Source: a virus
Virus record (IMG/VR): IMGVR_UViG_3300021091_000027
Location: 47,052-111,051 of that record
DNA length: 64,000 nucleotides
Reading direction: 5' to 3' (one strand)
Part shown: piece after piece, positions 1-64,000 of the stretch
Layout: each line of letters opens with the position of its first letter
Position numbering within the stretch: the stretch's first letter is position 1
Made by a program: the position numbers and the translations under genes
Notes under the pieces: model-generated
Told to the model about the DNA's origin: nothing
What the model saw: only the letters and a program-made list of their open reading frames with translations
Databases searched by the model: none

Positions 1-482
1 ATGAGGATCCATGTAATAATCCGGACGAAGCGGAACATTTGCTAGTTCCAGCGGGAGGAGTGGAAAAGTCCATAACAATACGGCCTAATAAAAGTTCGGT
101 TAATCCATGCGATTCAATACAGCCTAGCACAATAGCTCAATCTGTAAATGAAGAAAATAATATTTTATTTAATTTAAACTTACCTCAAGTAACCTATGGT
201 ACCGGCCAGGTAACGATCACCTATAAATCCTTGACAGATGCAGGCTGGCAAGAGTTTTCCTCGTCTACTGTTAATATAAGTACCGGAAACGCAGGAACTC
301 AGACAATTTCTTTAGGAGGCCTTCCAGAGAACTTAGGAAGTGGAAATCACCAGGTATTGATATCCTATGTACCTGAAGCTGGTGCTAGGCTGTACACAAA
401 GTGCGTGAGATCAGACGATTCAAATGATGTGGCGGAAATACCTGTAGCTCCATTTCAGGTAGGCAAAGCCTTTAATTTGTAA
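1..482 (+). CDS. Hypothetical virion structural protein, 5'-truncated at the window edge
   Basis: Frame is open from position 3 (EDPCNNPDEAEHLLVP...) to TAA at 480-482; beta-rich composition; leads into a tightly packed structural-looking operon. Confidence 0.55.
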   Translation, partial: EDPCNNPDEAEHLLVPAGGVEKSITIRPNKSSVNPCDSIQPSTIAQSVNEENNILFNLNLPQVTYGTGQVTITYKSLTDAGWQEFSSSTVNISTGNAGTQTISLGGLPENLGSGNHQVLISYVPEAGARLYTKCVRSDDSNDVAEIPVAPFQVGKAFNL

Positions 483-490
483 GGAATCAT

Positions 491-2050
491 ATGAGAGTAG
501 TAACCAGAGATTTTCTAAACGATAACGAGTTTAAATCGTATCCTATAGATATAAGGGCTACCTACGAGCCCTATTACTCTACTGATAAAGTCTCCAGCAT
601 AAATTGTCTCCTTACGGATATGTCTATAACTATTCCGGAAAGTGCAGCGGCTTGCATATTTATAGCAAACATTTCAATAACCCGATCTCTAATATCTATG
701 ACTATAATGGGATCTAAGTCTCATCCCTTTTCCGATAATGCGCCGGATGCCGACGACTACTCCTTGGAGTACTCCATGCTTGGATCCTACGTTGTCGCCA
801 CTGTAGAAACTCGTAGACAAACAAATATGAATGGGGTTACCGTTGCTATATCTCCAAAAATTCCAGGAGTCGGTGGATGGATAACCTTTGGATCTGGGGC
901 CTCTAAGGAAGGCGTTTGGATATTTCAAGGGCCTAGCAGTTCTATGATTTCAGATTTTTGCATAACCAAATACTCCTATGGAGGTGTGACCACTATTGGA
1001 AGATTGGGGTATGACACAGTTTTGGATGGCAGAGTCGAAATGACTGGGCAAAACGGAATTGAAATACAGCCGGATTCCGATAAGAATGAAATAATAATAC
1101 GGTTCTCTGGAACATCCAACGAAATAAAACAATCCTTGAGACAATATTCAGGTGCATGTGGCGGCAGACCTGAATCTGAAACGTGCAGTTTCAGCCCCAT
1201 AAAAACTATAAATGGGATAAGACCAGAAGGATTAAATTCTGAGATAGTGCTGGTATTGGATCGTCCACTTTATGCAACCATAACTAACCAGCAGACTGAA
1301 AGAGAGAATTTCAAGATATCCTCGGATATTCCATTGGAATCTTTCTGCAAGGGCAGAATATCCATACCTGAAAGTTGTGCCTCCTCTCAAAGTCTTACAA
1401 ATATTTTAAAGCAGGCATTCAACGAGACTACAAGTCAGATAGTCCCCGATCCATCCATAAAATTGGTATTTGAGGTTCATAGCACAGGGGCACATGTCTT
1501 TACTATATTCAATTATAGCCATCAAAATCCATTGAATGCAGGACAAGCCATATTCAAGTCTAATGGCAGCGTCAATGTGTTGGGGGAGTCGCTGAATGAG
1601 TTGGTTATTGACATGGCTCTTGGAGAGTGGCAAATGTATGGGGTGTCCGGAGTAAGCATGACTTTATTCGGATCCCTACTGAATAATCTAAGAGCTTTCA
1701 AAGAAATTACATATCAGGGGATTACATATCAGGTGTATATTGGCATAGCTACGGTCTATGATCTGCAGGAAGTGTATGCCGTGGATGTAATTATATCTGC
1801 CCCAGACTCATTTGAGGAGGCTGGAAAATATGTTCGTATAGCACATTCTAGATATGTGCATTCAAATAATCCAGAATACTCCCTTGAATTGAGAGGAACT
1901 GGAAATTCTTGGATACTGTCTAAAAATGGAATGTTGTTAGGGGCTGGAACGCTAGATGACCAAGGATTCGATTCTAAAGTTCAGTCATACGTTCGTACCA
2001 ATGGCGAGTCTGCGATAAGAAGTTTGGCTATTAGGAAGGCTGCAGAATGA
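491..2050 (+). CDS. Putative tail/baseplate structural protein (paralogue 1)
   Basis: 519 aa; AAGGA RBS; N-terminal NEFKSYPI and internal IKTINGIRPEG motifs resemble motifs in the next two ORFs. Confidence 0.5.
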   Translation: MRVVTRDFLNDNEFKSYPIDIRATYEPYYSTDKVSSINCLLTDMSITIPESAAACIFIANISITRSLISMTIMGSKSHPFSDNAPDADDYSLEYSMLGSYVVATVETRRQTNMNGVTVAISPKIPGVGGWITFGSGASKEGVWIFQGPSSSMISDFCITKYSYGGVTTIGRLGYDTVLDGRVEMTGQNGIEIQPDSDKNEIIIRFSGTSNEIKQSLRQYSGACGGRPESETCSFSPIKTINGIRPEGLNSEIVLVLDRPLYATITNQQTERENFKISSDIPLESFCKGRISIPESCASSQSLTNILKQAFNETTSQIVPDPSIKLVFEVHSTGAHVFTIFNYSHQNPLNAGQAIFKSNGSVNVLGESLNELVIDMALGEWQMYGVSGVSMTLFGSLLNNLRAFKEITYQGITYQVYIGIATVYDLQEVYAVDVIISAPDSFEEAGKYVRIAHSRYVHSNNPEYSLELRGTGNSWILSKNGMLLGAGTLDDQGFDSKVQSYVRTNGESAIRSLAIRKAAE

Positions 2051-2922
2051 ATTCATTAAATAACTTAGGGTGGAGAAACCTTAATTCAATGAGGAATTAC
2101 CCTTTCACCGATTCCTCAACTTTATCTATGAATAGTTTATTTCTGCCCCAAACATGGATACTGGATGCTAGAGTTTATTGCAACAACTCTTATGAAGCAA
2201 CGGAGACTCCATATATATCTAAGATTATAAAGACAGAGCTATTAATATCATTAGTTATATCTTCATCAAATGGCGAAGAGATCGGAGAAGCCAAAGTATT
2301 CTTAAATAAGACTGATGACTCAATTAAAATCGCAGATTCAAAAGGATTTACAAATGGATGTATAGTTATAGATCCAAATAGTACAGCTTTGGCTCAAGCC
2401 TTGCCTGATGGTGAAACCGAATTAGTTCCATCAGTAGCTAGATTTTTACCACATGTATGTCAATACTTGCCAGGTCCGCAAGTTCAAAGTATAAATGGAA
2501 AACATGGAAATATTGAATTAGTAGCAGAAGTTGGAGTAAAGCTTACTGCTGTTTCACATGAGAGCAGCTCATCCACCGAACATACGAGCACTATAAGAAT
2601 AGATTTGATAGGAGATCCTCATTTTACTAGATATAACTGTATAACAGGCGCAAACGATCAGACAGATGACATATTTGAGTTAAGTTCAAGATTTTTGAAG
2701 AGATTAAAAGTTTTGCATTATGTAAAAAGTCCAAGTACCGGACAAATTACTGGGCCGTATAAAAGTTCGCTAAAGAGGAAAAAGAACGGATCGATAATGC
2801 TGGCTCTATCCACTCCATTGAGCGATCCTAGCGGTACTACTGTTGAAATAAGAGAAGCAAGACCTTCTTTTAGAATTCAAGTATCAGATAACAAAATAAC
2901 TCTAAATTTAGCAGGTGCATAA
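2047..2922 (+). CDS. Putative tail/baseplate structural protein (paralogue 2)
   Basis: 291 aa; ATGA overlap with the upstream gene; NSMRNYPF and VQSINGKHGNIEL motifs. Confidence 0.5.
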   Translation: MNSLNNLGWRNLNSMRNYPFTDSSTLSMNSLFLPQTWILDARVYCNNSYEATETPYISKIIKTELLISLVISSSNGEEIGEAKVFLNKTDDSIKIADSKGFTNGCIVIDPNSTALAQALPDGETELVPSVARFLPHVCQYLPGPQVQSINGKHGNIELVAEVGVKLTAVSHESSSSTEHTSTIRIDLIGDPHFTRYNCITGANDQTDDIFELSSRFLKRLKVLHYVKSPSTGQITGPYKSSLKRKKNGSIMLALSTPLSDPSGTTVEIREARPSFRIQVSDNKITLNLAGA

Positions 2923-3893
2923 TGTATGAATATTTTAAGACAGTAAGCTATCCATTAAAGGAATTTAACTCGGATTACTTTTCGGAGAATCAAAATGATG
3001 CTATAAAATCTACGATAGTAGATTTTGGCATCAATATATACGGTTTATCGCCAGAACTTGAAAATCTTATAATTGGGACACCTAGGATATTTTTAACAGA
3101 AATTGGATCCTCCGACTCCTATTCTTTAATACTTAAATTACAATTAATGATAACAATCGACGACTTAGACTTCTCTTTAGCTGGCGGGGACTTATCAGTT
3201 TCTACAGATACTCACCCAGCAAATGAAGAATTTATTAGAGTTTATTTTGATAGTGAGGACTTTGAATCGCCCGGCTTTATTATTGATGGATTTCTGTGCT
3301 TAAATAATTACTCAAAATTAATTAGAGTATTAGATGGAACAATCTTTAATCCTCCAAATATGGAATTTGAGCCTACAACTATAAATTTCTTTTCTAGGCA
3401 TAGGGTAAATAGTATAACTTGTAAAAACTCAAAGCCTCTAATAATGCAAAAAGCTAATGAGCTGATACACCAACCTCCACAGGATCCGGTATTTGGAGAT
3501 ATAAAGCTAGTGCCCGGAAATAATTGCACTATATCTGTGCGACCTCAAACTAATACAGTAATTATAGGGGCAGTTTTAAATGCTAATGACACCCCCGAAG
3601 AAATCTGCGGAGTGTGGAAAGATAAAATTTCAGGTACAGGTTCAAAAGATTTACTTTGTAGTGAAGTTGTGTATTCTATAGCTGGCGCAAAGCCAGATAA
3701 TTTTGGCAATATTGAAATACAGGCAAATACGCCTCTTAGTGTTAACGCTTTAGTAAAAGATGATTTACCAACTCCATTTAAAACTTTTATAAACGGATCT
3801 AGTTCAGAGTTTTCCCCTATAATACACTATATATACATAGGGCTCCCCCAATCTAATGGGAATTCAAGTGTATTTGATTGTCAAACGGAGTAA
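2922..3893 (+). CDS. Putative tail/baseplate structural protein (paralogue 3)
   Basis: 323 aa; TAATG coupling; VSYPL, GDIKLVPGNN and VYSIAGAKPDNFGNIEI motifs. Confidence 0.5.
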   Translation: MYEYFKTVSYPLKEFNSDYFSENQNDAIKSTIVDFGINIYGLSPELENLIIGTPRIFLTEIGSSDSYSLILKLQLMITIDDLDFSLAGGDLSVSTDTHPANEEFIRVYFDSEDFESPGFIIDGFLCLNNYSKLIRVLDGTIFNPPNMEFEPTTINFFSRHRVNSITCKNSKPLIMQKANELIHQPPQDPVFGDIKLVPGNNCTISVRPQTNTVIIGAVLNANDTPEEICGVWKDKISGTGSKDLLCSEVVYSIAGAKPDNFGNIEIQANTPLSVNALVKDDLPTPFKTFINGSSSEFSPIIHYIYIGLPQSNGNSSVFDCQTE

Positions 3894-3902
3894 CTAGTTC
3901 CA

Positions 3903-5105
3903 ATGCCACTAGCTCTAGACTCATGCGTACCAATTAATCCAGTAGTATCTGGGACAACCTGCGTGACTAACGGAGAAGTAAGTTGCGACACTGGAATTAT
4001 TCCAATTAAAAAATGTGGACCCGATCCTAACAATCCTACAGCAGAAATAAAATGCGTAAATGACATAGTCAGAAGACCTTGGCCTACTCCGCCACCTGCT
4101 GAAATAGGCTGCAATCCTCTAACGGTAAATATTGAAAATACAGTACCAGACGAAGACGACCCCGATCAGACAATGAGGTTGGAGGGTAGCGTCGGTTATA
4201 TATCTGGGGATGCCTGTTTGCCAAAGGTTAATCTAAAGCTAGTGGCTCCGCCCAGCATACTTATTGGGGGCGGATCTCCGAACGTATACGGATCAGGATA
4301 CAATCTAAATGGGATTTGTCATCCAGTAGGGCCAACAAGTGAAGCTGAATTTAAGACTCCTCAGCAGTTTTTGGGTAATGAAAGAAATGCTCACTTGTTT
4401 ACGCCCACTAGCAACTTTCAAGAAGCTCAAAGCCGTTGTCAAGATTCATGCGATAGAAGAAGCCGATATGGAGCCAGTGCGGCAAGGTTTAATATTATTG
4501 GACCTTTCTTAGCATCAATAACTTCACGTCAGGCTATCGGGCAAACAACAATACCTTATACAAATGAAAACGGGGAATCAGTAACTGAGGTCGTAGTTTT
4601 TGCCTGGAGGTATGGCTTCAATGCCGAGCAATGCGTAATTGCAGGAAACGCATGTCAATATCCTTGTGCACCTACAAATAGCTGGGCACAATATCCTAGT
4701 GATCTTGAGTACATGCTGGCATTTAATATAAAAGAAAATTTGGAAAATCCCTACAGCTCTGGAGATAAGATATACGGAGTGGGGGTCAATCTCAGCGACA
4801 TGCTTAGTAAAGGATACAGACCTCAACCAATAATGTTAGGGGCAATGGTTATGGTGTATGGCTATATAAGTTGGGGCACAAGTATTGAATATCAGAGCAG
4901 CGGATCAGGAACTACATCTGAGGCAGATCCAACTACCTGCGACTGTCCAGTGGTGTGGTTTATAGATGAACAGAATGCTTTTGATGGACAATGCCGAGAA
5001 AGCGAAACTTCTGATGCTGTCCAAGCACTATCTAATCTACCTCAAAGAAACGTAACTTCTGCAGGTATGTTCTTCGGAGTAAACGACAATGCCAATAGAG
5101 TTTAA
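3903..5105 (+). CDS. Cys/Pro-rich hypothetical structural protein
   Basis: 400-aa ORF in the same operon; many Cys and Pro residues. Confidence 0.5.
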   Translation: MPLALDSCVPINPVVSGTTCVTNGEVSCDTGIIPIKKCGPDPNNPTAEIKCVNDIVRRPWPTPPPAEIGCNPLTVNIENTVPDEDDPDQTMRLEGSVGYISGDACLPKVNLKLVAPPSILIGGGSPNVYGSGYNLNGICHPVGPTSEAEFKTPQQFLGNERNAHLFTPTSNFQEAQSRCQDSCDRRSRYGASAARFNIIGPFLASITSRQAIGQTTIPYTNENGESVTEVVVFAWRYGFNAEQCVIAGNACQYPCAPTNSWAQYPSDLEYMLAFNIKENLENPYSSGDKIYGVGVNLSDMLSKGYRPQPIMLGAMVMVYGYISWGTSIEYQSSGSGTTSEADPTTCDCPVVWFIDEQNAFDGQCRESETSDAVQALSNLPQRNVTSAGMFFGVNDNANRV

Positions 5106-5523
5106 AAGTGTTGTACATAGACACTCAATTCAAACTGGAATAGTTCCCAGTTCAACAGAGCTATATCCTGGCGAATTGGCACTTAATTTAATTGATCAAA
5201 AGTTATTTACTATGGGCGTCGGCGGAAACATAATAGATCTTACGTCGGCTAATTCGATGTTTTCTTTTTCCGGCGTTACAGCAGGAGCTGTGCTCATATA
5301 TGACTCTGCTTCAAGTAGATTCATTTCAGAAGGCGGAGCAAGCTATATAAGAGCCGTAGCCGATGTACCAGCTAGAGACGCTATACTTCCTGAAAGAAGA
5401 CAGGTAGGAATGTTGGTGTATGTCGTAGATGTCGGTAAATACTATACTCTTACAGATGGAATACTTAATACTGATTGGGTAGAGTTTGACGGAGTGCTAA
5501 CAATGGATGGAGGGGTGTACTGA
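5089..5523 (+). CDS. Tail-fibre-associated protein
   Basis: PSSTELYPGELALNLIDQKLF and ARDAI..RRQVGMLVYV..KYY motifs typical of phage tail-fibre modules; C-terminal DGGxY. Confidence 0.5.
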   Translation: MPIEFKSVVHRHSIQTGIVPSSTELYPGELALNLIDQKLFTMGVGGNIIDLTSANSMFSFSGVTAGAVLIYDSASSRFISEGGASYIRAVADVPARDAILPERRQVGMLVYVVDVGKYYTLTDGILNTDWVEFDGVLTMDGGVY

Positions 5524-5933
5524 TGGCAAGATTTTCTATAAGCTTTGCAACAAATGTCATGTATGAGGCTGACAAAGATCCTGTATACAGGGTGAGGGTA
5601 TCCACTGGGCTGCAGGAGCCTGCAAACTTTTCCGCAATTGATTCAAATTTATTGGTTATAAGTAGAAATAAAAATAGCGATAGCGACTACGTAGATACGT
5701 TTTACGGAATAATTAAGCCTTCCGACTTTGCGGCAATGAGTAAAAACAAACCTAAGCCTGGAGTAAATTTCTACAGGGCTGCTGAATGGAATTTAATATT
5801 CTATAATTTAAAAACCATGAATGAAGCAATTACTCTAATGAAAAAGCAGATTGATATACTGGCAGAGGACATGACGGTTTTCTTTAGAGAGCAAAATAAT
5901 CGCTACGAAACACACATATCGACCTCATTTTAA
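5523..5933 (+). CDS. Hypothetical protein
   Basis: 136-aa ORF, translationally coupled (TGATG). Confidence 0.6.
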   Translation: MARFSISFATNVMYEADKDPVYRVRVSTGLQEPANFSAIDSNLLVISRNKNSDSDYVDTFYGIIKPSDFAAMSKNKPKPGVNFYRAAEWNLIFYNLKTMNEAITLMKKQIDILAEDMTVFFREQNNRYETHISTSF

Positions 5934-5945
5934 TAGGGTATTTTC

Positions 5946-6233
5946 ATGGAAAAAAAATTTGCAATGACGTACGCTACCATAAACGCTCTTCTTAATAACG
6001 AAGAGGTAAGACAGATAAGCCCCTTGATTAAAAATGCTTATGATGTTGTAAACTCAGATATAACATCATCTGGGTGTTCATCTTGTGCTAAAAGAAAGAA
6101 GCTGAATGATGCTGCAATTTCGCTTTTAAGCCAACTTCAAAGCGCCTCAGACATGGAGTTAGATAGAATAAAGAAAGCCCTAGGTGTAGATAAACTAGTG
6201 TTTGCAAGTGGGTTTAAGGCTATCGAGCGGTGA
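5946..6233 (+). CDS. Hypothetical protein with a CxxC motif (GCSSCAKRKK)
   Basis: 95-aa ORF in the operon. Confidence 0.6.
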   Translation: MEKKFAMTYATINALLNNEEVRQISPLIKNAYDVVNSDITSSGCSSCAKRKKLNDAAISLLSQLQSASDMELDRIKKALGVDKLVFASGFKAIER

Positions 6234-7267
6234 TGTCGACCAATCCAGCTATACCTTGTTGCTGCATAAGTCCTAAATTTGTATGCTGCAAAACATACGC
6301 TGTAGCTTTAACTTGCCCTGTGGAACAGATAGGGGATGATTGCGATGTAATTTCAGGGGTTCCTCCAGAAGTTAAATGCGAGTATGAATATAAAATAGTT
6401 TCATGTGTGGATAGTGAGGAGGAGTGTGTATGTGAGGAAATATCTGAACAAGAGGTGACAGGTACTGGAGGATTCGGCAGCGGTGGCGGCGGCGGTGGAA
6501 TGGGCGGTAGCTCTGGAGGCCTCCCACCAGGACATACAATATCTGCATGCATATCAGCTGTATTTCATAATATAAAGTGTGAAAATAATCAACCTCCTAA
6601 CGACAGGGAGATTTGCAAGAACGACAAAAATAGACCGTGTTGCAAAAAAGAATGCGGCCCGTGTGGACCTATGGCCGCCGGATGCGCAGATGACTGCCCT
6701 CCTCCAAATTGCGAAGAACAGGAGTGTTGTGAGCCTCCGCCTCCTACGCTATGCTGCTGCTCTACTATTGAAGGGGGCGAATGCTCAGTTAAAACTTGCG
6801 GTCCATGCCCTCCTGATCCCATTCCTCCAAACTGTTATCAGGTCCCTGCCTGCGATCAGTGTACAGATGGGCCAGATGACTGTACTTTTTACCAATCAGC
6901 CTTATGTTGTCCAACCGAGTTCTGCTGTTGCAACCCGGAGGCGACCTGCGACTGCTGCGACGGCAGCATCCCTGCCTGCTGCGAATGCGAGGAGCCCGGC
7001 TGCGTGCGTTTCAAGTGCATATGTCCGTGTGGTTCAGGCCCACCGTCAGGTCCGCCTCTTTGTATGGGATGTGGTCAACCTACGGCAAACCCAGCGGGTT
7101 GTTTGGCGTTGGGGCTCCAGACCGAAATGCAACATCCCGGAAATAAATTTGAGGATAACTTTGGTACCTTCGTAGAAAACAGTATTGAGAAGGGATTGAT
7201 AAAAACTAAGACTGATGTTAAGCTGAACACCTTGTTTCTATTTGGCTATGGATATAAAAATCTATGA
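6230..7267 (+). CDS. Extremely Cys-rich protein
   Basis: About 51 Cys in 345 aa by manual count; CC/CCC clusters, a Gly linker and Pro runs; overlaps both neighbours by 4 nt. Confidence 0.7.
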   Translation: MMSTNPAIPCCCISPKFVCCKTYAVALTCPVEQIGDDCDVISGVPPEVKCEYEYKIVSCVDSEEECVCEEISEQEVTGTGGFGSGGGGGGMGGSSGGLPPGHTISACISAVFHNIKCENNQPPNDREICKNDKNRPCCKKECGPCGPMAAGCADDCPPPNCEEQECCEPPPPTLCCCSTIEGGECSVKTCGPCPPDPIPPNCYQVPACDQCTDGPDDCTFYQSALCCPTEFCCCNPEATCDCCDGSIPACCECEEPGCVRFKCICPCGSGPPSGPPLCMGCGQPTANPAGCLALGLQTEMQHPGNKFEDNFGTFVENSIEKGLIKTKTDVKLNTLFLFGYGYKNL

Positions 7268-8196
7268 GAGCAATTCATTCATATAAGTTTGATAAGTTAA
7301 GACCGCTATTAGAATCTATTGGCGGGGCGTCAGTGGTAAAGCCAATTATAACCATGATGGCGCTTTCGGCAGTCAGTATACGCAAACATCATGATGACTT
7401 TGTCCTGATTACAGACGATATTGGAGCTGAACTTGCTAAAGCATGTAGTTTGCCTTACTCAAAGGTCGTTTCAGTTGGTTATGAGTTTGGTTCGCACGAA
7501 TGTTTCTGGATTCACAGTAAGCTGCACACCTACGCAACAATAGATTGCCCATTTGTTCACTACGATATCGATTTATTTTTGTGGGATCCGCTTCCAAAAG
7601 AATTTTTAGATAACGATATATTTAACTTTTACTCAGAGGCCCACGTTTGGCCTAGATATGAACAGATCCTTGAAAATTTCATTGCCTCAGGTGTAAAGGT
7701 TCCACTTTACGATAAACTATACCCTGAGAATAAATCTCCATTAAATATGGCGATATTTGGAGGGCACGACATAAAAACCATTAAATCCTGTGGTCAAGAA
7801 CTTTTAGATTTAATGGAAACTAATGATAGATTTTATAACAAGTCAGATGAGATAGTATACGCAATAGAAAATGGAATTTCCTATATAGAACAAGCGCTAA
7901 GTTCTTACATACTTCAGAGCAAACATAGAAAAAGAGTAGTGCCACTTCTAAAAGAGCATCAGGTATTATCCGGAAAAACCGTTCCAGGGATTAAGGTAAC
8001 GCACTTGCACTCCTTGAAACAAGTAGCACAAGCCCAAGGAAAAATTAATGAATTACAAGCAAAACTTGACAGTAAGTTGAAATATCTGGCTCCAGACGTA
8101 CACTCTGCCGTAGCAAAGTTTACTAAAGTTAAAGTTAATATAGATGACATGATAAAGGAGGCAAACTTAAATGATTCGAATCTCACCAATAAATAA
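7264..8196 (+). CDS. Glycosyltransferase-like protein (GT-A fold, DUF6734-like)
   Basis: LITDDIG, FWIHSKLHTY, PFVHYDIDLFLW (DxD motif), NMAIFGG and IEQ motifs. Confidence 0.6.
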   Translation: MRAIHSYKFDKLRPLLESIGGASVVKPIITMMALSAVSIRKHHDDFVLITDDIGAELAKACSLPYSKVVSVGYEFGSHECFWIHSKLHTYATIDCPFVHYDIDLFLWDPLPKEFLDNDIFNFYSEAHVWPRYEQILENFIASGVKVPLYDKLYPENKSPLNMAIFGGHDIKTIKSCGQELLDLMETNDRFYNKSDEIVYAIENGISYIEQALSSYILQSKHRKRVVPLLKEHQVLSGKTVPGIKVTHLHSLKQVAQAQGKINELQAKLDSKLKYLAPDVHSAVAKFTKVKVNIDDMIKEANLNDSNLTNK

Positions 8197-8446
8197 ACAT
8201 GAACAGATTCAAGACGAGGGTCTCAGAGTATATATAGAGGGGGTTGCTCCATTGGCTCTCACCTCGCCAGAGGCTCAAAGGATGGTATTTAATTACGTAA
8301 AAGAAGCAGGTCTGAAAGAATATGGAATGAATAAGTTTGTAGCTATGGAGTCACGTAATCTCAGCAATAATGATTTATATCCTTATAAAGGATATTGGCT
8401 AATGCTTCCAAATCAGTGGAATCAAAAGAAGACAGTTAAAGTATGA
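8171..8446 (+). CDS. Hypothetical protein
   Basis: 91 aa; AGGAGG RBS. Confidence 0.6.
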   Translation: MIRISPINKHEQIQDEGLRVYIEGVAPLALTSPEAQRMVFNYVKEAGLKEYGMNKFVAMESRNLSNNDLYPYKGYWLMLPNQWNQKKTVKV

Positions 8447-8733
8447 GTACCACTTTAACCAACGCTGAACAAAAGATATTTGTACGGAAAAGCGAGTTCG
8501 CAGATAAACTAATACCCATATGTGAAGCCTTAAAGTTAGCAGGATTCGAAATTGCAACAATTGCAGATATTATGGAAAATCTGCAAAACGAAAAAGAACT
8601 TCCTGCTAAGTTTTCAATCATAAATAATAGATATCTCGTGTATAAGAAGGATTTGGTATACGATTTATATAAATCGACTGCAATTGAGCAGCCGGATGAA
8701 CAGAAAAGAATGGCGATTATATTTTGGATTTAG
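8443..8733 (+). CDS. Hypothetical protein
   Basis: 96 aa; ATGA overlap. Confidence 0.6.
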   Translation: MSTTLTNAEQKIFVRKSEFADKLIPICEALKLAGFEIATIADIMENLQNEKELPAKFSIINNRYLVYKKDLVYDLYKSTAIEQPDEQKRMAIIFWI

Positions 8734-8734
8734 C

Positions 8735-9043
8735 ATGGAAGTAAAGCTGCGCAACAATACTTGGAAAATAGTTAAAATGGATTTAGGGCCCTCTATAAGA
8801 GGAGAAATAGATCCACCGAGCTATGTAAATAAAAGCATAAGAATTTCAACTAGGCTTAGAAAAAGTCAGGAGATTTTGGAGGTACTTCTTCATGAATGCC
8901 TGCACGGATGCTTTTGGGACATAGACGAGGAAGCTGTGGAAAGAGCGGCTTTCGATATCTCTAGAGCACTTTACAAACTAGGTGCAAGAGTAGACGCAAG
9001 CAAGCTATCTAAGAAAATAACAAATACTACTAGGGGCTCTTAA
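8735..9043 (+). CDS. Small HExxH zincin-like metallopeptidase domain protein
   Basis: EVLLHECLHG...DEE motif; the likely start is ATG 8735 (MEVKLR). Confidence 0.6.
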   Translation: MEVKLRNNTWKIVKMDLGPSIRGEIDPPSYVNKSIRISTRLRKSQEILEVLLHECLHGCFWDIDEEAVERAAFDISRALYKLGARVDASKLSKKITNTTRGS

Positions 9044-9095
9044 GGGCAAGCTAAGGCGGATGATTCGCCTTCCCCCCAATAAACGCCCCATACGT

Positions 9096-9131
9096 AACAA
9101 AACCCAGGGTTCATGGGCCCTGGGTTTTGTT
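9096..9131. terminator. Bidirectional intrinsic terminator
   Basis: AACAAAACCCAGGGTTC/GGGCCCTGGGTTTTGTT inverted repeat between convergent gene blocks. Confidence 0.75.
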
Positions 9132-9151
9132 TTAATATGTCTATTAAGTTT

Positions 9152-9727
9152 TTAGAGTAAACCTTTTTGAATTAGCCTTCTTTGAAAATCTCTTGCCAGC
9201 TGTTGTTTAAGCTCTGGGTCGGAGAACACCTCTACATCACCTAGATCTGCTCCAACCGGCAGGTTTTGCATCAAGTTTTCAATTTCCTTATTCTTTCTTA
9301 CTTTCTTACCATAGCCGTACATTGCTCCAGCGCCGCCTCCCAGTAGAGCGCCTATAGCTGCGCCAAGTGGAGCATTAGAGCCTCTTAAAGCTCCGACGCT
9401 TCCGCCTAATCCTCCGCCCAATAAAGCTCCCAAGGCTCCTGCGCCCAAGCCTGCCCACGATGGACTGGATAGGCCTGAAGATACTGGGTCTGCTGGGGTG
9501 CTAAATAACATTGGCAAAATCTTGGCTTTAGCTTTGTCTATTTCATCAATTTCGTCTTTAGTAAAGTATCTTTTGCAACCAAATCCGGGGGTGCACTTGA
9601 TAGGAACATCTACTATGGATTCTGAAGATGAGATTTCGGCTTTTTTCTCGGAGATGTCCGCACAGCTTTCTTTAAGCCATCTTCTTAGATCTGCCTTCTT
9701 TAAATTAATGTATGCATCAAGATTCAT
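9152..9727 (-). CDS. Glycine-zipper protein (putative virion internal/ejection protein)
   Basis: GLGAGALGALLGGGLGG and GAAIGALLGGGAGA glycine zippers; KKAD and KKAE motifs. Confidence 0.55.
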   Translation of the reverse strand: MNLDAYINLKKADLRRWLKESCADISEKKAEISSSESIVDVPIKCTPGFGCKRYFTKDEIDEIDKAKAKILPMLFSTPADPVSSGLSSPSWAGLGAGALGALLGGGLGGSVGALRGSNAPLGAAIGALLGGGAGAMYGYGKKVRKNKEIENLMQNLPVGADLGDVEVFSDPELKQQLARDFQRRLIQKGLL

Positions 9728-10425
9728 TTAGACACTCCCTTTGCAAACCCTGATACAAACTTATTCCATGACCTAGAGTCCTTATTCATCAATGGCACGT
9801 TGTTAAGCTCCAGCATCATCTTGCTGGTCCTCCTATCGACATATGCCTGTACGTCATCTTTGAATTTAATTTGATTTTGGATCATTATTTGAAGTTGTAC
9901 GGTATCTGTAGCGTAGGATTCCATATTTGCTACATAATCGTTTGGGCCCATTTCCGCTACTTTTGAAAGCGATGGAGGCAAACGATAGAGGCCCAGCTCC
10001 TTACAGATCTCGCCTATATATCTACGAACTTCTGGACTGAGACGCTCAGGGGTGTTGGAGTCCAGCATAGTGAGCTCGGTAATAGCCCAAGCACATTCAT
10101 ATGGATCGGCTATGTCAAAGACGTCATAGCTCATAGGTGTTCCACTTAAAACATTGGCACAGTTCATAAAAGTGGACACATCTGTATGAACTAGGTCGGT
10201 CGTCAAAGAGTTCCAAAGTGCCCATATTTTATCGGTGTTCACATCAGGGATATCAGATACTGAAAACCCCTCCTCAAGCTCCTGACGAAATGCCTGAGGG
10301 TCCATATCAAAGATCTCCTGACCGTAAGAGTCCAGAATCATAGTAAGCAGCACAGTGCCGACGGTATCCCGACTTTTCCACAGCTGATCGTACGCTTTAG
10401 ATGCTGTTATGCTTTTAATTGGCAT
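9724..10425 (-). CDS. Hypothetical protein
   Basis: 233-aa ORF, coupled to the next gene. Confidence 0.65.
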   Translation of the reverse strand: MPIKSITASKAYDQLWKSRDTVGTVLLTMILDSYGQEIFDMDPQAFRQELEEGFSVSDIPDVNTDKIWALWNSLTTDLVHTDVSTFMNCANVLSGTPMSYDVFDIADPYECAWAITELTMLDSNTPERLSPEVRRYIGEICKELGLYRLPPSLSKVAEMGPNDYVANMESYATDTVQLQIMIQNQIKFKDDVQAYVDRRTSKMMLELNNVPLMNKDSRSWNKFVSGFAKGVSK

Positions 10426-10436
10426 TAGATTTCAGT

Positions 10437-11249
10437 TTATTCTTCTGCCTTTGCAAGGTTATCTGCGAATATGCCGGCGTTAGGATAAGCCTCGTTGATA
10501 AGTTTAGATTGCATCTCAATCTGCTTCTTCAGATCCTTCTTTGTATCAAGGATATGAGATATAGCTGGATTCTTATAGGTGCCAGTATATCTCTTTTTGG
10601 CGGCATCTGATAGCTGCTTGTACATCTTTGCAACAGCTTTGTAGTCGGCACCTGGCGCTGCAACGCCTAAGGTGTGCTCCTTTATCAGAGTTTGAATCTG
10701 CTTAGCTATATTTGGGTTTTTAGATAGGCTATCAACTATATTCTTGTCCGAGGTGAATATCCTAGAAAGAAAGCCCATTTCCTTCTTTCTCTCTGCCAAT
10801 AACTCATCCAGTCGCTTGTCTGCTTCAGATCTATCAAGTAAGGTTAGCGCTGCACTGCTTAGATTTTTACGTGAATCAGATGTTACCAATGGGTGTTGGC
10901 CAAGGCTTATTCCCGTTATTCCCAAAGCTCGTAAGTAAGCGATTGTACTCGCAGCTAATGCAGTAGCGGTTCCGGGACCAAAAGCTATATCCTTGTCCTT
11001 AAGCTTCTTTCCGTCTAGCATCCCCTTTCTACTGACACTCTTGGCCTGTCGTGCAGCATCGTTGATATTCATTGCTGCGAACTGCAAAACCGTCTTGTTG
11101 ATGTCGTCGGCCGTCAGGTTTCTATTCTCATGCGGATGCGGAGTCATACCTGCCATTCTGTCGTTCCAAAATGACATAAGATACTCCTCTTCTGATGGAA
11201 TACTGTGTGTGGCAGCTAATTTTCTTAAATTATTTGCTACTTTAATCAT
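10437..11249 (-). CDS. Hypothetical protein with MIKVANNL leader
   Basis: 270 aa; first 8 aa are identical to those of 11264-11680. Confidence 0.65.
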   Translation of the reverse strand: MIKVANNLRKLAATHSIPSEEEYLMSFWNDRMAGMTPHPHENRNLTADDINKTVLQFAAMNINDAARQAKSVSRKGMLDGKKLKDKDIAFGPGTATALAASTIAYLRALGITGISLGQHPLVTSDSRKNLSSAALTLLDRSEADKRLDELLAERKKEMGFLSRIFTSDKNIVDSLSKNPNIAKQIQTLIKEHTLGVAAPGADYKAVAKMYKQLSDAAKKRYTGTYKNPAISHILDTKKDLKKQIEMQSKLINEAYPNAGIFADNLAKAEE

Positions 11250-11263
11250 AACTTATTTTTCTT

Positions 11264-11680
11264 TTATTTGTTCCCGGGTGTTTTCCCAGGATATAACGGA
11301 CCTAACTCGGTCTCGACTGTGGTCGAACCTTCACCTTGAGATCTAGGGTTCCCGGGAATCGTTATTGTTGGATTGCCGTGTATGGGGATGTAATCATCCA
11401 GCAGGCGATTTTTAGCTTTAAGACCCCCGTACAGGCCTACTCCGCCACCCAGTCCGAGTCCGGCCAGGCCACCATAGCCGAGGCCTTTTAGAATCGACTT
11501 GCCTCTCAGCGCCTGAATCAAGCCGCCAATGGCAGAACCCCCCAGGGCCCCCAGACCGCCGCCGATGGCGGTGTTCGTATACGGCAGGATCTTGGCGAGA
11601 TCTGCGAGCGTTCCACTCCACTGCAAACCGGCAGACTTGACAGAGACCATACGTTGAAGATTATTTGCTACTTTAATCAT
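11264..11680 (-). CDS. Glycine-zipper protein with MIKVANNL leader
   Basis: 138 aa; GGGLGALGGSAIGG and GGLAGLGLGGGVG; locally higher GC. Confidence 0.65.
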   Translation of the reverse strand: MIKVANNLQRMVSVKSAGLQWSGTLADLAKILPYTNTAIGGGLGALGGSAIGGLIQALRGKSILKGLGYGGLAGLGLGGGVGLYGGLKAKNRLLDDYIPIHGNPTITIPGNPRSQGEGSTTVETELGPLYPGKTPGNK

Positions 11681-11682
11681 AA

Positions 11683-13029
11683 TTACATTTCTTGGGCTGT
11701 GCCTATTTGAGAGTTAAGAGAGTTCTGTTCGTGCTGTTGTCTTGCTTGTCGAGCCTTAACCGCAGCGAGTCCAGCCTGAGCATCGAGAGCATCTAGTTTA
11801 GCTTGTTCTTTCTTTTCGTTCATGCGAGCCTCAAAAGAAGAATCGTCTTCGCCGGGCATTGGATTAGTGTCATCCATAAGCATTTGTTGCATAGCGGGCA
11901 TCATGCCCATATTGGCTTCTTTAAATAAACGACTCAGTAGATCGTCGGTTGTTTCTGGTATATAGCCGGAGGTCTTAACAGCTTCTTCAAAGCGGCGGGC
12001 TTCTGGTTTAGGCATAGTGGGCAGAATTTCTGCAGCCTTGTTGCGGTCTACGTTAAAGCCATCTGTCTGGCAGTAAGACAAAAAATCGTCTCCAGCAATC
12101 TTAAGGCCTTTTTCAAGTTGATGGTCGCTGATCTTGGTGAGATCTACTGGGATGCCAGTAGTTAAATGAACAATTCCATCAGCTACTGATGCAGCTTTAG
12201 TAAGGCTGACCCTAAAGCATACATCAATGGGGTGCTGCAGAGCCGAACCCCACTTTGAATTTAAGCCGTGTTTAATATCAAAAGCCTCTAGGCAGTTACA
12301 AATTATATCCCCCGCGTTACACAATTCAAATGGATGGGTGCTTAAATCATTGGCTACTTTTAATAACTCATCTTCAAGTTCTGACCACTTAACGGTAGGT
12401 ATGCTACTTAATCTGTCTGTGATAGCAACAGCTATTTTGCAGTTTATATTTGAATAAGTATTTGAATTAGCAACTCTGTCAATATAGGCAGCAGCTTTTA
12501 CGTTTAATTTAAAAATGTCTGCCCTTGCCTGCAACTTAGAGGCTGTTTTCCTTTGAACATCTGTAAGAAACTTATACCTATTTTCATATAGCCACTCTGC
12601 GCTGGCCGTAGCTGCTTCTTTGGTGTGATCTGGACATCTTTCTATCTTTGCACCTTTATGCTCAAATGTCATAGCATACGATACTGGAATAATTTGTTGT
12701 TCAAATGCAGATTTGATAGTTTCTACATCTTCTAAGATGCCCCAAACTCTTGCTGCATTTAATAATTTTACTTCAGCTTGTTTCCCTATCGGTGAAGTGC
12801 TACACTGGTTGCCGTAGAAATAAAGAGCAGAACACCAGCAATCAGATTTACTGTCGAGGGCAAATTTCTTGTTTACTGTGTCCGCAAAGCATTTAGAACT
12901 CTTTATAGCAGCGGCGTCTTTAGTAAGAACGCCTGCAGACTTAACATATTCAGGCATTGCCACTTGTTGTATGAGCGCATTATAGTACTTTTTAGAGACG
13001 TCATCAGTTATGTCAATCCAGCGAATCAT
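11683..13029 (-). CDS. K-x-A-rich protein (putative head/scaffold-associated)
   Basis: 448 aa; AAGGA RBS; at least 10 K-x-A motifs (KSAG, KQAE, KEAA, KTAS, KVAN, KAAS, KEAN). Confidence 0.6.
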   Translation of the reverse strand: MIRWIDITDDVSKKYYNALIQQVAMPEYVKSAGVLTKDAAAIKSSKCFADTVNKKFALDSKSDCWCSALYFYGNQCSTSPIGKQAEVKLLNAARVWGILEDVETIKSAFEQQIIPVSYAMTFEHKGAKIERCPDHTKEAATASAEWLYENRYKFLTDVQRKTASKLQARADIFKLNVKAAAYIDRVANSNTYSNINCKIAVAITDRLSSIPTVKWSELEDELLKVANDLSTHPFELCNAGDIICNCLEAFDIKHGLNSKWGSALQHPIDVCFRVSLTKAASVADGIVHLTTGIPVDLTKISDHQLEKGLKIAGDDFLSYCQTDGFNVDRNKAAEILPTMPKPEARRFEEAVKTSGYIPETTDDLLSRLFKEANMGMMPAMQQMLMDDTNPMPGEDDSSFEARMNEKKEQAKLDALDAQAGLAAVKARQARQQHEQNSLNSQIGTAQEM

Positions 13030-15682
13030 AGATGGTGTTCCTTCGGAAAAGTTCTACTCGGCCTTCCATTATACAAAAATTCTGAAACTTTTGGGCTACG
13101 ACGATATTGCCAAACCTGGCAGTTATGTTAGATGCATTAAGTGTAAAACTGCAAATATGTACGTTTCGGCGTTAATTCCATTTGGCGGATGGATGTACTG
13201 CGATAAATGTAAACTTTCATGTGAAGGCCTTCGCCTGTACGGCCAGGCGTACAAGATCTTAAATCCAGAAGAATTAGTACATAAAATTGCAGAAGAGCTA
13301 AAAATAAAAGATCTGTTAATGGAAGATTTAATTAGTTATTCTACATTTTATCAAAGGTATTACAATAAAGTATTGAAGGTGTGGGAAATCGCCAGAAACA
13401 ACATGTTTCCAACCGCTAATAGATTTGCTACAGGCAGACTTAGCGAACTTAATCTTTGGGTAAGTCAGGAGACCTATAATCGAGGATTTACAGATTGGTT
13501 CGGATATGCCCATAAACATGAAATAGAGGAGCTGCTGGAAGATAAAATCCATGGATTTGGAAAAGCTACAGAAGGGCTAATAGTTACTCCTTTTTACTTA
13601 AACCCTGGATTTATTTCAGGATTTGGATTTATAGGAAATAAAGACCAGCTTAATTATTTAAACGTCTTAAGTGGGCACTATCCAGGATACTGCGGCTTAA
13701 ATTCTTGTCATAGAGACCCCTCTGCAGAGGTCTATGTCTTAGATCACCCCCTTCAAGCAGCGAGAATAGTCCAAAAATGTACGATAGAGCGTTATAATAA
13801 ATTGTCTGTGGTGGCCAAGTCCCCAATAGGTCAATTAGATCCACTGTTCTTACCTAAGCCAACAATCGTTTGGACGGACGCCCCAGATACCGCATTTTTA
13901 AAAACTTGTATAAAGTCTAAAAACTTTAAAATAATGCTAGATGATACTCCGTATATTTGGAGGCCTGCTGAGAAAACATCAAAGTTATGGATGGGTAATT
14001 TAATGCCTACGATCCATAAACATATATCTGAAAATAATTTAATCAATCCTTTGGATTTTCTCACTACAGAACTTATCACAATGGGGGTTGTAAACGCTAG
14101 GAATGTCGTAAAAGCTATGGAGCTTTCGACATTTCAAAAGAACCTCATACTTGCTTCGTGCTCAAATACGATACGAGAAGAGCTTGAGGATATTCTTGAG
14201 AATGTGGCAACCTCTCAACTAGTAATAATAGATAAAAAAATAGTATTTGAAAAAGATGGAAAACTGTGGATGCAGGGTTCCAGGGAAATTCCAGATGAAC
14301 TCATATGCAATGCTACAGTGAGAATCACTAATATATGCAGATCAAAACAAGATGGAAAGGCGTCTTTGTTTGGGAGATTTACATTTGAAGGCAAAGAAGT
14401 GGATTTTCAGATGGACGAAGAACTCCTGGAATCCGATCCTGCAAAAGCTCTTGCATTAATTTCTGTCAATGCAGGCATATCAAAGCATCCATTTTTGCTC
14501 GATTCAATGTCTAAAAAGTATTTAGACATAATATTGAGACTTAGTTCACCAGAGGTGCATGCTGTGCAGAACTACGTTGGCTATGACTTTGATACCGGTA
14601 GATTCAATATACCTAGAATGTCGATAGATTCGCACCAGATAAGAGTCGGAGTTCCATTCGTAATGGATGACGTGGAGCCGCCCTGTGCATCCGTAATGAT
14701 GGATCCCGGCATAGCCATAGACTCAATAGCCAGTTTATTTGATTATGGGCCAGAAACAGCGGCATATATGGCAGGAATGGCCTCCATGATTTCTGCTATA
14801 CATTCGGTCATCAACGAATCTTCGAGAACAAATACCTTGTTTGGGGGTAGCAAAGGATCCTTGGCAGAATATATATTTGACGTAATCAGGATGGATTTAG
14901 GCCTGAAGGCCACCACTTTGAACAACAAAGATGATATGGAGTCTGCTCACTCCTTAGCCACTATACACCACGTACCTGTAGCCATAGATGGCAATAGATC
15001 CAAGCCCAAGCTTTTGGCTCAGTGGCTGGAGGGACAAGGCCTAAACAGCATGGTTGTCGTTAATCCTATGATGGCGTCGGCCCTAGCTGCTGATAAGGAT
15101 TGGGCATTTGTGCGAGCAGATGTGCCGTTCTCATATGAAACAAAGGCTTTATTGAAAAGTGAAAATGCATTTCCTTTTCTCATGCAGTATTCTCTTACAG
15201 TAAAGCATAATGGACCACATAGCTTTTTAGATAACCTAAAGTATTTGGCTAATTCTCTAAACAAACCCGCACGAGTAATAGAGGCCGCAAAGGCTATGGT
15301 TTCCACAAAAGGTTACATAAATAGCTCTTCAGCAGCCGCACACTTAATAAACTTTATACATGAGGGTGTCGAAAACGGCATGTTCAAGACCTTTACTGGG
15401 GAAAGCACTAAGAAGCGGTATGTGATATTAAAAAATCCAATGGAAGACATTGTGGCAATAGATTTAGCTAATTTGTGGGGTCAGATGAGGTATTACAACA
15501 TACCTGTAGTGGCTTGGGAAGCAGCTATTTTACATTTAAAAGACCTTGGAGCAAAAAGTATGACCAAAAATGGAGTATCCTTATTGGTATTACCTAAGCC
15601 CACATGGAATACCCTTGTGTCGTCAATAAAGAGATTAAAAAGCCTTAGAAAAGCGGCTTTGATGAATCTATTTAACAACTAA
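13010..15682 (+). CDS. Large protein with an N-terminal Zn finger (possible degenerate primase/helicase-like protein)
   Basis: 890 aa; RCIKC...YCDKC; no intact Walker A seen (closest is FGGSKGS); the start is uncertain because it overlaps the divergent gene. Confidence 0.5.
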   Translation: MSIQRIIDGVPSEKFYSAFHYTKILKLLGYDDIAKPGSYVRCIKCKTANMYVSALIPFGGWMYCDKCKLSCEGLRLYGQAYKILNPEELVHKIAEELKIKDLLMEDLISYSTFYQRYYNKVLKVWEIARNNMFPTANRFATGRLSELNLWVSQETYNRGFTDWFGYAHKHEIEELLEDKIHGFGKATEGLIVTPFYLNPGFISGFGFIGNKDQLNYLNVLSGHYPGYCGLNSCHRDPSAEVYVLDHPLQAARIVQKCTIERYNKLSVVAKSPIGQLDPLFLPKPTIVWTDAPDTAFLKTCIKSKNFKIMLDDTPYIWRPAEKTSKLWMGNLMPTIHKHISENNLINPLDFLTTELITMGVVNARNVVKAMELSTFQKNLILASCSNTIREELEDILENVATSQLVIIDKKIVFEKDGKLWMQGSREIPDELICNATVRITNICRSKQDGKASLFGRFTFEGKEVDFQMDEELLESDPAKALALISVNAGISKHPFLLDSMSKKYLDIILRLSSPEVHAVQNYVGYDFDTGRFNIPRMSIDSHQIRVGVPFVMDDVEPPCASVMMDPGIAIDSIASLFDYGPETAAYMAGMASMISAIHSVINESSRTNTLFGGSKGSLAEYIFDVIRMDLGLKATTLNNKDDMESAHSLATIHHVPVAIDGNRSKPKLLAQWLEGQGLNSMVVVNPMMASALAADKDWAFVRADVPFSYETKALLKSENAFPFLMQYSLTVKHNGPHSFLDNLKYLANSLNKPARVIEAAKAMVSTKGYINSSSAAAHLINFIHEGVENGMFKTFTGESTKKRYVILKNPMEDIVAIDLANLWGQMRYYNIPVVAWEAAILHLKDLGAKSMTKNGVSLLVLPKPTWNTLVSSIKRLKSLRKAALMNLFNN

Positions 15683-15890
15683 TAATGTGTTAAAATAATA
15701 TAACGGTTGCTAACTCTATATTAGCAGAAAAATGTAGGCTAAAATAGCCTTATTAATATGTTAAAATACTTTAGTACCTATTTGCTACTAAAGCGCACTT
15801 TTTCTATCTTATTACAGGTTTATACATATAATAAGATAGAAAAAGGCGTACTGCCCTGATTTAAACTACTTGTTTTTTCAGCCTTAGCTA

Positions 15891-17840
15891 TTAGTCAAGA
15901 TCGGTATTATTGTAGTAGGCCGATGGATTACTCATGTGTATGTGCTCGTCTCCATCCAATACTTCGTCCATAAGGTTTGGTATGAGCTCTGGGTATCTTC
16001 TCCACAAGGTTATTACAGCAAATGCTACGGCATGTAGGAAATCGTCTGGCATTCCAGGATTTCTACGGATGTATCTTCGCTCTGTGCCAAACATACTTTC
16101 ACTACTTTCTTCATAAACAGCCAAAAAATGGTCCATTATGTTCTGGCCCACTGAGTCAACCATGCTGTCATACTGGGGAAATCGTATGTTTTTGTTCTTA
16201 ATTGCCAGGCATACCGCCGCTATAACTTTACTTTTGTCCAAATTGTAATAGCTAGTTGGATTTATACTCGTAGGGGGTACGAATTGCAGCATGGATTTTA
16301 TACTTCCGCTGGCTGCATATCTGCAGTTTATGAGTCTAGAGTCCGGAACTCCGATGCTTCTCATGATGCTAAGCCTTACTTCTCCTGCAACTGCAACGTC
16401 ATGGGCTATGGTGGTGCATTTAAATTCATTGGAGATTTCTACAATCTCTTTGGTTTCGAGCACCGAGTCCATCATTGCAGGAAATACATGGCCAAATACG
16501 ATATCTATGTTTCCATCTGGCATGTAGCAAGCCACTGCAGCAGCTGTCATTGATTGAAATCGACTTCCTTTTCCTCCCCAATCCACCCCTAGCACTCTGT
16601 CTACGTATTTTAAGACCTGAGAAGCATTTTCCTTAGAGTTGGCAGGTAAAACTCCAGCGGCCTTTAGCTCACTCTGACTCACCAACCTTTGGCCCTCATC
16701 ACACGCCTCTCCAAGAACTTCATTGATAAAAACAGCCGGAGCCACCAACTCTCTTTTTAAAAGCAATGATTTCCAATTTTTGGGGTTTGCATAATGAACT
16801 GGGGCTATGACTTGAGGAACGTGGTAGCTCGGAAAGTTATTAGACTTTTCTTTATATTTATGAACCCAGAATCCCTTTTCAGGTTGAAGTAGTTTATGAC
16901 ATTTGGCACAGCACAATCCTTCGGGACGAATCATTTCCATAACGCCAAGGCCAGGACCTGAGCCTTCAACGGTGGGAATATTCCAATGGTTGCAATGGTC
17001 GCACTTCATAAACCATTCGGCCTGAGATGATTGGAGTCTTAACTGCTCTATAACGTTATCTACGGTTTTGCTAGTGCCGGCGTACATTTCTGATCGTTTT
17101 TCAGACGCAGACATGCACTCTCTAACAATGTCTAGGAATTCTGGATTGAGATCCTGTATCTCGTCCATTCGTATGCCATCCACAGACAAGCCGCGAATTC
17201 TATCTACGGACAGTTTGGCAAATGAGAACCACAGCTCTGATCCGTTTTTGAACGTTTTTTGCATGACTGAATCCACGCAGTTATTGTCCATCAGTATGGA
17301 CTTAATGTAGGACTCGTGCACAAATTGTCGTATATATTGGTGGCTAAACCGACGTATTTGCTCGAACTGAGGTGCCATATATAACACCTTGAAACGATTT
17401 ATCGAGGCTGCCTGCAAAACTCCTTGGGCAGCAATGTGAGTAGACTTGCCAACTTGACGAGCACATACAAGCAATGTTCTGTCTGGTAAATTAGGATAAA
17501 AAAGTGGCTCAAAAAACTTATGTTTGACCAAAGTAAACGGTCGTCCATTTAATCTGAGCATTGATGCGAGACAAATTGGAGACGACTTATTCATGCTCAA
17601 ATACATGTTCATGAATTTTGTAAAATCCTCAATGTTGAGGCGACTGTACATTTCTTTAATTTTTTCTGGAGGTAGGGCAAATATCATGTTGTCTATATCG
17701 TCTACCTGACATATAGATTTCATATTATTAGCCATATCCACAACCCATTTGGGGGCCAAAGAAGTCAAATCCGTTTTTGACTTTTGTTCGTTACTTTTTT
17801 CGGAGTTATTCATGCAATTATCTGAAAGCCCAGGAGACAT
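15891..17840 (-). CDS. terL: Terminase large subunit (GpA-like)
   Basis: Walker A ARQVGKS, RIRG, Walker B MDEIQD, Zn ribbon CDHC...CAKC, nuclease motifs GVDWGG and PDDFLHA; the true start may lie slightly downstream. Confidence 0.9.
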   Translation of the reverse strand: MSPGLSDNCMNNSEKSNEQKSKTDLTSLAPKWVVDMANNMKSICQVDDIDNMIFALPPEKIKEMYSRLNIEDFTKFMNMYLSMNKSSPICLASMLRLNGRPFTLVKHKFFEPLFYPNLPDRTLLVCARQVGKSTHIAAQGVLQAASINRFKVLYMAPQFEQIRRFSHQYIRQFVHESYIKSILMDNNCVDSVMQKTFKNGSELWFSFAKLSVDRIRGLSVDGIRMDEIQDLNPEFLDIVRECMSASEKRSEMYAGTSKTVDNVIEQLRLQSSQAEWFMKCDHCNHWNIPTVEGSGPGLGVMEMIRPEGLCCAKCHKLLQPEKGFWVHKYKEKSNNFPSYHVPQVIAPVHYANPKNWKSLLLKRELVAPAVFINEVLGEACDEGQRLVSQSELKAAGVLPANSKENASQVLKYVDRVLGVDWGGKGSRFQSMTAAAVACYMPDGNIDIVFGHVFPAMMDSVLETKEIVEISNEFKCTTIAHDVAVAGEVRLSIMRSIGVPDSRLINCRYAASGSIKSMLQFVPPTSINPTSYYNLDKSKVIAAVCLAIKNKNIRFPQYDSMVDSVGQNIMDHFLAVYEESSESMFGTERRYIRRNPGMPDDFLHAVAFAVITLWRRYPELIPNLMDEVLDGDEHIHMSNPSAYYNNTDLD

Positions 17841-18033
17841 GCTGGCAAGACTGGCTAAAGACTTTTTTGTATCTGCCTATAAATTGTGTATTTTATTGGC
17901 CACAGGTTTGATAATACTAGGTAAATTTGTTTTTGACAACTTATACAAGCTAGTGGATATCGATAAAAAGGGACAAACTGAAGTAAGAAGGGTAGTATAT
18001 GAGACAGAAGAGGAGAGTAGTAACAATAAATGA
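17839..18033 (+). CDS. Small membrane protein
   Basis: ATG 17839 after CAGGAG RBS; MLARLAKD...LCILLATGLIILGKF. Confidence 0.5.
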   Translation: MLARLAKDFFVSAYKLCILLATGLIILGKFVFDNLYKLVDIDKKGQTEVRRVVYETEEESSNNK

Positions 18034-18209
18034 GCAAAATTTTAAAATCAGAATCTCCAGATGAATACTTAAAAAGAGCAGGAATCAAAGCTTTTGATTC
18101 TTCACTTGTCGCCGAGAATCCGCTACCTACAATTGACCTCAGTAAGTTGCAAAACTTTAATCAACTAAAGGAGCGTCCCGATTCTTCAGATTGCAATAAA
18201 TGTAAGTAG
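18030..18209 (+). CDS. Small hypothetical protein (59 aa, not in the ORF track)
   Basis: MSKILKSESPDEYLKRAGI...DCNKCK; ATG overlaps the upstream stop. Confidence 0.5.
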   Translation: MSKILKSESPDEYLKRAGIKAFDSSLVAENPLPTIDLSKLQNFNQLKERPDSSDCNKCK

Positions 18210-18218
18210 AGGTAAAGC

Positions 18219-18284
18219 TTGTTTGCATTATTGTGTTTGCTCTTTTTAATGTTTCTTCTATCGGATCGCGATAAATATAAATAG
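18219..18284 (+). CDS. 21-aa hydrophobic mini-peptide
   Basis: GAGGT RBS plus TTG start; MFALLCLLFLMFLLSDRDKYK. Confidence 0.4.
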   Translation: MFALLCLLFLMFLLSDRDKYK

Positions 18285-18293
18285 AGGTAAAAA

Positions 18294-18410
18294 TTGTTCC
18301 CACTGCTATGTTTGCTCTTTTTAATATTTCTTTTTATTGACCCCTGCACAACAATAGCCATAGCGCTCACAGCTCTGCTAGGCTACTCAATAATTAACGG
18401 TAAAAAATAA
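18294..18410 (+). CDS. 38-aa hydrophobic mini-peptide, paralogue of 18219-18284
   Basis: GAGGT RBS plus TTG start; MFPLLCLLFLIFLFIDPCTTIAIALTALLGYSIINGKK; stop coupled to the next ATG. Confidence 0.45.
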   Translation: MFPLLCLLFLIFLFIDPCTTIAIALTALLGYSIINGKK

Positions 18411-18727
18411 TGATCGAGTGGATACTTACAGTCGCCCTCTCGGCGATATCTATTGGCGTCATGTCCTACATGATAGTGTGGGGCGTGCATAACTTTGAAC
18501 TGACGGTGAACACCATAATGGTATGGGCCGATCAACAAGAAACTTTTTTGCAAAAAATGATATCGTGCTCTGTGTGCCTGGCCGTCCAGAGCACATTGGC
18601 ACTGACCTCACTACACTGCCTTGTATTCAAACTAGGTCTGTGGACATGGATATGTACAACACTTATAGCGTGTTTGGTTGCGCTCGTGTTGATAAAGAGG
18701 ATAAATCCCTTAGCAGACTCAAAATAA
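18410..18727 (+). CDS. Membrane protein with CxxC (DUF1360-like)
   Basis: Three hydrophobic segments; MISCSVCLAV. Confidence 0.55.
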   Translation: MIEWILTVALSAISIGVMSYMIVWGVHNFELTVNTIMVWADQQETFLQKMISCSVCLAVQSTLALTSLHCLVFKLGLWTWICTTLIACLVALVLIKRINPLADSK

Positions 18728-18803
18728 TAAAAAAGATGTGGTAATGTTTTGAAAGAAAGTATTAAGACCCAAAGAGTTTGCTCAGCAAAAAAAAATATTT
18801 AAA

Positions 18804-19937
18804 ATGCCAAAACCAATACTAGCGTTTTGCGCTGACTTGCAAGCCAGGGAGTCGGCGTACAGATCTGTTTACGAATTAAGAGGCGACGACCTGTACGCCC
18901 TGAACCAGGTTGTTGACTACTGCAACAGCAATTCGAGGCAGGGTAATCCCCTGCACATGATAATGGGGGGCGATCAAGTCGATACCCCTACGATAAGCGA
19001 CGAACACACAGTGGCCCTCAGGAAAGTTCTTCGTAAGATTCCTGGAGATAGATGTTTATACATTGACGGCAATCACGAACGTGGATTCAAAAGACTATCG
19101 TTGGAAGGCGGAGGCGCATCAGTCGCCAGACCCATGGAGGGAAAGATATTCGACATAGCTGGATACCGTGTGGCTGGATACAACTGGCGCACTCGCCGTC
19201 AATGGGAGTCGTTTATAGAAACCGGTAACTTTGTTGAAGCTGACATATTGATTCTTCATGGGTTTGCGTCACAAGTCGTTTCAGCACTTGGACTTCCGCC
19301 AGATGAAGCCCCATTATGCGACATGGATTTGGAGTGGTTTGACGGGAAATACAAGCTGGTCCTCATGGGGGACATCCATATGGAGTGGCAGTGGCAAGGG
19401 CCTAAGGGTACTCGGTTTATGTACTCAGGCTCTATGTGGATGCACCGTCTTGGCGAACCTGAGGCAAAGTCGTTTATCGTTGTTAATGACGATTTGTCCG
19501 TAGAGAAAGTGCCGTTGAGGTCTCGTCCATTTCTAAGGACAGACATGAAATCAAAGGAAGATATTTCTAGAATTCAAAGTTGGCTTGACAGCTGCTCAAA
19601 TGTTCCATATGTTCTGGACATGCAAGAATACATGGGAAAGACGCTTCCCCGACTGCATATCACTGTACCTTCGGAAATGACTTCTGAATTGGCTGGAGCC
19701 ATAGATAAATTTAAACAAAAGGCATTTGTATTTGAAAAAGTAGATGTATCTCATGACAGAGACCTCACAGAAGTGAAGGGGTCTCTGTCGGAGAAAGTTG
19801 ACCTTGACACTGCTCTCGCTCAACTTTTAGATGTTAAAGAAGAATCACAATCGGATGCAATGGAGTTTGTAAAGCAAGCAATGGAAATGGGATTCGACAA
19901 AGCTGTAAGTAGCTTAAAAGAAAAGGTAGGAATATAG
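18804..19937 (+). CDS. SbcD/Mre11 (gp47-like) metallophosphoesterase nuclease
   Basis: ADLQ, GGDQVD, DGNHE, ILHG, MGDIH and YSGS motifs; Rad50 partner nearby. Confidence 0.85.
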   Translation: MPKPILAFCADLQARESAYRSVYELRGDDLYALNQVVDYCNSNSRQGNPLHMIMGGDQVDTPTISDEHTVALRKVLRKIPGDRCLYIDGNHERGFKRLSLEGGGASVARPMEGKIFDIAGYRVAGYNWRTRRQWESFIETGNFVEADILILHGFASQVVSALGLPPDEAPLCDMDLEWFDGKYKLVLMGDIHMEWQWQGPKGTRFMYSGSMWMHRLGEPEAKSFIVVNDDLSVEKVPLRSRPFLRTDMKSKEDISRIQSWLDSCSNVPYVLDMQEYMGKTLPRLHITVPSEMTSELAGAIDKFKQKAFVFEKVDVSHDRDLTEVKGSLSEKVDLDTALAQLLDVKEESQSDAMEFVKQAMEMGFDKAVSSLKEKVGI

Positions 19938-20638
19938 TGACAACAAAAGTAAAAAAGGCGCAGTTCAAGAAAAATAAAACAGAAAGCTGCCCGTATGCGT
20001 CTGCCAGGATAACTAAGAAGCAGAAGACCACGTCTACCGATGCAATGAGAGTTGCAATTGCAAAGGATGTAATCTCTCAACTCAACTCAAAAAAACTCAT
20101 ACCCGAAAGACTCATCTGGGTTGAAGATTCTAAGATGGGCAGTATTGACGACTTTATAAACTCTAAGGTTGATAAGATACCCCAAGATGAGTTAGACGAC
20201 TTTGCAGTAGACTTAAGTGAATATGTATGTAATATTAAGAAATGCGAAGTATGCGCTCTTGGAGCTATATTTGTATCTGCTGTGTCACTATACAATGACA
20301 TGACAATATACCCAGGTCGCAATTACATTGCCGAGAATCTTAATTGGAAAGTATTTGAAGATTTGGACACGTCTCCGTTCATCAAGTATTTCACAAAGAG
20401 TCAGATGGAGTTGATTGAAAGTGCCTATGAAGGTCACGAGGGCACCCACGGAGTCTCTTCGGATAAAGAAGAGGTCATTTGCAAGGCGTTTTACTCCAAG
20501 TACCCAAATGACAAGGATCGCATGATTGCAATAATGAAAAATATAATAGACAACAATGGAACGTTTGACCCCAAGAAGAGTATAAATATTGAAGATGTGA
20601 TCGATTACACAGTCCGCACCAAAATTAGTGCTTTATAA
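19937..20638 (+). CDS. Hypothetical phage protein (CEVCALGA motif)
   Basis: 233-aa ORF with GTG start coupled to the upstream stop. Confidence 0.6.
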   Translation: MTTKVKKAQFKKNKTESCPYASARITKKQKTTSTDAMRVAIAKDVISQLNSKKLIPERLIWVEDSKMGSIDDFINSKVDKIPQDELDDFAVDLSEYVCNIKKCEVCALGAIFVSAVSLYNDMTIYPGRNYIAENLNWKVFEDLDTSPFIKYFTKSQMELIESAYEGHEGTHGVSSDKEEVICKAFYSKYPNDKDRMIAIMKNIIDNNGTFDPKKSINIEDVIDYTVRTKISAL

Positions 20639-20653
20639 AAAAAGGAATCTACC

Positions 20654-21331
20654 ATGAGTATTGTTGACAGAATTTTAAACGGCGAATTTGATGACGAAAA
20701 CATTAAAGTAGACGAAGGAAATGATCTTACGCCAGATTCAGATGAGGAGCTTGACGATATCGACGAGGTGTATTTAGACGAGGAGGAAGAGGAAGAAGAG
20801 GAAGAATTTTTTGAAGAAATTCCCTCAGAAGAAGTTGAGGATCTTAATTCAACTACTACAATGTCAGACGACACGCCTTCAGAAGAATGGATGAAAGAAT
20901 ACGCAAAGAAAAATAACATAGAAATCGTAAACGAATCTGAACTGGCAGCGACTGCGTCAGTTCCATACGTAGAAAAACCAAAGCAGTCAAAAGTACGAGA
21001 AATCAACAAAAAGAAAGACACCATGACAACGCATAGCACCAATGTTAATAATACTCCCAAGCAGTCTGTTGCCTCTAGCACGGAGCACAAGAAGCGTGGA
21101 GCTCCACACAAGCTCAAGGATAATTTGGAGAATGTCGTTCGCTTTTACAACGAAGGCGTAGGGGCAAAGCAGATTGCCGAGAAGTTCGGGGTTAGCGTCT
21201 CCTGTGTAATCAATACGCTGAAGCGTAACAACATAGCTGTTCGCCCAAAAGGCCGTCGTAGTAACGACACGGAGTCGTCGCCATCACCATCAGCAAAAAC
21301 ATCTCAATATAAACTTAAAACTAACGACTGA
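20654..21331 (+). CDS. Protein with an acidic N-terminus and a C-terminal helix-turn-helix
   Basis: Poly-Glu tract; YNEGVGAKQIAEKFGVSVSCVINTLKRNNI HTH. Confidence 0.7.
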   Translation: MSIVDRILNGEFDDENIKVDEGNDLTPDSDEELDDIDEVYLDEEEEEEEEEFFEEIPSEEVEDLNSTTTMSDDTPSEEWMKEYAKKNNIEIVNESELAATASVPYVEKPKQSKVREINKKKDTMTTHSTNVNNTPKQSVASSTEHKKRGAPHKLKDNLENVVRFYNEGVGAKQIAEKFGVSVSCVINTLKRNNIAVRPKGRRSNDTESSPSPSAKTSQYKLKTND

Positions 21332-21341
21332 GTAAATACAT

Positions 21342-23528
21342 ATGAAACTGCTCTCCCTGAAGGGCAGGAACATTGGTCTCCTTAAAGGAGATTTTGAGTT
21401 TGAGTTTGACGACGCACTGACCGTGATAACCGGTCCGATCGGCTGCGGCAAGTCAACCGTACTCACAATGATCCGAGCGTCTCTTACGAATTCATTTCCA
21501 GGGAATGCAAACAGCTGGGCCTCTTGGGGAACACCGCCCCAAGAGGCCTGCTATTTTGTTGTATCCTGGCGCATAGGAAATAAAGTGCTGCATATCGCCA
21601 AAGCGGTAGCAGGAGAAAAGAAATTCGGTACGCTTAATATTCCACGTCTGCGCATCGAACACGATGACGGAAAAGTAGAAGAAATATTTGGATCGAAGGA
21701 GGCGCTGGATAAAACGCACTCGCTGATTCCAGTTCCTGCCAGCATAATAGACGGCCATCTGATAGTCGACCAAGATTCAATAACCACCCCTGTGTCTGCC
21801 ACTCCAGCTAAGTTTAAGGAGATCATTCACACGCTAACAAGAACTAGCGAATTAGAGGTTATGAGAGGTCAAATTAAAGATCTTTTACTAGCGATTACAG
21901 TGCCCGATATAAACGGACCTTTGCAAGAGGCTCAAGTGGAAAGAAACTTGGCTGAAGGCGAAGTCAATCGACTTAATACCGAAATATCGGAATTGATGGC
22001 TCAGTACGTCGCATTTGATATACAGTCCATTAACGTAAAGCTAGATGTGCTGGAACAGCTAAAGAAAAATGACGATAAGCGAAATCAACTTGATCAAAGA
22101 ATAAAGACTAGCAAGTCAATTTTATTGCAGTTAAAGGTCACGCTCAAGGCTCAGCAGGATACGCTAAGTTCTTTACTTCAAAAAAGAGAGTCGTCCAAAG
22201 AAGAGGCTGAGCAAGCCAAAAAGAATTTGTATTCTGCGGACATGTTGATTGCGGCAAATGTTCGCATAGATCTACTAAAGACCAAGGCTTCTAAGCTGGC
22301 AGAAGAACTGCAGAAGTGCATATCCACTCGGCCGGTAGAGCCCAAGGAGAAACAGCCTGCCGAAGGCGCAGATACAAAAATACAGGACGATCTCAATGAG
22401 AAAAAGCAACAGCACTATATGGCTGCGAAAAGGCTTAATTTGGTTGACCAAGGTAAATGCCCGGAATGCGGCACAGAGACAGCTATATGTGCCCATGATC
22501 GTGCAGCGCTGTCCATAGAGGTTCAGCAATTAGCATCCGAGGTAGAACTTCTTGTCGAGACTCTAAAGTACGTAAAGGCGCTTAACAAAGAGTGGGATAC
22601 GTACGAGACGGATCAAGCTTCTTACATATCATTTACTAGTACCACCATGGCGCAGGCCACGGAAGTCAATAAAGAATTGGAAGACCTTGTAGCCACTACT
22701 CCAAAAATGACTGCCGACATGAAGAAAGCCTTTGCCAAAACAGTCAGCGATTTTGACATGCTTGAAAGAGGCGTGTCTACAATAAAAGAAAATATTTGTG
22801 CCGTAAATGGGCAAATACAATCCCAGATATCGCTGGAAGAATCTTTGACAAACGAGTTGGCTGGCATTCATCCAGCTAGATATGACGAGCATGAGTATGC
22901 CCGTCTTACTAAGTTGCACCAGGATGCCGTGACCGTCAAGGACAAGGTTACAAGATTGGATGGCAGTCTTGATAATGCTAAGATTTCTCTTGACAGGGCG
23001 GAGCATAAGCTTGATCTCCAAGAGAAAAGGGCTGCATCAGTTAAACCAATAGAGAAATTCAGAAAGATTTTGGACAAGGTGAATGAAGTTCTTATGAAGG
23101 ACGGGCTTCCGAGGCTGCTGTCTCTTCAGTATATGAAGCTGCTCAATGACCGGTTGAGGTTTTACCTCAGCACCATAAATGCCGATTTCACGGCCCATAT
23201 CGACGACAATCTTGAATTTATGGCCACTAAGTCCGATGGGCTGGTGCATCATGCCAAAAGATTGTCTGGAGGTCAGAAGCAGCAGGCCAGCGTCTGCTAT
23301 CTGTTGGCTGTAAATGATGTATTTGCAAGCACGCTTGGAGTCTTGGCTCTCGACGAGCCATCAGGAGCAATGCAGGAATCTAATTCTAGAGATCTTGCGG
23401 AAGCTTTTAACTATCTTGCAAAAATAGGTAGGCAGACTGGTCGACAGTTTATAGTAATTACTCATAGTCCTGCGCTTGCGGCCTATGGCTGCAAGAATAT
23501 TGCATTGGATGGATCTGAAAGAATGTAG
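21342..23528 (+). CDS. SbcC/Rad50 (gp46-like) SMC ATPase
   Basis: Walker A GPIGCGKS, coiled coil, Zn hook CPECG, signature LSGGQ, Walker B LALDEP, H-loop ITH. Confidence 0.92.
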   Translation: MKLLSLKGRNIGLLKGDFEFEFDDALTVITGPIGCGKSTVLTMIRASLTNSFPGNANSWASWGTPPQEACYFVVSWRIGNKVLHIAKAVAGEKKFGTLNIPRLRIEHDDGKVEEIFGSKEALDKTHSLIPVPASIIDGHLIVDQDSITTPVSATPAKFKEIIHTLTRTSELEVMRGQIKDLLLAITVPDINGPLQEAQVERNLAEGEVNRLNTEISELMAQYVAFDIQSINVKLDVLEQLKKNDDKRNQLDQRIKTSKSILLQLKVTLKAQQDTLSSLLQKRESSKEEAEQAKKNLYSADMLIAANVRIDLLKTKASKLAEELQKCISTRPVEPKEKQPAEGADTKIQDDLNEKKQQHYMAAKRLNLVDQGKCPECGTETAICAHDRAALSIEVQQLASEVELLVETLKYVKALNKEWDTYETDQASYISFTSTTMAQATEVNKELEDLVATTPKMTADMKKAFAKTVSDFDMLERGVSTIKENICAVNGQIQSQISLEESLTNELAGIHPARYDEHEYARLTKLHQDAVTVKDKVTRLDGSLDNAKISLDRAEHKLDLQEKRAASVKPIEKFRKILDKVNEVLMKDGLPRLLSLQYMKLLNDRLRFYLSTINADFTAHIDDNLEFMATKSDGLVHHAKRLSGGQKQQASVCYLLAVNDVFASTLGVLALDEPSGAMQESNSRDLAEAFNYLAKIGRQTGRQFIVITHSPALAAYGCKNIALDGSERM

Positions 23529-23536
23529 GTAATTAA

Positions 23537-23574
23537 GGGGGGGAGGGGGCAACCCCCCCCCCCCCCCCCCCCCC
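23537..23574. repeat. G-run/GCAA loop/C22 homopolymer hairpin
   Basis: G7-A-G5-CAA-C22 directly after the SbcC stop. Confidence 0.7.
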
Positions 23575-23591
23575 ACAAAAAAAACACAAAA

Positions 23592-23930
23592 ATGAAAATA
23601 TCATCAAAGCTCAATCTTTTGCCAATTAGTAGCACTCCCATCACCGATAACATGATGCACGCCGCTATCACTGATGACGCTGCAGTCGCCATAAAGCTAA
23701 TCGCCAAGGCGGATTTCACTAAAATTCAGTGCGTAAATTCTAGAGACGCTAAACTTATCTCAAATAGGTTGTCTAATTTTATATTTTCTCGCAGTCAAAA
23801 GGAATTCAACCGCTTCATGCAGTACTACTATCTTAATTCCCTGGTCGACAGCAACTACCTTGGGGAAATTAATAAGATCTTTAATGAGGCCTATGAATTC
23901 AACGATGGCATCTGCATTACTGTTATTTAA
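23592..23930 (+). CDS. Hypothetical protein
   Basis: 112-aa ORF. Confidence 0.55.
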   Translation: MKISSKLNLLPISSTPITDNMMHAAITDDAAVAIKLIAKADFTKIQCVNSRDAKLISNRLSNFIFSRSQKEFNRFMQYYYLNSLVDSNYLGEINKIFNEAYEFNDGICITVI

Positions 23931-23938
23931 TCGACATC

Positions 23939-25408
23939 GTGAAAACTGACAGTCTAAGGAGCATTATGAGTAACAAAGTCGTATTGCAACGAATAATGAG
24001 ATTTTTGAGAACTCCAGAGGGCCCACATAATGAAGTGCTACAGCGGGAATTTCAATACTTACATAGCTCCCAAGTTCGTGAGCCTGGTCGGGCGCCTCGC
24101 TATGTGAGCACTCCTGTCAACCTGTATGCAATGCAGGATGGTTGGATGTATTTCCCCTGCGGTCTGCTGGAACGATGCCTGAGGATTCTTGCAAAGGCTG
24201 GATTCAAACCCGAGTATTCGGATCTTAGGTCCACGAAGTTTCCAATTCCAGATGCCTCCAAACTGGTCGGGCTTAGGCCAGGCCAGTTGGAGGTTATTAA
24301 TGAAATCGTTAAAGCCGATTTTGGAATAGTGGATGCTCTTACCGGTTTTGGCAAAGGCGTTATCATAGAAAAGATTATTGAGCTTTATCCAAAGCAGCAG
24401 CATGCTGTCATAAGTAAGTCAAAGACAATTTGCAATCAGCTATATCAACGCCTAAAGACATGTTTTCCGAAGGCCGGCGTTTGGAATTCAGATCATCATA
24501 TAAAAGGAAATCCCATGATATGCACATCGGGATCTCTTGGAGGTCTGGAGCTAGACAAGTTCGACGTAGTGCAACTGGACGAAGTGCACGAACTTCTGAT
24601 TCCCTCATTTCTAGAATATTATCCTGCGTTCGGAGAGTGTAAGTTAATATCATACTCCGCTTCTCCTGACCAAAGACTGGATAATACAGCACTAGCTATG
24701 GAGGCATATTTTGGAAACAAGATATGCAAAGTCGACTACCAAGAAGGCGTAGACTTGGGACTCGTCGTGCCTATAGAGGTGTGGAAGGTGGACTGGGGGT
24801 GCACTTCTGTTGATGCAATTAGAAATTTCAAATCTGATGTCAAAAGAATGCGCCTTGGATACTGGGGCAACTTTGCTCGCAATACCGCAATATCCAGAGC
24901 GGTATATGAAACGATACCTCAGCGCTTGACAGAAAAAGATCCGCAAATACTAATACTTGTTGATAAAATTGAACATGCCTTAGAGCTCAAAAAGTTGATG
25001 CCTGATTTCGAAGCGGTATATGGAAGCATGGACGATGAAACAGCGGAATACTTTAAAAAGCGAAAACTTCTTGAAGGAAATCCGTTAACCAAAAAGCAGG
25101 TAGAGGAAATACGAAAAAAATTTAGTTCAGGCCAATTGAAAAGAGCTATTGCAACAGGAATATGGAGCACCGGAGTTGACTTTCCTCAGCTGTCGGTCAT
25201 AATACGTGCCGATGGCGGAGCATCTCCAATTAAAGATATACAAATGCCTGGACGTGTTTGCCGAATTTCTTCTGGAAAAAACAAAGGCATTCTGATTGAT
25301 TTTGCAGACACATTTGACTTATGGACAGCGAGACGATCCAAAACCCGATTTCAAAGTTACGAAAACAAAAAATGGGAGATATTGAAGGTAAACTTGAGCG
25401 TACAGTAG
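23939..25408 (+). CDS. SF2 DExH helicase (UvsW-like)
   Basis: LRPGQ Q-motif, TGFGKG, DEVH, SAS, TGVDFP and QMPGRVCR; the start may be ATG 23966. Confidence 0.88.
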   Translation: MKTDSLRSIMSNKVVLQRIMRFLRTPEGPHNEVLQREFQYLHSSQVREPGRAPRYVSTPVNLYAMQDGWMYFPCGLLERCLRILAKAGFKPEYSDLRSTKFPIPDASKLVGLRPGQLEVINEIVKADFGIVDALTGFGKGVIIEKIIELYPKQQHAVISKSKTICNQLYQRLKTCFPKAGVWNSDHHIKGNPMICTSGSLGGLELDKFDVVQLDEVHELLIPSFLEYYPAFGECKLISYSASPDQRLDNTALAMEAYFGNKICKVDYQEGVDLGLVVPIEVWKVDWGCTSVDAIRNFKSDVKRMRLGYWGNFARNTAISRAVYETIPQRLTEKDPQILILVDKIEHALELKKLMPDFEAVYGSMDDETAEYFKKRKLLEGNPLTKKQVEEIRKKFSSGQLKRAIATGIWSTGVDFPQLSVIIRADGGASPIKDIQMPGRVCRISSGKNKGILIDFADTFDLWTARRSKTRFQSYENKKWEILKVNLSVQ

Positions 25409-25941
25409 CGTCTATAAAAGAGACGTATGCCAAATGCAAACTTAACGTAACTGGACGCATGGAAGACTATATCTACGCCATGAACTCCAAGAATAAAAGA
25501 GTCGAAGACACGTGGAAAAAAGTCGCATTTAAATGCATAGACTGGTCTGTCAACCCCAGGGCATATGTAGAGTGGTGCTTCTTTAATGAATATCCAGCCT
25601 ACCCAATGCCGTACAAGTTTGGATTAGATAAAAATTTCAACTTCTACATGACTAGCGGAAAGCCTGATCCGCAATACCAGCAACATAAGCTTAGGTTTGA
25701 ACTTATGTTTAAAAAAATGGAAAAGCTGTCTGCAGGACAAGACGTATTAAAATTCTTGCAGGATCCGCTGAATACATTTGATGAAGTTTTCATATATGCG
25801 GTAGCAAAAAATCTGGGAGTGCAGGGCAAGCTGCCCCAGAATATACTATCGGCAGCAAGACGGCAGGCTTTTTGCCATCCTGTTTATTTAGAAAAATTTA
25901 ACGATTTTATACCTCAGGAAGTTTTAAACCCATGGATATAA
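25372..25941 (+). CDS. Hypothetical protein upstream of the helicase (possible loader)
   Basis: ORF between the SF2 helicase and DnaB; start chosen at MGDIEG; function suggested by position only. Confidence 0.5.
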   Translation: MGDIEGKLERTVASIKETYAKCKLNVTGRMEDYIYAMNSKNKRVEDTWKKVAFKCIDWSVNPRAYVEWCFFNEYPAYPMPYKFGLDKNFNFYMTSGKPDPQYQQHKLRFELMFKKMEKLSAGQDVLKFLQDPLNTFDEVFIYAVAKNLGVQGKLPQNILSAARRQAFCHPVYLEKFNDFIPQEVLNPWI

Positions 25942-27407
25942 ACCAAACATATAGCAAATGGCTAATCCTAGGCTTCCTGAGGTCTCCCGACGTAATGGAG
26001 GAGGCTTTCAGTAAGCTGTCATTAAAAGATTTTAAAGAAAGCGAAAATCCATTACGAGTGGCCTACATCATCGGCAGCAGTTGGTTCAAACAATCTAAGA
26101 GCGCAGTTCCTTACGATATCGTGCTATCAGAGTTCGAACATAAAGTATTAAGAAACAATCTAATATCTGAATCGGATGCGGTGTTGTTCGGAGAACAGTT
26201 GCAGTGGGCGTATTCTTCAATATCCGACATCAAAGAAGTAAAGGATTACATTCTTGAGGAACTCAAGAAGCTACTAATTACCAGAAAGATACTGCCAGTA
26301 ATTGAACAACTTCCAAAATCTGGAGACTTGTTAGAGGGAATTAGTAAGCTAAATCAGGAGGTTGCAAAGTCGTCCATTTGCAAAACGGGAGCTGTTGATC
26401 CGTTTGCAAAAGACGACCCAATGTTGATTGATAATAAAAGAAAGCCATGGGGTGTAGACTTCGTGGACGTGGTTACAAGCGGAGGCTCGTCTCCAGGAGA
26501 AACCACTCTTCTATTAGCTCCCTCCGGAGGCGGCAAGACCTTAACTAACGTTCAGATGGCTACCACGACCGCTTTGAATGGCGAGGATTCTATGATCATT
26601 AGTTACGAGCAGGCCGTTGTGCCCGGCATCACCAATAGAATTTATTCTTATGCGCTTGGCATACCAATAGCATCGCTAAACAGTATGAGTGTATCTAAGT
26701 TTAAAGACAACAAGGCCATGATGACTAAATGGGCTGATATAAAGAGCCGACTCAAAGGAAGGCTACATCTATTTGATATGCTGGAAGCGGCCAGGAATAA
26801 CAAGGGTGGTAGTGGCGGACCTCCTGAAATCGCAAGAATGATTAAACAAGTTCTGGACAAGGGCGCCAATCTGAGATATGTGGGTATAGACTGGCTTGGA
26901 CCCATGGTGAATAACTATATGGCACTCAGGAACATAAATCAGAACGACATAACCAAAGTAATGAATGATTGCGCCGACCAGATAAGAAAAATAGGCACCG
27001 ACTACGGAGTCAATATTTTCATATATCACCAGCTTGGAACTCAAGCTGCCCAGGCAGGCGCAAGGAGGAAGCCAGAGGCTACAGATGCATTTCAATGCAG
27101 AACTCTGCATCATTACATGGATACAGTTATATGCATAGGAAACAGAGATCCTGAAAGTAACTTGGCCTGGATTACTGCACCTAAGGTAAGAAACGGCCAG
27201 CCATTTATGGATATGACAATCCAGATGGAAGGCGCTTTGTCAAGATGGAAGTATGTGGACAAAGCAAATGTAGATATTGAGTCTATGAAGGTTTACGATC
27301 AGGACAGTTTATCAGAGGCAGGATCACCAACTTTATTTGATAGGCACTCTCGCAAGGCAGTAAGCGCTGCAGAATTTAGCTCAGCAGTTAGAGAAAATCT
27401 AGGATGA
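25932..27407 (+). CDS. Replicative DnaB-like (SF4) helicase
   Basis: Walker A APSGGGKT, ISYE, GIDW Walker B, HQL, C-terminal KVRNG arginine finger. Confidence 0.85.
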   Translation: MDINQTYSKWLILGFLRSPDVMEEAFSKLSLKDFKESENPLRVAYIIGSSWFKQSKSAVPYDIVLSEFEHKVLRNNLISESDAVLFGEQLQWAYSSISDIKEVKDYILEELKKLLITRKILPVIEQLPKSGDLLEGISKLNQEVAKSSICKTGAVDPFAKDDPMLIDNKRKPWGVDFVDVVTSGGSSPGETTLLLAPSGGGKTLTNVQMATTTALNGEDSMIISYEQAVVPGITNRIYSYALGIPIASLNSMSVSKFKDNKAMMTKWADIKSRLKGRLHLFDMLEAARNNKGGSGGPPEIARMIKQVLDKGANLRYVGIDWLGPMVNNYMALRNINQNDITKVMNDCADQIRKIGTDYGVNIFIYHQLGTQAAQAGARRKPEATDAFQCRTLHHYMDTVICIGNRDPESNLAWITAPKVRNGQPFMDMTIQMEGALSRWKYVDKANVDIESMKVYDQDSLSEAGSPTLFDRHSRKAVSAAEFSSAVRENLG

Positions 27408-28501
27408 AACCCATAAATGAAAAATTGTACAAAGCTCTTCAAGGTAAATTTGGAAAAGTAAAGATAAACAATTCTGGAGTAGAGGCAAAATATAGAATAG
27501 TAACCGATGCCCTAGCGTCGTATTTCGACCTTAATACTAAAAAGAAAATAAACATAATTAATTGGGGCGAAACCTATTCTGTCAACTGCCCAAAATGCAA
27601 CGATAAACGTTCACGTCTGTACATTAGTCATGTATGGGGCACCAGATGCGAGGAGGCAGGCAGAAAAATATATTCCTGCATAAAGTGTCATAATGAAGCT
27701 TGCGATTGGTCGGACATGTGGGAGGCGCTTTATGGCAACTCCGACATAGCGGCATACGACGTGAAAACCGATTCGCTTAAAACTGGAGTTGACGCGGACA
27801 CCAGGAAAATGGAATTGCCTGGAGACGTAGACGACCTTGTGCCTATTAATGAACTGCCAGAAGATCACCCCGCCATATCCTACCTGGTGTCCCGGGGATT
27901 TAACGACATAAACAAAATGGCGTCCGAATACCAATTTTGTTACTGCAAAAAAAGTCCATGGAAAAGAAGCTTTATGGATTCAGGTGGCATCTGGCATACT
28001 GTAACTCCTGAACGTAGACTGATAATACCAAATGTTCAACAAGGAGTGTGGCAGGGGTGGATGGCTAGATACATTGGCCCCATACCATATGATTCAATTA
28101 CCAAAAAGCCCGTTATACAAAAATACTTGAATGCCCCAGGGTATTCATTCAGTAATTCTGTATATAGATTGGATGACGCTAGAAAATTCAGCGAGGGTAT
28201 GTTCTGCATAGTTTGTGAGGGGGCCTTATCAGCGATTGCATGCGGTCGTGCTGGAGTATGCACGTTTGGTATGTATCCCAAGCCTATGCAGGAGGAATTG
28301 CTAGCAAATACATTCAAAGACGGACAGATCATATTTATGGTGGAGTACGAGGCTGCTATCAATGGCAGAATTTTTGAGTGCATAGAAAGGCTGAACTGTA
28401 AGATAGCTAAAGGCTGTATTACGGTGAAATTACCAAAGGGTCAGGATCCAGCCACCATGTCTACCCTAGAGTTAATGGAAGCCATAGGCAATTGGCAATA
28501 A
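27404..28501 (+). CDS. DNA primase (Zn finger plus TOPRIM)
   Basis: NCPKCND...KCHNEAC, YLVSRG, RLIIP, KYLN, VCEGALSA, LPKGQDP. Confidence 0.85.
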   Translation: MKPINEKLYKALQGKFGKVKINNSGVEAKYRIVTDALASYFDLNTKKKINIINWGETYSVNCPKCNDKRSRLYISHVWGTRCEEAGRKIYSCIKCHNEACDWSDMWEALYGNSDIAAYDVKTDSLKTGVDADTRKMELPGDVDDLVPINELPEDHPAISYLVSRGFNDINKMASEYQFCYCKKSPWKRSFMDSGGIWHTVTPERRLIIPNVQQGVWQGWMARYIGPIPYDSITKKPVIQKYLNAPGYSFSNSVYRLDDARKFSEGMFCIVCEGALSAIACGRAGVCTFGMYPKPMQEELLANTFKDGQIIFMVEYEAAINGRIFECIERLNCKIAKGCITVKLPKGQDPATMSTLELMEAIGNWQ

Positions 28502-28522
28502 ATAAAAAAAAGGACACATAAA

Positions 28523-28810
28523 ATGAATAAACAAATTGCAGATGCTCCGAATACCGATACTGATAGCGCACCACTTCCGCAATGGATGGTGCTAGTGCAT
28601 AATGACGATGTAAATACGTTTGAACACGTAATCAATTGCTTTATGGAAATAGTGGGAATGATGCCGCACCATGCGGTCATAAAGACTTTAGAGGTAGATA
28701 AGGAAGGCGTTTCCATAATCAAGATCACGCATAAGGAGTATGCTGAATTCATAATGGAGCAATTGATATCCCGCGGTTTAAGTTGTTCAATAGAGCCTAC
28801 CTGTGAATAA
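28523..28810 (+). CDS. clpS: ATP-dependent Clp protease adaptor ClpS
   Basis: VLVHNDDVNTFEHVI, EVDKEG, KEYAE and GLSCSIEP match the ClpS pattern. Confidence 0.85.
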   Translation: MNKQIADAPNTDTDSAPLPQWMVLVHNDDVNTFEHVINCFMEIVGMMPHHAVIKTLEVDKEGVSIIKITHKEYAEFIMEQLISRGLSCSIEPTCE

Positions 28811-28860
28811 GCAAAGATAAATTGTGAAATCTAGATAGGACGCCAAAATTAAACATTGGA

Positions 28861-31725
28861 GTGACAATGCCAGTAGAAATAGTAGATAAAGACATAGAGA
28901 CGTATGGAAACGTCGTTATTAAGGTTGCCAAAGAGCGCAGTCAGAGCGTCGCATATACAGCTACGGACATACTAAATAAAGTATATGAGACAACCAAAAC
29001 TGGAGAAACGGGCATAACCTCACCTATGATTATATTGCCCGGCATCCATCTGGACTCTGTAGGCACCGATAAGTATGCAAACGTAGGTCCAAGTTACAAA
29101 AAAATCATGATGGTTGGATCGTGGCCCAACTCCATAGAGGAAAAAGAGAAAAGGCTTTTTCATGGAGACTGGACGATTGAATTCAAGGATTTGATGTCTA
29201 AAACCGGATTAAATATAAACGACGTGTACCTTACCACCTTTGTTAAGACTCACGTTCACGGTAAGAAGACGACTATTCCAAAAGATCTGATTGAAGACTA
29301 TATGCCAATGTTCAAGAAGGAGTTGGAGCTGGTTAAGCCGGATCTTCTGATCATCCTGGGCGCTAAGGTTCTCAAGGCTCTATTTGGCGCAAAAGCGACA
29401 ATGGAGCAATACAAAAACAGGACACTGACGGCGGAGGAAAGTCCGCTCAGCGTAAAAACCACTGCAATAACCGACTTTTCGGCCGTGCTGCACGTTCCGG
29501 AAATGAGGGGCGGCTTGGAAATGGAACTTACCAGAATCGCTGAAGAACTGAATTCCAACACTACTCAAATCGTGGACGATGTGCACATATCGTACACCTA
29601 CTGCTATAGCTTAGATCATCTGGAGAACAGCCTCAAAACAATTGAATCAGAGTACTCCGGGTGGGTTTCTGTGGATTGCGAGTGGGGAGGCAGAAACCAC
29701 GTTGACGGAGAACTCAGATGTATTCAATTCAGCTGGACTCCCGGCAAGGCCCTTGTTATCGTGTTCAATCATGCTGGCATGACTCCTACCCAACTTGGAT
29801 GCAACAAAGTTGAAGCGTGGAAGCTGATAAAGAAATTTATTGAGAATGGAAGAACCAGGTTAGTGGGCCACTTTATTAGGGCAGACTTGCCCTGGATGGT
29901 ATCCAACGGAGTAGACGTCACCCTATCAGTGTTGTTTGGTTGGGATACAGCTCTTGCCGGCCATCTGCTCAATGAGAATTGGGCACAGGGTTTGGAGGTG
30001 TACACATCTAGGCATACGAAGATGGGCAGATATGAGCTGGCCTTGAATAATTGGATTAAGAATAACAAGTATGATGTTGATGTGCATAGCTACGGAGGCA
30101 TACCTGACGATATTTTGTTCGAGTATGCGGCTAAAGATGCCGATGTCACGTTTAGAATATTTCAGACGCAAAATCATGAGATGAATCTTAAAGAAAATAT
30201 TAAGATCAAATCTTTGTTTGAGACAGTGGTTATGCCGGCAACAATGCCTATTCTTGAGATGGAGATGACTGGTATGGGCGTCGATGTGCAAAGACTGGAA
30301 CTTTTGTCTCAAAAATACTCTGAAAAACGCAGAGAGCTGGTCGACCGTCTGAAGGAAATGTTAAATTGGTCGGACTTTAATCCTGACTCTTCAATTCAAA
30401 AGGCGGCAGCGCTTTTTGGATGGATAAAGCCTGGAGCCAAGACTAATCCCCCTAGCACAGCTACTCTAAAAAGATTTGAGCCTATCAAAGCTACAAACGA
30501 AAAAAAGTGGTCGGATGTTATAAAGAACCCTGAAACAATCGAAAGCTATACACCGTCCACTGAACGTGCTGTAATCCAGGAGTTATTGCTATCTCACAAG
30601 GATGACGAATTCTTAAACACCATGCTGCTGTATACAGCTGTTTCTCAAACAGTTAAAACTTTCTGTGGATCGTTTGTGGTTGCAGAAGATGGATCCCACT
30701 TCATAGAAGGCGGAATTCTTCCAAAGTTATGGTCGGACGGTAGAACCCATACTAAAATTAGACAGACGGTAGAAACTGGACGATATGGACACTCTGATCC
30801 AAATATGGCCCAGCTGCCAAAGACTGCAGAAGATTTAGTAGGACGTGCTTTTAAAGATACTGGAAAGAAAATTCCATCTATAAGATCTTGCTTCCGTGCA
30901 GATCCAGGCTGGGCATTATTGGATTGCGATTGGGTTCAAGCTGAGCTGTTCGTCATGGCTTGGCTTAGCAAAGATGGAAATATGCAACAAAAGTTAAACG
31001 ATCCAGGCTCGGACTTCCACTCTGAAGTTGCTATAGACATGTTTCGTTTGCCAAAGCCACCGGCGGACTATTCAAAGGGACTTAAGGAGTGGCTAAAAGA
31101 ATCAGGTAACGGAAAGTATAGAACCATTGCGAAAACTATTACATTTGGAATTGCGTATGGTCGTGGTGCAGCTGCAATTCGTCAAGCAGTATATATGGAA
31201 GGAATTAATATCACAGTGGAGGAGGCTCAAGACTCTGTTGACAAGTTTAAAGAGACTTTTCCAAACCTTGCATATTGGTTAGAGCTGCAACAGGCTTGCG
31301 TAGGCGATAATACGCAAGGATATGTAGAAAATGGCTTTGGCCGTAAAAGAAGGTTTGACAAAACCAAAGACAAAGAGCTCATATCGCATCAAAAGAGACA
31401 GGCTATGAACGCGCCCATTCAGGGAACTGTTGGCGACTTAATGTCGTTGGCCTTGGTCAATTTGTTCTTAATCAGAAATGAAGAAAGGCCGCATCTCAAA
31501 TATAAGATAATCATGAGCGTTCACGACCAAGTTATAGTAACTTGCCCAGTAAGTCAGGTAGAAGAAACTTTAGAAGTAATAAAAATCGCAATGTGCGATA
31601 GGTGCAGAATTCCAGGAAATGATCTTCTGCTAAATATAGATCCAGAAGTATGCATTCGATGGGGAGAGCCCTTGACAGATGAAGATGTAACACAGTATCC
31701 TGTTTTATCCAAGTACAAAAAGTAA
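28861..31725 (+). CDS. polA: Family A DNA polymerase with an N-terminal UDG-like domain and a 3'-5' exonuclease
   Basis: UDG-like IMMVGSWP...VYLTTFVK...ELELVKPDLLIILG; exonuclease VDCE, WDT, YAAKDAD; TGR, motif A DWVQAEL, motif B RTIAKTITFGIAYG, NAPIQG, motif C VHDQ. Confidence 0.92.
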   Translation: MTMPVEIVDKDIETYGNVVIKVAKERSQSVAYTATDILNKVYETTKTGETGITSPMIILPGIHLDSVGTDKYANVGPSYKKIMMVGSWPNSIEEKEKRLFHGDWTIEFKDLMSKTGLNINDVYLTTFVKTHVHGKKTTIPKDLIEDYMPMFKKELELVKPDLLIILGAKVLKALFGAKATMEQYKNRTLTAEESPLSVKTTAITDFSAVLHVPEMRGGLEMELTRIAEELNSNTTQIVDDVHISYTYCYSLDHLENSLKTIESEYSGWVSVDCEWGGRNHVDGELRCIQFSWTPGKALVIVFNHAGMTPTQLGCNKVEAWKLIKKFIENGRTRLVGHFIRADLPWMVSNGVDVTLSVLFGWDTALAGHLLNENWAQGLEVYTSRHTKMGRYELALNNWIKNNKYDVDVHSYGGIPDDILFEYAAKDADVTFRIFQTQNHEMNLKENIKIKSLFETVVMPATMPILEMEMTGMGVDVQRLELLSQKYSEKRRELVDRLKEMLNWSDFNPDSSIQKAAALFGWIKPGAKTNPPSTATLKRFEPIKATNEKKWSDVIKNPETIESYTPSTERAVIQELLLSHKDDEFLNTMLLYTAVSQTVKTFCGSFVVAEDGSHFIEGGILPKLWSDGRTHTKIRQTVETGRYGHSDPNMAQLPKTAEDLVGRAFKDTGKKIPSIRSCFRADPGWALLDCDWVQAELFVMAWLSKDGNMQQKLNDPGSDFHSEVAIDMFRLPKPPADYSKGLKEWLKESGNGKYRTIAKTITFGIAYGRGAAAIRQAVYMEGINITVEEAQDSVDKFKETFPNLAYWLELQQACVGDNTQGYVENGFGRKRRFDKTKDKELISHQKRQAMNAPIQGTVGDLMSLALVNLFLIRNEERPHLKYKIIMSVHDQVIVTCPVSQVEETLEVIKIAMCDRCRIPGNDLLLNIDPEVCIRWGEPLTDEDVTQYPVLSKYKK

Positions 31726-31774
31726 TAAACAACAACACACAACTCTAACAAACGCAAAAGGAAATACAATTATT

Positions 31775-33223
31775 ATGGCATTTAATTTTAACAAAGCAAT
31801 TTACGAAGACAGCAAAAACAACGTAGTATCCCGCAGTTCAGACTACCAAAAAATATTTAATGATGATGCGCCCTCCATGGGCTACATCTCGAGCAAAGCT
31901 CCATGCGAGTTTATTCTGGTGCCTCCCCATGCAAGCTATGGAGCAAGCGCCGCCATGACTAGCGGTGGATTTCGACAGGATTCTACCAGAGGTGTGGTAC
32001 CTACTCTGGGCCAATACGGCATTGACTGGGTCATGGTCTATCGCAAAGTTGGCAATGATCCGGACTACAAAAAACGTAAGGACATTCTTGCCATCAATAT
32101 GATGGAAGGACCGGACGGGATGACTGTTCAAACCGAGCGTGACTGGGGCAAGGGCTACATGAGTCCGATGTACAAATTACGTGAGTTCCTCTGGCGCACC
32201 GGAGGTGGCCACAAGTACAATAAAGCTCTGCGTCGTTCTGAGCCTACGATCAACGTTGATACCAGCACCGCCAAATACAAGAGGGCCCACGAGTTGGTTC
32301 CGGTTGATGGCAATGACCTTAATTCTCCGCTGAGCAAGGGTGTTCGCACCATGTTTCTGCAAGGATTTATGGTCAATAACGCTGGCATCAATTACACGGT
32401 CGACGAAGAAGGACAGCCCTGCTGGCCGCGTCACAAGATTCTGATGATTAATCAAATTTCTGCAATTAAGTCTCGTGAAGATGCAAGAACCAAAGAAGGT
32501 TTTTATGATGTTTGGTTTGAGCGTGCTGATGGAATTAACATGGATCCAGAGTACATCATTGATCATTTTGGCGATGTTTCTCAGAGTGAGACGGCCCAGA
32601 CAAACTGGGAGGCAGGATTCCGTCACTCAGATTTTGCCGTAAAGCAAAAACTAGTGACATTCTCCTCCTATCCATCTGGTCCTGCAGGTATAGCCACCTA
32701 TACCTGTGCCGTCCAGAATCTTTCGGATCGCTTTGGGGAGCAATATGTGCTGCCTGACGAGGTTCTGAAGAAGGTTCGTCCGTTCAGTGATTATATCTTG
32801 GAGAACAACGAGAAGCTGCAAATTCAATGGCTGCTTGAGCTGTTCCCTGGAGATGAGTGGGCTTTTATCGAAGCTGGCATTATCCAAGACGGTAGCAACA
32901 GTGTGGCAATGGGAGGCTTTTCCGTTCCTACACCAGCACCTACTCCTGTTACGGTAATTTCAACTCCGGTTGTACAGCCTGCTGTACAGCCCCCTGTCGC
33001 ACGAGCTCCTATGTTTACAACTAAGCCGCCATACACTACCCCTGAATCTGTATCATCTGTGACAAAGCCAAAGGCACCGCCTATTCCGGTGGCGCCTGTT
33101 GCTAATTCGGCTCCTACAGTTCCCCCGGTGGCGGCGCCAGTTAATCTGTCGGCTGGAGGTCCAGATTTATCATCACAGATGAAAGCGTTAATGTCCAAAT
33201 TACAAAACAACGTTAATAAGTGA
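31775..33223 (+). CDS. Putative ssDNA-binding/recombination protein
   Basis: 482 aa between polA and recA; Pro/Ala-rich low-complexity tail; function inferred from position only. Confidence 0.35.
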   Translation: MAFNFNKAIYEDSKNNVVSRSSDYQKIFNDDAPSMGYISSKAPCEFILVPPHASYGASAAMTSGGFRQDSTRGVVPTLGQYGIDWVMVYRKVGNDPDYKKRKDILAINMMEGPDGMTVQTERDWGKGYMSPMYKLREFLWRTGGGHKYNKALRRSEPTINVDTSTAKYKRAHELVPVDGNDLNSPLSKGVRTMFLQGFMVNNAGINYTVDEEGQPCWPRHKILMINQISAIKSREDARTKEGFYDVWFERADGINMDPEYIIDHFGDVSQSETAQTNWEAGFRHSDFAVKQKLVTFSSYPSGPAGIATYTCAVQNLSDRFGEQYVLPDEVLKKVRPFSDYILENNEKLQIQWLLELFPGDEWAFIEAGIIQDGSNSVAMGGFSVPTPAPTPVTVISTPVVQPAVQPPVARAPMFTTKPPYTTPESVSSVTKPKAPPIPVAPVANSAPTVPPVAAPVNLSAGGPDLSSQMKALMSKLQNNVNK

Positions 33224-34470
33224 ATACAACAATGTCAAAGAAAAAGAAAGACGAAATCATTAATAACAATTCAGAACTTGATGCTGGAATCAGCGCCCTC
33301 ATGGCTCACGCCATGAGGGCCTCTGGCAATCAGGTTTGTCTCGCATCCGATCTGGCGGACAGAATATGGGGGCTTCCCTGTGATTATTTGTCCTACAGGT
33401 GGCTGGCAGATAATACCTGCTATCAAATGAGTAGAATTATTGGAGTTGCAGGAATGAAAGAATCCTGTAAGTCGGCATTTGCTATGACCTTGGCAAAGCT
33501 ATGGATGGATTTCGGAGGACTTTGCGTTTATGTGGACACTGAAAACAAGAAATCTGCCACTTTGTACAAAGCTGTTGTTGGAGCTGTAAACACTAAAAAG
33601 ACCTTGGAATATCCTGCCTTCTCCACCGAGCAATGGCAAGAGCAAATTCTTGGATCGCTTAGGTTTGCATCAGAAGATCCAGCTATGCATGATAGACCGG
33701 TCATGTTTATTATCGACTCCCTTGGCGGCGTAGATACCAAGGAGACGGATGCCAGAATTGAAAAAGAAGGTGGTATCAATCCTCGCAATACCGGCGGCAT
33801 GATTAAGTGCAAGTCGCATAACGAATTCTTTAGACACGTTAACAAGCATTTATACATGAAGCCATACGCATTGGTGTACATCAACCACCTTTCAGATGAC
33901 CCCAATAGTCCCATTCAAGGTGCTAAGAGAAAGCCTGGCGGCACTGGACAAGACTACCATGCAGTGCTTGATTTGTGGTTTTCTGTCGTAAAGGGAACTC
34001 CAGTGTTCAAGGCTACTCGTGGCTTTACAGAAAAGATTTTGAAGATCACGGTAAACAAGAATTCTATGGGTGCTAGCAAACGTAACATCGAAATTCCTTA
34101 TCGCTGGAAGGGCGACGAAGGAGGGCAAATCAGCGAATGCTGGTTTGACTGGGATGCAGCCACGGCAATGCTGCTTACTGACGACAGTCCAACAGGGGTT
34201 AAAGGCCGCTTAAAGGATATAGTCAACGTAACGGTCAATAGCAATAAGTACAGCTGCAAAGAACTGGGATTGGTCGCCGTGAGTGACTCAGAGATGGGCG
34301 AGGCCATACGTAATAATGTCGAATTGCGAGAAAGACTCTCAGATGCCCTGGGAATAAATAGAATGAAGGTTTGGCCAGGGTTAAAGTTAGAAAATAAATA
34401 TGTATATGAGAAGACGTCATACTCCATAAGCAATCAGCCAATTGAACAAAAGCAAGAGGTTGGAGAATGA
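33220..34470 (+). CDS. RecA/UvsX-like recombinase
   Basis: Walker A-like GMKESCKS, YVDTE, IIDSLG, INHL, PGG and KNSMG motifs. Confidence 0.85.
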   Translation: MNTTMSKKKKDEIINNNSELDAGISALMAHAMRASGNQVCLASDLADRIWGLPCDYLSYRWLADNTCYQMSRIIGVAGMKESCKSAFAMTLAKLWMDFGGLCVYVDTENKKSATLYKAVVGAVNTKKTLEYPAFSTEQWQEQILGSLRFASEDPAMHDRPVMFIIDSLGGVDTKETDARIEKEGGINPRNTGGMIKCKSHNEFFRHVNKHLYMKPYALVYINHLSDDPNSPIQGAKRKPGGTGQDYHAVLDLWFSVVKGTPVFKATRGFTEKILKITVNKNSMGASKRNIEIPYRWKGDEGGQISECWFDWDAATAMLLTDDSPTGVKGRLKDIVNVTVNSNKYSCKELGLVAVSDSEMGEAIRNNVELRERLSDALGINRMKVWPGLKLENKYVYEKTSYSISNQPIEQKQEVGE

Positions 34471-34988
34471 AAGAACGTCAAGAATCAGAGTTTTTTGATA
34501 GCCTTTCAAATTTTTATGAAAAACAAGAGATAAATCGTCAAAGCGCATATGAAAACAAAATTTGCAAAAAGCTGATAGCGAAGCTTTTTGATCAAAGCAG
34601 TCCTGAATTTGACGTTTGGAGGGAGCGGCTAGAGGCGAGCAGTGAGCCTCTAGCCGAGCTCCAGGATCTGTTTGGACAGTTCTGGATAACTACTCACAGG
34701 CTACAGGACTGGAGTATAAATGATTTGCTAAAGTCTCCAACAAAATTAGACCGGCATCCGCTTTGGAAAGAATTTGCCAAAAAGGTTGCTGTATGTCAAA
34801 AGGGGCAAATCGCTGCCATGATATTTTATAATTCAGTAATAGGTCAGGATATGGTTATACATACCGGAATATCTACTCGCATGCCTGATGGCTATTTTAG
34901 ATTAGTACGATCTTCGTCTTCAGGAGATGGAGGGGTTGCTATAGACACTTTAGAAGGGTTTCTGAAGATGATTGCAGGAAATAAATGA
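34467..34988 (+). CDS. Hypothetical protein
   Basis: 173 aa, coupled to the recombinase gene. Confidence 0.6.
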   Translation: MKERQESEFFDSLSNFYEKQEINRQSAYENKICKKLIAKLFDQSSPEFDVWRERLEASSEPLAELQDLFGQFWITTHRLQDWSINDLLKSPTKLDRHPLWKEFAKKVAVCQKGQIAAMIFYNSVIGQDMVIHTGISTRMPDGYFRLVRSSSSGDGGVAIDTLEGFLKMIAGNK

Positions 34989-35356
34989 AATATAAAACAC
35001 TTTTAGAGTATGAAGTTGTAAGTAAACTAAAAGAAGAATTACCAAAAATTTACCAAGGAATGTGGCTTCTAGATTTGGATAAGAGGGCAGAAAAACATTT
35101 GCTCGGACCTTTTGATACCGTAGCCGAGGCCCACGACAACAGGGATTACATCTGGAGCTATGGAGATAGATATGGCAGGTATCTGTGGCTAGTCAATAAA
35201 GTTGCTGCTAATGTACTTAAACACAATGCCGATAAGGTACAACATATAGAGGTGGCTATAGATACACTTCCACTTGAAGTTATTGGATTTAAATTAAAAG
35301 TAAAAGGATTGGATGAATGGGTAAGGGCTCCATGTAAAAGAAGGATAAAGAAATGA
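34985..35356 (+). CDS. Hypothetical protein
   Basis: 123 aa; ATGA overlap. Confidence 0.6.
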   Translation: MKYKTLLEYEVVSKLKEELPKIYQGMWLLDLDKRAEKHLLGPFDTVAEAHDNRDYIWSYGDRYGRYLWLVNKVAANVLKHNADKVQHIEVAIDTLPLEVIGFKLKVKGLDEWVRAPCKRRIKK

Positions 35357-35856
35357 TTAATGATAAGCCTGAAAGAATGCCGTTAAAAGATACCCTAAAA
35401 TTCACCATACAGATAGCGATAACGGATGCCTCTATATTTAATCACTACATACTTAAGGAATATGCTCCTAGATGTCAGGGGCCGTTAGCAATAAGCAAAA
35501 GCCCAGCTAAACACACGTTAGAAAATTGCCTGTATGATGAGATATGTGGCTGGCTAGACGCACCATCTATTACTGGCATATCAATCTTAGACATACAAGC
35601 AAGTTCTTCTGCATTTAAAAATGAAATTTTGAATAATGACCCTAAAATCTACTTTCGTGAAATAGTGGATTTATTGTATGATATATGTAAACTTCAAGTT
35701 TCTGGTAAACAAGAAAGCTCTAATATACTGGTCGACAAAGTTAGATTTGAGCATATAAAGGAAAAGTGTAAAACAATCCTAAAGAATGTTGACAGGGTTG
35801 AATTTAATGGCACAGAACCCGCTAAAATATCAAAACAAATGGGTTCTAGCCTATGA
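35353..35856 (+). CDS. Hypothetical protein
   Basis: 167 aa; ATGA overlap. Confidence 0.6.
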   Translation: MINDKPERMPLKDTLKFTIQIAITDASIFNHYILKEYAPRCQGPLAISKSPAKHTLENCLYDEICGWLDAPSITGISILDIQASSSAFKNEILNNDPKIYFREIVDLLYDICKLQVSGKQESSNILVDKVRFEHIKEKCKTILKNVDRVEFNGTEPAKISKQMGSSL

Positions 35857-36022
35857 GCAAAATGGCTTTCTAGTAGATTACCTTCGACATCCTGAGTTTA
35901 TATTTGAAAACATGGAATTGGCATATGAAAGAAAATCAGATGCCGTTATTTTATTAAATAAGGTGTACCCTAATTTAACTACAGATAAAATATTTGTCGC
36001 ACCATTAAGAGACTTTTTGTAG
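35786..36022 (+). CDS. Hypothetical protein
   Basis: Fills the gap between coupled genes; the start may be ATG 35807. Confidence 0.45.
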   Translation: MLTGLNLMAQNPLKYQNKWVLAYEQNGFLVDYLRHPEFIFENMELAYERKSDAVILLNKVYPNLTTDKIFVAPLRDFL

Positions 36023-36501
36023 TGACAAAATACATCATATACATACCGGACTCAGACTCAATAATGATGGATGGAAAAGAGCCATATGTAGACACTGAAA
36101 AAGAAGTTAAAAGAGTCATAGTGGAAGAAACTGTACATAAAAAGGCAATGTATGAGCCTAAGCCAGTATCGTTTTTGAAGACCTGGGCTAAAAAGCAACA
36201 GGAAAAAGAACAAAAGCAAAAATCAAAACCCTACAAATTTTCTCCAACTTTTACAGAAATAAAGTATATAAAACCTGCAAGGCAAAAAAGATTTTTGCTG
36301 GTGGTTGGTGTAGAAGGGATAAAAAATAGCGGAACGCTAGTAAAAGACTTTGACATCTTAGAAGATGCTGCTAGACTGGCCAATAAGTCAATCAAAGGAT
36401 TAATCAAAGAGTTTCCTCAATTTGGATATTATATCTATGACACAAAACTTGAAACCTATGTCCTCGAAATCTCAGGATCAAATGAATCCGTCGCAAAATA
36501 A
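36022..36501 (+). CDS. Hypothetical protein
   Basis: 159 aa; GTG start coupled to the upstream stop. Confidence 0.55.
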   Translation: MTKYIIYIPDSDSIMMDGKEPYVDTEKEVKRVIVEETVHKKAMYEPKPVSFLKTWAKKQQEKEQKQKSKPYKFSPTFTEIKYIKPARQKRFLLVVGVEGIKNSGTLVKDFDILEDAARLANKSIKGLIKEFPQFGYYIYDTKLETYVLEISGSNESVAK

Positions 36502-36940
36502 AATCTTAGATCTTGGTAAAGGAAATGGCAGAATGGCTGGATCCCCTTTAAAGAACATGCTCAAGGAAAGCGATTTCCACAACTCTGAAGTAAATAAAAA
36601 CGAAACAATTGATAGGCAGTGGCTTTTAAACCTCCACAGGGAGCTAACCGAAGAGGCTAGATCTTTGTCGGAACGTAAAAACCACGATTACAGTGGCGGG
36701 AAAGACTCCACCCACCCCTTCCTAAACTTTACCAGATGCGAATCTATGGGGGTTTGTGCAACAGAGGCTGGTATCATGGTCCGGCTTACCGACAAGATGT
36801 CCCGGCTATCCACGTTCATCACTACGGGGTCTTTTAAAGTTAAAGACGAGGCTCTTAGAGATACTATTCTTGATGTAATTAACTATGTTATTATTTTATA
36901 TGCTTATATTCAAAGCAAAAAAATAATAAAAAATGATTAA
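36422..36940 (+). CDS. Nucleotide-modification-associated domain 1 (DUF1599-like, all-alpha dNTP pyrophosphatase-like)
   Basis: RKNHDYS...NF..E..G...GIMVRLTDKMSRL...DEALRDTILDVINY; the start is probably 36482 or later. Confidence 0.7.
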   Translation: MDIISMTQNLKPMSSKSQDQMNPSQNKILDLGKGNGRMAGSPLKNMLKESDFHNSEVNKNETIDRQWLLNLHRELTEEARSLSERKNHDYSGGKDSTHPFLNFTRCESMGVCATEAGIMVRLTDKMSRLSTFITTGSFKVKDEALRDTILDVINYVIILYAYIQSKKIIKND

Positions 36941-37200
36941 ACGAGACCTTTGGCTTAAGGAGTATGACGATCTTGCGTAATATAACTGTAAAAATAAAGA
37001 CAATAAAACAAATAAACAATAATGTTGACTCAGTGGATCAGCAGCTGAATAATCATATTAAAGTAGTCTCACTTTTAAATTCTAATCAATATTTAAAAAT
37101 TACAACTCAACAACTATTAGAATTTAAAGATGAAGAATTAAATAATATCTGTCGTTAAAACGGCTTAAACACTAATAAGCATTAATACATTTTTAAAAAA

Positions 37201-37803
37201 TTGATAAAAAGATATTTAATCATGAGCGATACTCTAGAGTTTGTGGTCGTCGGTCTCAATTCAATTGGTAGAACCCTGGCAGGACTTTTTTCTGTAAGCA
37301 ACTTAGGTACAGTAACTTTAATTGATGATAAAAAGGTTTCAGCTAAATGCCTAGCTTCTGGCTATTTAGAAATAGATATCGGACAGTACCGCACAGATGC
37401 TACCGCAGATGCTATTAAAGAGATAAACCCCCAGGCAAAGATTAATAAACTTATGAGATTAGACGAGTCAGCAATTCAAACGTTGACTTCAAAGATTAGC
37501 GGTAATACAGTCATGCTGTGTTGCGACTCCATGAGTGATAAGTCCAGGCTACACATATGCACAGAAATGAGAAATGCCTGTCTGGCAATATATTTCTTTG
37601 GATTTGATGAAGATGGCAGCGATTGCAGTATTACTCGTATTGTCCCAGGAAACGATAATTTAGAAAAAACATTAGAAAACATTCCTGCAGGCAAGGAGAG
37701 TCTTGAAAAAGGTAGGTTTGCTGCAGCAAAAGCTTTTGCCTCAACTGTTTTCTTGCAAAAGCTTGAAGATACGAGTTCTAATTTTTCACTAGAGAAGACT
37801 TAA
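37201..37803 (+). CDS. ThiF/MoeB/E1-like Rossmann domain, degenerate
   Basis: VVVGLNSIG...GTVTLIDDKKVS...DIGQYRTDATADAIKEINPQAKI...CCDS...R; the start is probably ATG 37222. Confidence 0.7.
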   Translation: MIKRYLIMSDTLEFVVVGLNSIGRTLAGLFSVSNLGTVTLIDDKKVSAKCLASGYLEIDIGQYRTDATADAIKEINPQAKINKLMRLDESAIQTLTSKISGNTVMLCCDSMSDKSRLHICTEMRNACLAIYFFGFDEDGSDCSITRIVPGNDNLEKTLENIPAGKESLEKGRFAAAKAFASTVFLQKLEDTSSNFSLEKT

Positions 37804-37874
37804 AATGCAGCATGAATTAGAGAGTAGGATAGAGATGACTCTACTTTTTTCTCTAAATTAGGTAAAATAGTTTT

Positions 37875-40403
37875 ATGCCTTCACTTATTGATTTAACTCA
37901 ATACAAAACAAAATCAGAGCTGCAGCTAGCAGATAACCATAATCGACTAGTAGATGCTTTGAATTATAATTTCGACTACACGATTAATCAAGTAACAAGC
38001 CCTATACCGGCCACCACATTAGGCAGCTCTCTTGATGTTCTTCACATTAAGCAAAATGGCAGTTTGGGCTATATCAATGTAAGTGATCTTATATCTGCTC
38101 AAAGAATACTGAATAATAATCAGAATTCTGTCTTAAAATTAAACCACTCCCTTGCTTTCAATCTGCAAGGAGAGGATGGAAGTCCTAACGCCTACACTAT
38201 TTTTGCATCCTTTCCAGGCGGGCTTAAAGGCAATAGCGTTACGTTTAAGCAAATTAACCCGTCTGGACACATCCTGGAGATGCATTCAGTTCACCAGTTC
38301 CAGGTATTAACTAATGGCGGATACATAAATGTAAATGATGGCTATTTTTCTATAAATTCTCTGAAGGTAGCTGGATATCAGCTACCAACAGAAACTCCTA
38401 CACTTGGAAAAATCCTTAGGGCAAATTCTCAAGGAAACTTAGAGTTTCAAAATCTTCCGCAGCCCCTCTACTTTGACAGCATAGGTATGAAATACAAGTT
38501 AGAGGAGGAGGGACCGATAGCTCTAAAGTCTGTTAACTCCTGGGATACCAGTGCAAACATAGAGCTTCAGCATTTTAAATTTGGATATGCAAATTTACTT
38601 CCGTCGAAATCCTCGGGCGCCTTCTTAAAAATGAGGGAACATCTGATACTCACAGTAGAAGATCTTGAGGATAAATCCTATATTCAAATGTATAGCCCAT
38701 TTTGTTTGCCCCCAGTTAAATCCATGCTGCCGGGGGCTAATCCAGTTGGATCCTTGTGGTATGACAATGCCCAGGAAAACCTGGTCTTGGTCTCCTCTAC
38801 TGGAATAAAATACATAAATCCTCAAGCTATAGCTCAAACAGTAAATACCGAGGAAGTAAAAGATTTTACTTTGCAGCCGGCCTCAACATTGAGCGTAAGC
38901 TCTGGATCCGAAATAAAGCCTGCGCTAAATATTGGGGGCGTTGGGCTTGTATCAACATCCGAATCGCTAAAGTTTATTGTGGCAGGAGGTGCAGTGACCC
39001 AGATGTCCAAGGAGGGCATAGTGTCGGCCATAGCAGGATCGACAGGAACTGCAAAAATTCTTCTGAATGCTCAAGCAGCAATTAACAATTCAGTAAACCC
39101 CACCTATACATTTAAAGAGGCGGAAGGACTGGGATTGTACAGATCGGACATCAATGGTATGGCCGTGGCTGTAAAGGGCAATCCTGTAATTGAGTTTTCT
39201 GATAAGAAAATAAGTACGAAGGGTAATAAAATATCGAATGTCGGCGCTCCGTCAGAAGCCTCAGATGCAGCTAATAAGCAATACGTAGATGCTAGGGTTC
39301 CCATTGGAATCACTCATGGCGCCATGCCCATAGTCGACAGCTCCACTGGAGTGTATATTGAAAGTAGTGCTAAGTACTTAGCAGGAAAGTTAGAAATAGG
39401 AACAATATCCGAACCAGCAACATTCAAGTTAAACTCTTCAAACGGCGGATCGGTGACCATAAAAGTTCCGACTATAGCTAATAACATAGTTTTTAATTTG
39501 CCTAACAACCAACTGGCAAATGGAGTTTTGCAGTACGTAGATGGAGAATCACGATGGGTCAGCGTTGACTCAATTACCCCTAACATGGTAAAGGCCGATG
39601 GATCTACAGCACTGAGTGGGGGCCTGAAGATAAATTCTAATACTTCTCCAAATGCTCCTATGATAAGTAGCAATGGAATTGGATTATACGCCGAATCATA
39701 TACTGAAAAGAAAATAGGATTTTCGGCGAATGGCATTAAACTACTTGAAGTAAATGCCACAAATAATACTCTTATCGGAAAGTCCACCAGCAACAATGCT
39801 CCCCTCATAAGATTAACTAATAGTATCAGTAGCTATTCGCCAGAACTTGGAGTCTCAGGTACTCCGACGTATTCGTTTGTTGGCGACAATATGACAGGTA
39901 TGGGGCAGAGCAAATTACAATCGGTTGCCATGATAGTAAATGGCAACAGTGTTATATCGGCTTCGTCCGACGGAATCAATGCGCACTTAAACAGGATTAA
40001 AGGCGTAGCGTATCCGTTGGAAATATCCGATGCGGCTACAAAACAATATGTCGATAGTGTCGTTAAACCTAGGATTGAAATAAGTTTTAGAGTAACAGCA
40101 CTTCCTATAGGGTGGACAAGTGGCAGCAGTTTAATGCTGTCAATATATGACAGCGCTTTAATATATCAAAGTGCATCAGCTAGTTTGACTTACGAATCGG
40201 CAAGTGATAAAACAAGGATAATAATTCCCGCAAATTTCGCACTAAATCCAGATTGTCAAGTATATTTAGAAAACCTCAGATTGATAAAGATGGCCAGCGC
40301 TTCAGGCGTAAGGCAAGTTGCCTACGCTACAAACAGAAGCATCCTGATCAACTACGACTTGAACATTGGGAATATAGTTACTATACACTTGCCTTACCAG
40401 TAA
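37875..40403 (+). CDS. Tail-fibre-like structural protein
   Basis: 842 aa; two DAA(N/T)KQYVD motifs and repeated PTY(T/S)F...G.G modules. Confidence 0.65.
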   Translation: MPSLIDLTQYKTKSELQLADNHNRLVDALNYNFDYTINQVTSPIPATTLGSSLDVLHIKQNGSLGYINVSDLISAQRILNNNQNSVLKLNHSLAFNLQGEDGSPNAYTIFASFPGGLKGNSVTFKQINPSGHILEMHSVHQFQVLTNGGYINVNDGYFSINSLKVAGYQLPTETPTLGKILRANSQGNLEFQNLPQPLYFDSIGMKYKLEEEGPIALKSVNSWDTSANIELQHFKFGYANLLPSKSSGAFLKMREHLILTVEDLEDKSYIQMYSPFCLPPVKSMLPGANPVGSLWYDNAQENLVLVSSTGIKYINPQAIAQTVNTEEVKDFTLQPASTLSVSSGSEIKPALNIGGVGLVSTSESLKFIVAGGAVTQMSKEGIVSAIAGSTGTAKILLNAQAAINNSVNPTYTFKEAEGLGLYRSDINGMAVAVKGNPVIEFSDKKISTKGNKISNVGAPSEASDAANKQYVDARVPIGITHGAMPIVDSSTGVYIESSAKYLAGKLEIGTISEPATFKLNSSNGGSVTIKVPTIANNIVFNLPNNQLANGVLQYVDGESRWVSVDSITPNMVKADGSTALSGGLKINSNTSPNAPMISSNGIGLYAESYTEKKIGFSANGIKLLEVNATNNTLIGKSTSNNAPLIRLTNSISSYSPELGVSGTPTYSFVGDNMTGMGQSKLQSVAMIVNGNSVISASSDGINAHLNRIKGVAYPLEISDAATKQYVDSVVKPRIEISFRVTALPIGWTSGSSLMLSIYDSALIYQSASASLTYESASDKTRIIIPANFALNPDCQVYLENLRLIKMASASGVRQVAYATNRSILINYDLNIGNIVTIHLPYQ

Positions 40404-40415
40404 AGGTAAAAAAAA

Positions 40416-41387
40416 ATGTCACAATCGATGCAAAAGATGGACTTTAAAGTTCATCTAAGGGCTACACCATTCAAACTTACTCCCCTTTTATGGAAGGTAA
40501 TGGATAATCAGATATCTCTGTTAATAAATAATCCCAACATGGATATAGGCATAAGTTTGGTAAATAATCTAAGAACCAGTGGAAGAGAAAATCCATCAGA
40601 GTTCATATTTAATTATGGATGTTATTCAACAGGATTAACTAAGTCTCATGCAGCCTCCGTTATTCGCAGAGGGGCCCTAGGTTCATTCAACTTAAGATTC
40701 AATCAGCTGTGCCTTTCTACACTTGCTAGTGCGTCTAATAAAGAAGTAATCAGGCAGAACGCATGTCCTCCAATAGGTTTTGGATATGGCGTAGGATCTG
40801 CGGCGTACGTATACCCATGTAAGGGAATCTTCTGCACTAATTGCTATATGCGAAAAGCAAATCAAATCAGAAAGGAATTAGCCAGTAGGCTGGAGCTAAA
40901 AGGTACTCCGCCAGAGTCAGCCAAGGCTTTGATTGTAAGATCCTGCAATGTAGGTCAAATTAATTCTTATGGATACGATTTTAATTTAGACGACGATCTA
41001 TCTGAAAGAATAACTTATAGATTAAAAAAAATAAACTTTATTGCCATAAGAACTATTGGAGCTACAATGGGCCAGGGTAGAGTACCGATAGCGTGTACTA
41101 CTACTGCAATAATACTGGATGCAGAAAATATAGAGACAGCCACTAAATCCTTAACAAAATTAAAGGCATCAGTGTTTAAGAAAAATCCAAATAGAACAAT
41201 CGAAGTTACTTCTGAGCAAGGCCTAGACAATATATGCCTACGGCTGTATGATTCCCCACCCGTATGTTTGGCGGGTATATCTTCAGATGGAATACATAAC
41301 TCGATGCTTCAACACAGTCTAGAAAGTTATAAGTCTATTGTAAAAGGAAAGAAAAAAGCAATTATATTTGGAACAGGAGTTATTTAA
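40416..41387 (+). CDS. Hypothetical protein (Cys cluster C..PC..IFCTNC)
   Basis: 323-aa ORF. Confidence 0.55.
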   Translation: MSQSMQKMDFKVHLRATPFKLTPLLWKVMDNQISLLINNPNMDIGISLVNNLRTSGRENPSEFIFNYGCYSTGLTKSHAASVIRRGALGSFNLRFNQLCLSTLASASNKEVIRQNACPPIGFGYGVGSAAYVYPCKGIFCTNCYMRKANQIRKELASRLELKGTPPESAKALIVRSCNVGQINSYGYDFNLDDDLSERITYRLKKINFIAIRTIGATMGQGRVPIACTTTAIILDAENIETATKSLTKLKASVFKKNPNRTIEVTSEQGLDNICLRLYDSPPVCLAGISSDGIHNSMLQHSLESYKSIVKGKKKAIIFGTGVI

Positions 41388-43896
41388 ATTGAGTAATAAA
41401 ACAATGAATACGCCGGCAGCAGCAACAGCAGTAGTTGGATATTCGTACGAAGAGGCCGTAGCGGCATCTGCCGAGTATTTCAATGGCGACGATCTTGCCG
41501 CAAGAGTATTTGTGGATAAATACGCATTGAGAGATACCGAGCAAAACTTGTTAGAGAAAACCCCAGAGGATATGCATAGGCGAATTTCCAAAGAGTTTGC
41601 CAGAATAGAGGCTGCCAAGTTTAAAGATCCATATACGGAAGAGGAGATCTTTCAAGCTTTGCACAAGTTTAATAGAATTGTGCCACAAGGCAGTCCGATG
41701 TACGGAATAGGCAATCCTTATCAGATCATTAGCCTAAGTAATTGCTATGTAATTCAAAGTCCACAAGATTGCTATGCAGGAATATGCAGAGCGGACGAGG
41801 AGCTGGTTCAGATCAGTAAGAGACGGGGCGGATGCGGCATAGACATATCCACCCTTAGACCTGAAGGCACTTTGACCAAAAATGCTGCCAGAACCAGTAC
41901 TGGTAGCCTCACATTTGCTGAAAGATTCTCAAACTCCATACGAGAGGTTGGGCAGAATGGAAGACGTGGAGCCCTGATGCTCACCCAGTCGATCCACCAC
42001 CCCGATGTGGAAAAATTTATTTCCTGCAAGAAAGATCTTACTAAAATTACAGGAGCTAATATTTCTGTCAGACTGAGCGATGAGTTTATGTTTGCCGTAG
42101 AAAGTGAAAAGCAATATGAGCAAAGATGGCCTGAAGAGAATGCCAAACAGTCAAAGATGGTTGATGCTAAAAAGATATGGAATGCGCTGATTGAAGCCGC
42201 CCATGCAACTGCCGAACCAGGCATGTTGATATGGGATAACATCCTCAAAGAGTCTATTCCTGACTGCTATGCCAACGAGGGGTTTAAGACCGTATGCACT
42301 AATCCGTGCTCTGAAATACCTTTATCCGCATACGATTCCTGTCGGTTAATGCTGCTGAATGCATACTCATATGTATCTGAACCTTTTACAAAGAAGGCCA
42401 AATTCGATTTCGACAGATTCCGCAAAGATGCTTATATGCTTCAAAGACTTATGGACGATATGGTCGATTTGGAACTAGAGTGCATAGACCGCATTCAAGC
42501 CAAGATTGCTGCAGATCCGGAGGATGCTGCATTAAAGTCGCACGAAGCACAGCTATGGGAAAAGATTCGCACAGCGGCAGTTAATGGCCGTCGTACTGGA
42601 TCAGGCATGACCGCAATTGGAGATACGCTTGCAGCACTTGGAATTTCCTACGGTTCGAAGAGGGGAATCTCCATGATTAACTTCATATACAAGGAGTTCA
42701 AGCTGGCCTGCTATTCCTCATCAGTAGACATGGCCAAAGAAATAGGAGCTTTTCCGATATTTAATGCGGAACAAGAGGCCAACAATCCATTCCTTATTAG
42801 AATAAAGGATGAGGATTCTGCGCTATATGAAAATATGCAAAAGTATGGCAGACGCAACATAGCCCTGCTTACGACTGCACCCTGTGGCTCAGTGTCTATT
42901 CTCACGCAAACTAGCTCCGGCATTGAACCCCAGTTCATGATCCAACCTTACACCCGACGCAAGAAGGGAAATCCTGGAGACAAGAACTTCCGATCTGACT
43001 TCGTAGATCAAAGCGGCGATCACTGGATGGAATTTACTGTGTATCCGCCTAAGGTGTCAGAATGGATGAGGGTTACCGGAGAAACTGATCTTTCAAAGAG
43101 CCCATGGGCTGGAGCTACAGCTCAAGAAATTGATTGGGAAAGTAGAGTAAGCATTCAAGCAGCAGCACAAAAGCACATAGATCATGCTATTAGTAGCACT
43201 ATTAATCTACCTTCAGATACATCTGTCGAAACGGTCAATAAAATATACTTAAAAGCCTGGAAATCAGGCTGCAAGGGTATGACGATCTATCGAGATAAAT
43301 GTCGAACGGGAGTCTTGGTGTCCAAGGAAGATCCTAAGCCAAAAAAGAAAGATGATTACAAGCGGCCAAACATGCTGCCTTGTGAAATCTATCACTATAC
43401 AGTAGGCTCTGTTCCTTATTTTGTACTAATCAGCCTTAATGATGCCAAGCCTTATGAGGTATTTGCTGGAATCAATAAGAACGACGATGCAGAGCCCATC
43501 ATTCCAAAAAGATTCAAAGCCGGCACATTGACTAAGATGGGCCGAGGTCATTACAAAGGTCAGTTTGTAGACGACCAAAACGAGGGCGAGTTACTTCAAA
43601 TCAATAAGCTCGGTAATCTGGTGTCTAGCGAAGAGGGGGCGATTACCCGCCTTTTATCTACGCTACTGAGGCACGGCGTCGAAGTTCACCACCTAGTGCA
43701 TCAGCTTGAAAAAGTGAAAGGCGACATGTTCTCTTTTTCTAAAATTGTTGCTCGTGCGCTAAAGAAGTACATTCCAGATGGCACAGAAGTTACTGGAGAG
43801 GTTTGTGAAAGTTGTAGCACTAAAGATAAGTGTATTTTAGTTAGGCAGGAAGGGTGCGTTACCTGTAAGTCCTGCGGTTATAGCAAATGTGGATAA
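41368..43896 (+). CDS. nrdJ: Class II (adenosylcobalamin-dependent) ribonucleotide reductase
   Basis: SLSNCYV, GRRGALM, ANISV, TNPCSEI, APCGSVS, SSGIEP, ISSTIN and KGMTIYR; C-terminal CESC...EGCVTCKSCGYSKCG; the start is probably 41389 or 41404. Confidence 0.92.
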   Translation: MEQELFKLSNKTMNTPAAATAVVGYSYEEAVAASAEYFNGDDLAARVFVDKYALRDTEQNLLEKTPEDMHRRISKEFARIEAAKFKDPYTEEEIFQALHKFNRIVPQGSPMYGIGNPYQIISLSNCYVIQSPQDCYAGICRADEELVQISKRRGGCGIDISTLRPEGTLTKNAARTSTGSLTFAERFSNSIREVGQNGRRGALMLTQSIHHPDVEKFISCKKDLTKITGANISVRLSDEFMFAVESEKQYEQRWPEENAKQSKMVDAKKIWNALIEAAHATAEPGMLIWDNILKESIPDCYANEGFKTVCTNPCSEIPLSAYDSCRLMLLNAYSYVSEPFTKKAKFDFDRFRKDAYMLQRLMDDMVDLELECIDRIQAKIAADPEDAALKSHEAQLWEKIRTAAVNGRRTGSGMTAIGDTLAALGISYGSKRGISMINFIYKEFKLACYSSSVDMAKEIGAFPIFNAEQEANNPFLIRIKDEDSALYENMQKYGRRNIALLTTAPCGSVSILTQTSSGIEPQFMIQPYTRRKKGNPGDKNFRSDFVDQSGDHWMEFTVYPPKVSEWMRVTGETDLSKSPWAGATAQEIDWESRVSIQAAAQKHIDHAISSTINLPSDTSVETVNKIYLKAWKSGCKGMTIYRDKCRTGVLVSKEDPKPKKKDDYKRPNMLPCEIYHYTVGSVPYFVLISLNDAKPYEVFAGINKNDDAEPIIPKRFKAGTLTKMGRGHYKGQFVDDQNEGELLQINKLGNLVSSEEGAITRLLSTLLRHGVEVHHLVHQLEKVKGDMFSFSKIVARALKKYIPDGTEVTGEVCESCSTKDKCILVRQEGCVTCKSCGYSKCG

Positions 43897-43905
43897 GGAG
43901 TAAAA

Positions 43906-44307
43906 ATGAATAATAATAATTTTGAAGCGGTTGTAACTGGAAACCTGGCCGAAACCCCCATTAATCCGAAAAGGGGTCTAATGAGTCCTACTGAAGTTAT
44001 GGCGTTTGAAAAGCCTGAAACTTTAGAGGAAGCGGAGAAAATATTAAAATTAGATAACCTGTGGGAAACAATATCGGATGAACATTGGACTGAGCCAAAA
44101 TTAGGAGAAAGTATTTCAAATACTTTTAGACGAACTACTAAAAAGCTGCCTGTTGAAGGCGGATACTTGTACTCAGTGGCAACGTATGTAATGACCTACA
44201 TTCGTGGAGTTGCAGATAATAGCGTATCTGAATCCATAACGTTTGTCCCATTTAGCGACATTAAACTGACTAATTTTACCCCAAAAACTAAAACTACCAA
44301 GAAGTAA
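43906..44307 (+). CDS. Hypothetical protein
   Basis: 133 aa; AAGGAG RBS. Confidence 0.65.
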   Translation: MNNNNFEAVVTGNLAETPINPKRGLMSPTEVMAFEKPETLEEAEKILKLDNLWETISDEHWTEPKLGESISNTFRRTTKKLPVEGGYLYSVATYVMTYIRGVADNSVSESITFVPFSDIKLTNFTPKTKTTKK

Positions 44308-44356
44308 TTTGCATAAAATCTTGCAATAAGATAAATAGTGGTGTAAGGAGCCAAAT

Positions 44357-44782
44357 ATGCCTTACACCACTATTTATTTGCAGTATGCTGAAAGTAGAAA
44401 TGAAGAATCCGATCTTTCTGAGATAGACGAACCAGAATCCGAAGACGAAGATTATGAAAATTTAGACGACAGAGTGTTTGTAGAATTTACTCCTTTAAAA
44501 ATATGCGCAAAAGAACCAAAAGAAGATTTCATAGAATTAGAGTTGGATTTTGATGCAAAAATAGGGGATATACTACATTTAGTCATTGTTAGATATAACA
44601 ACTACAGGGCAGGACTGTTGGAAGAATGGTGCTTAGAAAAGGTTCTGGAGAGTGGTGACGAGGCGGAAGAATTCGTAGAAGCCTTGGAAGATGGATTTAG
44701 CATCTCTGAGTGCGCAGAAGGCAGAGGACATGAATCTCTAATAGTCAAAGCTGAAGTATTCAGTATGCAGTTGCATAAATAG
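44357..44782 (+). CDS. Acidic hypothetical protein
   Basis: 141 aa; AAGGAG RBS. Confidence 0.65.
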   Translation: MPYTTIYLQYAESRNEESDLSEIDEPESEDEDYENLDDRVFVEFTPLKICAKEPKEDFIELELDFDAKIGDILHLVIVRYNNYRAGLLEEWCLEKVLESGDEAEEFVEALEDGFSISECAEGRGHESLIVKAEVFSMQLHK

Positions 44783-44787
44783 AAACA

Positions 44788-44877
44788 ATGCACAACCCTA
44801 AACTACAACTACTAAAAGCCATAGGTATCGTATTGTTTTGGGCAGCACTAGTGCTGTCTTTTAATGGTTGGATTTAA
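44788..44877 (+). CDS. 29-aa membrane mini-peptide
   Basis: MHNPKLQLLKAIGIVLFWAALVLSFNGWI fills the intergenic gap. Confidence 0.35.
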   Translation: MHNPKLQLLKAIGIVLFWAALVLSFNGWI

Positions 44878-44892
44878 TTAAAACTTATTCTA

Positions 44893-45966
44893 ATGGCAAT
44901 TATCTATAAAATTACCAATACAGTCAACGGCAAAATCTACATTGGCTACACCAACCAAACGCTTAAAAGTAGATGGGCAGAACATTGCAAAGCCAGTAGA
45001 AACTTAGCTAACAGAAGGGGCAACTCAAGATTTATGCGCGCTATTAGAAAATATGGCGTCGCCGCTTTTGTCAGAGAAATTCTTATTGAAGACGAAGACG
45101 CAGAAAAATGTTTAAATTACTGGGAACCTTTTTTTATTGCTAAATTCAACTCAACAGATCGAGCCATAGGCTACAATAGCACTAGTGGGGGCGGGGTAAT
45201 GTTCACTTATACCCCTGAAGTCCTAGCTAAAATAAGTGCTGCAGCAAAAGCTAGATGGGCAGATCCTGAATACGCAGCTAAAACGAGTGCTGCAGTAAAA
45301 GCTAGATGTGCAGATCCTGAGGTTAAAGCTAGACGGAGTGCTGCAGCAAAAGCTAGATGGGCAGATCCTGAGGTCAAAGCTAAAATGGGTGCTGCAGTAA
45401 AAGCTAGATGGGCAGATCCTGAATACGTAGCTAGACAAAGTGCTGTATCAAAAGCTAACTGGGCAGATCCTGAATACGTAGCTAAAATGAGTGCTGTATC
45501 AAAAGCTAACTGGGCAGATCCTGAGGTCAAAGCTAAAATGAGTGCTGCAATAAAAGCTAAATGGGCAGATCCTGAATACGCAGCTAAAATAAGTGCTGCA
45601 GTAAAAGCTAACTGGGCAGATCCTGAGGTCAAAGCTAAAAAAAGTGCTGCATCAAAAGCTAACTGGGCAGATCCTGAGGTCAAAGCTAAAATGAGTGCTG
45701 CAGTAAAAGCTAGATGGGCAGATCCTGAATACGTAGCTAAAATGAGTGCTGTATCAAAAGCTAACTGGGCAGATCCTGAGGTCAAAGCTAAAATGAGTGC
45801 TGGAATAAAAGCTAAATGGGCAGATCCTGAGGTTAAAGCTAGACGGAGTGCTGCATCAAAAGCTAACTGGGCAGATCCTGAGGTCAAAGCTAAAATGAGT
45901 GCTGGAATAAAAGAAGCATGGCGTAAACGAAAGGAACAAAACAATGTCAATAGTGCCACGACTTGA
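44893..45966 (+). CDS. Free-standing GIY-YIG endonuclease with a tandem-repeat C-terminal domain
   Basis: IIYKITNTVNGKIYIGYT, RW..H, AIRKYG, E and GYN motifs, followed by 17-aa repeats. Confidence 0.85.
   Translation: MAIIYKITNTVNGKIYIGYTNQTLKSRWAEHCKASRNLANRRGNSRFMRAIRKYGVAAFVREILIEDEDAEKCLNYWEPFFIAKFNSTDRAIGYNSTSGGGVMFTYTPEVLAKISAAAKARWADPEYAAKTSAAVKARCADPEVKARRSAAAKARWADPEVKAKMGAAVKARWADPEYVARQSAVSKANWADPEYVAKMSAVSKANWADPEVKAKMSAAIKAKWADPEYAAKISAAVKANWADPEVKAKKSAASKANWADPEVKAKMSAAVKARWADPEYVAKMSAVSKANWADPEVKAKMSAGIKAKWADPEVKARRSAASKANWADPEVKAKMSAGIKEAWRKRKEQNNVNSATT
45256..45918 (+). repeat. 13 tandem copies of a 51-bp (17-aa) coding repeat
   Basis: (W/C)ADPE repeat units begin every 51 bp from 45256; a partial unit lies upstream. 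Confidence 0.95.
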
Positions 45967-46270
45967 AGAAAAGGAAATGCTCGATACGTTTCAACCGCTC
46001 CACGATTTTGTCGTGATTCGCAAGTGGAAGGCCCCCGAGACAACAGCGGCAGGAATCATCGTGCCAGACGACCGCAAGGACTATCAGTCTAAGCGAGGCA
46101 CCGTGATCAAGATAGGCAGTTGTGAGAATTTAAAGGTTCGTAAGCTGCCAGTACCCAACGTCAAGGTAGGAGACGAAGTTCTATTTACAGCATTCTCAGG
46201 TTCTGAAGTTCCTATGCCTGATGGGTATCTGATCATGAGGGTTACAGAGTTGTTAGGAGTGCTAGAATAA
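45944..46270 (+). CDS. groES: Co-chaperonin GroES
   Basis: FQPLHDFVVI, TAAGIIVPD, GTVIKIG, VKVGDEVLF and ELLGVL. Confidence 0.88.
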   Translation: MSIVPRLEEKEMLDTFQPLHDFVVIRKWKAPETTAAGIIVPDDRKDYQSKRGTVIKIGSCENLKVRKLPVPNVKVGDEVLFTAFSGSEVPMPDGYLIMRVTELLGVLE

Positions 46271-46272
46271 TA

Positions 46273-47193
46273 ATGCTGTATGATAAATTTTTGCTGCCTG
46301 TAAGCCCCTCTTGCAAATTACAGTCGGCACAACGTACGCTCAAACTGCCTAAAAAGCCCCTGTACAATCAACCCGAAAAAGCCATGGAAGTCTTTAAGCT
46401 AATGAGACTAAAGTTTGACAGACTTAATTTAGTGGGCCGCCCGCTATCAACCAAAAATCTTCTTGAGATAGCCAGAGCGGCAGCCAAAGTAACAGGCTGT
46501 GAAACAGAAATAGCTAGAAATCTCTTACAGCCATTTAACTCTTGCTATATAAACAAAAGAACGCAAGATATTATATGCTGGCAGGTGGCCGGAAACAGAA
46601 AAAGAATGAATAACCTACAGCCTCACGTCTACAATTCTGCTACATTTAATTTAGGCTGGATGTCTGGGGTTATAGCGGAATATGTAAGCGAAGACGCTTC
46701 TAAGATCGGGGCATACAGAGTAAGGATAATGGACGGTCCTGCTGCAGGATTAGATATGTTCATGTCTGTCCCGAAGAGAATAAAACTTATGTCTGATGTG
46801 CTGGGGGCTACCTATAAAATAGACAAAGACAAAATGCAATTGTCAGATTACAGACAGGCAGTTCAGATGCAGGTTGCAGTCTATCCGGAACAGTTGGACA
46901 TCGTGCAGTTTACGTCAGGAGCCGGACATATAAACCTTAAGCATCTTACAAAGGTAAATTCGATTGCAGCTTTAAAGACAACTGCAAAACAAAGAAAAAA
47001 TAATCTAGAACTTGTAAAAACAAGAAATAAATTATGTCAATATGGCTTTAGACATCCTTGCCATATTTGTAAAATAGGCTATGATGAGTGTTCAAGAGGA
47101 TGTTTGCCTCGATCCATAAAAGATGTTAAGGAAAATATAATCCTATTAATCAAAGGAAAAAACATATGTCAGAAAACTTTAGAAGAGGCTTAG
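46273..47193 (+). CDS. Hypothetical protein with a C-terminal Cys cluster
   Basis: 306 aa; C..PCHIC..GYDEC..GC. Confidence 0.6.
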   Translation: MLYDKFLLPVSPSCKLQSAQRTLKLPKKPLYNQPEKAMEVFKLMRLKFDRLNLVGRPLSTKNLLEIARAAAKVTGCETEIARNLLQPFNSCYINKRTQDIICWQVAGNRKRMNNLQPHVYNSATFNLGWMSGVIAEYVSEDASKIGAYRVRIMDGPAAGLDMFMSVPKRIKLMSDVLGATYKIDKDKMQLSDYRQAVQMQVAVYPEQLDIVQFTSGAGHINLKHLTKVNSIAALKTTAKQRKNNLELVKTRNKLCQYGFRHPCHICKIGYDECSRGCLPRSIKDVKENIILLIKGKNICQKTLEEA

Positions 47194-47669
47194 ATATACC
47201 GGTAAACTTCCCCCTGCCGTTCAATCCACGGCATATGCTGTCTATAAATCCGCACGGATCTACGACAGCAAATGAAACATACGTCCCTCAACATGACATC
47301 CTGAATTGTGTTCCAGGGGCATTTGTAGGAATGTGCAAGTTAATCCAATCCGTGGACACCGAGGTATCTACTGGCACATTGAATATCTCGGAAGAGGAAA
47401 TGCAAAAGGCTGTTTTGGCTCTTAGATATATCCTATCAAAAGACGGTTTGGCCCATGGCACTGTGGAAGAAGCATATGTAGCCTCCGGATTTGTCAACCT
47501 ATCATGGCAAGCAAGAACATGGGTTCTCAAAAATCTTGGAGACATAATGATTAGAATGTGGCATCAAGCAGCTATAGCCCGGGTAAACAACATTAAAGAC
47601 TTCAGAGATTTCCCTATCAATACGGCTGCTGAATCTTTGTTAAAATCTCTTGGAAAAGGATTAGACTAA
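47166..47669 (+). CDS. Hypothetical protein
   Basis: 167 aa; AAGGA RBS. Confidence 0.6.
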   Translation: MSENFRRGLDIPVNFPLPFNPRHMLSINPHGSTTANETYVPQHDILNCVPGAFVGMCKLIQSVDTEVSTGTLNISEEEMQKAVLALRYILSKDGLAHGTVEEAYVASGFVNLSWQARTWVLKNLGDIMIRMWHQAAIARVNNIKDFRDFPINTAAESLLKSLGKGLD

Positions 47670-48085
47670 TGCCAAAGGAAAATTTATTAAAAAAAATTGC
47701 CATTAATGAAAAGTCTGAAATTGGGTTCATAATGGAAATTCAAGAACTTGCTGGCACAAAGATATATATGGGGATACCTTTGACCGGGACTGGAAACTGG
47801 GTGTCTATAAACCCCAATGTATTTGACGCTCCTGTCAATGCATTGGCACTTATGGAAATAGCCATGCATGTGAGCCCGCCTAAAAAACTTTTAGAAAAGA
47901 AAAATTTTTCAATAGAAAAAACGGATGCTCCGATTGCAAAATGGGACGCCTTGTTTACAATGGAGCCTGGATCAGACCTTAATAATATTATAAACTCATT
48001 GTTCAAACTGGACCCAGATAAACATATAAATCACGACATCGGCGATTTTCACGTAGATAACGAAGACGAAGAAGAAACTAATTGA
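47669..48085 (+). CDS. Hypothetical protein
   Basis: 138 aa, coupled to the upstream gene. Confidence 0.6.
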   Translation: MPKENLLKKIAINEKSEIGFIMEIQELAGTKIYMGIPLTGTGNWVSINPNVFDAPVNALALMEIAMHVSPPKKLLEKKNFSIEKTDAPIAKWDALFTMEPGSDLNNIINSLFKLDPDKHINHDIGDFHVDNEDEEETN

Positions 48086-48705
48086 TCTTATCTGCGTCAA
48101 ACTCAATAATAGTTTGCCTTGATCTAGCTCTTGCCAATACTGGCATAGCAGTTCTTGCCATTAATCCCACTGAGGATGAGCTTCTTTATGTGGACACTGT
48201 CCATACAGAGAAGACAGATAAAGCAAAACTGAAAAAGGCTAAGATGCGAGTATCAGACGATGAGTGGCGCAGAACTACAGAATTGGCACAATCTTTAGAG
48301 AAACTTCTCATGGAGTACTCTCCATGTCATATATTTATAGAGTGCCCTACAGGCGGATCAAAGAGTGCTCAAGCAGCCAAAAGCATGGCGATTGCCAGAG
48401 GTGCTGCTTGTGCTATTATAGGTGGATTTAAAATCCCTACTACTCTCGTGACTCCGTTTGAGGCTAAACGTGCAGCCACTGGCAGCACATCGGCCTCTAA
48501 AGATCAAGTTAAAAATTCAGTTGTTAATCAATTTCCTAAATTTAATGGCTGGATAAAAGGAAAACGTGGACAAATACTTGAAGGAAAAAATGAACATGTC
48601 TATGATGCGCTGTCCGTTTACATGGCCGCAAAGCAAACAACTATATACAAGGAGCTAAAAAATGACACAATCAACAGCAACAACAAAAGTATCTCTACTC
48701 AATGA
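48082..48705 (+). CDS. ruvC: RuvC-like Holliday junction resolvase
   Basis: CLDLALANTG, FIECP, P.EAKRAATG...ASKDQV and HVYDAL. Confidence 0.85.
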   Translation: MILSASNSIIVCLDLALANTGIAVLAINPTEDELLYVDTVHTEKTDKAKLKKAKMRVSDDEWRRTTELAQSLEKLLMEYSPCHIFIECPTGGSKSAQAAKSMAIARGAACAIIGGFKIPTTLVTPFEAKRAATGSTSASKDQVKNSVVNQFPKFNGWIKGKRGQILEGKNEHVYDALSVYMAAKQTTIYKELKNDTINSNNKSISTQ

Positions 48706-48994
48706 AAGCACTTCGTTTACCAGAATTCCTAATCCAAATGGAGAAGGCGAAATGTTGGAGGTCAAAGTAACCACCAAAGTTCGTACTCCTCTTGGAGTCA
48801 CGCACGACACCACTCAATCCTTTTTTCTAAACGGGGAAGAGGCTAACGACACTCTTGCCTCTTTAAGAGTAATCCACAACAACTTGCAGCTTGCCCTCAT
48901 GAAAATGCAGCAACAACAAGAAGTTAAAGAAACCGATAAAAGTGAACCTTCCCCAGGCGCAGATCTATCTGTGAGTAAGTCCGCAGGAGAGTGA
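48662..48994 (+). CDS. Hypothetical protein
   Basis: 110 aa; AAGGAG RBS. Confidence 0.6.
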   Translation: MTQSTATTKVSLLNESTSFTRIPNPNGEGEMLEVKVTTKVRTPLGVTHDTTQSFFLNGEEANDTLASLRVIHNNLQLALMKMQQQQEVKETDKSEPSPGADLSVSKSAGE

Positions 48995-48995
48995 T

Positions 48996-49640
48996 ATGCT
49001 CATCCCAAGCGATAGGATATTCTCTCCCGCCAAAGCGGCAGAAACTGCAAAAGATACCGAATTGGTATCAGAAGATGCCATTGCACCTAAAGACGAACTA
49101 AAAAGTTGGTCCAAAGATTATGAGTTGTTCTTTGTGAACACCATGCATATGTATCTTCGAATTCCTGTCAGCTTGTTTGAGATGTATGCAAAGCAATTTG
49201 ATAAGAAATTGCACATAATGCATTTTGTGCTCCCAGGTTCGATACTTGTAGAGGATGTAGTGGCTCCAGCTGGATTCTCAAATCCCGAACCTGGCTGGAG
49301 CCGCTATGTGCAAGGGGTACCTAAAAATGAATGGCAACACTTTCACGACTGGATGATCAACTCAAAGTGGATGGCCAAAAACTCTAAAGGTAATAAAATT
49401 TTATATGGGTGTGAATCTCAAACAGTGCAAGTTCGTGATCCTGTAAAACTGCAGACTATGCAGATAGTTGGAATAAAGGAGTTTGTGCCAATAACCTTTT
49501 TTCTGCCTACAAACCCTGCAAGCAGACTGTATCTAAATATTAAAAATGGACCTCCATTTAATTGTATATACGTATCTAGAAATAGTCCAGGTGCAGGAGA
49601 GGCCGCAGCTTTATTTCAAAAATTAAGGCAAGCACCATGA
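48996..49640 (+). CDS. Hypothetical protein
   Basis: 214 aa; AGGAG RBS. Confidence 0.6.
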   Translation: MLIPSDRIFSPAKAAETAKDTELVSEDAIAPKDELKSWSKDYELFFVNTMHMYLRIPVSLFEMYAKQFDKKLHIMHFVLPGSILVEDVVAPAGFSNPEPGWSRYVQGVPKNEWQHFHDWMINSKWMAKNSKGNKILYGCESQTVQVRDPVKLQTMQIVGIKEFVPITFFLPTNPASRLYLNIKNGPPFNCIYVSRNSPGAGEAAALFQKLRQAP

Positions 49641-49885
49641 AAGTAAACTTTCATGAAACTGATCCTATGGAGTCCGACGCCTCCTTTCCAAAAGATAACA
49701 AAGGAGTAGTCATGCTGGTAGAACCCTCATTTTACGGAAAGTCAAAAAGCGCAATCATATGCGTTGTAAGCACTACATCAAACTCCGGCAAATGGTTATA
49801 CAGGTATAGACTAAAGGTGAGCGACAGCGGAAAACTTATACTTGAAGATTTGGGCGAAATCAGAAAACTTGAAGTCGACCAATAG
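49637..49885 (+). CDS. Hypothetical protein
   Basis: 82 aa; ATGA overlap. Confidence 0.55.
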   Translation: MKVNFHETDPMESDASFPKDNKGVVMLVEPSFYGKSKSAIICVVSTTSNSGKWLYRYRLKVSDSGKLILEDLGEIRKLEVDQ

Positions 49886-49887
49886 TA

Positions 49888-49915
49888 TAAATTTATACGC
49901 ATAGCGTGTTATAAT
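49888..49915 (+). promoter_or_regulatory. Promoter (TAAAT-N14-TGTTATAAT)
   Basis: Extended -10 TGnTATAAT; same geometry as six other intergenic sites. Confidence 0.6.
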
Positions 49916-49972
49916 AAATTACCAGTCGTTTTGCTGTGAATCGGTCGCAGCAAAGTCAATTGGTCAGGCCCT

Positions 49973-50002
49973 CCGCTTATCCTATGGATAGGCGGTTTTT
50001 TT
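49973..50002 (+). terminator. Intrinsic terminator inside a 5' leader
   Basis: CCGCTTATCC/GGATAGGCGG stem followed by T7, just upstream of a GGAG RBS. Confidence 0.7.
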
Positions 50003-50015
50003 ATTGGAGAGTCAA

Positions 50016-51095
50016 ATGCAGAAGACCAGCAAGGACGTTGTGTCTCAAAAACAGGGATTCGTTAGCGTGACCGTGGCGTTTGGTCATATCAACGAATGGG
50101 AATCGGCATACGTGGAAAGCAGTCGAACCAGAAACTGCACCTACGTAGGAAGAACCGATCAAACTACCAGGGCTTTTATGATCATGAAAGCCAATGGAAA
50201 GTCGACGGCCATTGCTCAGCAATGGCTAGCTTGGAATGAAGGCGAAAACAGCCATCTTGCCTTTTACTGGGTAACGGATCAGAATGTGGCTATTCAAGAC
50301 GAAAATATCAAATGGTACTTTGAAGGCCAGATATATTCGATCTATGATCTTCCAAGAGTAGTTAATTTTGAGGGCACCGGAGCAGTTAGAATGCATGTTG
50401 CTGGAGTCGCTCCGTTGGCCACACTAGCGCTCCGAAACCAAGAGTTGTGCAAAGCGTACAGATCTATGTCTATGCTTGTCAACGAGCCCATACTGTGGGT
50501 TCCGAGGACAAACATAATAAATCAAAAGGATTTCATTATGGAATGCCTTTTTCGACATCTGTGTGCGGGGGTTGGATCTAGCAAAAGCCCAGTCTATTTT
50601 CAGATGAGGCAATTGATGGAAAGGGAATTTGGAATGTCGCCATGGGAGATGTATCTCGCGGCAGGCTGCAAGACAGAGATTATGTGCTACGATGTTTTTA
50701 GAAAGAAAGGCATGATAGCTAAATGTTACAAAATTTTGGATGCCTTGATTGAAACTCCTCTTGAAATGCTTGGAGTTTCGATAAATGTGGCCAAGAAATG
50801 GTTAAAGACAAAAGATTTTATCAAGCTCTCCACTTACATGCCTTGGTGGTTTGCAAATGATGATTCTCCGTATAAGGTGCCAGAAGTAGAAGATACCTAC
50901 ATCACGGCAAAACGGGTGGAAAGCACCTTTACCTCTTCTCGTAGCTTCATTCCTGCAAGGGAGCTAGGTTATGATACTGGGTCCAAGAGTTTTGATAAAG
51001 CCGATAACACTATAGTTGAAATGAAAACCCCGATGCAAATTCCTCCAGACGTTATAAGGGAACCAGCATTGGAGACTCAAAACATTCAAAGTTAA
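50016..51095 (+). CDS. Hypothetical protein
   Basis: 359 aa from ATG 50016 with GGAG RBS. Confidence 0.65.
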   Translation: MQKTSKDVVSQKQGFVSVTVAFGHINEWESAYVESSRTRNCTYVGRTDQTTRAFMIMKANGKSTAIAQQWLAWNEGENSHLAFYWVTDQNVAIQDENIKWYFEGQIYSIYDLPRVVNFEGTGAVRMHVAGVAPLATLALRNQELCKAYRSMSMLVNEPILWVPRTNIINQKDFIMECLFRHLCAGVGSSKSPVYFQMRQLMEREFGMSPWEMYLAAGCKTEIMCYDVFRKKGMIAKCYKILDALIETPLEMLGVSINVAKKWLKTKDFIKLSTYMPWWFANDDSPYKVPEVEDTYITAKRVESTFTSSRSFIPARELGYDTGSKSFDKADNTIVEMKTPMQIPPDVIREPALETQNIQS

Positions 51096-51102
51096 CCGTA
51101 GC

Positions 51103-51152
51103 CCTATCTCCTCAGGAGGCCCCGAAATTAATTTTCGGGGCCTCCTATGGAG
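51103..51152. terminator. Long stem-loop/terminator
   Basis: AGGAGGCCCCGAAA/TTTCGGGGCCTCCT inverted repeat after the stop codon. Confidence 0.6.
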
Positions 51153-51198
51153 TCTTAGCGCCCTCTAAATAATTTCAAGCTTTTAGCATTCAAAGAAA

Positions 51199-51651
51199 AT
51201 GGTAAATACATATATCACTCACGTCATACGCTGTCTTTATAAATCAAATACTTTGGAGCTTTCTGAAATCTCCAAACTAATAGGAGCATCTGAAAAATTT
51301 TGTAAAGAAATATTAGAAAAAGAAGAAAACAGATATACGGAAGGGCTGACTCTAGAACATGTGGATCGCATAGTGGATTTCTTTGGAATGGCAATCTTTG
51401 GCAACTCTTTCTGCAAAGATCTATTTACTCCGCAAAAATCTCATTATAGAAACTGGGAAAGCTTAGAAGAAAACGAAAAGGAAATGATCAATATTGGCGC
51501 AACTATAACCGGCGGGAGCTCTATTAAATCTGCAAACGCCGTCAGCTATGCAAAAGAATGTTATCACTTTATTGATAGCTGTGAACAGATGATCTCTGTG
51601 ATAAAAGAATCAGGATCGTCTGACGATGGAATTGAAAGTTCTGAAAACTAA
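51199..51651 (+). CDS. Hypothetical protein (possible N-terminal HTH)
   Basis: 150 aa; LELSEISKLIGAS. Confidence 0.55.
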   Translation: MVNTYITHVIRCLYKSNTLELSEISKLIGASEKFCKEILEKEENRYTEGLTLEHVDRIVDFFGMAIFGNSFCKDLFTPQKSHYRNWESLEENEKEMINIGATITGGSSIKSANAVSYAKECYHFIDSCEQMISVIKESGSSDDGIESSEN

Positions 51652-51676
51652 CTCTTTATATTAGGAATAAAAATAA

Positions 51677-52702
51677 ATGACATCATCAATTAATTACGTA
51701 GAGAAGCTTAAGCAGTATCGCAACGCAAACATTCCCTTGCTTATTTTTGGCGGTCCTGGCATCGGCAAGTCTGAGATTTGCAAACAGGCAGCGGGTGGCG
51801 ATGAGGTTAAAGACGTCCGTCTCAGCATGCTGGAGCCAATCGACATGCGCGGTATGCCAGTCATAAACAGGAATGGGGACGGTTCTCAGTTTAATGTTGA
51901 GTGGGCAAAGCCTGACTTTCTGCCTCGTGACGGCAAGGGCGTCATTCTATTCGACGAGTTGAATACTGCCGATCCTAGCGTCCAGAATGCGGCCCTACAG
52001 TTCATCCTGGATCGTCGCTGTGGTCCACACAAACTTGGAGACGGGTGGTGGATCGTAGCCTGTGGCAACAAAAGTAGCCACAAGGCTCATGTCAATCCGC
52101 TTAGCGCTCCGTTGCGAAATCGTTTCGTCATTCTAGAAATGCAGCCAGATTTTAATCAGTGGCGTAACTGGGCGATTAATAAGAATATTCATGAGAATGT
52201 CTTAGGATTCATGAGCAGCACCGGCGGACAGCATTTGTACTCTGATCCAACTGATGAATATGGCAACTTTCCAACTCCTCGTGGTTGGACTATGGTCAGC
52301 CATCTGCTTAAGAGCCGCATTATCGAACGTGAGGCGATTGAAGGTGCAATTGGCAAGGGTGCTGCAAACTGGTTCTTACAGTATTGCAACGAAATCAAAG
52401 TGATGCCAAATATCGACGATCTACTGGAAGGCAAAGCAATATATCAGGATGGACCTAACAAGTTGTCCATAACGTACGCCGTCGTAAGTAATATTCTGTT
52501 CCGTGCGATTAAGAATCCAAATGTCATCGATAAGGGGGCTGCGATCATGCTGTCAATTCGTCCAGAAATCAGCTCTCTATACTTTGGCGGCCTGCTTGGA
52601 CAAAAAAGTGACAAATTCTTGATAAACGTAATGAAGTCTCAGAACACTAAGGATTGGCTTTCTAAGCACCGAAGTCTACTCATTCCATATGAGGTGCAAT
52701 AA
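51677..52702 (+). CDS. MoxR-like AAA+ ATPase
   Basis: GGPGIGKS, DMRGMP, LFDELN, ACGN, PLRNRF and PTPRGW. Confidence 0.88.
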   Translation: MTSSINYVEKLKQYRNANIPLLIFGGPGIGKSEICKQAAGGDEVKDVRLSMLEPIDMRGMPVINRNGDGSQFNVEWAKPDFLPRDGKGVILFDELNTADPSVQNAALQFILDRRCGPHKLGDGWWIVACGNKSSHKAHVNPLSAPLRNRFVILEMQPDFNQWRNWAINKNIHENVLGFMSSTGGQHLYSDPTDEYGNFPTPRGWTMVSHLLKSRIIEREAIEGAIGKGAANWFLQYCNEIKVMPNIDDLLEGKAIYQDGPNKLSITYAVVSNILFRAIKNPNVIDKGAAIMLSIRPEISSLYFGGLLGQKSDKFLINVMKSQNTKDWLSKHRSLLIPYEVQ

Positions 52703-53943
52703 TGGAAGAAATTGATCCATCAGAACTGCAGTCAGCTAAAAAGAGGGTGAATAAATGTATGTTCAATATGTTCCGGGATTTTCCATTCTGGGCATTCTTG
52801 ATCGAGAAGTGCAACGTCAAACTAACTAATAACACCGATAAGGTGCCAACAGCATGTATAGACAAGCACGGCAACATTTATTTCAGTAAGTTATTTTTCG
52901 ACTCCTTGTGCGACAACCACATACATTTTGTGCTTGCCCATGAGGTCATGCACTTATTGCTGGATCACCACAATAGGCGTGGTGCGAGAGAGCCATTTAT
53001 ATGGAATGTAGCTGGAGATGTGCTAATCAACGAAATGTTGCAAGATCATTTTAATTCCAGCGGCATTCATACATCGTTTACGTCTGGCTATGTAACGTCC
53101 AAATCATTGGATATTTCTATTGACCACAATTCTGTTACCACTGAGGAGGTATACGACAAGATAGTTCAGGAGGCTGGGGAAGAAGTAAAAAAGATGAAGA
53201 GCAAGAACAACAATTCATCAAAAGAGACAGGGGGTATCAGCAATGATATTGTCGACTGGGGGCCAGGAGAAGAGCCTAATTCAAATAATATTAGAGACAA
53301 GTCTGAGGATACCCCTACTAATGGAAAGGAGTGGGCAGAGGCCGGATTGGAGGCAGCAACTCGAAGCAGAATGGCAGGAAACTGCCCTGAGTTCATGGAG
53401 CGACGTATAGACAAGCTCATAAATCCAGAAGTGCCTTGGCACGAAGTACTAGCATATTACCTTCGGCAGAAGTTTTGTATGAACAGTAGGAGCAGGCATA
53501 CGTTTACTCCACCTAACAGGAGATATCTACATCAGGACATTATTCTTACTGCTAGAAAAGGATCCAAAACGCCTAGCGTCGCCTTCTCCGTAGATACCTC
53601 TGGATCTATGTCCCCGCAAGACATAACCAAGGGTATCTCGGAAATGGATGCAATACGAAAGATGTACAAGGTTCCTGTTTATTTTATGGAGGCCGATTGT
53701 GACGTTCATAAGGCCAGGTGGGTACAGCACTATGAGCCTATTCCAACAGCTGCTGGAGGAGGAGGAACTTCTTTTGTTCCAGTAATAGAGCACTTAAAGA
53801 ACAATAAGCTCGATGTCGACGTGCTTATTTACTTTACTGACGGGTATGGAGAATTTGGAGCAGACCCAGGATTTGACGTTATTTGGATAATTAACACGGA
53901 CGTTAAGGCACCATACGGAAAGACAATTAAGGTAAATAACTAA
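52702..53943 (+). CDS. DUF2201-type HExxH metallopeptidase plus vWA domain protein
   Basis: LAHEVMH..L.H, WNVAGD..IN, MIDAS DTSGSM, GGGGTSF and YFTDGY. Confidence 0.85.
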   Translation: MEEIDPSELQSAKKRVNKCMFNMFRDFPFWAFLIEKCNVKLTNNTDKVPTACIDKHGNIYFSKLFFDSLCDNHIHFVLAHEVMHLLLDHHNRRGAREPFIWNVAGDVLINEMLQDHFNSSGIHTSFTSGYVTSKSLDISIDHNSVTTEEVYDKIVQEAGEEVKKMKSKNNNSSKETGGISNDIVDWGPGEEPNSNNIRDKSEDTPTNGKEWAEAGLEAATRSRMAGNCPEFMERRIDKLINPEVPWHEVLAYYLRQKFCMNSRSRHTFTPPNRRYLHQDIILTARKGSKTPSVAFSVDTSGSMSPQDITKGISEMDAIRKMYKVPVYFMEADCDVHKARWVQHYEPIPTAAGGGGTSFVPVIEHLKNNKLDVDVLIYFTDGYGEFGADPGFDVIWIINTDVKAPYGKTIKVNN

Positions 53944-53948
53944 ATGAC

Positions 53949-53981
53949 AAGGGGATGCACGAGATGTAAGTGCATCCCCTT
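53949..53981. terminator. Stem-loop/terminator
   Basis: AAGGGGATGCAC/GTGCATCCCCTT 12-bp inverted repeat. Confidence 0.6.
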
Positions 53982-53995
53982 AATGGAGTATAAAC

Positions 53996-55489
53996 ATGAA
54001 ATATTACGTATCTTTAGAGAACAATTTTATAGATATATGGACACTAAACAAGCGGTTTAACTCTCTAGGAGGTTTGTCAGCGCCCAAACTTCCTTTGGAT
54101 TATTTTCTGAAGAGCCCTGCTCCGCCATTCGTAGCAGGAAATGTATTGTATACACCTTTGCAGGTGGGTGTGGGGCAAGGCGGCGGAGTATTTGGCTTCT
54201 TAATAACAAAGGTTGCAAATAAGCTGAATCTACTAGAGAATCATATTAAGTTGCTGGAGACCGATCAAGATTTTAAAGACGCCGATTTTAAACTAAGTGC
54301 TCAGTCCTTGAAAATGCTAAAGTCTCTTGCCCCTAATTCAAAAGCATTTCCAGGATACGATGACAACTGGCATATTAAAGGATTTAAGTGTAGGGCTGAG
54401 GATGTGATAAAAGCCTATGCATTTGGCTATTTGAAACTAAATGACAGTAGACCGCTGCTTGAAGCAATATGCCAATCAGATTACAATCTTCAGCAATTCT
54501 TAGGTGATAAAAGAAACAGCATGTCTCAGGTCTATTCCAATGTGATGGAATATTACACGAATGGCGAAGGAAAAAGCTCCTGGGGCCTGAAGTATATGGG
54601 TCAAAGGCTAACTCCGCACTTTGAAAGAACTAACAAAGTTCTTAATGAAGATTGTGTAATAAAGTGGAGGAAGCCAAACAAGAACTCCAAATGGCCTTAT
54701 ACTCTTGACCACCACTGGTTTGAATCTCAAGAGTCTGCAATTTCTCTGCAGCATCACACCTTGGCTGCTCTCATGGGTAATACCCATAGACTACATAAGG
54801 AAAGCTTGTTCTCCAATCTTCCGGTATTCAGCAGTATTAATTTGTTGGAAATGTGCAGAAAGAGCGTTGAACTCTTTTTCTGCAATATTCAAAAGATATT
54901 AGGAAAACATACTAATGAATACGGTCGATATGTTGGAATGGTAAATGATCTGGATTGGCCTAATGGGAAATTCTCTAGTCGTAAATTGACCGCCGAGGTG
55001 TTCCCAGTCAAAGCTTGTTTGGCTCTTGGGGTAATGCCCACATTCGATGCATCGGGGGCCTTTGATAAATTTGTTACTATTGGTGACAAACTATTTAATA
55101 ATACAAAAATTTTGTATTACGCAATAGATCCAGAAACATTCGTTGATCGACGTCCAGATATTACATTACTGTTATGCTATAGCGTTGGTTTAATGAGTTT
55201 AGAGCAGTTAGATTTAATTCTGGGGCCAATTAGCGCAACTTCAGAACTTTTAAAGTCCGACAGCATGAAGATAAATTTGAAACTCAGCAATAATGTCGTA
55301 TGCTGTACGCCTATAGAGGCTGCGAATTTGAAAATAACGGAAATTCTTTCCAAACAAGGAATTGTATTTTGTGCAAACAGAAATGCTTCAACTTCTTTTT
55401 CCATATTATCAAATGATAAAGCTAAAGAGTTTGAAGAATCAGATCCATTGGCATTAACCCAGGTTTTTAAAGACCCGGCCTATCCTTGA
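53996..55489 (+). CDS. Hypothetical protein
   Basis: 497 aa; GGAG RBS. Confidence 0.65.
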   Translation: MKYYVSLENNFIDIWTLNKRFNSLGGLSAPKLPLDYFLKSPAPPFVAGNVLYTPLQVGVGQGGGVFGFLITKVANKLNLLENHIKLLETDQDFKDADFKLSAQSLKMLKSLAPNSKAFPGYDDNWHIKGFKCRAEDVIKAYAFGYLKLNDSRPLLEAICQSDYNLQQFLGDKRNSMSQVYSNVMEYYTNGEGKSSWGLKYMGQRLTPHFERTNKVLNEDCVIKWRKPNKNSKWPYTLDHHWFESQESAISLQHHTLAALMGNTHRLHKESLFSNLPVFSSINLLEMCRKSVELFFCNIQKILGKHTNEYGRYVGMVNDLDWPNGKFSSRKLTAEVFPVKACLALGVMPTFDASGAFDKFVTIGDKLFNNTKILYYAIDPETFVDRRPDITLLLCYSVGLMSLEQLDLILGPISATSELLKSDSMKINLKLSNNVVCCTPIEAANLKITEILSKQGIVFCANRNASTSFSILSNDKAKEFEESDPLALTQVFKDPAYP

Positions 55490-56193
55490 TAGACATAGCG
55501 GTTATGGTAGATAAATCGGATAAGTCATCTAAATCTAACATAAATTCCCCACTAGGAATGAGGGTCGGCATTGGCCCAGGTTCTTCTCAAAAGAATCCTG
55601 TAAAGATTACAGATAACTCATTAGGATGGGGGACAGTTGCTAAAATACCGGTCCCCCCAGCTGCTGAAATAAGGACGTTTCAAGAACCGCTGGGACTAAT
55701 TCCAGCATTGATAAATGGTGGAATTATTAAAGACGAAAAGTTAGAAAAAATAAGTCTCGTGCAGGCAGAACCTAACTCTAGCTCTAAAATAAAGTCGCAA
55801 GAATCGTCGATCTCTGGCAAAAAAAGAGCAGTAAAGGAGAATGCCCTCCCTACTGCTCTTTCTTTTATGAATCAAGGACATACCATGAAAATAGTAGAAA
55901 TTGATTGGTATGGAGCTAAGCTTTTGATACAGTGTATAGACGTAATTTATCAAAAGGCAAATTTTAATAGAGGCGGTCAAGAGTGGCTGATGCTTGAAAT
56001 CCCTTTAAATAAAGAAACCTTAAAGCCAAGTTGGCAGCCTCCTGTAGCACAACTGGAAGAAAATGGTAGAATATCTGTACCAGAATTTTACTGCACTATT
56101 GATGAACATAAACTTAAATGCCAAATTTTAAACATAGAGCTGCTAGATCTAAAGTCTATGAGATATATACTGATTTTAAGAGTGTTAAATTAA
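55486..56193 (+). CDS. Hypothetical protein
   Basis: 235-aa ORF; start uncertain. Confidence 0.55.
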   Translation: MIDIAVMVDKSDKSSKSNINSPLGMRVGIGPGSSQKNPVKITDNSLGWGTVAKIPVPPAAEIRTFQEPLGLIPALINGGIIKDEKLEKISLVQAEPNSSSKIKSQESSISGKKRAVKENALPTALSFMNQGHTMKIVEIDWYGAKLLIQCIDVIYQKANFNRGGQEWLMLEIPLNKETLKPSWQPPVAQLEENGRISVPEFYCTIDEHKLKCQILNIELLDLKSMRYILILRVLN

Positions 56194-56266
56194 CGCATTT
56201 ATTAAATAAAAATTCTAATGCAAAATTGATATAAATTTATCTAAATTTTAAAAGAATGTTTGAAAA

Positions 56267-56443
56267 ATGAATAATAATGAATTTATAAAAAAAGGCATAG
56301 TAGAAAATGAGTCCGAATCCAATATAGTAAAAACGGCATCTGATGAAGTTATGGATAAGGTAAAATTATGTAAGCTAGGATGCAAATGTAGATGCAGGAC
56401 AAATAATAGTAAAGAGGAAACTAAAAATGAAAATAGTCAATAA
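56267..56443 (+). CDS. 58-aa protein with KTAS and a Cys cluster (not in the ORF track)
   Basis: MNNNEFIKKGIVE...VKTASD...CKLGCKCRC; overlaps the start of the next gene. Confidence 0.45.
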   Translation: MNNNEFIKKGIVENESESNIVKTASDEVMDKVKLCKLGCKCRCRTNNSKEETKNENSQ

Positions 56444-56765
56444 CATTCAAGAAGCTATTCCTCTAATGATAAAATCCGTTGTAACCAGCGATCTGGTACT
56501 AATGAATACATTACTGGATAAGTTTCCAAAACTTATAACCATGAAAAACAAGAGCGGACATAATCTACTCATGTTAGCTGCATACTATAGTCACCCCAAC
56601 ATAATAAACTACTTGATTTCATTTCATGTTATTGCCAACCCTTCCATAGATCCAGATGAAAAGGATAATGATGAGCTGACGGCATATGATTGGGCGGTAT
56701 TGTCTGGTAACGAATTTGCTAGAAGTCTTTTATCTAAGGTAATGGGCGATAAGGATGATATTTAA
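56427..56765 (+). CDS. Ankyrin-repeat protein
   Basis: NKSGHNLLMLAAYYSHPNIINYLI and KDNDELTAYDWAVLSGNEFARSLL ankyrin-like units. Confidence 0.75.
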   Translation: MKIVNNIQEAIPLMIKSVVTSDLVLMNTLLDKFPKLITMKNKSGHNLLMLAAYYSHPNIINYLISFHVIANPSIDPDEKDNDELTAYDWAVLSGNEFARSLLSKVMGDKDDI

Positions 56766-58633
56766 TGACAGGATTTCCATTAAACGGTAATTTTGCACCT
56801 CAACGCAGGGCGTTGGCTCATGCAGACAATGTGCCCAGTCCGTTTCTGGACTATGCCTCACTGTATTTGCCTACAAACCTTAATGAAGCGTTTGAAATTG
56901 CCGAATTGATGTACTACAGCAATCGTACTTTTGCCCAGGCAATAGAGTACTTAGTTTCGTATTTCACAGGATGCGACATCAATATTATGGCTAAGGACGA
57001 AGAAAAGAGCCATGAATACAAAAAGTTTCTAATTGAAAAGATGGATATCAAGTCCACGATGTTCATGATAGGCAGGGATGTCAAGGTATATGGCAATAGC
57101 TGCATATCGGTACTGGCTCCATTCAAGAGATTTTTAACATGCCCCAATTGTGGCTCCAGCAGGCCTATACATTCTGTTGACTATAAATTTACTATGAATA
57201 ATGGATTCAGCTACCGCTGCGAGCATTGCGGTAAGCATTGCACAGTTAAGAATCCAGACGACAGGCCTACTTTGCAGGAAAATGAAATATATATAAAGCG
57301 CTGGAACATAAAAAACATACGTATAGTGGGGCACCAGTATGGAGGTAAACCTCAGTATTACTATGAAGTACCCACAGCTGACATTCAGCAATTGCAGGCT
57401 GGGAATAAAGTATTCCTAGAGAGCATACCTTGGGGAATAGTGCAATCGATAAGATCTGGAACCCTGTTTCAATTCAGCGAAGGTATGGTCCATCACTTTT
57501 CGATAGGAAATCTTAGCGATATAAAATTGGGGGAATGGGGACTCCCCCCTGTCATAGCCGGATTCAGAGACGCATACTTGGCACAAATACTAAAAAGAAA
57601 CAATGAAACCATAGCCCTAGACCACATGTTACCAATCAGGATGGTTACTCCTGCTCAAATTGGAGCTGGCGGAGATTTCATGAAGAGTATTAACATAGGA
57701 TCATTTGGACAACAAGTCATGCGCTCAGTGGAAAGGGCCAAAAAAGATCCTACCGGATGGCAGTGGCTGCCAATGCCTGTTAATTATCAGCTGATCGGAG
57801 GCGAGGGCAAGTCATTTGTTGTACCTCAGCTGTTAGAGCAGGCACAATCTGATTTCCTAAACGGAATAGGAATTCCAGTAGAGATGTACAGAAAGAATTT
57901 AAGTGTTCAGACTGCTCCGTTTGCGGCAAGGCTATTCGAAGCTGGAGAAGCTCACTTCTTACATGGGTTGCAGTCCACTTTGTCTTGGATAGTAGATAGA
58001 ATAAGTGCAATATTAAATTGGATCCCCTGCGAAACAGTGCTGACACGTCCTACCCATGCAGACGATATCGAGCGTCGAATGATGATGCTCCAGATGATGA
58101 TGCAAGGAATTGCTGCAGAGCAAGACGTCCTCAATCTATTTGGATTGAATTGGAAGGAAACTTTCAAGAAACGACAGCTCGAGCAAGAGTTCAAGATGCG
58201 AGAGGAGAAAGTCTATCAGGATCGTATGCAGAAGGCACAGGAGAACGAGCAGATACTGGCTGCTCCTCCTGGAGCAAACATTGCAGCACCTGGGCAGGTC
58301 GCAGGAGCAGGCGGGATGCCAGGAGGCCCAAACATCGGAGGCGCAGGCGGAATGCCTCCGGCTGCATCGATGCCTCCAAATGGAGTTGCAGGGCCTATGT
58401 CCGCGGGTCCAGGCAAAGATCTGGATAGTTTCTTTGCAGATGCGCAGGCCAGAGTTAATGAGATTATGGCAACAGCGCCACTGGGATCGTCACAAAGAAG
58501 GCAGATTCTGGACCAGATTAAGGCTCAAGATCCAAATCTACATGCAATAGTAAAATCCATGCTGGATCAGATAACTCAACAGGCTGCCAATCAAGGTAAG
58601 GAACAGTTAAGACAGCCTGCACCTGTTCAGTAA
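56765..58633 (+). CDS. Putative portal protein with a Zn-ribbon insertion
   Basis: 622 aa; PSPFLD N-terminus, D..VYGN, WGLPP and GIGIP.E portal-like pattern; CPNC...CEHC insert; Gly/Pro/Met-rich tail. Confidence 0.55.
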   Translation: MTGFPLNGNFAPQRRALAHADNVPSPFLDYASLYLPTNLNEAFEIAELMYYSNRTFAQAIEYLVSYFTGCDINIMAKDEEKSHEYKKFLIEKMDIKSTMFMIGRDVKVYGNSCISVLAPFKRFLTCPNCGSSRPIHSVDYKFTMNNGFSYRCEHCGKHCTVKNPDDRPTLQENEIYIKRWNIKNIRIVGHQYGGKPQYYYEVPTADIQQLQAGNKVFLESIPWGIVQSIRSGTLFQFSEGMVHHFSIGNLSDIKLGEWGLPPVIAGFRDAYLAQILKRNNETIALDHMLPIRMVTPAQIGAGGDFMKSINIGSFGQQVMRSVERAKKDPTGWQWLPMPVNYQLIGGEGKSFVVPQLLEQAQSDFLNGIGIPVEMYRKNLSVQTAPFAARLFEAGEAHFLHGLQSTLSWIVDRISAILNWIPCETVLTRPTHADDIERRMMMLQMMMQGIAAEQDVLNLFGLNWKETFKKRQLEQEFKMREEKVYQDRMQKAQENEQILAAPPGANIAAPGQVAGAGGMPGGPNIGGAGGMPPAASMPPNGVAGPMSAGPGKDLDSFFADAQARVNEIMATAPLGSSQRRQILDQIKAQDPNLHAIVKSMLDQITQQAANQGKEQLRQPAPVQ

Positions 58634-58682
58634 ATAAGCTAACGTTTAAAAAAGGAACAGCCCATTAAACCGGGCTGCTATT

Positions 58683-59081
58683 ATGCGATATTCATACCGA
58701 CTTAATAAAAGAAATTTAAAACTTCAAAAGAATTTTTTTAACGGCAAAGAATACGTATCTAAGAAGGACAACCGAGAAGTAAATATTGAAACTGCAGAAA
58801 ATGGAAATGTAATAATATCCGCTAAATTGCATCAAAACACCATTGCTAAAAAGATATTATGCCTTTATAATAATGAAGATGAAATATATGTGTCATATGC
58901 AGGCTGGAGAACAAAAACTACCTCAAGCGCCATTAAAGCATTGATACCGACTGATTGGGAATACTGTAGTGGAAGTGTCATAGCCCCCAGCGGAGCCAAG
59001 ATGTCCATACCACTATACGGATTTCTAAAATTAGTAGACCCTGTAAAAGCTCACAAAGAGTCCTGGATATCTGATATCTAA
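58683..59081 (+). CDS. Hypothetical phage protein (GW.T.TT motif)
   Basis: 132-aa ORF. Confidence 0.55.
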   Translation: MRYSYRLNKRNLKLQKNFFNGKEYVSKKDNREVNIETAENGNVIISAKLHQNTIAKKILCLYNNEDEIYVSYAGWRTKTTSSAIKALIPTDWEYCSGSVIAPSGAKMSIPLYGFLKLVDPVKAHKESWISDI

Positions 59082-59141
59082 AAAAAATTTCCATGCCTTT
59101 ATAGCATTGGCATTTTCTTACCGTTAGTATTGCTACTTACT

Positions 59142-59169
59142 AAGAAACGCAAATCCTGCGTTTCTTTTT
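59142..59169 (+). terminator. Intrinsic terminator
   Basis: AAGAAACGCA/TGCGTTTCTT followed by a T-run. Confidence 0.6.
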
Positions 59170-59270
59170 AGCTATTAAGCCACATTAAAAGTACAATTAT
59201 ATGACTTAAAATTTTTAAATATTTTAAACTTAAATTTGCATGTAGGTCAAAGATATCGGATGTTTATATC

Positions 59271-60011
59271 ATGAAAACTTTGCATAAAAATTTAATTAAT
59301 TTTAGTATATACATACTGGCTGCTTTTGTTTTGCTTTGGACTGGGTGCGCCACCTGCGAAACAACTATAAACCCTGTAAAAGTTCAAGAATATAAACCTT
59401 CCTATTTAAAAGGGTTTACATTAATTACAGACAGTGAAATGCCTGCTGTGGGTCGCATTACTGATTACGATGGTAGGTTAATTGGAAGCGCAACTCTTTT
59501 AGACTCACACCATATACTTACGGCAGGACATGTAGTAGATGATTCAGAATTCCATTGGTTTGAAACTAATGGAATGCGGTACTGCATAGATAGCATTACA
59601 CTTCCCCCTCTATTTAAAATAGGCTCTATTTATATTCTTGATGCTGCTATAGCTAAACTATATGAACCGTGTTTAGAGGAGCCTATGCAGATCTGCACTA
59701 AAGATCTAGTTCGAGGAGAGTCTCTTACAGTCGTGGGTCACGGGGGAAAATACAGAAAGAAAAGCGACCTTAACACTTTTTGCTACTACGGTACTTTAAA
59801 AGAAGACCCTTTTTATATCAAAATGCTTTGCTACAAAGGAACTATCTGGTATGGCGATTCTGGCGGTCCAGTTTTAAATCAAAATAATGAAATAGTCGGA
59901 ATTGTTTCTTCAATAGGCTTTATGCGAGGAGTCTTATATGAAAACTCCGCTACAAAAATAGAACGTATTGCCCCTTGGATAATTTTAGTACTTAAAAAAC
60001 CAGACCAGTAA
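59271..60011 (+). CDS. Trypsin-like (S1) serine protease, predicted lipoprotein
   Basis: Catalytic triad motifs LTAGHV, DAAI and GDSGGP; hydrophobic signal ending in a lipobox-like LWTGC. Confidence 0.85.
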   Translation: MKTLHKNLINFSIYILAAFVLLWTGCATCETTINPVKVQEYKPSYLKGFTLITDSEMPAVGRITDYDGRLIGSATLLDSHHILTAGHVVDDSEFHWFETNGMRYCIDSITLPPLFKIGSIYILDAAIAKLYEPCLEEPMQICTKDLVRGESLTVVGHGGKYRKKSDLNTFCYYGTLKEDPFYIKMLCYKGTIWYGDSGGPVLNQNNEIVGIVSSIGFMRGVLYENSATKIERIAPWIILVLKKPDQ

Positions 60012-60147
60012 ACGCTATTCCTTAGTAGCGCTGAGGGTGTAAAAATACCCCCTGTTTGTGTTATACATACATGCAGGATCTATAGGTATTCCAATAACTC
60101 TGTTGGACCACCAAAACAATGTAGATCCTTCAAGAAAGAGGAAACAC

Positions 60148-60684
60148 ATGAGTAACGACGTTACTGAAGATTCGCACCGGATCGCCTCGACGCTTGACCG
60201 CATGTTCCAACGTGCGGACTCGCTACCTGACAGTGCGGACCCCTGTACGGAGACTGCCTACCTATGGCATGGAACTCCATTCTCAGGACCCCACGGGTTG
60301 AATGTGCTGGATCATAAGTTGCCGATGACCTGCATCCGCAGTCTTGGCACGTACTCTCAGCTGGTGGAAGAAGGCGCTGATTCCGTAGTGGCGCTTCTTG
60401 GAGACCACGACATTCCATCTCAGTGGCACTGCAACTGGATATACCTTTGCGGCATAGGAGCCAGGAGATTTGTGGTTCAGTTCTTTACTCCAGGCTACGT
60501 GGAGAAGGTGGGCCGAGACGGGGATGAACCAATTCGCTTTCCTTACAAGATCGTTGGTCGGGGCTGGGTCACTGGTCTGCATGCCGGCACCAAGACTGAC
60601 GAAAAGATGTACGCGATCGTGTACAAGGAGGTAAACGATAAGCAGGTTACTGACTCCAAGGGTGGAAAGGACCCGGTGTCCTAA
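60148..60684 (+). CDS. Hypothetical protein
   Basis: ATG 60148 with GAGGA RBS, downstream of a promoter motif and leader hairpin. Confidence 0.6.
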   Translation: MSNDVTEDSHRIASTLDRMFQRADSLPDSADPCTETAYLWHGTPFSGPHGLNVLDHKLPMTCIRSLGTYSQLVEEGADSVVALLGDHDIPSQWHCNWIYLCGIGARRFVVQFFTPGYVEKVGRDGDEPIRFPYKIVGRGWVTGLHAGTKTDEKMYAIVYKEVNDKQVTDSKGGKDPVS

Positions 60685-60686
60685 GG

Positions 60687-60888
60687 ATAAGGGATTTAGG
60701 TCAGCCACGGGGCTGACCTTTTTTTAGGTATTAAATAGGGGGGTATTTTAAGGCCTAAAATAGGCCTCTATTTGAGGTATATATACATGAAGGAAAGGTA
60801 TAACTTTCAAACACACGTTTGAATACCTTTATTCCGTCGTGGTAAGCAGTTTTAAAAGTCTGCCCCATGCTGTAACAAAACTTGGAGA
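60687..60888 (+). repeat. ~200-bp regulatory cassette, copy 1 (terminator, promoter, structured leader, RBS)
   Basis: Near-identical to 61160-61364. Confidence 0.9.
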
Positions 60889-60895
60889 CAATCCC

Positions 60896-61150
60896 ATGCC
60901 GACAATCGGTAAAATTTTGGCAGTGATCGGAACGATCGCCATACTAATCGGAGCAATGCTTTTCCTCGTCTTCGCCGTCGAGATAGTCTTCTGGATCATC
61001 AATCAGGCCTTTCGCCTTGCCTACAGTGCCTACAGAGGCGCATGCCGGGAGGGGCGCAGGCTGATGAACTCAGTTAGAACCATCAAGACCGGCAAGTACG
61101 CCGGCCGCAAGGTCTATACCGTTAGCGATGGTGTCGAAGTCCTTGCATGA
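60896..61150 (+). CDS. 84-aa membrane protein
   Basis: ATG 60896 after the cassette GGAG RBS; long hydrophobic N-terminus. Confidence 0.65.
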   Translation: MPTIGKILAVIGTIAILIGAMLFLVFAVEIVFWIINQAFRLAYSAYRGACREGRRLMNSVRTIKTGKYAGRKVYTVSDGVEVLA

Positions 61151-61159
61151 CGCCAAAGT

Positions 61160-61364
61160 ATAAGGGGTTTAGGTCAGCCACGGGGCTGACCTTTTTTTAG
61201 GTATTAAATAGGGGGGTGTCTCAAGGCCTAAAATAGGCCTCTATTTGTGCTATATATACATGATGGAAAGGCGTACCTTTCAAACACACGTTTGAACGCT
61301 TTTATTCGTCCGTCGTGGTAAGCAGTTTTAAAAGTCTGCCCCATGCCGTAATAAAACTTGGAGA
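61160..61364 (+). repeat. ~200-bp regulatory cassette, copy 2
   Basis: Near-identical to 60687-60888, with compensatory stem changes. Confidence 0.9.
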
Positions 61365-61371
61365 TTTGGCC

Positions 61372-61446
61372 ATGAAAACTTACTGGGTTGTTAACGGAGT
61401 CGTCTACTGGACGTATTCTGAGGCCTTGGAAGCCATGAAAGGCTGA
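61372..61446 (+). CDS. 24-aa peptide MKTYWVVNGVVYWTYSEALEAMKG
   Basis: Same position relative to the cassette RBS as the 84-aa gene; followed by a terminator. Confidence 0.55.
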   Translation: MKTYWVVNGVVYWTYSEALEAMKG

Positions 61447-61451
61447 ACAAC

Positions 61452-61488
61452 GAAGGGCGGCTTAACAGCCGCCCTTCACTTTTTTTTT
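61452..61488 (+). terminator. Intrinsic terminator
   Basis: GAAGGGCGGC/GCCGCCCTTC followed by a T-run. Confidence 0.8.
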
Positions 61489-61564
61489 CAGTATTGAAAA
61501 TAATCATGTCAACAGTCATCAAATTTCTCATTTAAGTCATTATTTAACAATATAAGGAGTATAA

Positions 61565-61960
61565 ATGATAGACATTACGTATTCAAGAACCGGACTGCCG
61601 TGTATATGGGAGTCCGGCGGCGGTAGAACCAACTCCGGTCGCAGTCAAATAGTGTGCGATCGTAGCGGATTACCAATATCCCCCCTTTACATCAAACAAA
61701 GAGGCGTTTTGGCATGCGGTGAACACGCTCTTTTCCATGTGAAGCCCGGCACATATGTCATAGGGGCATCACGGCGTCACTCAGATTATGAAATATTAAT
61801 CTATGTAGTGGAAGACAATCCGGTTCGATTAAATCTAGTCTACTCATACTGCCAAGGAGAGTGGGCTTTAGATCCTCCTGCCGAATTGGAAGACGCCATA
61901 GAGGCAGCAAAAAGGAAGACGACAGAGTACCACTGCCGTCGACCAGTTTACTTCAAATAA
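61565..61960 (+). CDS. Hypothetical phage protein (WESGGG motif)
   Basis: 131 aa; TAAGGAG RBS. Confidence 0.7.
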   Translation: MIDITYSRTGLPCIWESGGGRTNSGRSQIVCDRSGLPISPLYIKQRGVLACGEHALFHVKPGTYVIGASRRHSDYEILIYVVEDNPVRLNLVYSYCQGEWALDPPAELEDAIEAAKRKTTEYHCRRPVYFK

Positions 61961-62067
61961 TGCCCTAAAATAAGGGTTAAAACGTGGTATAGATATATAC
62001 ACCGGTCCTATAGGTATTGCTGGGCGTTCCAGAGTACCCAATAGGCCACATTAAGGAGATAGTGTCA

Positions 62068-62568
62068 ATGAAGAAGACCCTTTTGTTCGTGTTGTCTGTG
62101 TTTCTCGCTATTGGACTACCGATGGTGCTGATCTGGGGAGCTTATCAGACTGCCGTTGCGGCGACAAATGCTCCAACAGTTCCGGCCATCCCGGTCGTCC
62201 TGGACTCAGGCGAACGCTGGTACGACCCATTCTCATGGGGATTGGATGAGGCTGCGGCAATCGCAACTCAACAGGCACAAGAAGCTGCCACCCGCACGAC
62301 TAAAGCCGTGACGACGTGGACTAGCAGTATGTTCCTGCTGACTGGCCTTCTGGTTACCATTGCAGTCGGTATTTGGAGTGGAGTTAGAGAGCAATCACAG
62401 CTCAAAAACTCCTGGCAGAAGTTTCGCATCGAGTCGTTAGGTGGTGAAATGACTTCTGGTTCAACTCCAAATCAAGTTCCTCCTAATTCGGAAGACACCG
62501 ATACGGAAGAGCAAGACTCGGTAGTAGCTGGGAAGGCCGCAAAAAGCCATCCTAACCAGCGCCGCTGA
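62068..62568 (+). CDS. Two-TM membrane protein
   Basis: ATG 62068 after TAAGGAG; two hydrophobic helices. Confidence 0.7.
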   Translation: MKKTLLFVLSVFLAIGLPMVLIWGAYQTAVAATNAPTVPAIPVVLDSGERWYDPFSWGLDEAAAIATQQAQEAATRTTKAVTTWTSSMFLLTGLLVTIAVGIWSGVREQSQLKNSWQKFRIESLGGEMTSGSTPNQVPPNSEDTDTEEQDSVVAGKAAKSHPNQRR

Positions 62569-62587
62569 GCCTGAGGTCGCAGACAAA

Positions 62588-62624
62588 CCCGGGCGCCCTG
62601 TACAGGGCGCCCGGGCTCTCTTTT
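62588..62624 (+). terminator. GC-rich hairpin/terminator
   Basis: CCCGGGCGCCCTG-TA-CAGGGCGCCCGGG followed by CTCTCTTTT. Confidence 0.65.
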
Positions 62625-62635
62625 AACAAAACATT

Positions 62636-62712
62636 CTCGACTATGCGAGTATAAATAGGGTATTAAGCATAGTGCGTTCATATAAATCTACGAATTTATA
62701 CTGAGGTTACTC
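62636..62712 (+). ncRNA. Pistol self-cleaving ribozyme
   Basis: P1 CUCG/CGAG; loop ACUAUG pairs with CAUAGU (pseudoknot); UAAAUAG linker; P2 GGUA/UACU; UUAAG; conserved GCG; P3 hairpin; predicted G62706/U62707 cleavage site. Confidence 0.9.
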
Positions 62713-62849
62713 TAGTCACAGCTTGAGAGCTACGAAGAAGTGAAACAACTTCGATATGCTCTAGTTTCACAAGACTCATGACTAACTAGCAGATGTAGTT
62801 CAGGGTCCCTACCTCTGTTAGAATTGAGGAACAATATGAGACCTTACAT
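62713..62849 (+). ncRNA. Putative structured small RNA downstream of the pistol cleavage site
   Basis: Nested stems UAGUCA/UGACUA, AGAGC/GCUCU and CGAAG/CUUCG; 7-bp pseudoknot GUGAAAC/GUUUCAC; second domain AUGUAG/UUACAU, GGUC/GACC, CCUC/GAGG. Confidence 0.5.
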
Positions 62850-62851
62850 GG

Positions 62852-62887
62852 GCACACTGTGGGGAAACCCACAGTGTGCTTTTCTTT
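62852..62887 (+). terminator. Intrinsic terminator
   Basis: 12-bp stem GCACACTGTGGG/CCCACAGTGTGC, GAAA loop, TTTTCTTT. Confidence 0.85.
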
Positions 62888-63052
62888 GGCAGTAATCTTA
62901 TAGATTTACTTGAATCAACTAAGTTGCCGCCAAAAAGTTGCATACGTACCGATGTAACTAAAAAAATAAAGTATTAGCGGTACAAACACACACAGCATGT
63001 AGGTATTGCTGGGCGTTCCAGACTACTTATATGTGCATTTGGAGACAACAGC

Positions 63053-63841
63053 ATGAATATCGTTAGGAGTATTTTTTCAAACATTGTTTGTTTCGGCATT
63101 GGCGTCATGGTTGCAAGTTTTTATGCGGCTTCGTCGGCAGCTACGGCTTCGTCGGCAGCTACGGCTCCGTCAGCAGCTGCGGTTCCATCGGTGGCTGTGG
63201 TTCCATCGGTGGCTGTGGTTCCATCGGCAGCTGCGGTTCCATCGGTGGCTGCGGCTTCGTCAGCAGCTACGGCTCCGTCGGCAAATAAAACTTTGGCACC
63301 AATTCTGATGTTGCCTGATTCGAATACCCCTAAGATTCTTAATAGTCTTTCAGATCGAATCAGATCGGCAAATTCGGCAGTAAAACGCGCTGATGAGCGT
63401 TTGCAGTCACTGCAGGAAGATCAGAAAAAGTCGGTCAGCACTAGCCAGATTCTGACGGAACTAGTGCCCGTCTACTACGAAGAGGACTACTCAACTCTTT
63501 ACGCAGAGGCGAAAACAGCAGGAGTCGAAATGATTCCTCATTTTGGTAACACCATAAAAACGGCATACACTTTAGCCAATAAAGAGAATATGCCGGAAGT
63601 TCGCATTGTGAAAATTGCCAAGGTTACCCGCCTTGGCAGCGCCTTCACAGTGCAAGTCTTGGACCAGTCCACCTTACACCTACCAGAGTACGAAGACCTC
63701 ATCGAGTTTATCGCTACTAATGGTGGAAATTCTGAGACTTTGGAGATAATTCAGGTGGAACGCATAAATGATGAGCGCGAGCTTGAATCATTAGCGAACC
63801 CCACTTGGAGTCAGTTCTTCAAATGGTGGTGGAACAGCTGA
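63053..63841 (+). CDS. Membrane-anchored protein with Ala/Ser/Val repeats and a coiled coil
   Basis: GGAG RBS; N-terminal TM; 6-aa repeats; Trp-rich C-terminus. Confidence 0.7.
   Translation: MNIVRSIFSNIVCFGIGVMVASFYAASSAATASSAATAPSAAAVPSVAVVPSVAVVPSAAAVPSVAAASSAATAPSANKTLAPILMLPDSNTPKILNSLSDRIRSANSAVKRADERLQSLQEDQKKSVSTSQILTELVPVYYEEDYSTLYAEAKTAGVEMIPHFGNTIKTAYTLANKENMPEVRIVKIAKVTRLGSAFTVQVLDQSTLHLPEYEDLIEFIATNGGNSETLEIIQVERINDERELESLANPTWSQFFKWWWNS
63126..63282 (+). repeat. Imperfect 18-bp coding tandem repeat (about 8 units)
   Basis: TCGGCAGCTACGGCTTCG / TCGGTGGCTGTGGTTCCA-type units encoding SAATAS/SVAVVP. Confidence 0.85.
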
Positions 63842-63882
63842 GCAAGTACCAAGGTTGGGTGTCATCCATAAACACCATCTTT

Positions 63883-64000
63883 CTCGACTATGCGAGTATA
63901 AACGTTAGACAAGGGTCTAAGGTCATAGTACATCCCACATAGATCAGCAGGTCTGTGTGGGTGTGGGTTTTTAATCCCACTTCAGCTGAAGACCTAACCC
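63883..64000 (+). ncRNA. Pistol-scaffold-derived structured RNA (non-canonical; may run past the window end)
   Basis: 22-nt block identical to the pistol 5' half, retained CAUAGU pseudoknot partner, additional hairpins; lacks the GCG and GU core. Confidence 0.55.

Follow-up and report, generated by a model that had tools for sequence, protein, structure and literature searches.

The DNA analyzed here, a window of 64,000 nt, comes from an uncultured freshwater phage with a fast-shuffling genome end. The phage encodes a family A polymerase and has no close cultured relative, and no DNA match to 59000–64000 was found among GenBank phages. The end of the window is also the end of its contig, and the last 4 kb of the contig form a hyperplastic accessory region built of short single-gene cassettes (Table 1). 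Metagenome contig L006, 99.5% identical, adds 622 nt; there, gene B is seen to be followed by ~455 nt of RNA with a very strong fold (z = −8.1), and the extension, beyond the window, holds a third pistol-like element.

Table 1. Features of the window (positions of the window unless a contig is named), with the evidence for each.
Feature	Position	Strand	Evidence or description
Putative promoter box, unit A	61961–62010	+	CCCTAAAATAAGGG at 61963–61976, GTGGTATAGATATATACACC at 61984–62003; alignment and TAGGTATT contexts
Leader A, subtype 2	62011–62037	+	TAGGTATT, then CUGG/CCAG hairpin; exact repeat and fold
Gene A, 166 aa	62068–62568	+	two hydrophobic segments
Hairpin after gene A, 12-bp, GC-rich	62588–62615	+	broken U-tract CTCTCTTTTA; scan and fold
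Predicted pistol ribozyme E1	62636–62711	+	Rfam RF02679 match; two compensatory P3 pairs relative to L009
Pistol-associated structured RNA	62712–62849	+	nested stems, loop hairpin, second hairpin domain
Intrinsic terminator, 3′ boundary of the 254-nt unit	62850–62889	+	14-bp stem and U-run; scan match 62850–62881
Putative promoter box and leader, unit B	62945–63026	+	leader subtype 2 at 63000–63026
Gene B, 262 aa	63053–63841	+	N-terminal hydrophobic anchor, A/S/V/P-rich linker, C-terminal domain
E2, pistol-derived chimera	63883–64000, continues past the window	+	alignment and fold; no Pistol match
E3	L006:4601–4680		32.1 bits, below 34.5; local match skipping the core

GC content rises from 0.35 to ~0.48 at position 60000, and the region sits at the contig end, both of which favor an assembly chimera whose GC-richer 60–64 kb tail would be foreign to the phage. 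We give that reading almost no credence. L006 runs across the composition change and spans the junction at the identity given above, the window arrangement is reproduced independently by L006 and L007, and cassettes of the TAGGTATT type flank the same protease gene, in the kilobases around it, in L008 (an 85% relative), L012 and L013. In L009 and L015 such cassettes are known only ~8 kb from the protease gene, beside an RNA locus treated below.

A cassette comprises a terminator, a promoter box, a structured leader starting at TAGGTATT, a ribosome-binding site and an ORFan. On an alignment of 17 cassette sequences from 6 contigs, the box of unit A belongs to a family common to related phages, and several lineages of related freshwater phages, as read from these sequences, use the same architecture. 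In L013, L015, L024 and L025 both box and leader are conserved, with covarying stem variants. The unit B box is a diverged member, with CACACA in place of TATATA. Five of the six forward TAGGTATT sites in 111 kb fall within 60083–63000. The boxes presumably act as promoters. Their sequence is not the sigma-70 consensus, and a sigma-70 promoter scan did no better than on shuffles; a search of five fragments with PF00940 (T7-like RNA polymerase) gave no match, and the control genomes were equally without one. TATAGG was considered as a start site for a single-subunit polymerase and dropped; such a start is also unlikely because bases 5′ of TAGG take part in an outer stem that covaries.

The 27-nt leaders of the two units, both of subtype 2, are 96% identical, their first 23 nt exactly so, as the earlier note had reported; none of 100 shuffles gave such a match. 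GGUAUU pairs with AGUACC in the fold of leader A. Subtype-2 leaders also precede the gene A homologs of L008 and of L024, a distant relative, where the changes preserve pairing. RNAalifold returned no consensus for the mixed leader alignment, and stems were read directly from the alignment. The exact leader has no occurrence in IMG/VR. All genes behind a subtype-2 leader (6/6) encode hydrophobic N-termini, which leaves room for a real link between this leader and membrane proteins, one in which the ribozyme is not involved.

Genes A and B both encode N-terminal hydrophobic segments. The gene A family has the invariant motif DSGERWY[DN]P[FL]SW[GS]LDE, and the gene B linker is encoded by 18-nt tandem repeats. 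Neither Pfam nor PHROGs gave a known domain for any ORF in 60148–63841, and the ESM Atlas returned noise-level matches only, all <0.8. Searches of IMG/VR with gene A or gene B as single proteins found no homolog; homologs there were recovered with the family alignment only. L024 carries a gene B homolog (61% identity) directly after its gene A homolog, each with a subtype-2 leader and a terminator, and has no pistol between them. The two genes, which encode membrane-anchored proteins, have long been neighbors and form a pair with a special leader subtype, each with its own promoter box, TAGGTATT leader and terminator, and the leader is repeated in the window because the pair shares that subtype. 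The hairpin after gene A, conserved in L008 with compensatory changes, is probably a leaky terminator or a 3′ stabilizer; its U-tract is interrupted in L008 as in the window, but is T8 in L024.

Between this hairpin and the box of gene B lies the element E1. Rfam model Pistol (RF02679, gathering score 34.5 bits) matched 62635–62711 at 46.4 bits, and by this match and its residues the segment is a canonical pistol ribozyme with every defining element, in agreement with the earlier note. P1 is formed by 62636–39/62646–49, and its 6-nt loop (62640–45) makes the pseudoknot with the strand just before G40 (62668–73); P2 is 62659–62/62708–11 (GGUA/UACU) and P3 62677–62705. With residue roles taken from PMC6154101, the core reads A32 G33 at 62666–67 and G40 C41 G42 U43 at 62674–77; the AAA linker is present. 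The junction, strictly 2 nt in pistols (PMC4604425, PMC6154101), is GU, and cleavage is predicted between G62706 and U62707. P3 stays paired through two double changes relative to the L009 copy.

E1 heads a sharply bounded non-coding unit of 254 nt (62636–62889) made up of pistol, pseudoknotted RNA and terminator. Homology between window and L009 runs from the first pistol base to just past the terminator U-run, at 93.7% over 254 nt, and the flanks are unrelated. In L009 and L015 the unit stands in another context, without such a leader or membrane gene, and in L009 it is preceded by ~750 nt of non-coding RNA. The ribozyme, the RNA behind it and the terminator move together, as a single unit.

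The RNA downstream of the pistol folds well (z = −5.2 for 62708–62890), and this stability and the terminator bear out what the earlier note had described after the pistol. A hairpin loop, AAGUGAAACAA, holds GUGAAAC (62740–46), complementary to GUUUCAC (62764–70). Substitutions between window and L009 fall at 9 paired positions, as three double compensatory and three one-sided changes, and none breaks a pair (all 6 variable pairs are still paired). In L024 and L025, too, a pistol-type element precedes a hairpin whose loop is again AAGUGAAACA, with GUUUCA as its partner; 3/5 pairs of the apical stem differ there, all compensated, and loop and partner are invariant. In this comparison 100% of cells are paired, as against 29–44% with the partner slid. 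Two versions of the 254-nt unit that differ in sequence, and two of the L024 type, were compared, hence few independent events; the comparisons indicate that the downstream RNA is under structural selection.

No Rfam family matches the 62712–62849 RNA. A covariance model of it (R1) matched only the window/L006 and L009/L015 copies and missed L024/L025, whose likeness is structural. The pattern GCGUU...GAAGUGAAACA...GUUUCA had 8 matches in 185,579 prokaryote genomes, about the estimated chance rate; they lay in coding-like sequence with no pistol upstream. ARAGORN found no tRNA in the RNA that cleavage would release. A 19-aa ORF at 62836–62895, which overlaps the terminator, has a good ribosome-binding site but is probably not coding, because its end is frameshifted in L009. 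As to tRNAs elsewhere, L004 has a pistol inside a tRNA array, and tRNA-Met lies 0.6–0.9 kb downstream of the pistol locus in L009 and L025.

The earlier note had seen a second pistol-like RNA at 63883, and this holds in part: TTCTCGACTATGCGAGTATAAA, 22 nt long, recurs unchanged at 62634 and 63881 (0/100 shuffles gave two matches), but the Pistol model gives nothing there even at E ≤ 10. This element, E2, keeps pistol P1, loop and linker (63883–63903) and the CAUAGU pseudoknot partner (63924–29), then has ACAU instead of GCGU (63930–33), so that G40 and G42 are absent. A terminator-like hairpin (63934–61) and further hairpins follow, and the P3-like hairpin is separated from the P2-like strand by ~29 nt bearing extra hairpins. 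L009 has a 97% identical counterpart of the hairpin part, there lacking the pistol 5′ half. E3 likewise has the ACAU core without G40 and G42, a 3-nt junction (CUU) and two mismatches in its P3 hairpin. Common to both are CAUAGU-ACAU and a CCCACAYAGAUC hairpin, which also occurs without a pistol part as one lone copy in L006 and three in L009-type contigs; at the place of E3 in L006, L009 has a canonical pistol. Read from these alignments, E2 and E3 each consist of a pistol 5′ half that continues, from CAUAGU on, into a terminator-like hairpin found repeatedly, and they are probably not ribozymes.

A different departure is found at L024:11873–11979 and L025:10755–10861. At 25.7 bits, below the Rfam cut-off, this form is a candidate ribozyme only. 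By reading, it has P1, the pseudoknot partner, AAGC, GCGU, a 10-bp P3, a 2-nt GG junction and P2 (GGUU/AACC), with a hairpin of ~30 nt inserted before G40. That it retains GCGU, P3, junction and P2 despite the insertion, that E2 and E3 keep P1, the 6-nt loop and the CAUAGU partner exactly, and that a long-range P2-like helix is possible in E2 (GGGU..AGGUC with GACCU..ACCC) would suit functional variants of the pistol scaffold. Such variants could be a new ribozyme subclass, be regulated, or serve as structural RNAs that do not cleave. A knockout of G40 N1 slowed a pistol only 2.7-fold in one study (PMC10946891). In the env25 pistol, single mutations of G40 or G42 considerably lowered cleavage (PMC6154101). 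Yet in E2 and E3 both guanosines are changed and the 2-nt junction is lost, P3 of E3 is mismatched, the replacing hairpin also stands alone, L009 shows a canonical pistol where E3 would be, and the two elements are known from one lineage only. We consider functional variants quite unlikely.

The earlier note had combined these elements, all of which we found in place, into a conserved module of leader, membrane gene, ribozyme and RNA. The relatives separate its parts. In L008 this leader stands before gene A and its hairpin, but there is no pistol; L009, L015, L024 and L025 have pistols with no such leader or membrane gene adjoining. The four-part layout is not a conserved cassette, because leader and genes on the one hand and ribozyme and RNA on the other occur apart, the outcome fixed beforehand as speaking against the module. 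A dedicated, reusable cassette in which protein and RNA act as a pair could draw on the shared layout of two consecutive units and on the hydrophobic N-termini behind every subtype-2 leader. It is nonetheless very unlikely: leader and genes do without the ribozyme in L008 and L024, the ribozyme and its RNA do without them in the four contigs just named, and the second ribozyme has neither G40 nor G42. The suggestion of a toxin/antitoxin pair is unsupported, because complementarity of the RNA to either mRNA is not above chance. Duplex energies with both mRNA 5′ regions were no different from those of shuffles, and no exact complement of the RNA in the 111-kb genome exceeds 12 nt, which is at chance level. 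What survives is the proposal that ribozyme cleavage would free a co-transcribed small RNA: pistol, RNA and terminator are linked and show compensatory changes.

Our preferred explanation, to which we assign a probability of about 0.65, is that an independent pistol–RNA unit was inserted between the members of the old A/B pair, short repeats serving as sites of shuffling much as at the promoter-early stem-loops (PeSL) of T4-type phages. On this view the repeated module arose incidentally, when regulatory and RNA sequences that occur as short repeats recombined. The phage group would carry a non-coding RNA locus with a canonical pistol, a ~140-nt pseudoknotted RNA and a terminator as its core. 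In the window lineage the 254-nt unit would have come to lie between the leaky terminator of gene A and the promoter of gene B, and the remainder of the locus, with the chimeras E2 and E3, after gene B. Transcripts reading through the 62588 hairpin would fold the pistol, and the cut at G62706/U62707 would give the downstream RNA a fixed 5′-OH end whatever the upstream context; the released RNA, ~180 nt, would stop at the 62850 terminator. Read-through, cleavage in vivo and the ~180-nt product are expectations from sequence.

Cleavage could instead serve the upstream message: gene A transcripts that run through the hairpin would be trimmed just past it, their new, defined 3′ end bearing a 2′,3′-cyclic phosphate, and the downstream RNA would be only a spacer or terminator. 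Phage pistols and hammerheads are often intergenic and thought to cut gene-length mRNAs (PMC3088659), and the pistols of L005 stand directly after stop codons, before the next ribosome-binding site. We think this unlikely here, where the unit travels with its downstream RNA and with no upstream gene, has ~750 nt of non-coding RNA ahead of it in L009, and contains an RNA under structural selection. With an inserted pistol–RNA unit, the probable task of the pistol is to set where the downstream RNA begins, and we infer that this RNA, not the membrane gene, is the functional partner of the ribozyme. A bolder view, which we think unlikely, makes the unit a promoter-less portable small-RNA gene whose own ribozyme provides a context-independent 5′ end, as synthetic ribozyme insulators do, and further makes the AAGUGAAACA-loop pseudoknot RNA a new functional phage class and the altered pistols (ACAU forms and hairpin-insertion form) working derivatives rather than debris.

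The locus is not a new kind of system, and the pistol itself is ordinary. The role of small self-cleaving ribozymes in phages is still an open question, and here comparative data point to a specific partner: the pistol is inherited with one structured RNA and no protein gene. This co-inheritance suggests a role open to testing, in which the ribozyme would generate the 5′ end of a small RNA. Ribozyme sequence may also act as a recombination joint, with core-less chimeras left behind.

E1 shares all elements of the pistol class (RF02679; Weinberg 2015; Harris 2015, PMC4604425), and its intergenic phage setting is typical. It differs in standing at the head of a portable unit that also contains the pseudoknotted RNA and the terminator, in having two core-less chimeras as neighboring copies, and in having relatives with a hairpin before G40. 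With the PeSL of T4-type phages (Arbiol 2010, PMC2839356; Comeau 2014, PMC4122927) the region shares repeated terminator–promoter cassettes in a hyperplastic ORFan region, and differences between close relatives that start and stop at repeats: the window departs from L008 at the first pistol base and from L009 at the pistol start and the terminator end, and E3 of L006 departs from the L009 pistol at CAUAGU. The window phage, however, is not T4-type as far as visible, its box is not of the sigma-70 kind, its cassettes add a long structured 5′ leader starting at TAGGTATT, and ribozyme sequences also serve as junctions. PeSL-like cassette shuffling would thereby extend to an unrelated freshwater phage group.

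Phage and prophage operons with clustered hammerheads (Perreault 2011, PMC3088659) likewise place ribozymes between small phage genes on the same strand. By contrast, the window has a single intact ribozyme, and because a promoter-like box and a terminator come with every gene, the ribozyme is not needed to separate cistrons. Theta (HDV-like) ribozymes beside phage tRNAs (PMC10879173) are similarly placed to give a structured non-coding RNA a defined end. The window ribozyme has another fold, the RNA that it would release is not a tRNA, and the cut would set a 5′ end rather than the 3′ end of a tRNA. In synthetic insulators such as RiboJ, a hammerhead, a self-cleaving ribozyme frees the 5′ end of the downstream RNA from its upstream context. 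The window case differs in being natural, in using a pistol instead of a hammerhead, and in having a non-coding RNA as its downstream part.

The window makes up the final 64 kb of an IMG/VR phage fragment that is 111 kb long, and it stops where the contig stops. The two-unit layout proposed in the earlier note was recovered: the 27-nt leader and the first 22 nt of the pistol ribozyme each occur twice, above chance expectation, and the ORFs of genes A and B are both present, with hydrophobic N-termini. The first pistol element, E1 (46.4 bits; cut-off, 34.5), is the sole Rfam pistol in the genome and a standard member of the known class in its usual setting, phage being typical (PMC4604425). RNA 3' of E1 folds with z = -5.2 versus shuffles and terminates in a 14-bp terminator. 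The second element, E2, termed pistol-like in the earlier note, gave no match to the Pistol model even at E≤10.

Further context came from another lineage (contigs L009, L014 and L015), whose protease gene is 96.7% identical to the window's. Its canonical pistol scores 53.6 bits and leads into the window's RNA and terminator, with 93.7% identity over 254 nt. The unit lies at another place and orientation: it comes after ∼750 nt of non-coding RNA and precedes a 109-aa gene and tRNA-Met, with no subtype-2 leader or membrane gene nearby. Homology between window and L009 starts at the first pistol base and stops just past the terminator U-run; the flanks are unrelated. Nine substitutions lie at paired positions and break no pair: three pairs have changed on both strands with compensation, two of them in pistol P3 and the third in the RNA, and three more have changed on one side only and still pair. 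The remaining changes are in loops. The real unit is pistol, RNA and terminator.

Two more relatives, L024 and L025, again have a pistol-type element preceding a nested RNA, with apical hairpin loop AAGUGAAACA and downstream partner GUUUCA as in the window. The apical stem differs from the window type at 3/5 pairs, 3/3 compensated; 100% of cells were paired, versus 29–44% with the partner slid. The sequence-based covariance model R1 did not detect this similarity, and the likeness is therefore structural. Recurrence of pistol and pseudoknot RNA in both lineage types thus indicates that the ribozyme is inherited with its RNA across lineages sharing little sequence. The RNA matched no Rfam family, nor did it show above-chance complementarity to gene A or B mRNAs or elsewhere in the genome. 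Structures, unit boundaries, covariation and independence from the genes were all observed in these comparisons. A 19-aa ORF crossing the terminator hairpin, with a family-like ribosome-binding site (GAGGAACAAUAUG), is probably the remnant of a former gene start, since its end is frameshifted in L009.

Scanning metagenome contigs with the leader yielded three: L006 and L007, of the window's own lineage (99.5–99.96% identity), and L008, a relative at 85% identity. L006 runs continuously across the composition change at 60000, so we rejected an assembly chimera as the origin of the 60–64 kb tail. It also reaches 622 nt beyond the window; 3' of gene B lies ∼455 nt of highly structured RNA (z = -8.1) containing E2, a lone hairpin copy CCCACACAGAUC..GGUCUGUGUGGG, and E3, the third of the pistol-like elements (32.1 bits, under the cut-off), followed by a further TAGGTATT leader and a non-membrane gene.

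All copies share CUCGACUAUGCGAGUAUAAA, which has exact matches in two phages that are unrelated (L004 and L005). Past the pseudoknot partner CAUAGU in E2 and E3, ACAU and a CCCACAYAGAUC hairpin replace GCGU and P3. L006 has one copy of that hairpin with no pistol sequence attached, and L009-type contigs have three; at the position of E3, L009 has a canonical pistol whose 5' half is identical. In pistol, G40 and the pair G33-C41 make up a base triple, G42 positions G40 and A32, and single mutations of A32, G40 or G42 considerably reduce cleavage (PMC6154101); the length of the 2-nt junction is strictly conserved (PMC4604425). E2 and E3 lack G40, G42 and the 2-nt junction alike, and so are probably inactive chimeras produced by recombination. 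Removal of G40 N1 by atomic mutagenesis had a small effect (PMC10946891), so E2 and E3 might still be active. The pistol-type elements of L024 and L025 take another form, with a ∼30-nt perfect hairpin between pseudoknot partner and GCGU; the insertion begins with leader-like AGGTATTCC, and all other core elements are present, but the score is only 25.7 bits, below the cut-off.

The leader and genes have a separate history. L008 matches the window in its promoter box and leader, in gene A (at 75% amino-acid identity) and in the hairpin; homology ends at the pistol's first base, and an unrelated gene follows. By aligning the gene A homologues as a family we recovered the distant L024, in which gene A and B homologues are directly adjacent, each with the window's leader subtype (TAGGTATT-CUGGGUGUUCCAG) before it and a terminator after it, and with no pistol between or after them. 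Upstream of the pair, a third ORF, small and hydrophobic, carries this leader subtype too. Leader sharing is thus a long-standing feature of the gene pair. The four-part expression cassette of the earlier note (leader, membrane gene, ribozyme, RNA) is not supported, its parts being separate in L008, L024 and L009/L014/L015. Subtype 2 precedes a hydrophobic N-terminus in 6/6 proteins, and proteins checked behind other subtypes have none; as these six genes represent only three families, the link is a lead, not a result. The gene B linker is different and longer in L024.

The U-tract of the gene A hairpin is broken in the window and L008 and is a T8 run in L024, which suggests that transcripts read through into the 254-nt unit. 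E1 is predicted to cut between G62706 and U62707, which would release an RNA of ∼180 nt with a 5'-OH and its 3' end at the 62850 terminator.

Coordinates of features in the window and other contigs
Feature	Position	Remarks
Trypsin-like serine protease	59271–60011	signal-like N-terminus; final conserved gene ahead of variable region; handy anchor in relatives
Duplicated ∼210-bp terminator-promoter-leader cassette	60680–60888; 61153–61364	88–96% identity; precedes two different small genes (84-aa membrane protein; 24-aa peptide, ORF conserved in L008)
TAGGTATT after terminator U-runs (TTTTTTTAGGTATTAAATAGG)	60725; 61198	
27-nt leader	62011; 63000	
Subtype-2 genes	62068; 63053; L008:2662; L024:5735, 6001, 6762	
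Pistol first 22 nt	62634; 63881	
E1, Rfam match	62635–62711	
TAGGTATT as linker-P2 part of this group's pistols (AAAUAGGUAUUA)	62656–62665; L006:4620–4630	
19-aa ORF	62836–62895	
Unit B putative promoter box	62965–62999	TATATA-rich part reads ACAAACACACACA, several T-to-C changes
Gene B tandem repeats	63106–63301	nine, 18 nt; Ala/Ser/Val/Pro-rich linker
Hairpin-insertion pistol-type elements	L024:11873–11979; L025:10755–10861	
24 nt identical to insertion start	L025:4626	
Pistol with same 21-nt start	L004:10888–12785, minus strand	unrelated phage contig; inside five-tRNA array with other structured RNA

Forward TAGGTATT sites in the 111 kb are concentrated (5/6) within 60083–63000. The cassette layout, repeated before many small genes in L013, L015, L024 and L025, comprises a putative promoter box (CTAAAAATAGG); TATTTTG-GGTATATATA-AGAGG; CTATAGGTATT and a hairpin with covarying stem (CCAGCA/UGCUGG, CCGACA/UGUCGG, UCGGCA/UGCCGA, CUGG/CCAG); an outer stem using bases upstream of TAGG; and a ribosome-binding site. 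The unit B box, judged by its base changes, may be inactive, in which case gene B would rely on transcripts running on out of the pistol unit. Given its presence in leaders, pistols and post-terminator sites, TAGGTATT is possibly a common recombination or protein-binding site.

Modestly new here are a portable unit of ribozyme and RNA in which the pseudoknot RNA is conserved, probable pistol chimeras that mark the ribozyme as a site of recombination, a pistol form with an inserted hairpin in relatives, and, in a group of uncultured freshwater phages, a cassette system that resembles the promoter-early stem-loop (PeSL) cassettes of T4-type phages. There, differences between relatives begin and end at short repeats (PMC2839356); breakpoints here behave the same way, falling at the short cassette repeats and at the pistol. 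The two systems differ in the box, which in this phage has no sigma-70 consensus.

Follow-up and report, generated by a model that had tools for sequence, protein, structure and literature searches.

To our knowledge, the biological role of pistol ribozymes is still open. The paper that introduced the class is reportedly that of Weinberg et al. from 2015. A candidate pistol lying between two genes of an uncultured phage raises two questions: does it belong to the class, and which of the RNAs on either side of its cut would profit from cleavage? The phage is a tailed virus from lake water with a genome of about 180 kb. It is represented by a linear 111-kb IMG/VR record (completeness estimate 62%), and the stretch analysed here, called the window, is the final 64 kb of that record. 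The window codes for a large terminase, a family-A DNA polymerase, a helicase and a ribonucleotide reductase, and the large terminase shares only 29% identity with its nearest relatives in sequenced phages. No tRNA gene was found within the 64-kb window, unlike in related contigs, where tRNA and tmRNA genes adjoin pistols. Public runs listed with DNA identical or near-identical to the region number 22, all of them lake-water metagenomes and none recorded as RNA. A near-identity search with the 4 kb around the pistol gave no match among sequenced phages. When the same phages were searched for distant likeness to the 261-nt module described below, the sole match was a 42-nt pistol-like piece in Cellulosimicrobium phage DS1.

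A reading of the sequence alone had proposed that the element is a canonical pistol. Comparison of the whole window with all 4227 Rfam families returned the Pistol family (RF02679) at 62635-62711 on the + strand with 46.4 bits, against a gathering score of 34.5, and E = 2.6e-05. The match is full-length (model positions 1-68 of 68) and is the only one at the gathering threshold in the 64-kb window. Searched alone against the 111-kb record, RF02679 gave E = 1.1e-8 and a single copy. The Rfam alignment places every element (P1, the 6-bp pseudoknot, AAA, P2, UUAAG, GCG, P3 and GU) exactly where the sequence-only reading had placed it (Table 1) and, together with the published roles of the core residues (PMC6154101, PMC4604425), agrees with its view of a canonical pistol. 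Judged by its sequence, the element almost certainly belongs to the class.

Table 1. Features of the pistol locus, in window coordinates.
Feature	Position	Strand	Evidence
Upstream gene, small protein	62069..62568	+	ORF list, sequence, translation
GC-rich hairpin with weak U-rich tail	62588..62615	+	Terminator-like site prediction; forms in the fold
Pistol ribozyme, entire	62635..62711	+	Rfam RF02679, 46.4 bits vs 34.5, full length
P1 hairpin	62636..62649	+	Sequence and Rfam alignment; covaries in related pistols
Linker UAUAAAUAG, invariant AAA at 62653-55	62650..62658	+	Invariant columns in pistol alignments
P2 5' strand GGUA	62659..62662	+	Pairs with 62708-11; strong covariation in relatives
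Internal loop UUAAG	62663..62667	+	Rfam alignment
Pseudoknot 3' strand CAUAGU	62668..62673	+	Six Watson-Crick pairs with 62640-45
Catalytic GCG	62674..62676	+	38/38 distinct Rfam-passing pistols
P3 hairpin	62677..62705	+	Fold; two compensatory pair changes vs L038
Predicted scissile junction G/U	62706..62707	+	2-nt P3-P2 junction in Rfam alignment; chemistry from PMC4604425
P2 3' strand UACU	62708..62711	+	Rfam alignment; predicted to remain on 5' end of downstream product
Small RNA body	62712..62849	+	Common to L017, L038 and L043 with unrelated flanks; aligned with 6 other contigs
Intrinsic-terminator-like hairpin, 14 pairs, and U-run	62850..62889	+	Terminator prediction; hairpin 62850-62881 covaries in 7 aligned modules

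P1 has a stem of 4 bp (62636-39 with 62646-49, CUCG/CGAG) and a loop of 6 nt (62640-45, ACUAUG) that provides the 5' strand of the pseudoknot. The four pairs of P2, GGUA/UACU, are G-U, G-C, U-A and A-U. P3 joins 62677-87 to 62694-62705 in 11 pairs, with a bulged C at 62701 and a 6-nt loop at 62688-93. A pseudoknot-free minimum-free-energy fold picked P3 and the pseudoknot helix (62640-45/62668-73). The element agrees with the pistol class as described (RF02679; Harris et al. 2015, PMC4604425; env25 structure 5K7C, reviewed in PMC6154101) in the order of its parts, the topology of its pseudoknot, the conserved nucleotides (AAA, purine-32, G33, G40-C41-G42) and a junction of 2 nt that reads GU. 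It is phage-associated, and so were pistols described in the 2015 characterisation of the class, which placed them in phage genomes and close to phage genes (PMC4604425). It differs in a P3 longer than the model consensus, with its bulged C, and in a linker one G longer than the commonest form; both deviations are within the range of other pistol members.

All conserved pistol nucleotides are present in the core, namely AAA at 62653-55 and A62666, G62667, G62674, C62675 and G62676, which are equivalent to purine-32, G33, G40, C41 and G42 of env25, respectively (by coincidence, element position n, at 62634+n, matches env25 numbering up to G42). In the env25 structure, purine-32, G40 and G42 adjoin the scissile bond, which is that of the GU junction, and G33 forms a pair with C41; G40 acts as general base in pistols (PMC6154101). 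Cleavage of the class occurs by attack of the 2'-oxygen and requires Mg2+ under normal conditions, the stems and the pseudoknot have been validated with compensatory mutants, and the 2-nt length of the junction is strictly conserved (PMC4604425). By homology, the window pistol would be cut between G62706 and U62707, the position that had been read from the sequence and that agrees with the Rfam alignment. The predicted products carry a 2',3'-cyclic phosphate on G62706 and a 5'-OH on U62707. We consider it highly probable that 62635-62711 does cleave itself.

Relatives of the element were found through an exact 20-mer comprising P1, its loop and the start of the linker, which occurs in 37 IMG/VR contigs (L014-L050), most of them with a pistol that reaches the Rfam threshold. 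Within this sub-group P1, the pseudoknot strands and the linker are identical to those of the window, whereas P2 and P3 vary, with covariation in both. That the genes on either side are unrelated indicates that the module moves between genomes or genomic places. The Rfam-passing 20-mer contigs and further pistols from the same IMG/VR loci made up 38 distinct pistols, in all of which the GCG is kept; the columns of the AAA linker, purine-32, G33 and G40-C41-G42 are likewise invariant among the relatives. Across 26 parsed pistols, paired cells reached 100% in P1, 99% in the pseudoknot, 87% in P2 and 99% in outer P3, compared with shuffled-partner means of 94%, 83%, 42% and 56%, the P2 and P3 percentages being somewhat inflated because the rows were filtered for a clean parse. 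Pair changes on both sides are numerous in this set, and the junction reads GU in 19 of its 26 members. Strands were parsed from the Rfam end coordinates, other stem parsers having been dropped since they over-fitted the long P3. MAFFT alignments of the pistols match the 5' half and not the 3' strands, and were used neither for pair counts nor for covariance-model building.

A sister copy of the element, present in L017, L038 and L043 as well as in lake metagenome contigs, differs from the window by two compensatory changes in P3, from C-G to U-A at 62679/62703 and from A-U to G-C at 62682/62699, and keeps the bulge. The 3'-strand changes of this variant (62699, 62701 and 62703) were seen in contigs from three of the four lake-water runs compared. 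The compensatory changes between the sister copies show selection for pairing in the predicted P3 helix.

The gene before the pistol is likely to start at ATG 62069, after an AAGGAG ribosome-binding site. Its product has an N-terminal signal or transmembrane segment and a second hydrophobic segment, hydrophobic stretches having been judged by eye, and matched no Pfam or PHROG family and no protein in viral contigs. The hairpin that follows the gene is strong (12 pairs, 11 of them G-C) and may be either a leaky terminator or a 3'-protecting stem of the upstream mRNA; were it an efficient terminator, the ribozyme could seldom be made from the upstream transcript. The sequence-only reading had put about 10 nt between hairpin and pistol. 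That figure stands if the U-rich tail is counted with the hairpin and falls if only the stem is considered, which ends at 62615, 20 nt before P1.

No sigma-70-like promoter was found on the + strand from 61500 to 64000. The TATAAATA within the linker was considered as a T4-type late promoter and rejected, the motif not being enriched in the window (6 found, 5.1 expected). It is plausible that the ribozyme lacks a dedicated promoter and works within a transcript that arrives from upstream. A finding that bears on this reading is that the sequence common with the sister copies starts exactly at P1 and not upstream of it. A phage-specific promoter in or next to the hairpin is possible; transcription starting at such a promoter inside the ribozyme would leave the ribozyme incomplete. 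A 27-nt repeat occurs at 62011-62037 and 63000-63026 (96% identical), about 30 nt before the start codons of both neighbour genes. It can form a small hairpin, has only these two copies in the 111-kb record and may be a shared leader or promoter element.

Downstream of the pistol, the + strand has no ORF of at least 40 codons before 63053. The similarity to L038 extends over a block of about 270 nt that begins exactly at P1 and stops just after the 62850-62881 hairpin, and both flanks of the block are unrelated to those in L038. What is common with L017, L038 and L043, at about 93% identity, is thus a whole module of ribozyme, small RNA and terminator. The first stem of the small RNA, as placed by minimum-free-energy folding, begins 6 nt after the predicted cut. 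In the roughly 140 nt that separate ribozyme and terminator, three nested stems were identified at 62722-25/62770-73, 62726-30/62758-62 and 62733-37/62749-53, and the apical loop UGAAAC (62741-46) is complementary to GUUUCA (62764-69). Both of these motifs are invariant in the seven aligned modules (7/7), the stems covary, and a further compensatory change at 62728/62760 was seen in lake metagenome contigs. A CUAAC motif lies at 62782-86, and an ACAUGGG-like motif is also conserved in the RNA. This stretch matched no Rfam family at E values up to 10. Taken as a whole, 62707-62890 appears to be a conserved, uncatalogued phage small RNA of about 180 nt.

A tight pattern scan for the downstream RNA in viral contigs gave 88 matches. 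Convincing copies number 13 (about 9 distinct sequences), 12 of them directly before a 12-pair terminator hairpin and one, in L023, accepted by inspection. A pistol lies about 93-104 nt upstream of UGAAACA in 13/13 of them, in a scan that needed exact UGAAACA, GUUUCA and ACAUGGG and that divergent copies devoid of a pistol would therefore escape. Some of the pistols before small-RNA copies have different P1/pseudoknot sequences or a variant linker. The remaining pattern matches lie in unrelated, mostly apparently coding sequence and look like chance. A looser pattern (UGAAACA..GUUUCA..CUAAC) was given up, since among the matches listed it yielded essentially chance matches only. Besides the window, the small RNA is found in L017, L023, L025, L033, L037, L038, L041, L050, L176, L182, L194, L224, L237 and L247.

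Other observations concern the integrity of the module. At L023:12353-12692, an insertion of about 90 nt seems to split P3 ahead of the GU junction and the small RNA, and the Rfam match ends early. Lake metagenome assemblies break at module or repeat borders (62659, 62845, 62883 and 63962), and both module variants were present together in three of the four lake-water runs compared.

Pistols are not confined to this arrangement; they also occur before ORFs, before other RNAs and inside tRNA arrays. Such varied contexts indicate a general cutting device that is not specific to the downstream small RNA. L046 carries eight Rfam-passing pistols on one strand within 5.2 kb (3360-8574), each about 17-30 nt upstream of an AAGGAG ribosome-binding site and a start codon, with covarying P1/pseudoknot; this array looks like an operon in which each gene is punctuated by its own ribozyme. 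The 20-mer sub-group also has pistols inside phage tRNA arrays, in L015, L019, L020, L028 and L029 (also L032, L036 and L047), some of them near a tmRNA gene. In L019, for example, the pistol at 11486-11545 is located between tRNAs at 11247-11319 and 11804-11877. A different conserved non-coding stretch of about 165 nt separates the pistol from the next tRNA in L015, L019 and L029. Pistol-like elements below the threshold were observed in L021 and L030, where a hairpin of about 26 nt is inserted between the pseudoknot strand and GCG, and in the region of L018:4490-4509, which has GACA after the pseudoknot strand where others have UGCG.

A second pistol-like element is located at the very end of the window. 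An exact second copy of the 22 nt of P1, its loop and the start of the linker occupies 63881-63902, and the partner strand of the pseudoknot is retained at 63924-29. A local hairpin then replaces P2 and ACA replaces GCG, followed by a generic hairpin repeat. This element (63881-64000) has no Rfam match at E values up to 10. As the contig ends at 64000, its 3' part may be missing; its appearance suggests either a pistol that has been rearranged or has decayed, or another kind of RNA on the same scaffold. A 28-nt hairpin repeat occurs once in the window (63934-63961) and three times upstream of the L038 pistol. Between the module and this element, nine tandem 18-nt repeats (63106-63317) lie inside a gene of 262 aa (63053-63841); their translation is an array of hexapeptides rich in Ala, Ser, Val and Pro that follows an N-terminal hydrophobic segment. 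Contigs from lake metagenomes are broken or variable at these repeats.

Together, the anatomy of the locus suggests how the ribozyme would be used. Transcription would probably run on from the membrane-protein gene through the leaky hairpin at 62588-62615 into the pistol. Once the stems P1, P2 and P3 and the pseudoknot had formed, G62674 would activate the 2'-OH of G62706 and the chain would break between G62706 and U62707. The predicted upstream product consists of the mRNA, the hairpin and a 72-nt ribozyme body ending in a 2',3'-cyclic phosphate. The downstream product would be a structured RNA of about 180 nt that begins with 5'-OH-UUACU and ends at the 62850-62889 terminator. Since pistols are cleaved 5 nt before their 3' end, almost all of the ribozyme would remain with the upstream product. 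The ribozyme is also the front part of a conserved module of ribozyme and small RNA, which makes the downstream RNA, rather than the upstream mRNA, the likely beneficiary; the ribozyme would give the small RNA a defined 5' end and free it from the preceding transcript. We lean towards the explanation that cleavage by the ribozyme sets free the 5' end of a phage small RNA that is transcribed as part of a longer RNA, and think it fairly probable as a whole, and we would attach a slightly smaller measure of confidence to 5'-end formation as the purpose of the element.

A different meaning of the locus was considered at several levels. A chance resemblance in AU-rich intergenic DNA might be suspected from the folding energy of the 78 nt alone, which is not unusual (z = -0.99). 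Such a value is however expected, because the RNA is short, AU-rich and pseudoknotted, and the support for the pistol is the covariance model and the comparison with relatives, not folding energy. The E values of both searches speak against chance, as do the copies in dozens of viral contigs, some near-identical and others diverged, whose stems covary. The model score and the relatives already refute this explanation, and we give it virtually no credence. The element might also be an inactive relic that has the look of a pistol and does not cleave, owing for instance to the extra linker G or the P3 bulge, and in the Rfam alignment the bulge and the extra length do leave inner P3 marked as not matching. 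The catalytic residues are nevertheless all intact, and the 9-nt linker occurs together with a 4-bp P2 in seven other pistols above the Rfam threshold. In addition, the length and loop of P3 vary freely in the class, constructs without the P3 loop still cleave (PMC4604425), and the compensatory changes between sister copies indicate that pairing in P3 is selected. A relic is thus very improbable.

If the ribozyme is active, it could instead serve the upstream mRNA, giving it a fixed 3' end with a cyclic phosphate that sets its stability, with the downstream RNA as an independent neighbour. In keeping with such a role, the stop codon is followed by a strong hairpin and, 20 nt further on, by the ribozyme; pistols found elsewhere directly after stop codons and before the next gene, eight of them in the L046 array, likewise fit mRNA punctuation. 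However, conservation does not extend to the upstream gene and its hairpin, in place of which the sister copies have quite different DNA, and the pistol accompanies the downstream RNA in every one of its convincing copies, so that we regard a role for the upstream mRNA as unlikely. It could also act as a back-up of termination that cuts read-through transcripts, the 5'-OH downstream part being degraded and the polymerase dislodged. The pistols of L015, L029, L035 and L044, located 7-13 nt after hairpins with U-runs, are in line with this proposal. A terminator directly before the pistol was nevertheless rejected as a general rule, because a hairpin with a U-run precedes 5/39 pistols compared with 7.9% of random places in the same loci, which is no clear enrichment. 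Moreover, the downstream RNA is conserved, structured and covarying and has its own terminator, features of a product to keep rather than to degrade, and a back-up function seems decidedly improbable.

Release of the small RNA can be compared with two arrangements described in phages. HDV-like ribozymes cut at their own 5' end and would therefore finish the RNA that lies upstream of them. Theta ribozymes, minimal HDV-like ribozymes found by phage tRNAs, have been proposed to form the end of the adjoining phage RNA (PMC10879173). They share with the window pistol that they are small self-cleaving phage ribozymes beside a non-coding RNA. They belong to a different class and have the opposite geometry, since a pistol is cut at its 3' end and would finish the downstream RNA. 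Ribozyme-punctuated phage or prophage operons resemble the locus in having, inside a transcription unit, a self-cleaving RNA that lacks its own promoter. In contrast to these, the window pistol is single in 111 kb, is coupled to a small RNA and is not repeated between genes.

As a ribozyme, the window pistol is routine, and standard Rfam annotation detects such members. The only part beyond routine annotation is its linkage to a specific, uncatalogued small RNA. The value of the locus lies in this context, with a pistol tied to a conserved small RNA in a module that has a clear start (the cut) and a clear end (the terminator). The geometry suits the proposed role, as a cut 5 nt from the 3' end of the ribozyme would leave the downstream RNA almost scar-free. 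So compact a module makes a testable hypothesis, that ribozymes make the 5' ends of phage small RNAs. More tentatively, and with rather less than even confidence, we suggest a mobile, promoter-less phage RNA gene in two parts, of which the pistol is the indispensable front half. Such a gene would ride any upstream transcript, cut itself out of it, stop at its own terminator and free a pseudoknotted RNA of about 180 nt with a 5'-OH. If this were true, the locus would provide the pistol class with its first defined natural substrate and role, and phages with a new small-RNA family.

Follow-up and report, generated by a model that had tools for sequence, protein, structure and literature searches.

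An uncatalogued family of ~170-nt phage RNAs, predicted to combine two hairpin-type pseudoknot domains with an intrinsic terminator, directly downstream of pistol ribozymes

The DNA analyzed here (the window) makes up the final 64 kb of an uncultured virus record from lake water that is 111 kb long and that CheckV estimated to be 62% complete. The source DNA was matched by 23 sequencing runs, all of them lake-water DNA contigs, and no RNA run was listed. Within the window, a membrane-protein gene (62068-62568) is ended by a GC-rich terminator-like hairpin of 12 pairs, 11 of them G-C. A pistol self-cleaving ribozyme follows 20 nt later and leads directly into a structured segment that is closed by an intrinsic terminator. 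The features of the locus are the following.

62588..62615, plus strand: GC-rich terminator-like hairpin that ends the upstream membrane-protein gene.
62635..62711, plus strand: pistol self-cleaving ribozyme (Rfam RF02679).
62707..62887, plus strand: predicted released RNA, identified by its fold, by covariance model R1 (54 bits, E 1e-13) and by covariation.
62713..62784, plus strand: domain 1, from the MFE fold and class-specific P1 helices.
62740..62770, plus strand: pseudoknot 1, from RNAalifold on a MAFFT alignment and from covariation.
62786..62821, plus strand: P4 hairpin of domain 2, from the MFE fold and covariation.
62804..62843, plus strand: pseudoknot 2, from covariation between classes.
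62844..62849, plus strand: conserved single-stranded UUACAU, from alignments A1 and A4.
62850..62887, plus strand: intrinsic terminator with a 14-bp stem, GAAA loop and U tract, from a hairpin scan and covariation.

The released RNA would therefore be read in the order 6-nt 5′ tail, domain 1, domain 2, terminator and U tract. Four nucleotides of the tail are the 3′ strand of pistol helix P2, and helix P1 of the released RNA begins one nucleotide past that strand. The UUACAU at 62844-62849 belongs to a near-invariant sequence, UACAUGGG, which continues into the terminator. Terminator-like hairpins likewise lie 5′ of the pistol in the related loci L029 and L016. A promoter scan between the upstream hairpin (62588-62615) and the pistol found none. 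With a strong hairpin 20 nt before the pistol and no promoter found between the two, it is doubtful how much transcription reaches the unit.

Pistol ribozymes have been known since 2015 and are chemically well understood, and their biological role is open. The window copy scored 46.4 bits against a gathering score of 34.5, with a full-length match to model positions 1-68, and pistol is the sole Rfam family above threshold in the whole 64-kb window. The match covers P1, the loop pseudoknot, the A-rich linker, GCG, P3, the G|U junction and P2. The G|U junction places the predicted cut at G62706|U62707, which bears out the 5′ boundary that the earlier note had set at the ribozyme cut. The pistol is the immediate 5′ neighbor of the released RNA and shares its first five nucleotides. 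These five are the only part of the released RNA inside the RF02679 match, with nothing more at E up to 10; the match stops at 62711, and the RNA lies 3′ of the cut and outside the ribozyme model. The published class and the window copy are both phage-associated, and the published pistols are without a defined biological product (Harris et al. 2015, PMC4604425).

Two more pistol-like elements were observed, one at 63882-63975 of the window and one in locus L311, ~150 nt beyond the window end. Both retain P1, its loop and the pseudoknot partner CAUAGU, and both have ACA instead of the GCG core and a long hairpin (CCCACA...GGUCUGUGUGGG) instead of P3. The element at 63882-63975 scores 16 bits, and neither copy has the two-pseudoknot RNA after it. 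L005 also has a pistol of the same subtype as the one at 62635-62711, but with another downstream sequence (~60-245 nt past the pistol), which consists of ~150 nt and a terminator-like hairpin and may be a further ribozyme-released RNA.

A homologue search and a covariation check, both proposed in the earlier note, were carried out on viral and lake metagenome contigs and yielded at least 24 distinct relatives. Among the relatives listed, the length from cut site to U tract is 167-177 nt, which gives comparative support to the earlier proposal that the RNA is a discrete unit running from the ribozyme cut to a terminator. A pistol lies directly upstream in all but two of those listed, the exceptions being L223, which is without a pistol, and a contig that is cut off. 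The exact 5′ part of the window pistol is present in 37 viral contigs, and 12 of the 37 have the same downstream layout. We also ran a scan blind to the pistol, using the RNA's own motifs UGAAACA, GUUUCA and ACAUGGG with variable gaps. This returned 51 loci. Those with both the fold and a terminator, taken as true members, comprised the known sequences and six additional ones, and each of them sits directly 3′ of a pistol; the pistols include three different P1-loop/pseudoknot variants. The other ~35 matches were chance occurrences in coding DNA. A pistol-linked pattern without the ACATGGG motif added no members. No relative was found by blastn among GenBank phages (50,697 records), which gave one 42-nt chance match. 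One genome from each of 185,579 prokaryote species gave 84 pattern matches. These were ranked by hairpin energy only, and the 14 with the most stable downstream hairpins were inspected; none of the 14 had the fold or the terminator, and none was a member.

Covariance model R1 was built from the 14 best-aligned sequences with nested helices only, and 23 sequences were aligned to it. In this alignment 92.1% of cells pair, compared with 30-47% when the 3′ partners are slid by 1-3 columns, and 48 of the 60 pairs change on both sides; the 23-24 sequences represent only about seven sequence classes. No shuffle matched the observed values. Both pseudoknots are absent from R1, so the covariation that supports them is unbiased by the model. 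Single-sequence duplex z values for P1/P2 and pseudoknot 2 ranged from about +1 to -3.9 and were not individually significant, and the support for those helices therefore rests on covariation.

The 181-nt stretch from the cut to the end of the U tract folds at -62.7 kcal/mol (z = -4.76 against dinucleotide shuffles), and none of 200 shuffles folded as well. For domain 1, the earlier note had drawn three nested stems and a pairing between the apical loop and a strand further 3′. The three stems (P1, P3a and P3b below) were recovered where they had been drawn, and RNAalifold found the loop pairing (pseudoknot 1) unaided. The helices of domain 1 are the following.

62713-18 with 62779-84, plus strand: P1, UAGUCA/UGACUA.
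62720-24 with 62771-76, plus strand: P2 of domain 1, with A62774 bulged.
62726-30 with 62758-62, plus strand: P3a, AGAGC/GCUCU.
62733-37 with 62749-53, plus strand: P3b, CGAAG/CUUCG, enclosing an 11-nt loop at 62738-48.
62740-46 with 62764-70, plus strand: strands of pseudoknot 1, GUGAAAC/GUUUCAC.

In the clade to which the window belongs, R1 aligns P1 out of register. P1 was accepted there because four different 6-bp helices occupy the same place across the relative classes: UAGUCA/UGACUA, AUUCAA/UUGGAU, GUUAUC/GAUAAC and UUAGCA/UGCUAA. Compensatory changes were seen in five of the seven P3b pairs. Pseudoknot 1 behaves differently: six of its pairs are invariant and the seventh covaries (UA 12, AU 3, GC 2, GU 2). 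Both it and the terminator were recovered by RNAalifold from a plain MAFFT alignment with no guidance, and its half-sites are 14 to 19 nt apart across the relatives. An invariant sequence amid freely covarying helices suggests a constraint beyond pairing itself, possibly contact with a protein or ligand, a tertiary interaction or intermolecular pairing.

Domain 2 and the terminator contain the following helices.

62786-98 with 62809-21, plus strand: P4, 12 bp with an internal 1x1 mismatch and a loop at 62799-62808.
62804-07 with 62840-43, plus strand: strands of pseudoknot 2, P4-loop GGUC with GACC.
62850-63 with 62868-81, plus strand: terminator stem, with the GAAA loop and then the U tract.

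Here the analysis departs from the fold first proposed. The earlier note had assigned AUGUAG/UUACAU, GGUC/GACC and CCUC/GAGG as stems of domain 2. The first and last of these are not conserved: 53% of their cells pair, against 38-60% in slid controls. The GGUC/GACC pairing stands as a pairing and falls as a nested stem. The MFE fold and covariation place the 12-bp P4 hairpin there, with double-sided changes in all 12 pairs across relatives, which makes GGUC/GACC a second pseudoknot from the P4 loop to a strand further 3′. Its sequence differs by class (GGUC/GACC, AACCC/GGGUU, AUCCUU/AAGGAU), with per-pair counts of CG 17/GC 3, CG 17/UA 3/UG 3 and AU 17/GC 3. The two domains thus share a topology in which an AU-rich linker separates a hairpin from the more 3′ strand that pairs with its loop. 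With the AUGUAG/UUACAU and CCUC/GAGG helices also goes the idea of two similar internal loops (CUAC on one side, AUAUG on the other): the CUAC of domain 2 is paired within P4, and the repeated AUAUG falls in the AU-rich linkers, which vary between relatives. A two-copy protein-binding loop acting as a decoy or sponge had been suggested from this resemblance, and we do not retain it, since the motif is unconserved and depends on the domain-2 fold that covariation rejects. The GAAA-capped terminator placed after domain 2 was found as described, with double-sided changes in 11 of its 14 stem pairs.

Three of the relatives deserve description. In L223 the RNA is preceded by two terminator hairpins and a sigma-70-like TTGGCT-18-TATAAT site ~95 nt upstream, arranged as an independent RNA gene would be. 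The L223 hairpins (2960-3200, minus strand) are two near-identical terminator-like hairpins with a G-GAAA-C cap and a third, related hairpin between them. The RNA's own terminator in L223 is a further relative of these, which suggests homogenization of terminators within the phage. L007 (492-632, minus strand) and L039 (12206-12346, plus strand) hold a variant that scores 38-40 bits with R1 and retains domain 2, pseudoknot 2 (AACCC/GGGUU) and the terminator. Its domain 1 differs from that of the other members: it starts ~60 nt past the pistol and has a GUGAAC hairpin loop with a possible partner, GUUUAC, upstream.

By cmsearch, the window's record and three complete genomes of 67-69 kb each contain a single full-length copy. 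In the latter phages (loci L319-L330) every gene lies on one strand, and there are two RNA-polymerase-like genes. One is a canonical T7-like polymerase of ~815 aa (~284 bits to PF00940), and the other, of ~630 aa, is divergent and lies shortly before the RNA. The distance from the divergent gene to the unit is 0.5-1.3 kb. After the unit come small genes that form a conserved block and a DUF932 gene, with the canonical polymerase ~6.5 kb further on. The lineage of the window encodes a family-A DNA polymerase, and no RNA polymerase of that kind was found in the 111 kb of its record, which is estimated to be 62% complete. A 622-aa ORF of the window was compared with the RNA-polymerase-like gene of the other lineage and proved unrelated. 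By BLASTP the two lineages have one protein in common, and both carry the pistol-RNA-terminator series. The shared protein had no Pfam match in a screen for a phage-encoded partner. A cassette present in two lineages that share one protein points to a self-contained module and argues against the need for a phage-specific partner.

Other genes near the unit gave no RNA-related and no toxin-like match in Pfam or PHROGs; the matches were a trypsin-like protease, a destabilase-type lysozyme, a metallophosphoesterase, DUF932 and RNA polymerase. Pistols of this subtype have a terminator within 300 nt almost exclusively in this RNA family; most of the others lead straight into genes.

Several further features of the surroundings were recorded. 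An identical 23-nt motif, with a TAGGTATT core followed by a CTGG/CCAG hairpin, occurs at window positions 62011-62033 and 63000-63022. These are its only copies in the 111-kb record, and they lie 30-55 nt ahead of the start codon of the gene on each side of the RNA; past the window end, in L311, a related version is found in front of the next gene. A family of hairpins of the form CCCACAnAGAUC-loop-GGUCUGUGUGGG plus a U run is found at window positions 63934-63961 and at 7890-8225 of L029, a close relative in which the hairpin occurs three times within 350 nt upstream of the pistol. The RNA-polymerase phages have a related hairpin of this type directly 5′ of the pistol. Two paralogous ORFs, 60058-60684 (208 aa) and 63053-63841 (262 aa), matched nothing in Pfam or PHROGs; homologues of them occur in L029 and L021. 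In a comparison of the window with L029, the genes surrounding the RNA stand in a rearranged order.

The released RNA matched no family among the 4227 models of Rfam 15 at E up to 10, apart from a chance overlap with nqrA-II (17.8 bits against a gathering score of 55, E = 9) that was driven by the terminator hairpin. This agrees with the earlier note, which had not recognized it as a known family. Its relatives gave pistol and tRNA matches only, ARAGORN found no tRNA or tmRNA in the window, and literature searches returned no description of this RNA. Considered as a stand-alone processed small RNA, the element has predicted 5′ and 3′ ends that are defined and a conservation that appears independent of its neighbors, and the ribozyme cut and terminator are present in nearly all members. 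A type III antitoxin RNA of the ToxI kind, which consists of tandem pseudoknot repeats beside an endoribonuclease toxin, was rejected, as the RNA is present in single copy in the four phage records searched, with no toxin-like neighbor by Pfam or PHROGs. Three smaller resemblances were judged coincidental: an 11-nt GAAA-receptor-like UAUGG...CCUAA in clade B, which conflicts with the covarying P4; the likeness of UGAAAC to crRNA tags; and a likeness to tRNA-Phe anticodon/codon pairs.

The phi29 pRNA (RF00044) is a ~170-nt phage RNA whose function needs a loop-to-loop pairing of 4-5 nt of the AACC/GGUU type. The present RNA resembles it in being phage-encoded, ~170 nt long and furnished with loop pairings, and by this precedent its pairings may form between molecules. 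It differs in having no cmscan match to that family and another fold, in being carried by phages that are not phi29-like, and in its ribozyme, since pRNA is not ribozyme-made. The best comparison for how the unit may work is with the theta-ribozyme/tRNA units of gut phages, in which a theta (HDV-like) ribozyme sets the tRNA 3′ end (Kienbeck et al. 2024, PMC10879173). There too a small phage ribozyme abuts a structured RNA and cuts at the end of that RNA, and by analogy the ribozyme would replace a processing enzyme. In contrast to the theta units, the ribozyme here is a pistol, the end that is set is the 5′ end and the product is not a tRNA.

The alternatives to a free-standing RNA differ in what they make of the terminator and of the pistol. 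Leaders classically consist of a structured domain, then an intrinsic terminator, then a gene on the same strand, as is the case here, and a conserved pseudoknotted domain of ~135 nt directly before an intrinsic terminator is shared with transcriptional riboswitches and attenuators. As a cis-acting, riboswitch-like leader or attenuator, the domain would sense a ligand or protein and set stopping at 62850-81, thereby dosing the downstream genes. In some relatives the next start codon is only 15-45 nt past the U tract, and invariant pseudoknot 1 and conserved UACAUGGG could make a binding pocket. However, when RNAalifold was run on alignment A4 minus the terminator 3′ half, no conserved alternative partner for the terminator 5′ strand appeared and columns 186-221 stayed unpaired, so that termination looks constitutive. 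Pseudoknot 2 stops short of the terminator stem, with no overlap between the two. The cluster of the first downstream ORF changes from locus to locus, as does the gap to it (15 to ~490 nt), and in the window a separate leader motif, 120 nt further on, belongs to the next gene. A transcriptional riboswitch or attenuator is disfavored by the lack of a conserved antiterminator, of a constant related downstream gene and of any Rfam riboswitch match at E up to 10, and we regard the leader reading as unlikely. If a phage polymerase ignored the terminator, the released RNA would become a 5′ leader, and in such terminator-passing transcripts a 5′-OH plus a knot could shield the downstream mRNA. The position of the unit in the 67-69 kb phages, between the divergent RNA-polymerase-like gene and the next block, would suit such an end-protecting or insulating element without a function of its own, as would the many pistols of the same subtype that directly precede ribosome-binding sites. 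In a variant of this idea P1, which begins one nucleotide after the 3′ strand of the 4-bp pistol P2, would stack on that helix and aid ribozyme folding. Against both, ~60 conserved pairs and invariant loop nucleotides exceed what protection or stacking needs; a covarying terminator and U tract in every member work against a leader role, and the window's lineage has no phage RNA polymerase found in 111 kb. We think this distinctly unlikely.

The nearly obligate coupling of pistol and RNA, and the start of the RNA inside pistol helix P2, could also mean that the knotted domain is an allosteric partner, turning pistol cleavage on or off when a ligand or protein binds to it. Nature offers examples of a sensing domain in tandem with a ribozyme (glmS, and c-di-GMP-II with a group I intron). 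Yet the RNA showed no alternative pairing with the pistol core, L223 retains the RNA without any pistol, and ~60 nt separate the pistol from conserved domain 2 in L007 and L039, which together make an allosteric role improbable. The six pseudoknot-1 pairs that never vary and the nearly invariant UACAUGGG would also be expected of a signal in the DNA, whether an origin, an operator formed by the inverted repeat TGAAAC...GTTTCA or a phage promoter with the end ...ACAT|GGG. The unit indeed sits in a regulatory region in the RNA-polymerase phages, beside the polymerase genes and with long non-coding gaps after it. But the strand-specific G-U pairs and the compensatory changes in 48/60 pairs, including the seventh pair of pseudoknot 1 and all of pseudoknot 2, speak against this; the half-site spacing varies from 14 to 19 nt, and one copy of the motif per genome is ill-suited to a promoter. 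We hold a DNA-level signal to be highly improbable. A short peptide is scarcely credible. A 19-codon ORF does start at ATG 62836, with a second ATG within UACAUGGG, and the rest of the region would then be UTR; however, the matching AUG in L016-type relatives reaches a stop after two codons, the second AUG is missing in L024, L012 and L021, there is no Shine-Dalgarno sequence, and the ORF crosses a terminator stem that evolves by paired, stem-preserving changes.

On the comparative evidence, the pistol-RNA-terminator unit and its fold are very probably real, and what follows the ribozyme appears to be an uncatalogued family of ~170-nt phage RNAs with two hairpin-type pseudoknot domains and an intrinsic terminator. 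That the released RNA is a separate, free-standing, ribozyme-released non-coding RNA acting in trans is our preferred reading, and we judge the chances for and against it to be about even. From the sequences we infer cleavage in vivo, a 5′-OH end, accumulation and stability of the RNA, trans action and a host partner. The unit would be transcribed together with the pistol directly upstream, which would cut itself off and leave a defined 5′-OH end 6 nt before the first helix, and the terminator would set the 3′ end. The product would most likely be a nuclease-resistant, free-standing non-coding RNA made once per genome, probably acting in trans on a host component and not on the neighboring genes. 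Its most plausible mode would be protein binding through the invariant face of pseudoknot 1. More speculatively, and in our view with rather little likelihood, the unit may be a horizontally mobile cassette whose RNA is a decoy or inhibitor of a host protein, serving anti-defense or host takeover, or a multimer self-assembled through UGAAAC/GUUUCA.

The released RNA would be a new two-pseudoknot family common to unrelated freshwater phage lineages. Sharing of this kind is the pattern expected of self-sufficient modules such as host-directed or anti-defense RNAs. The near-invariable coupling of the pistol to one RNA suggests that its job here is to make the exact 5′ end of a structured phage RNA. 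If the unit is indeed an effector-RNA cassette, the pistol ribozyme would gain its first defined biological role, in maturing an effector RNA.
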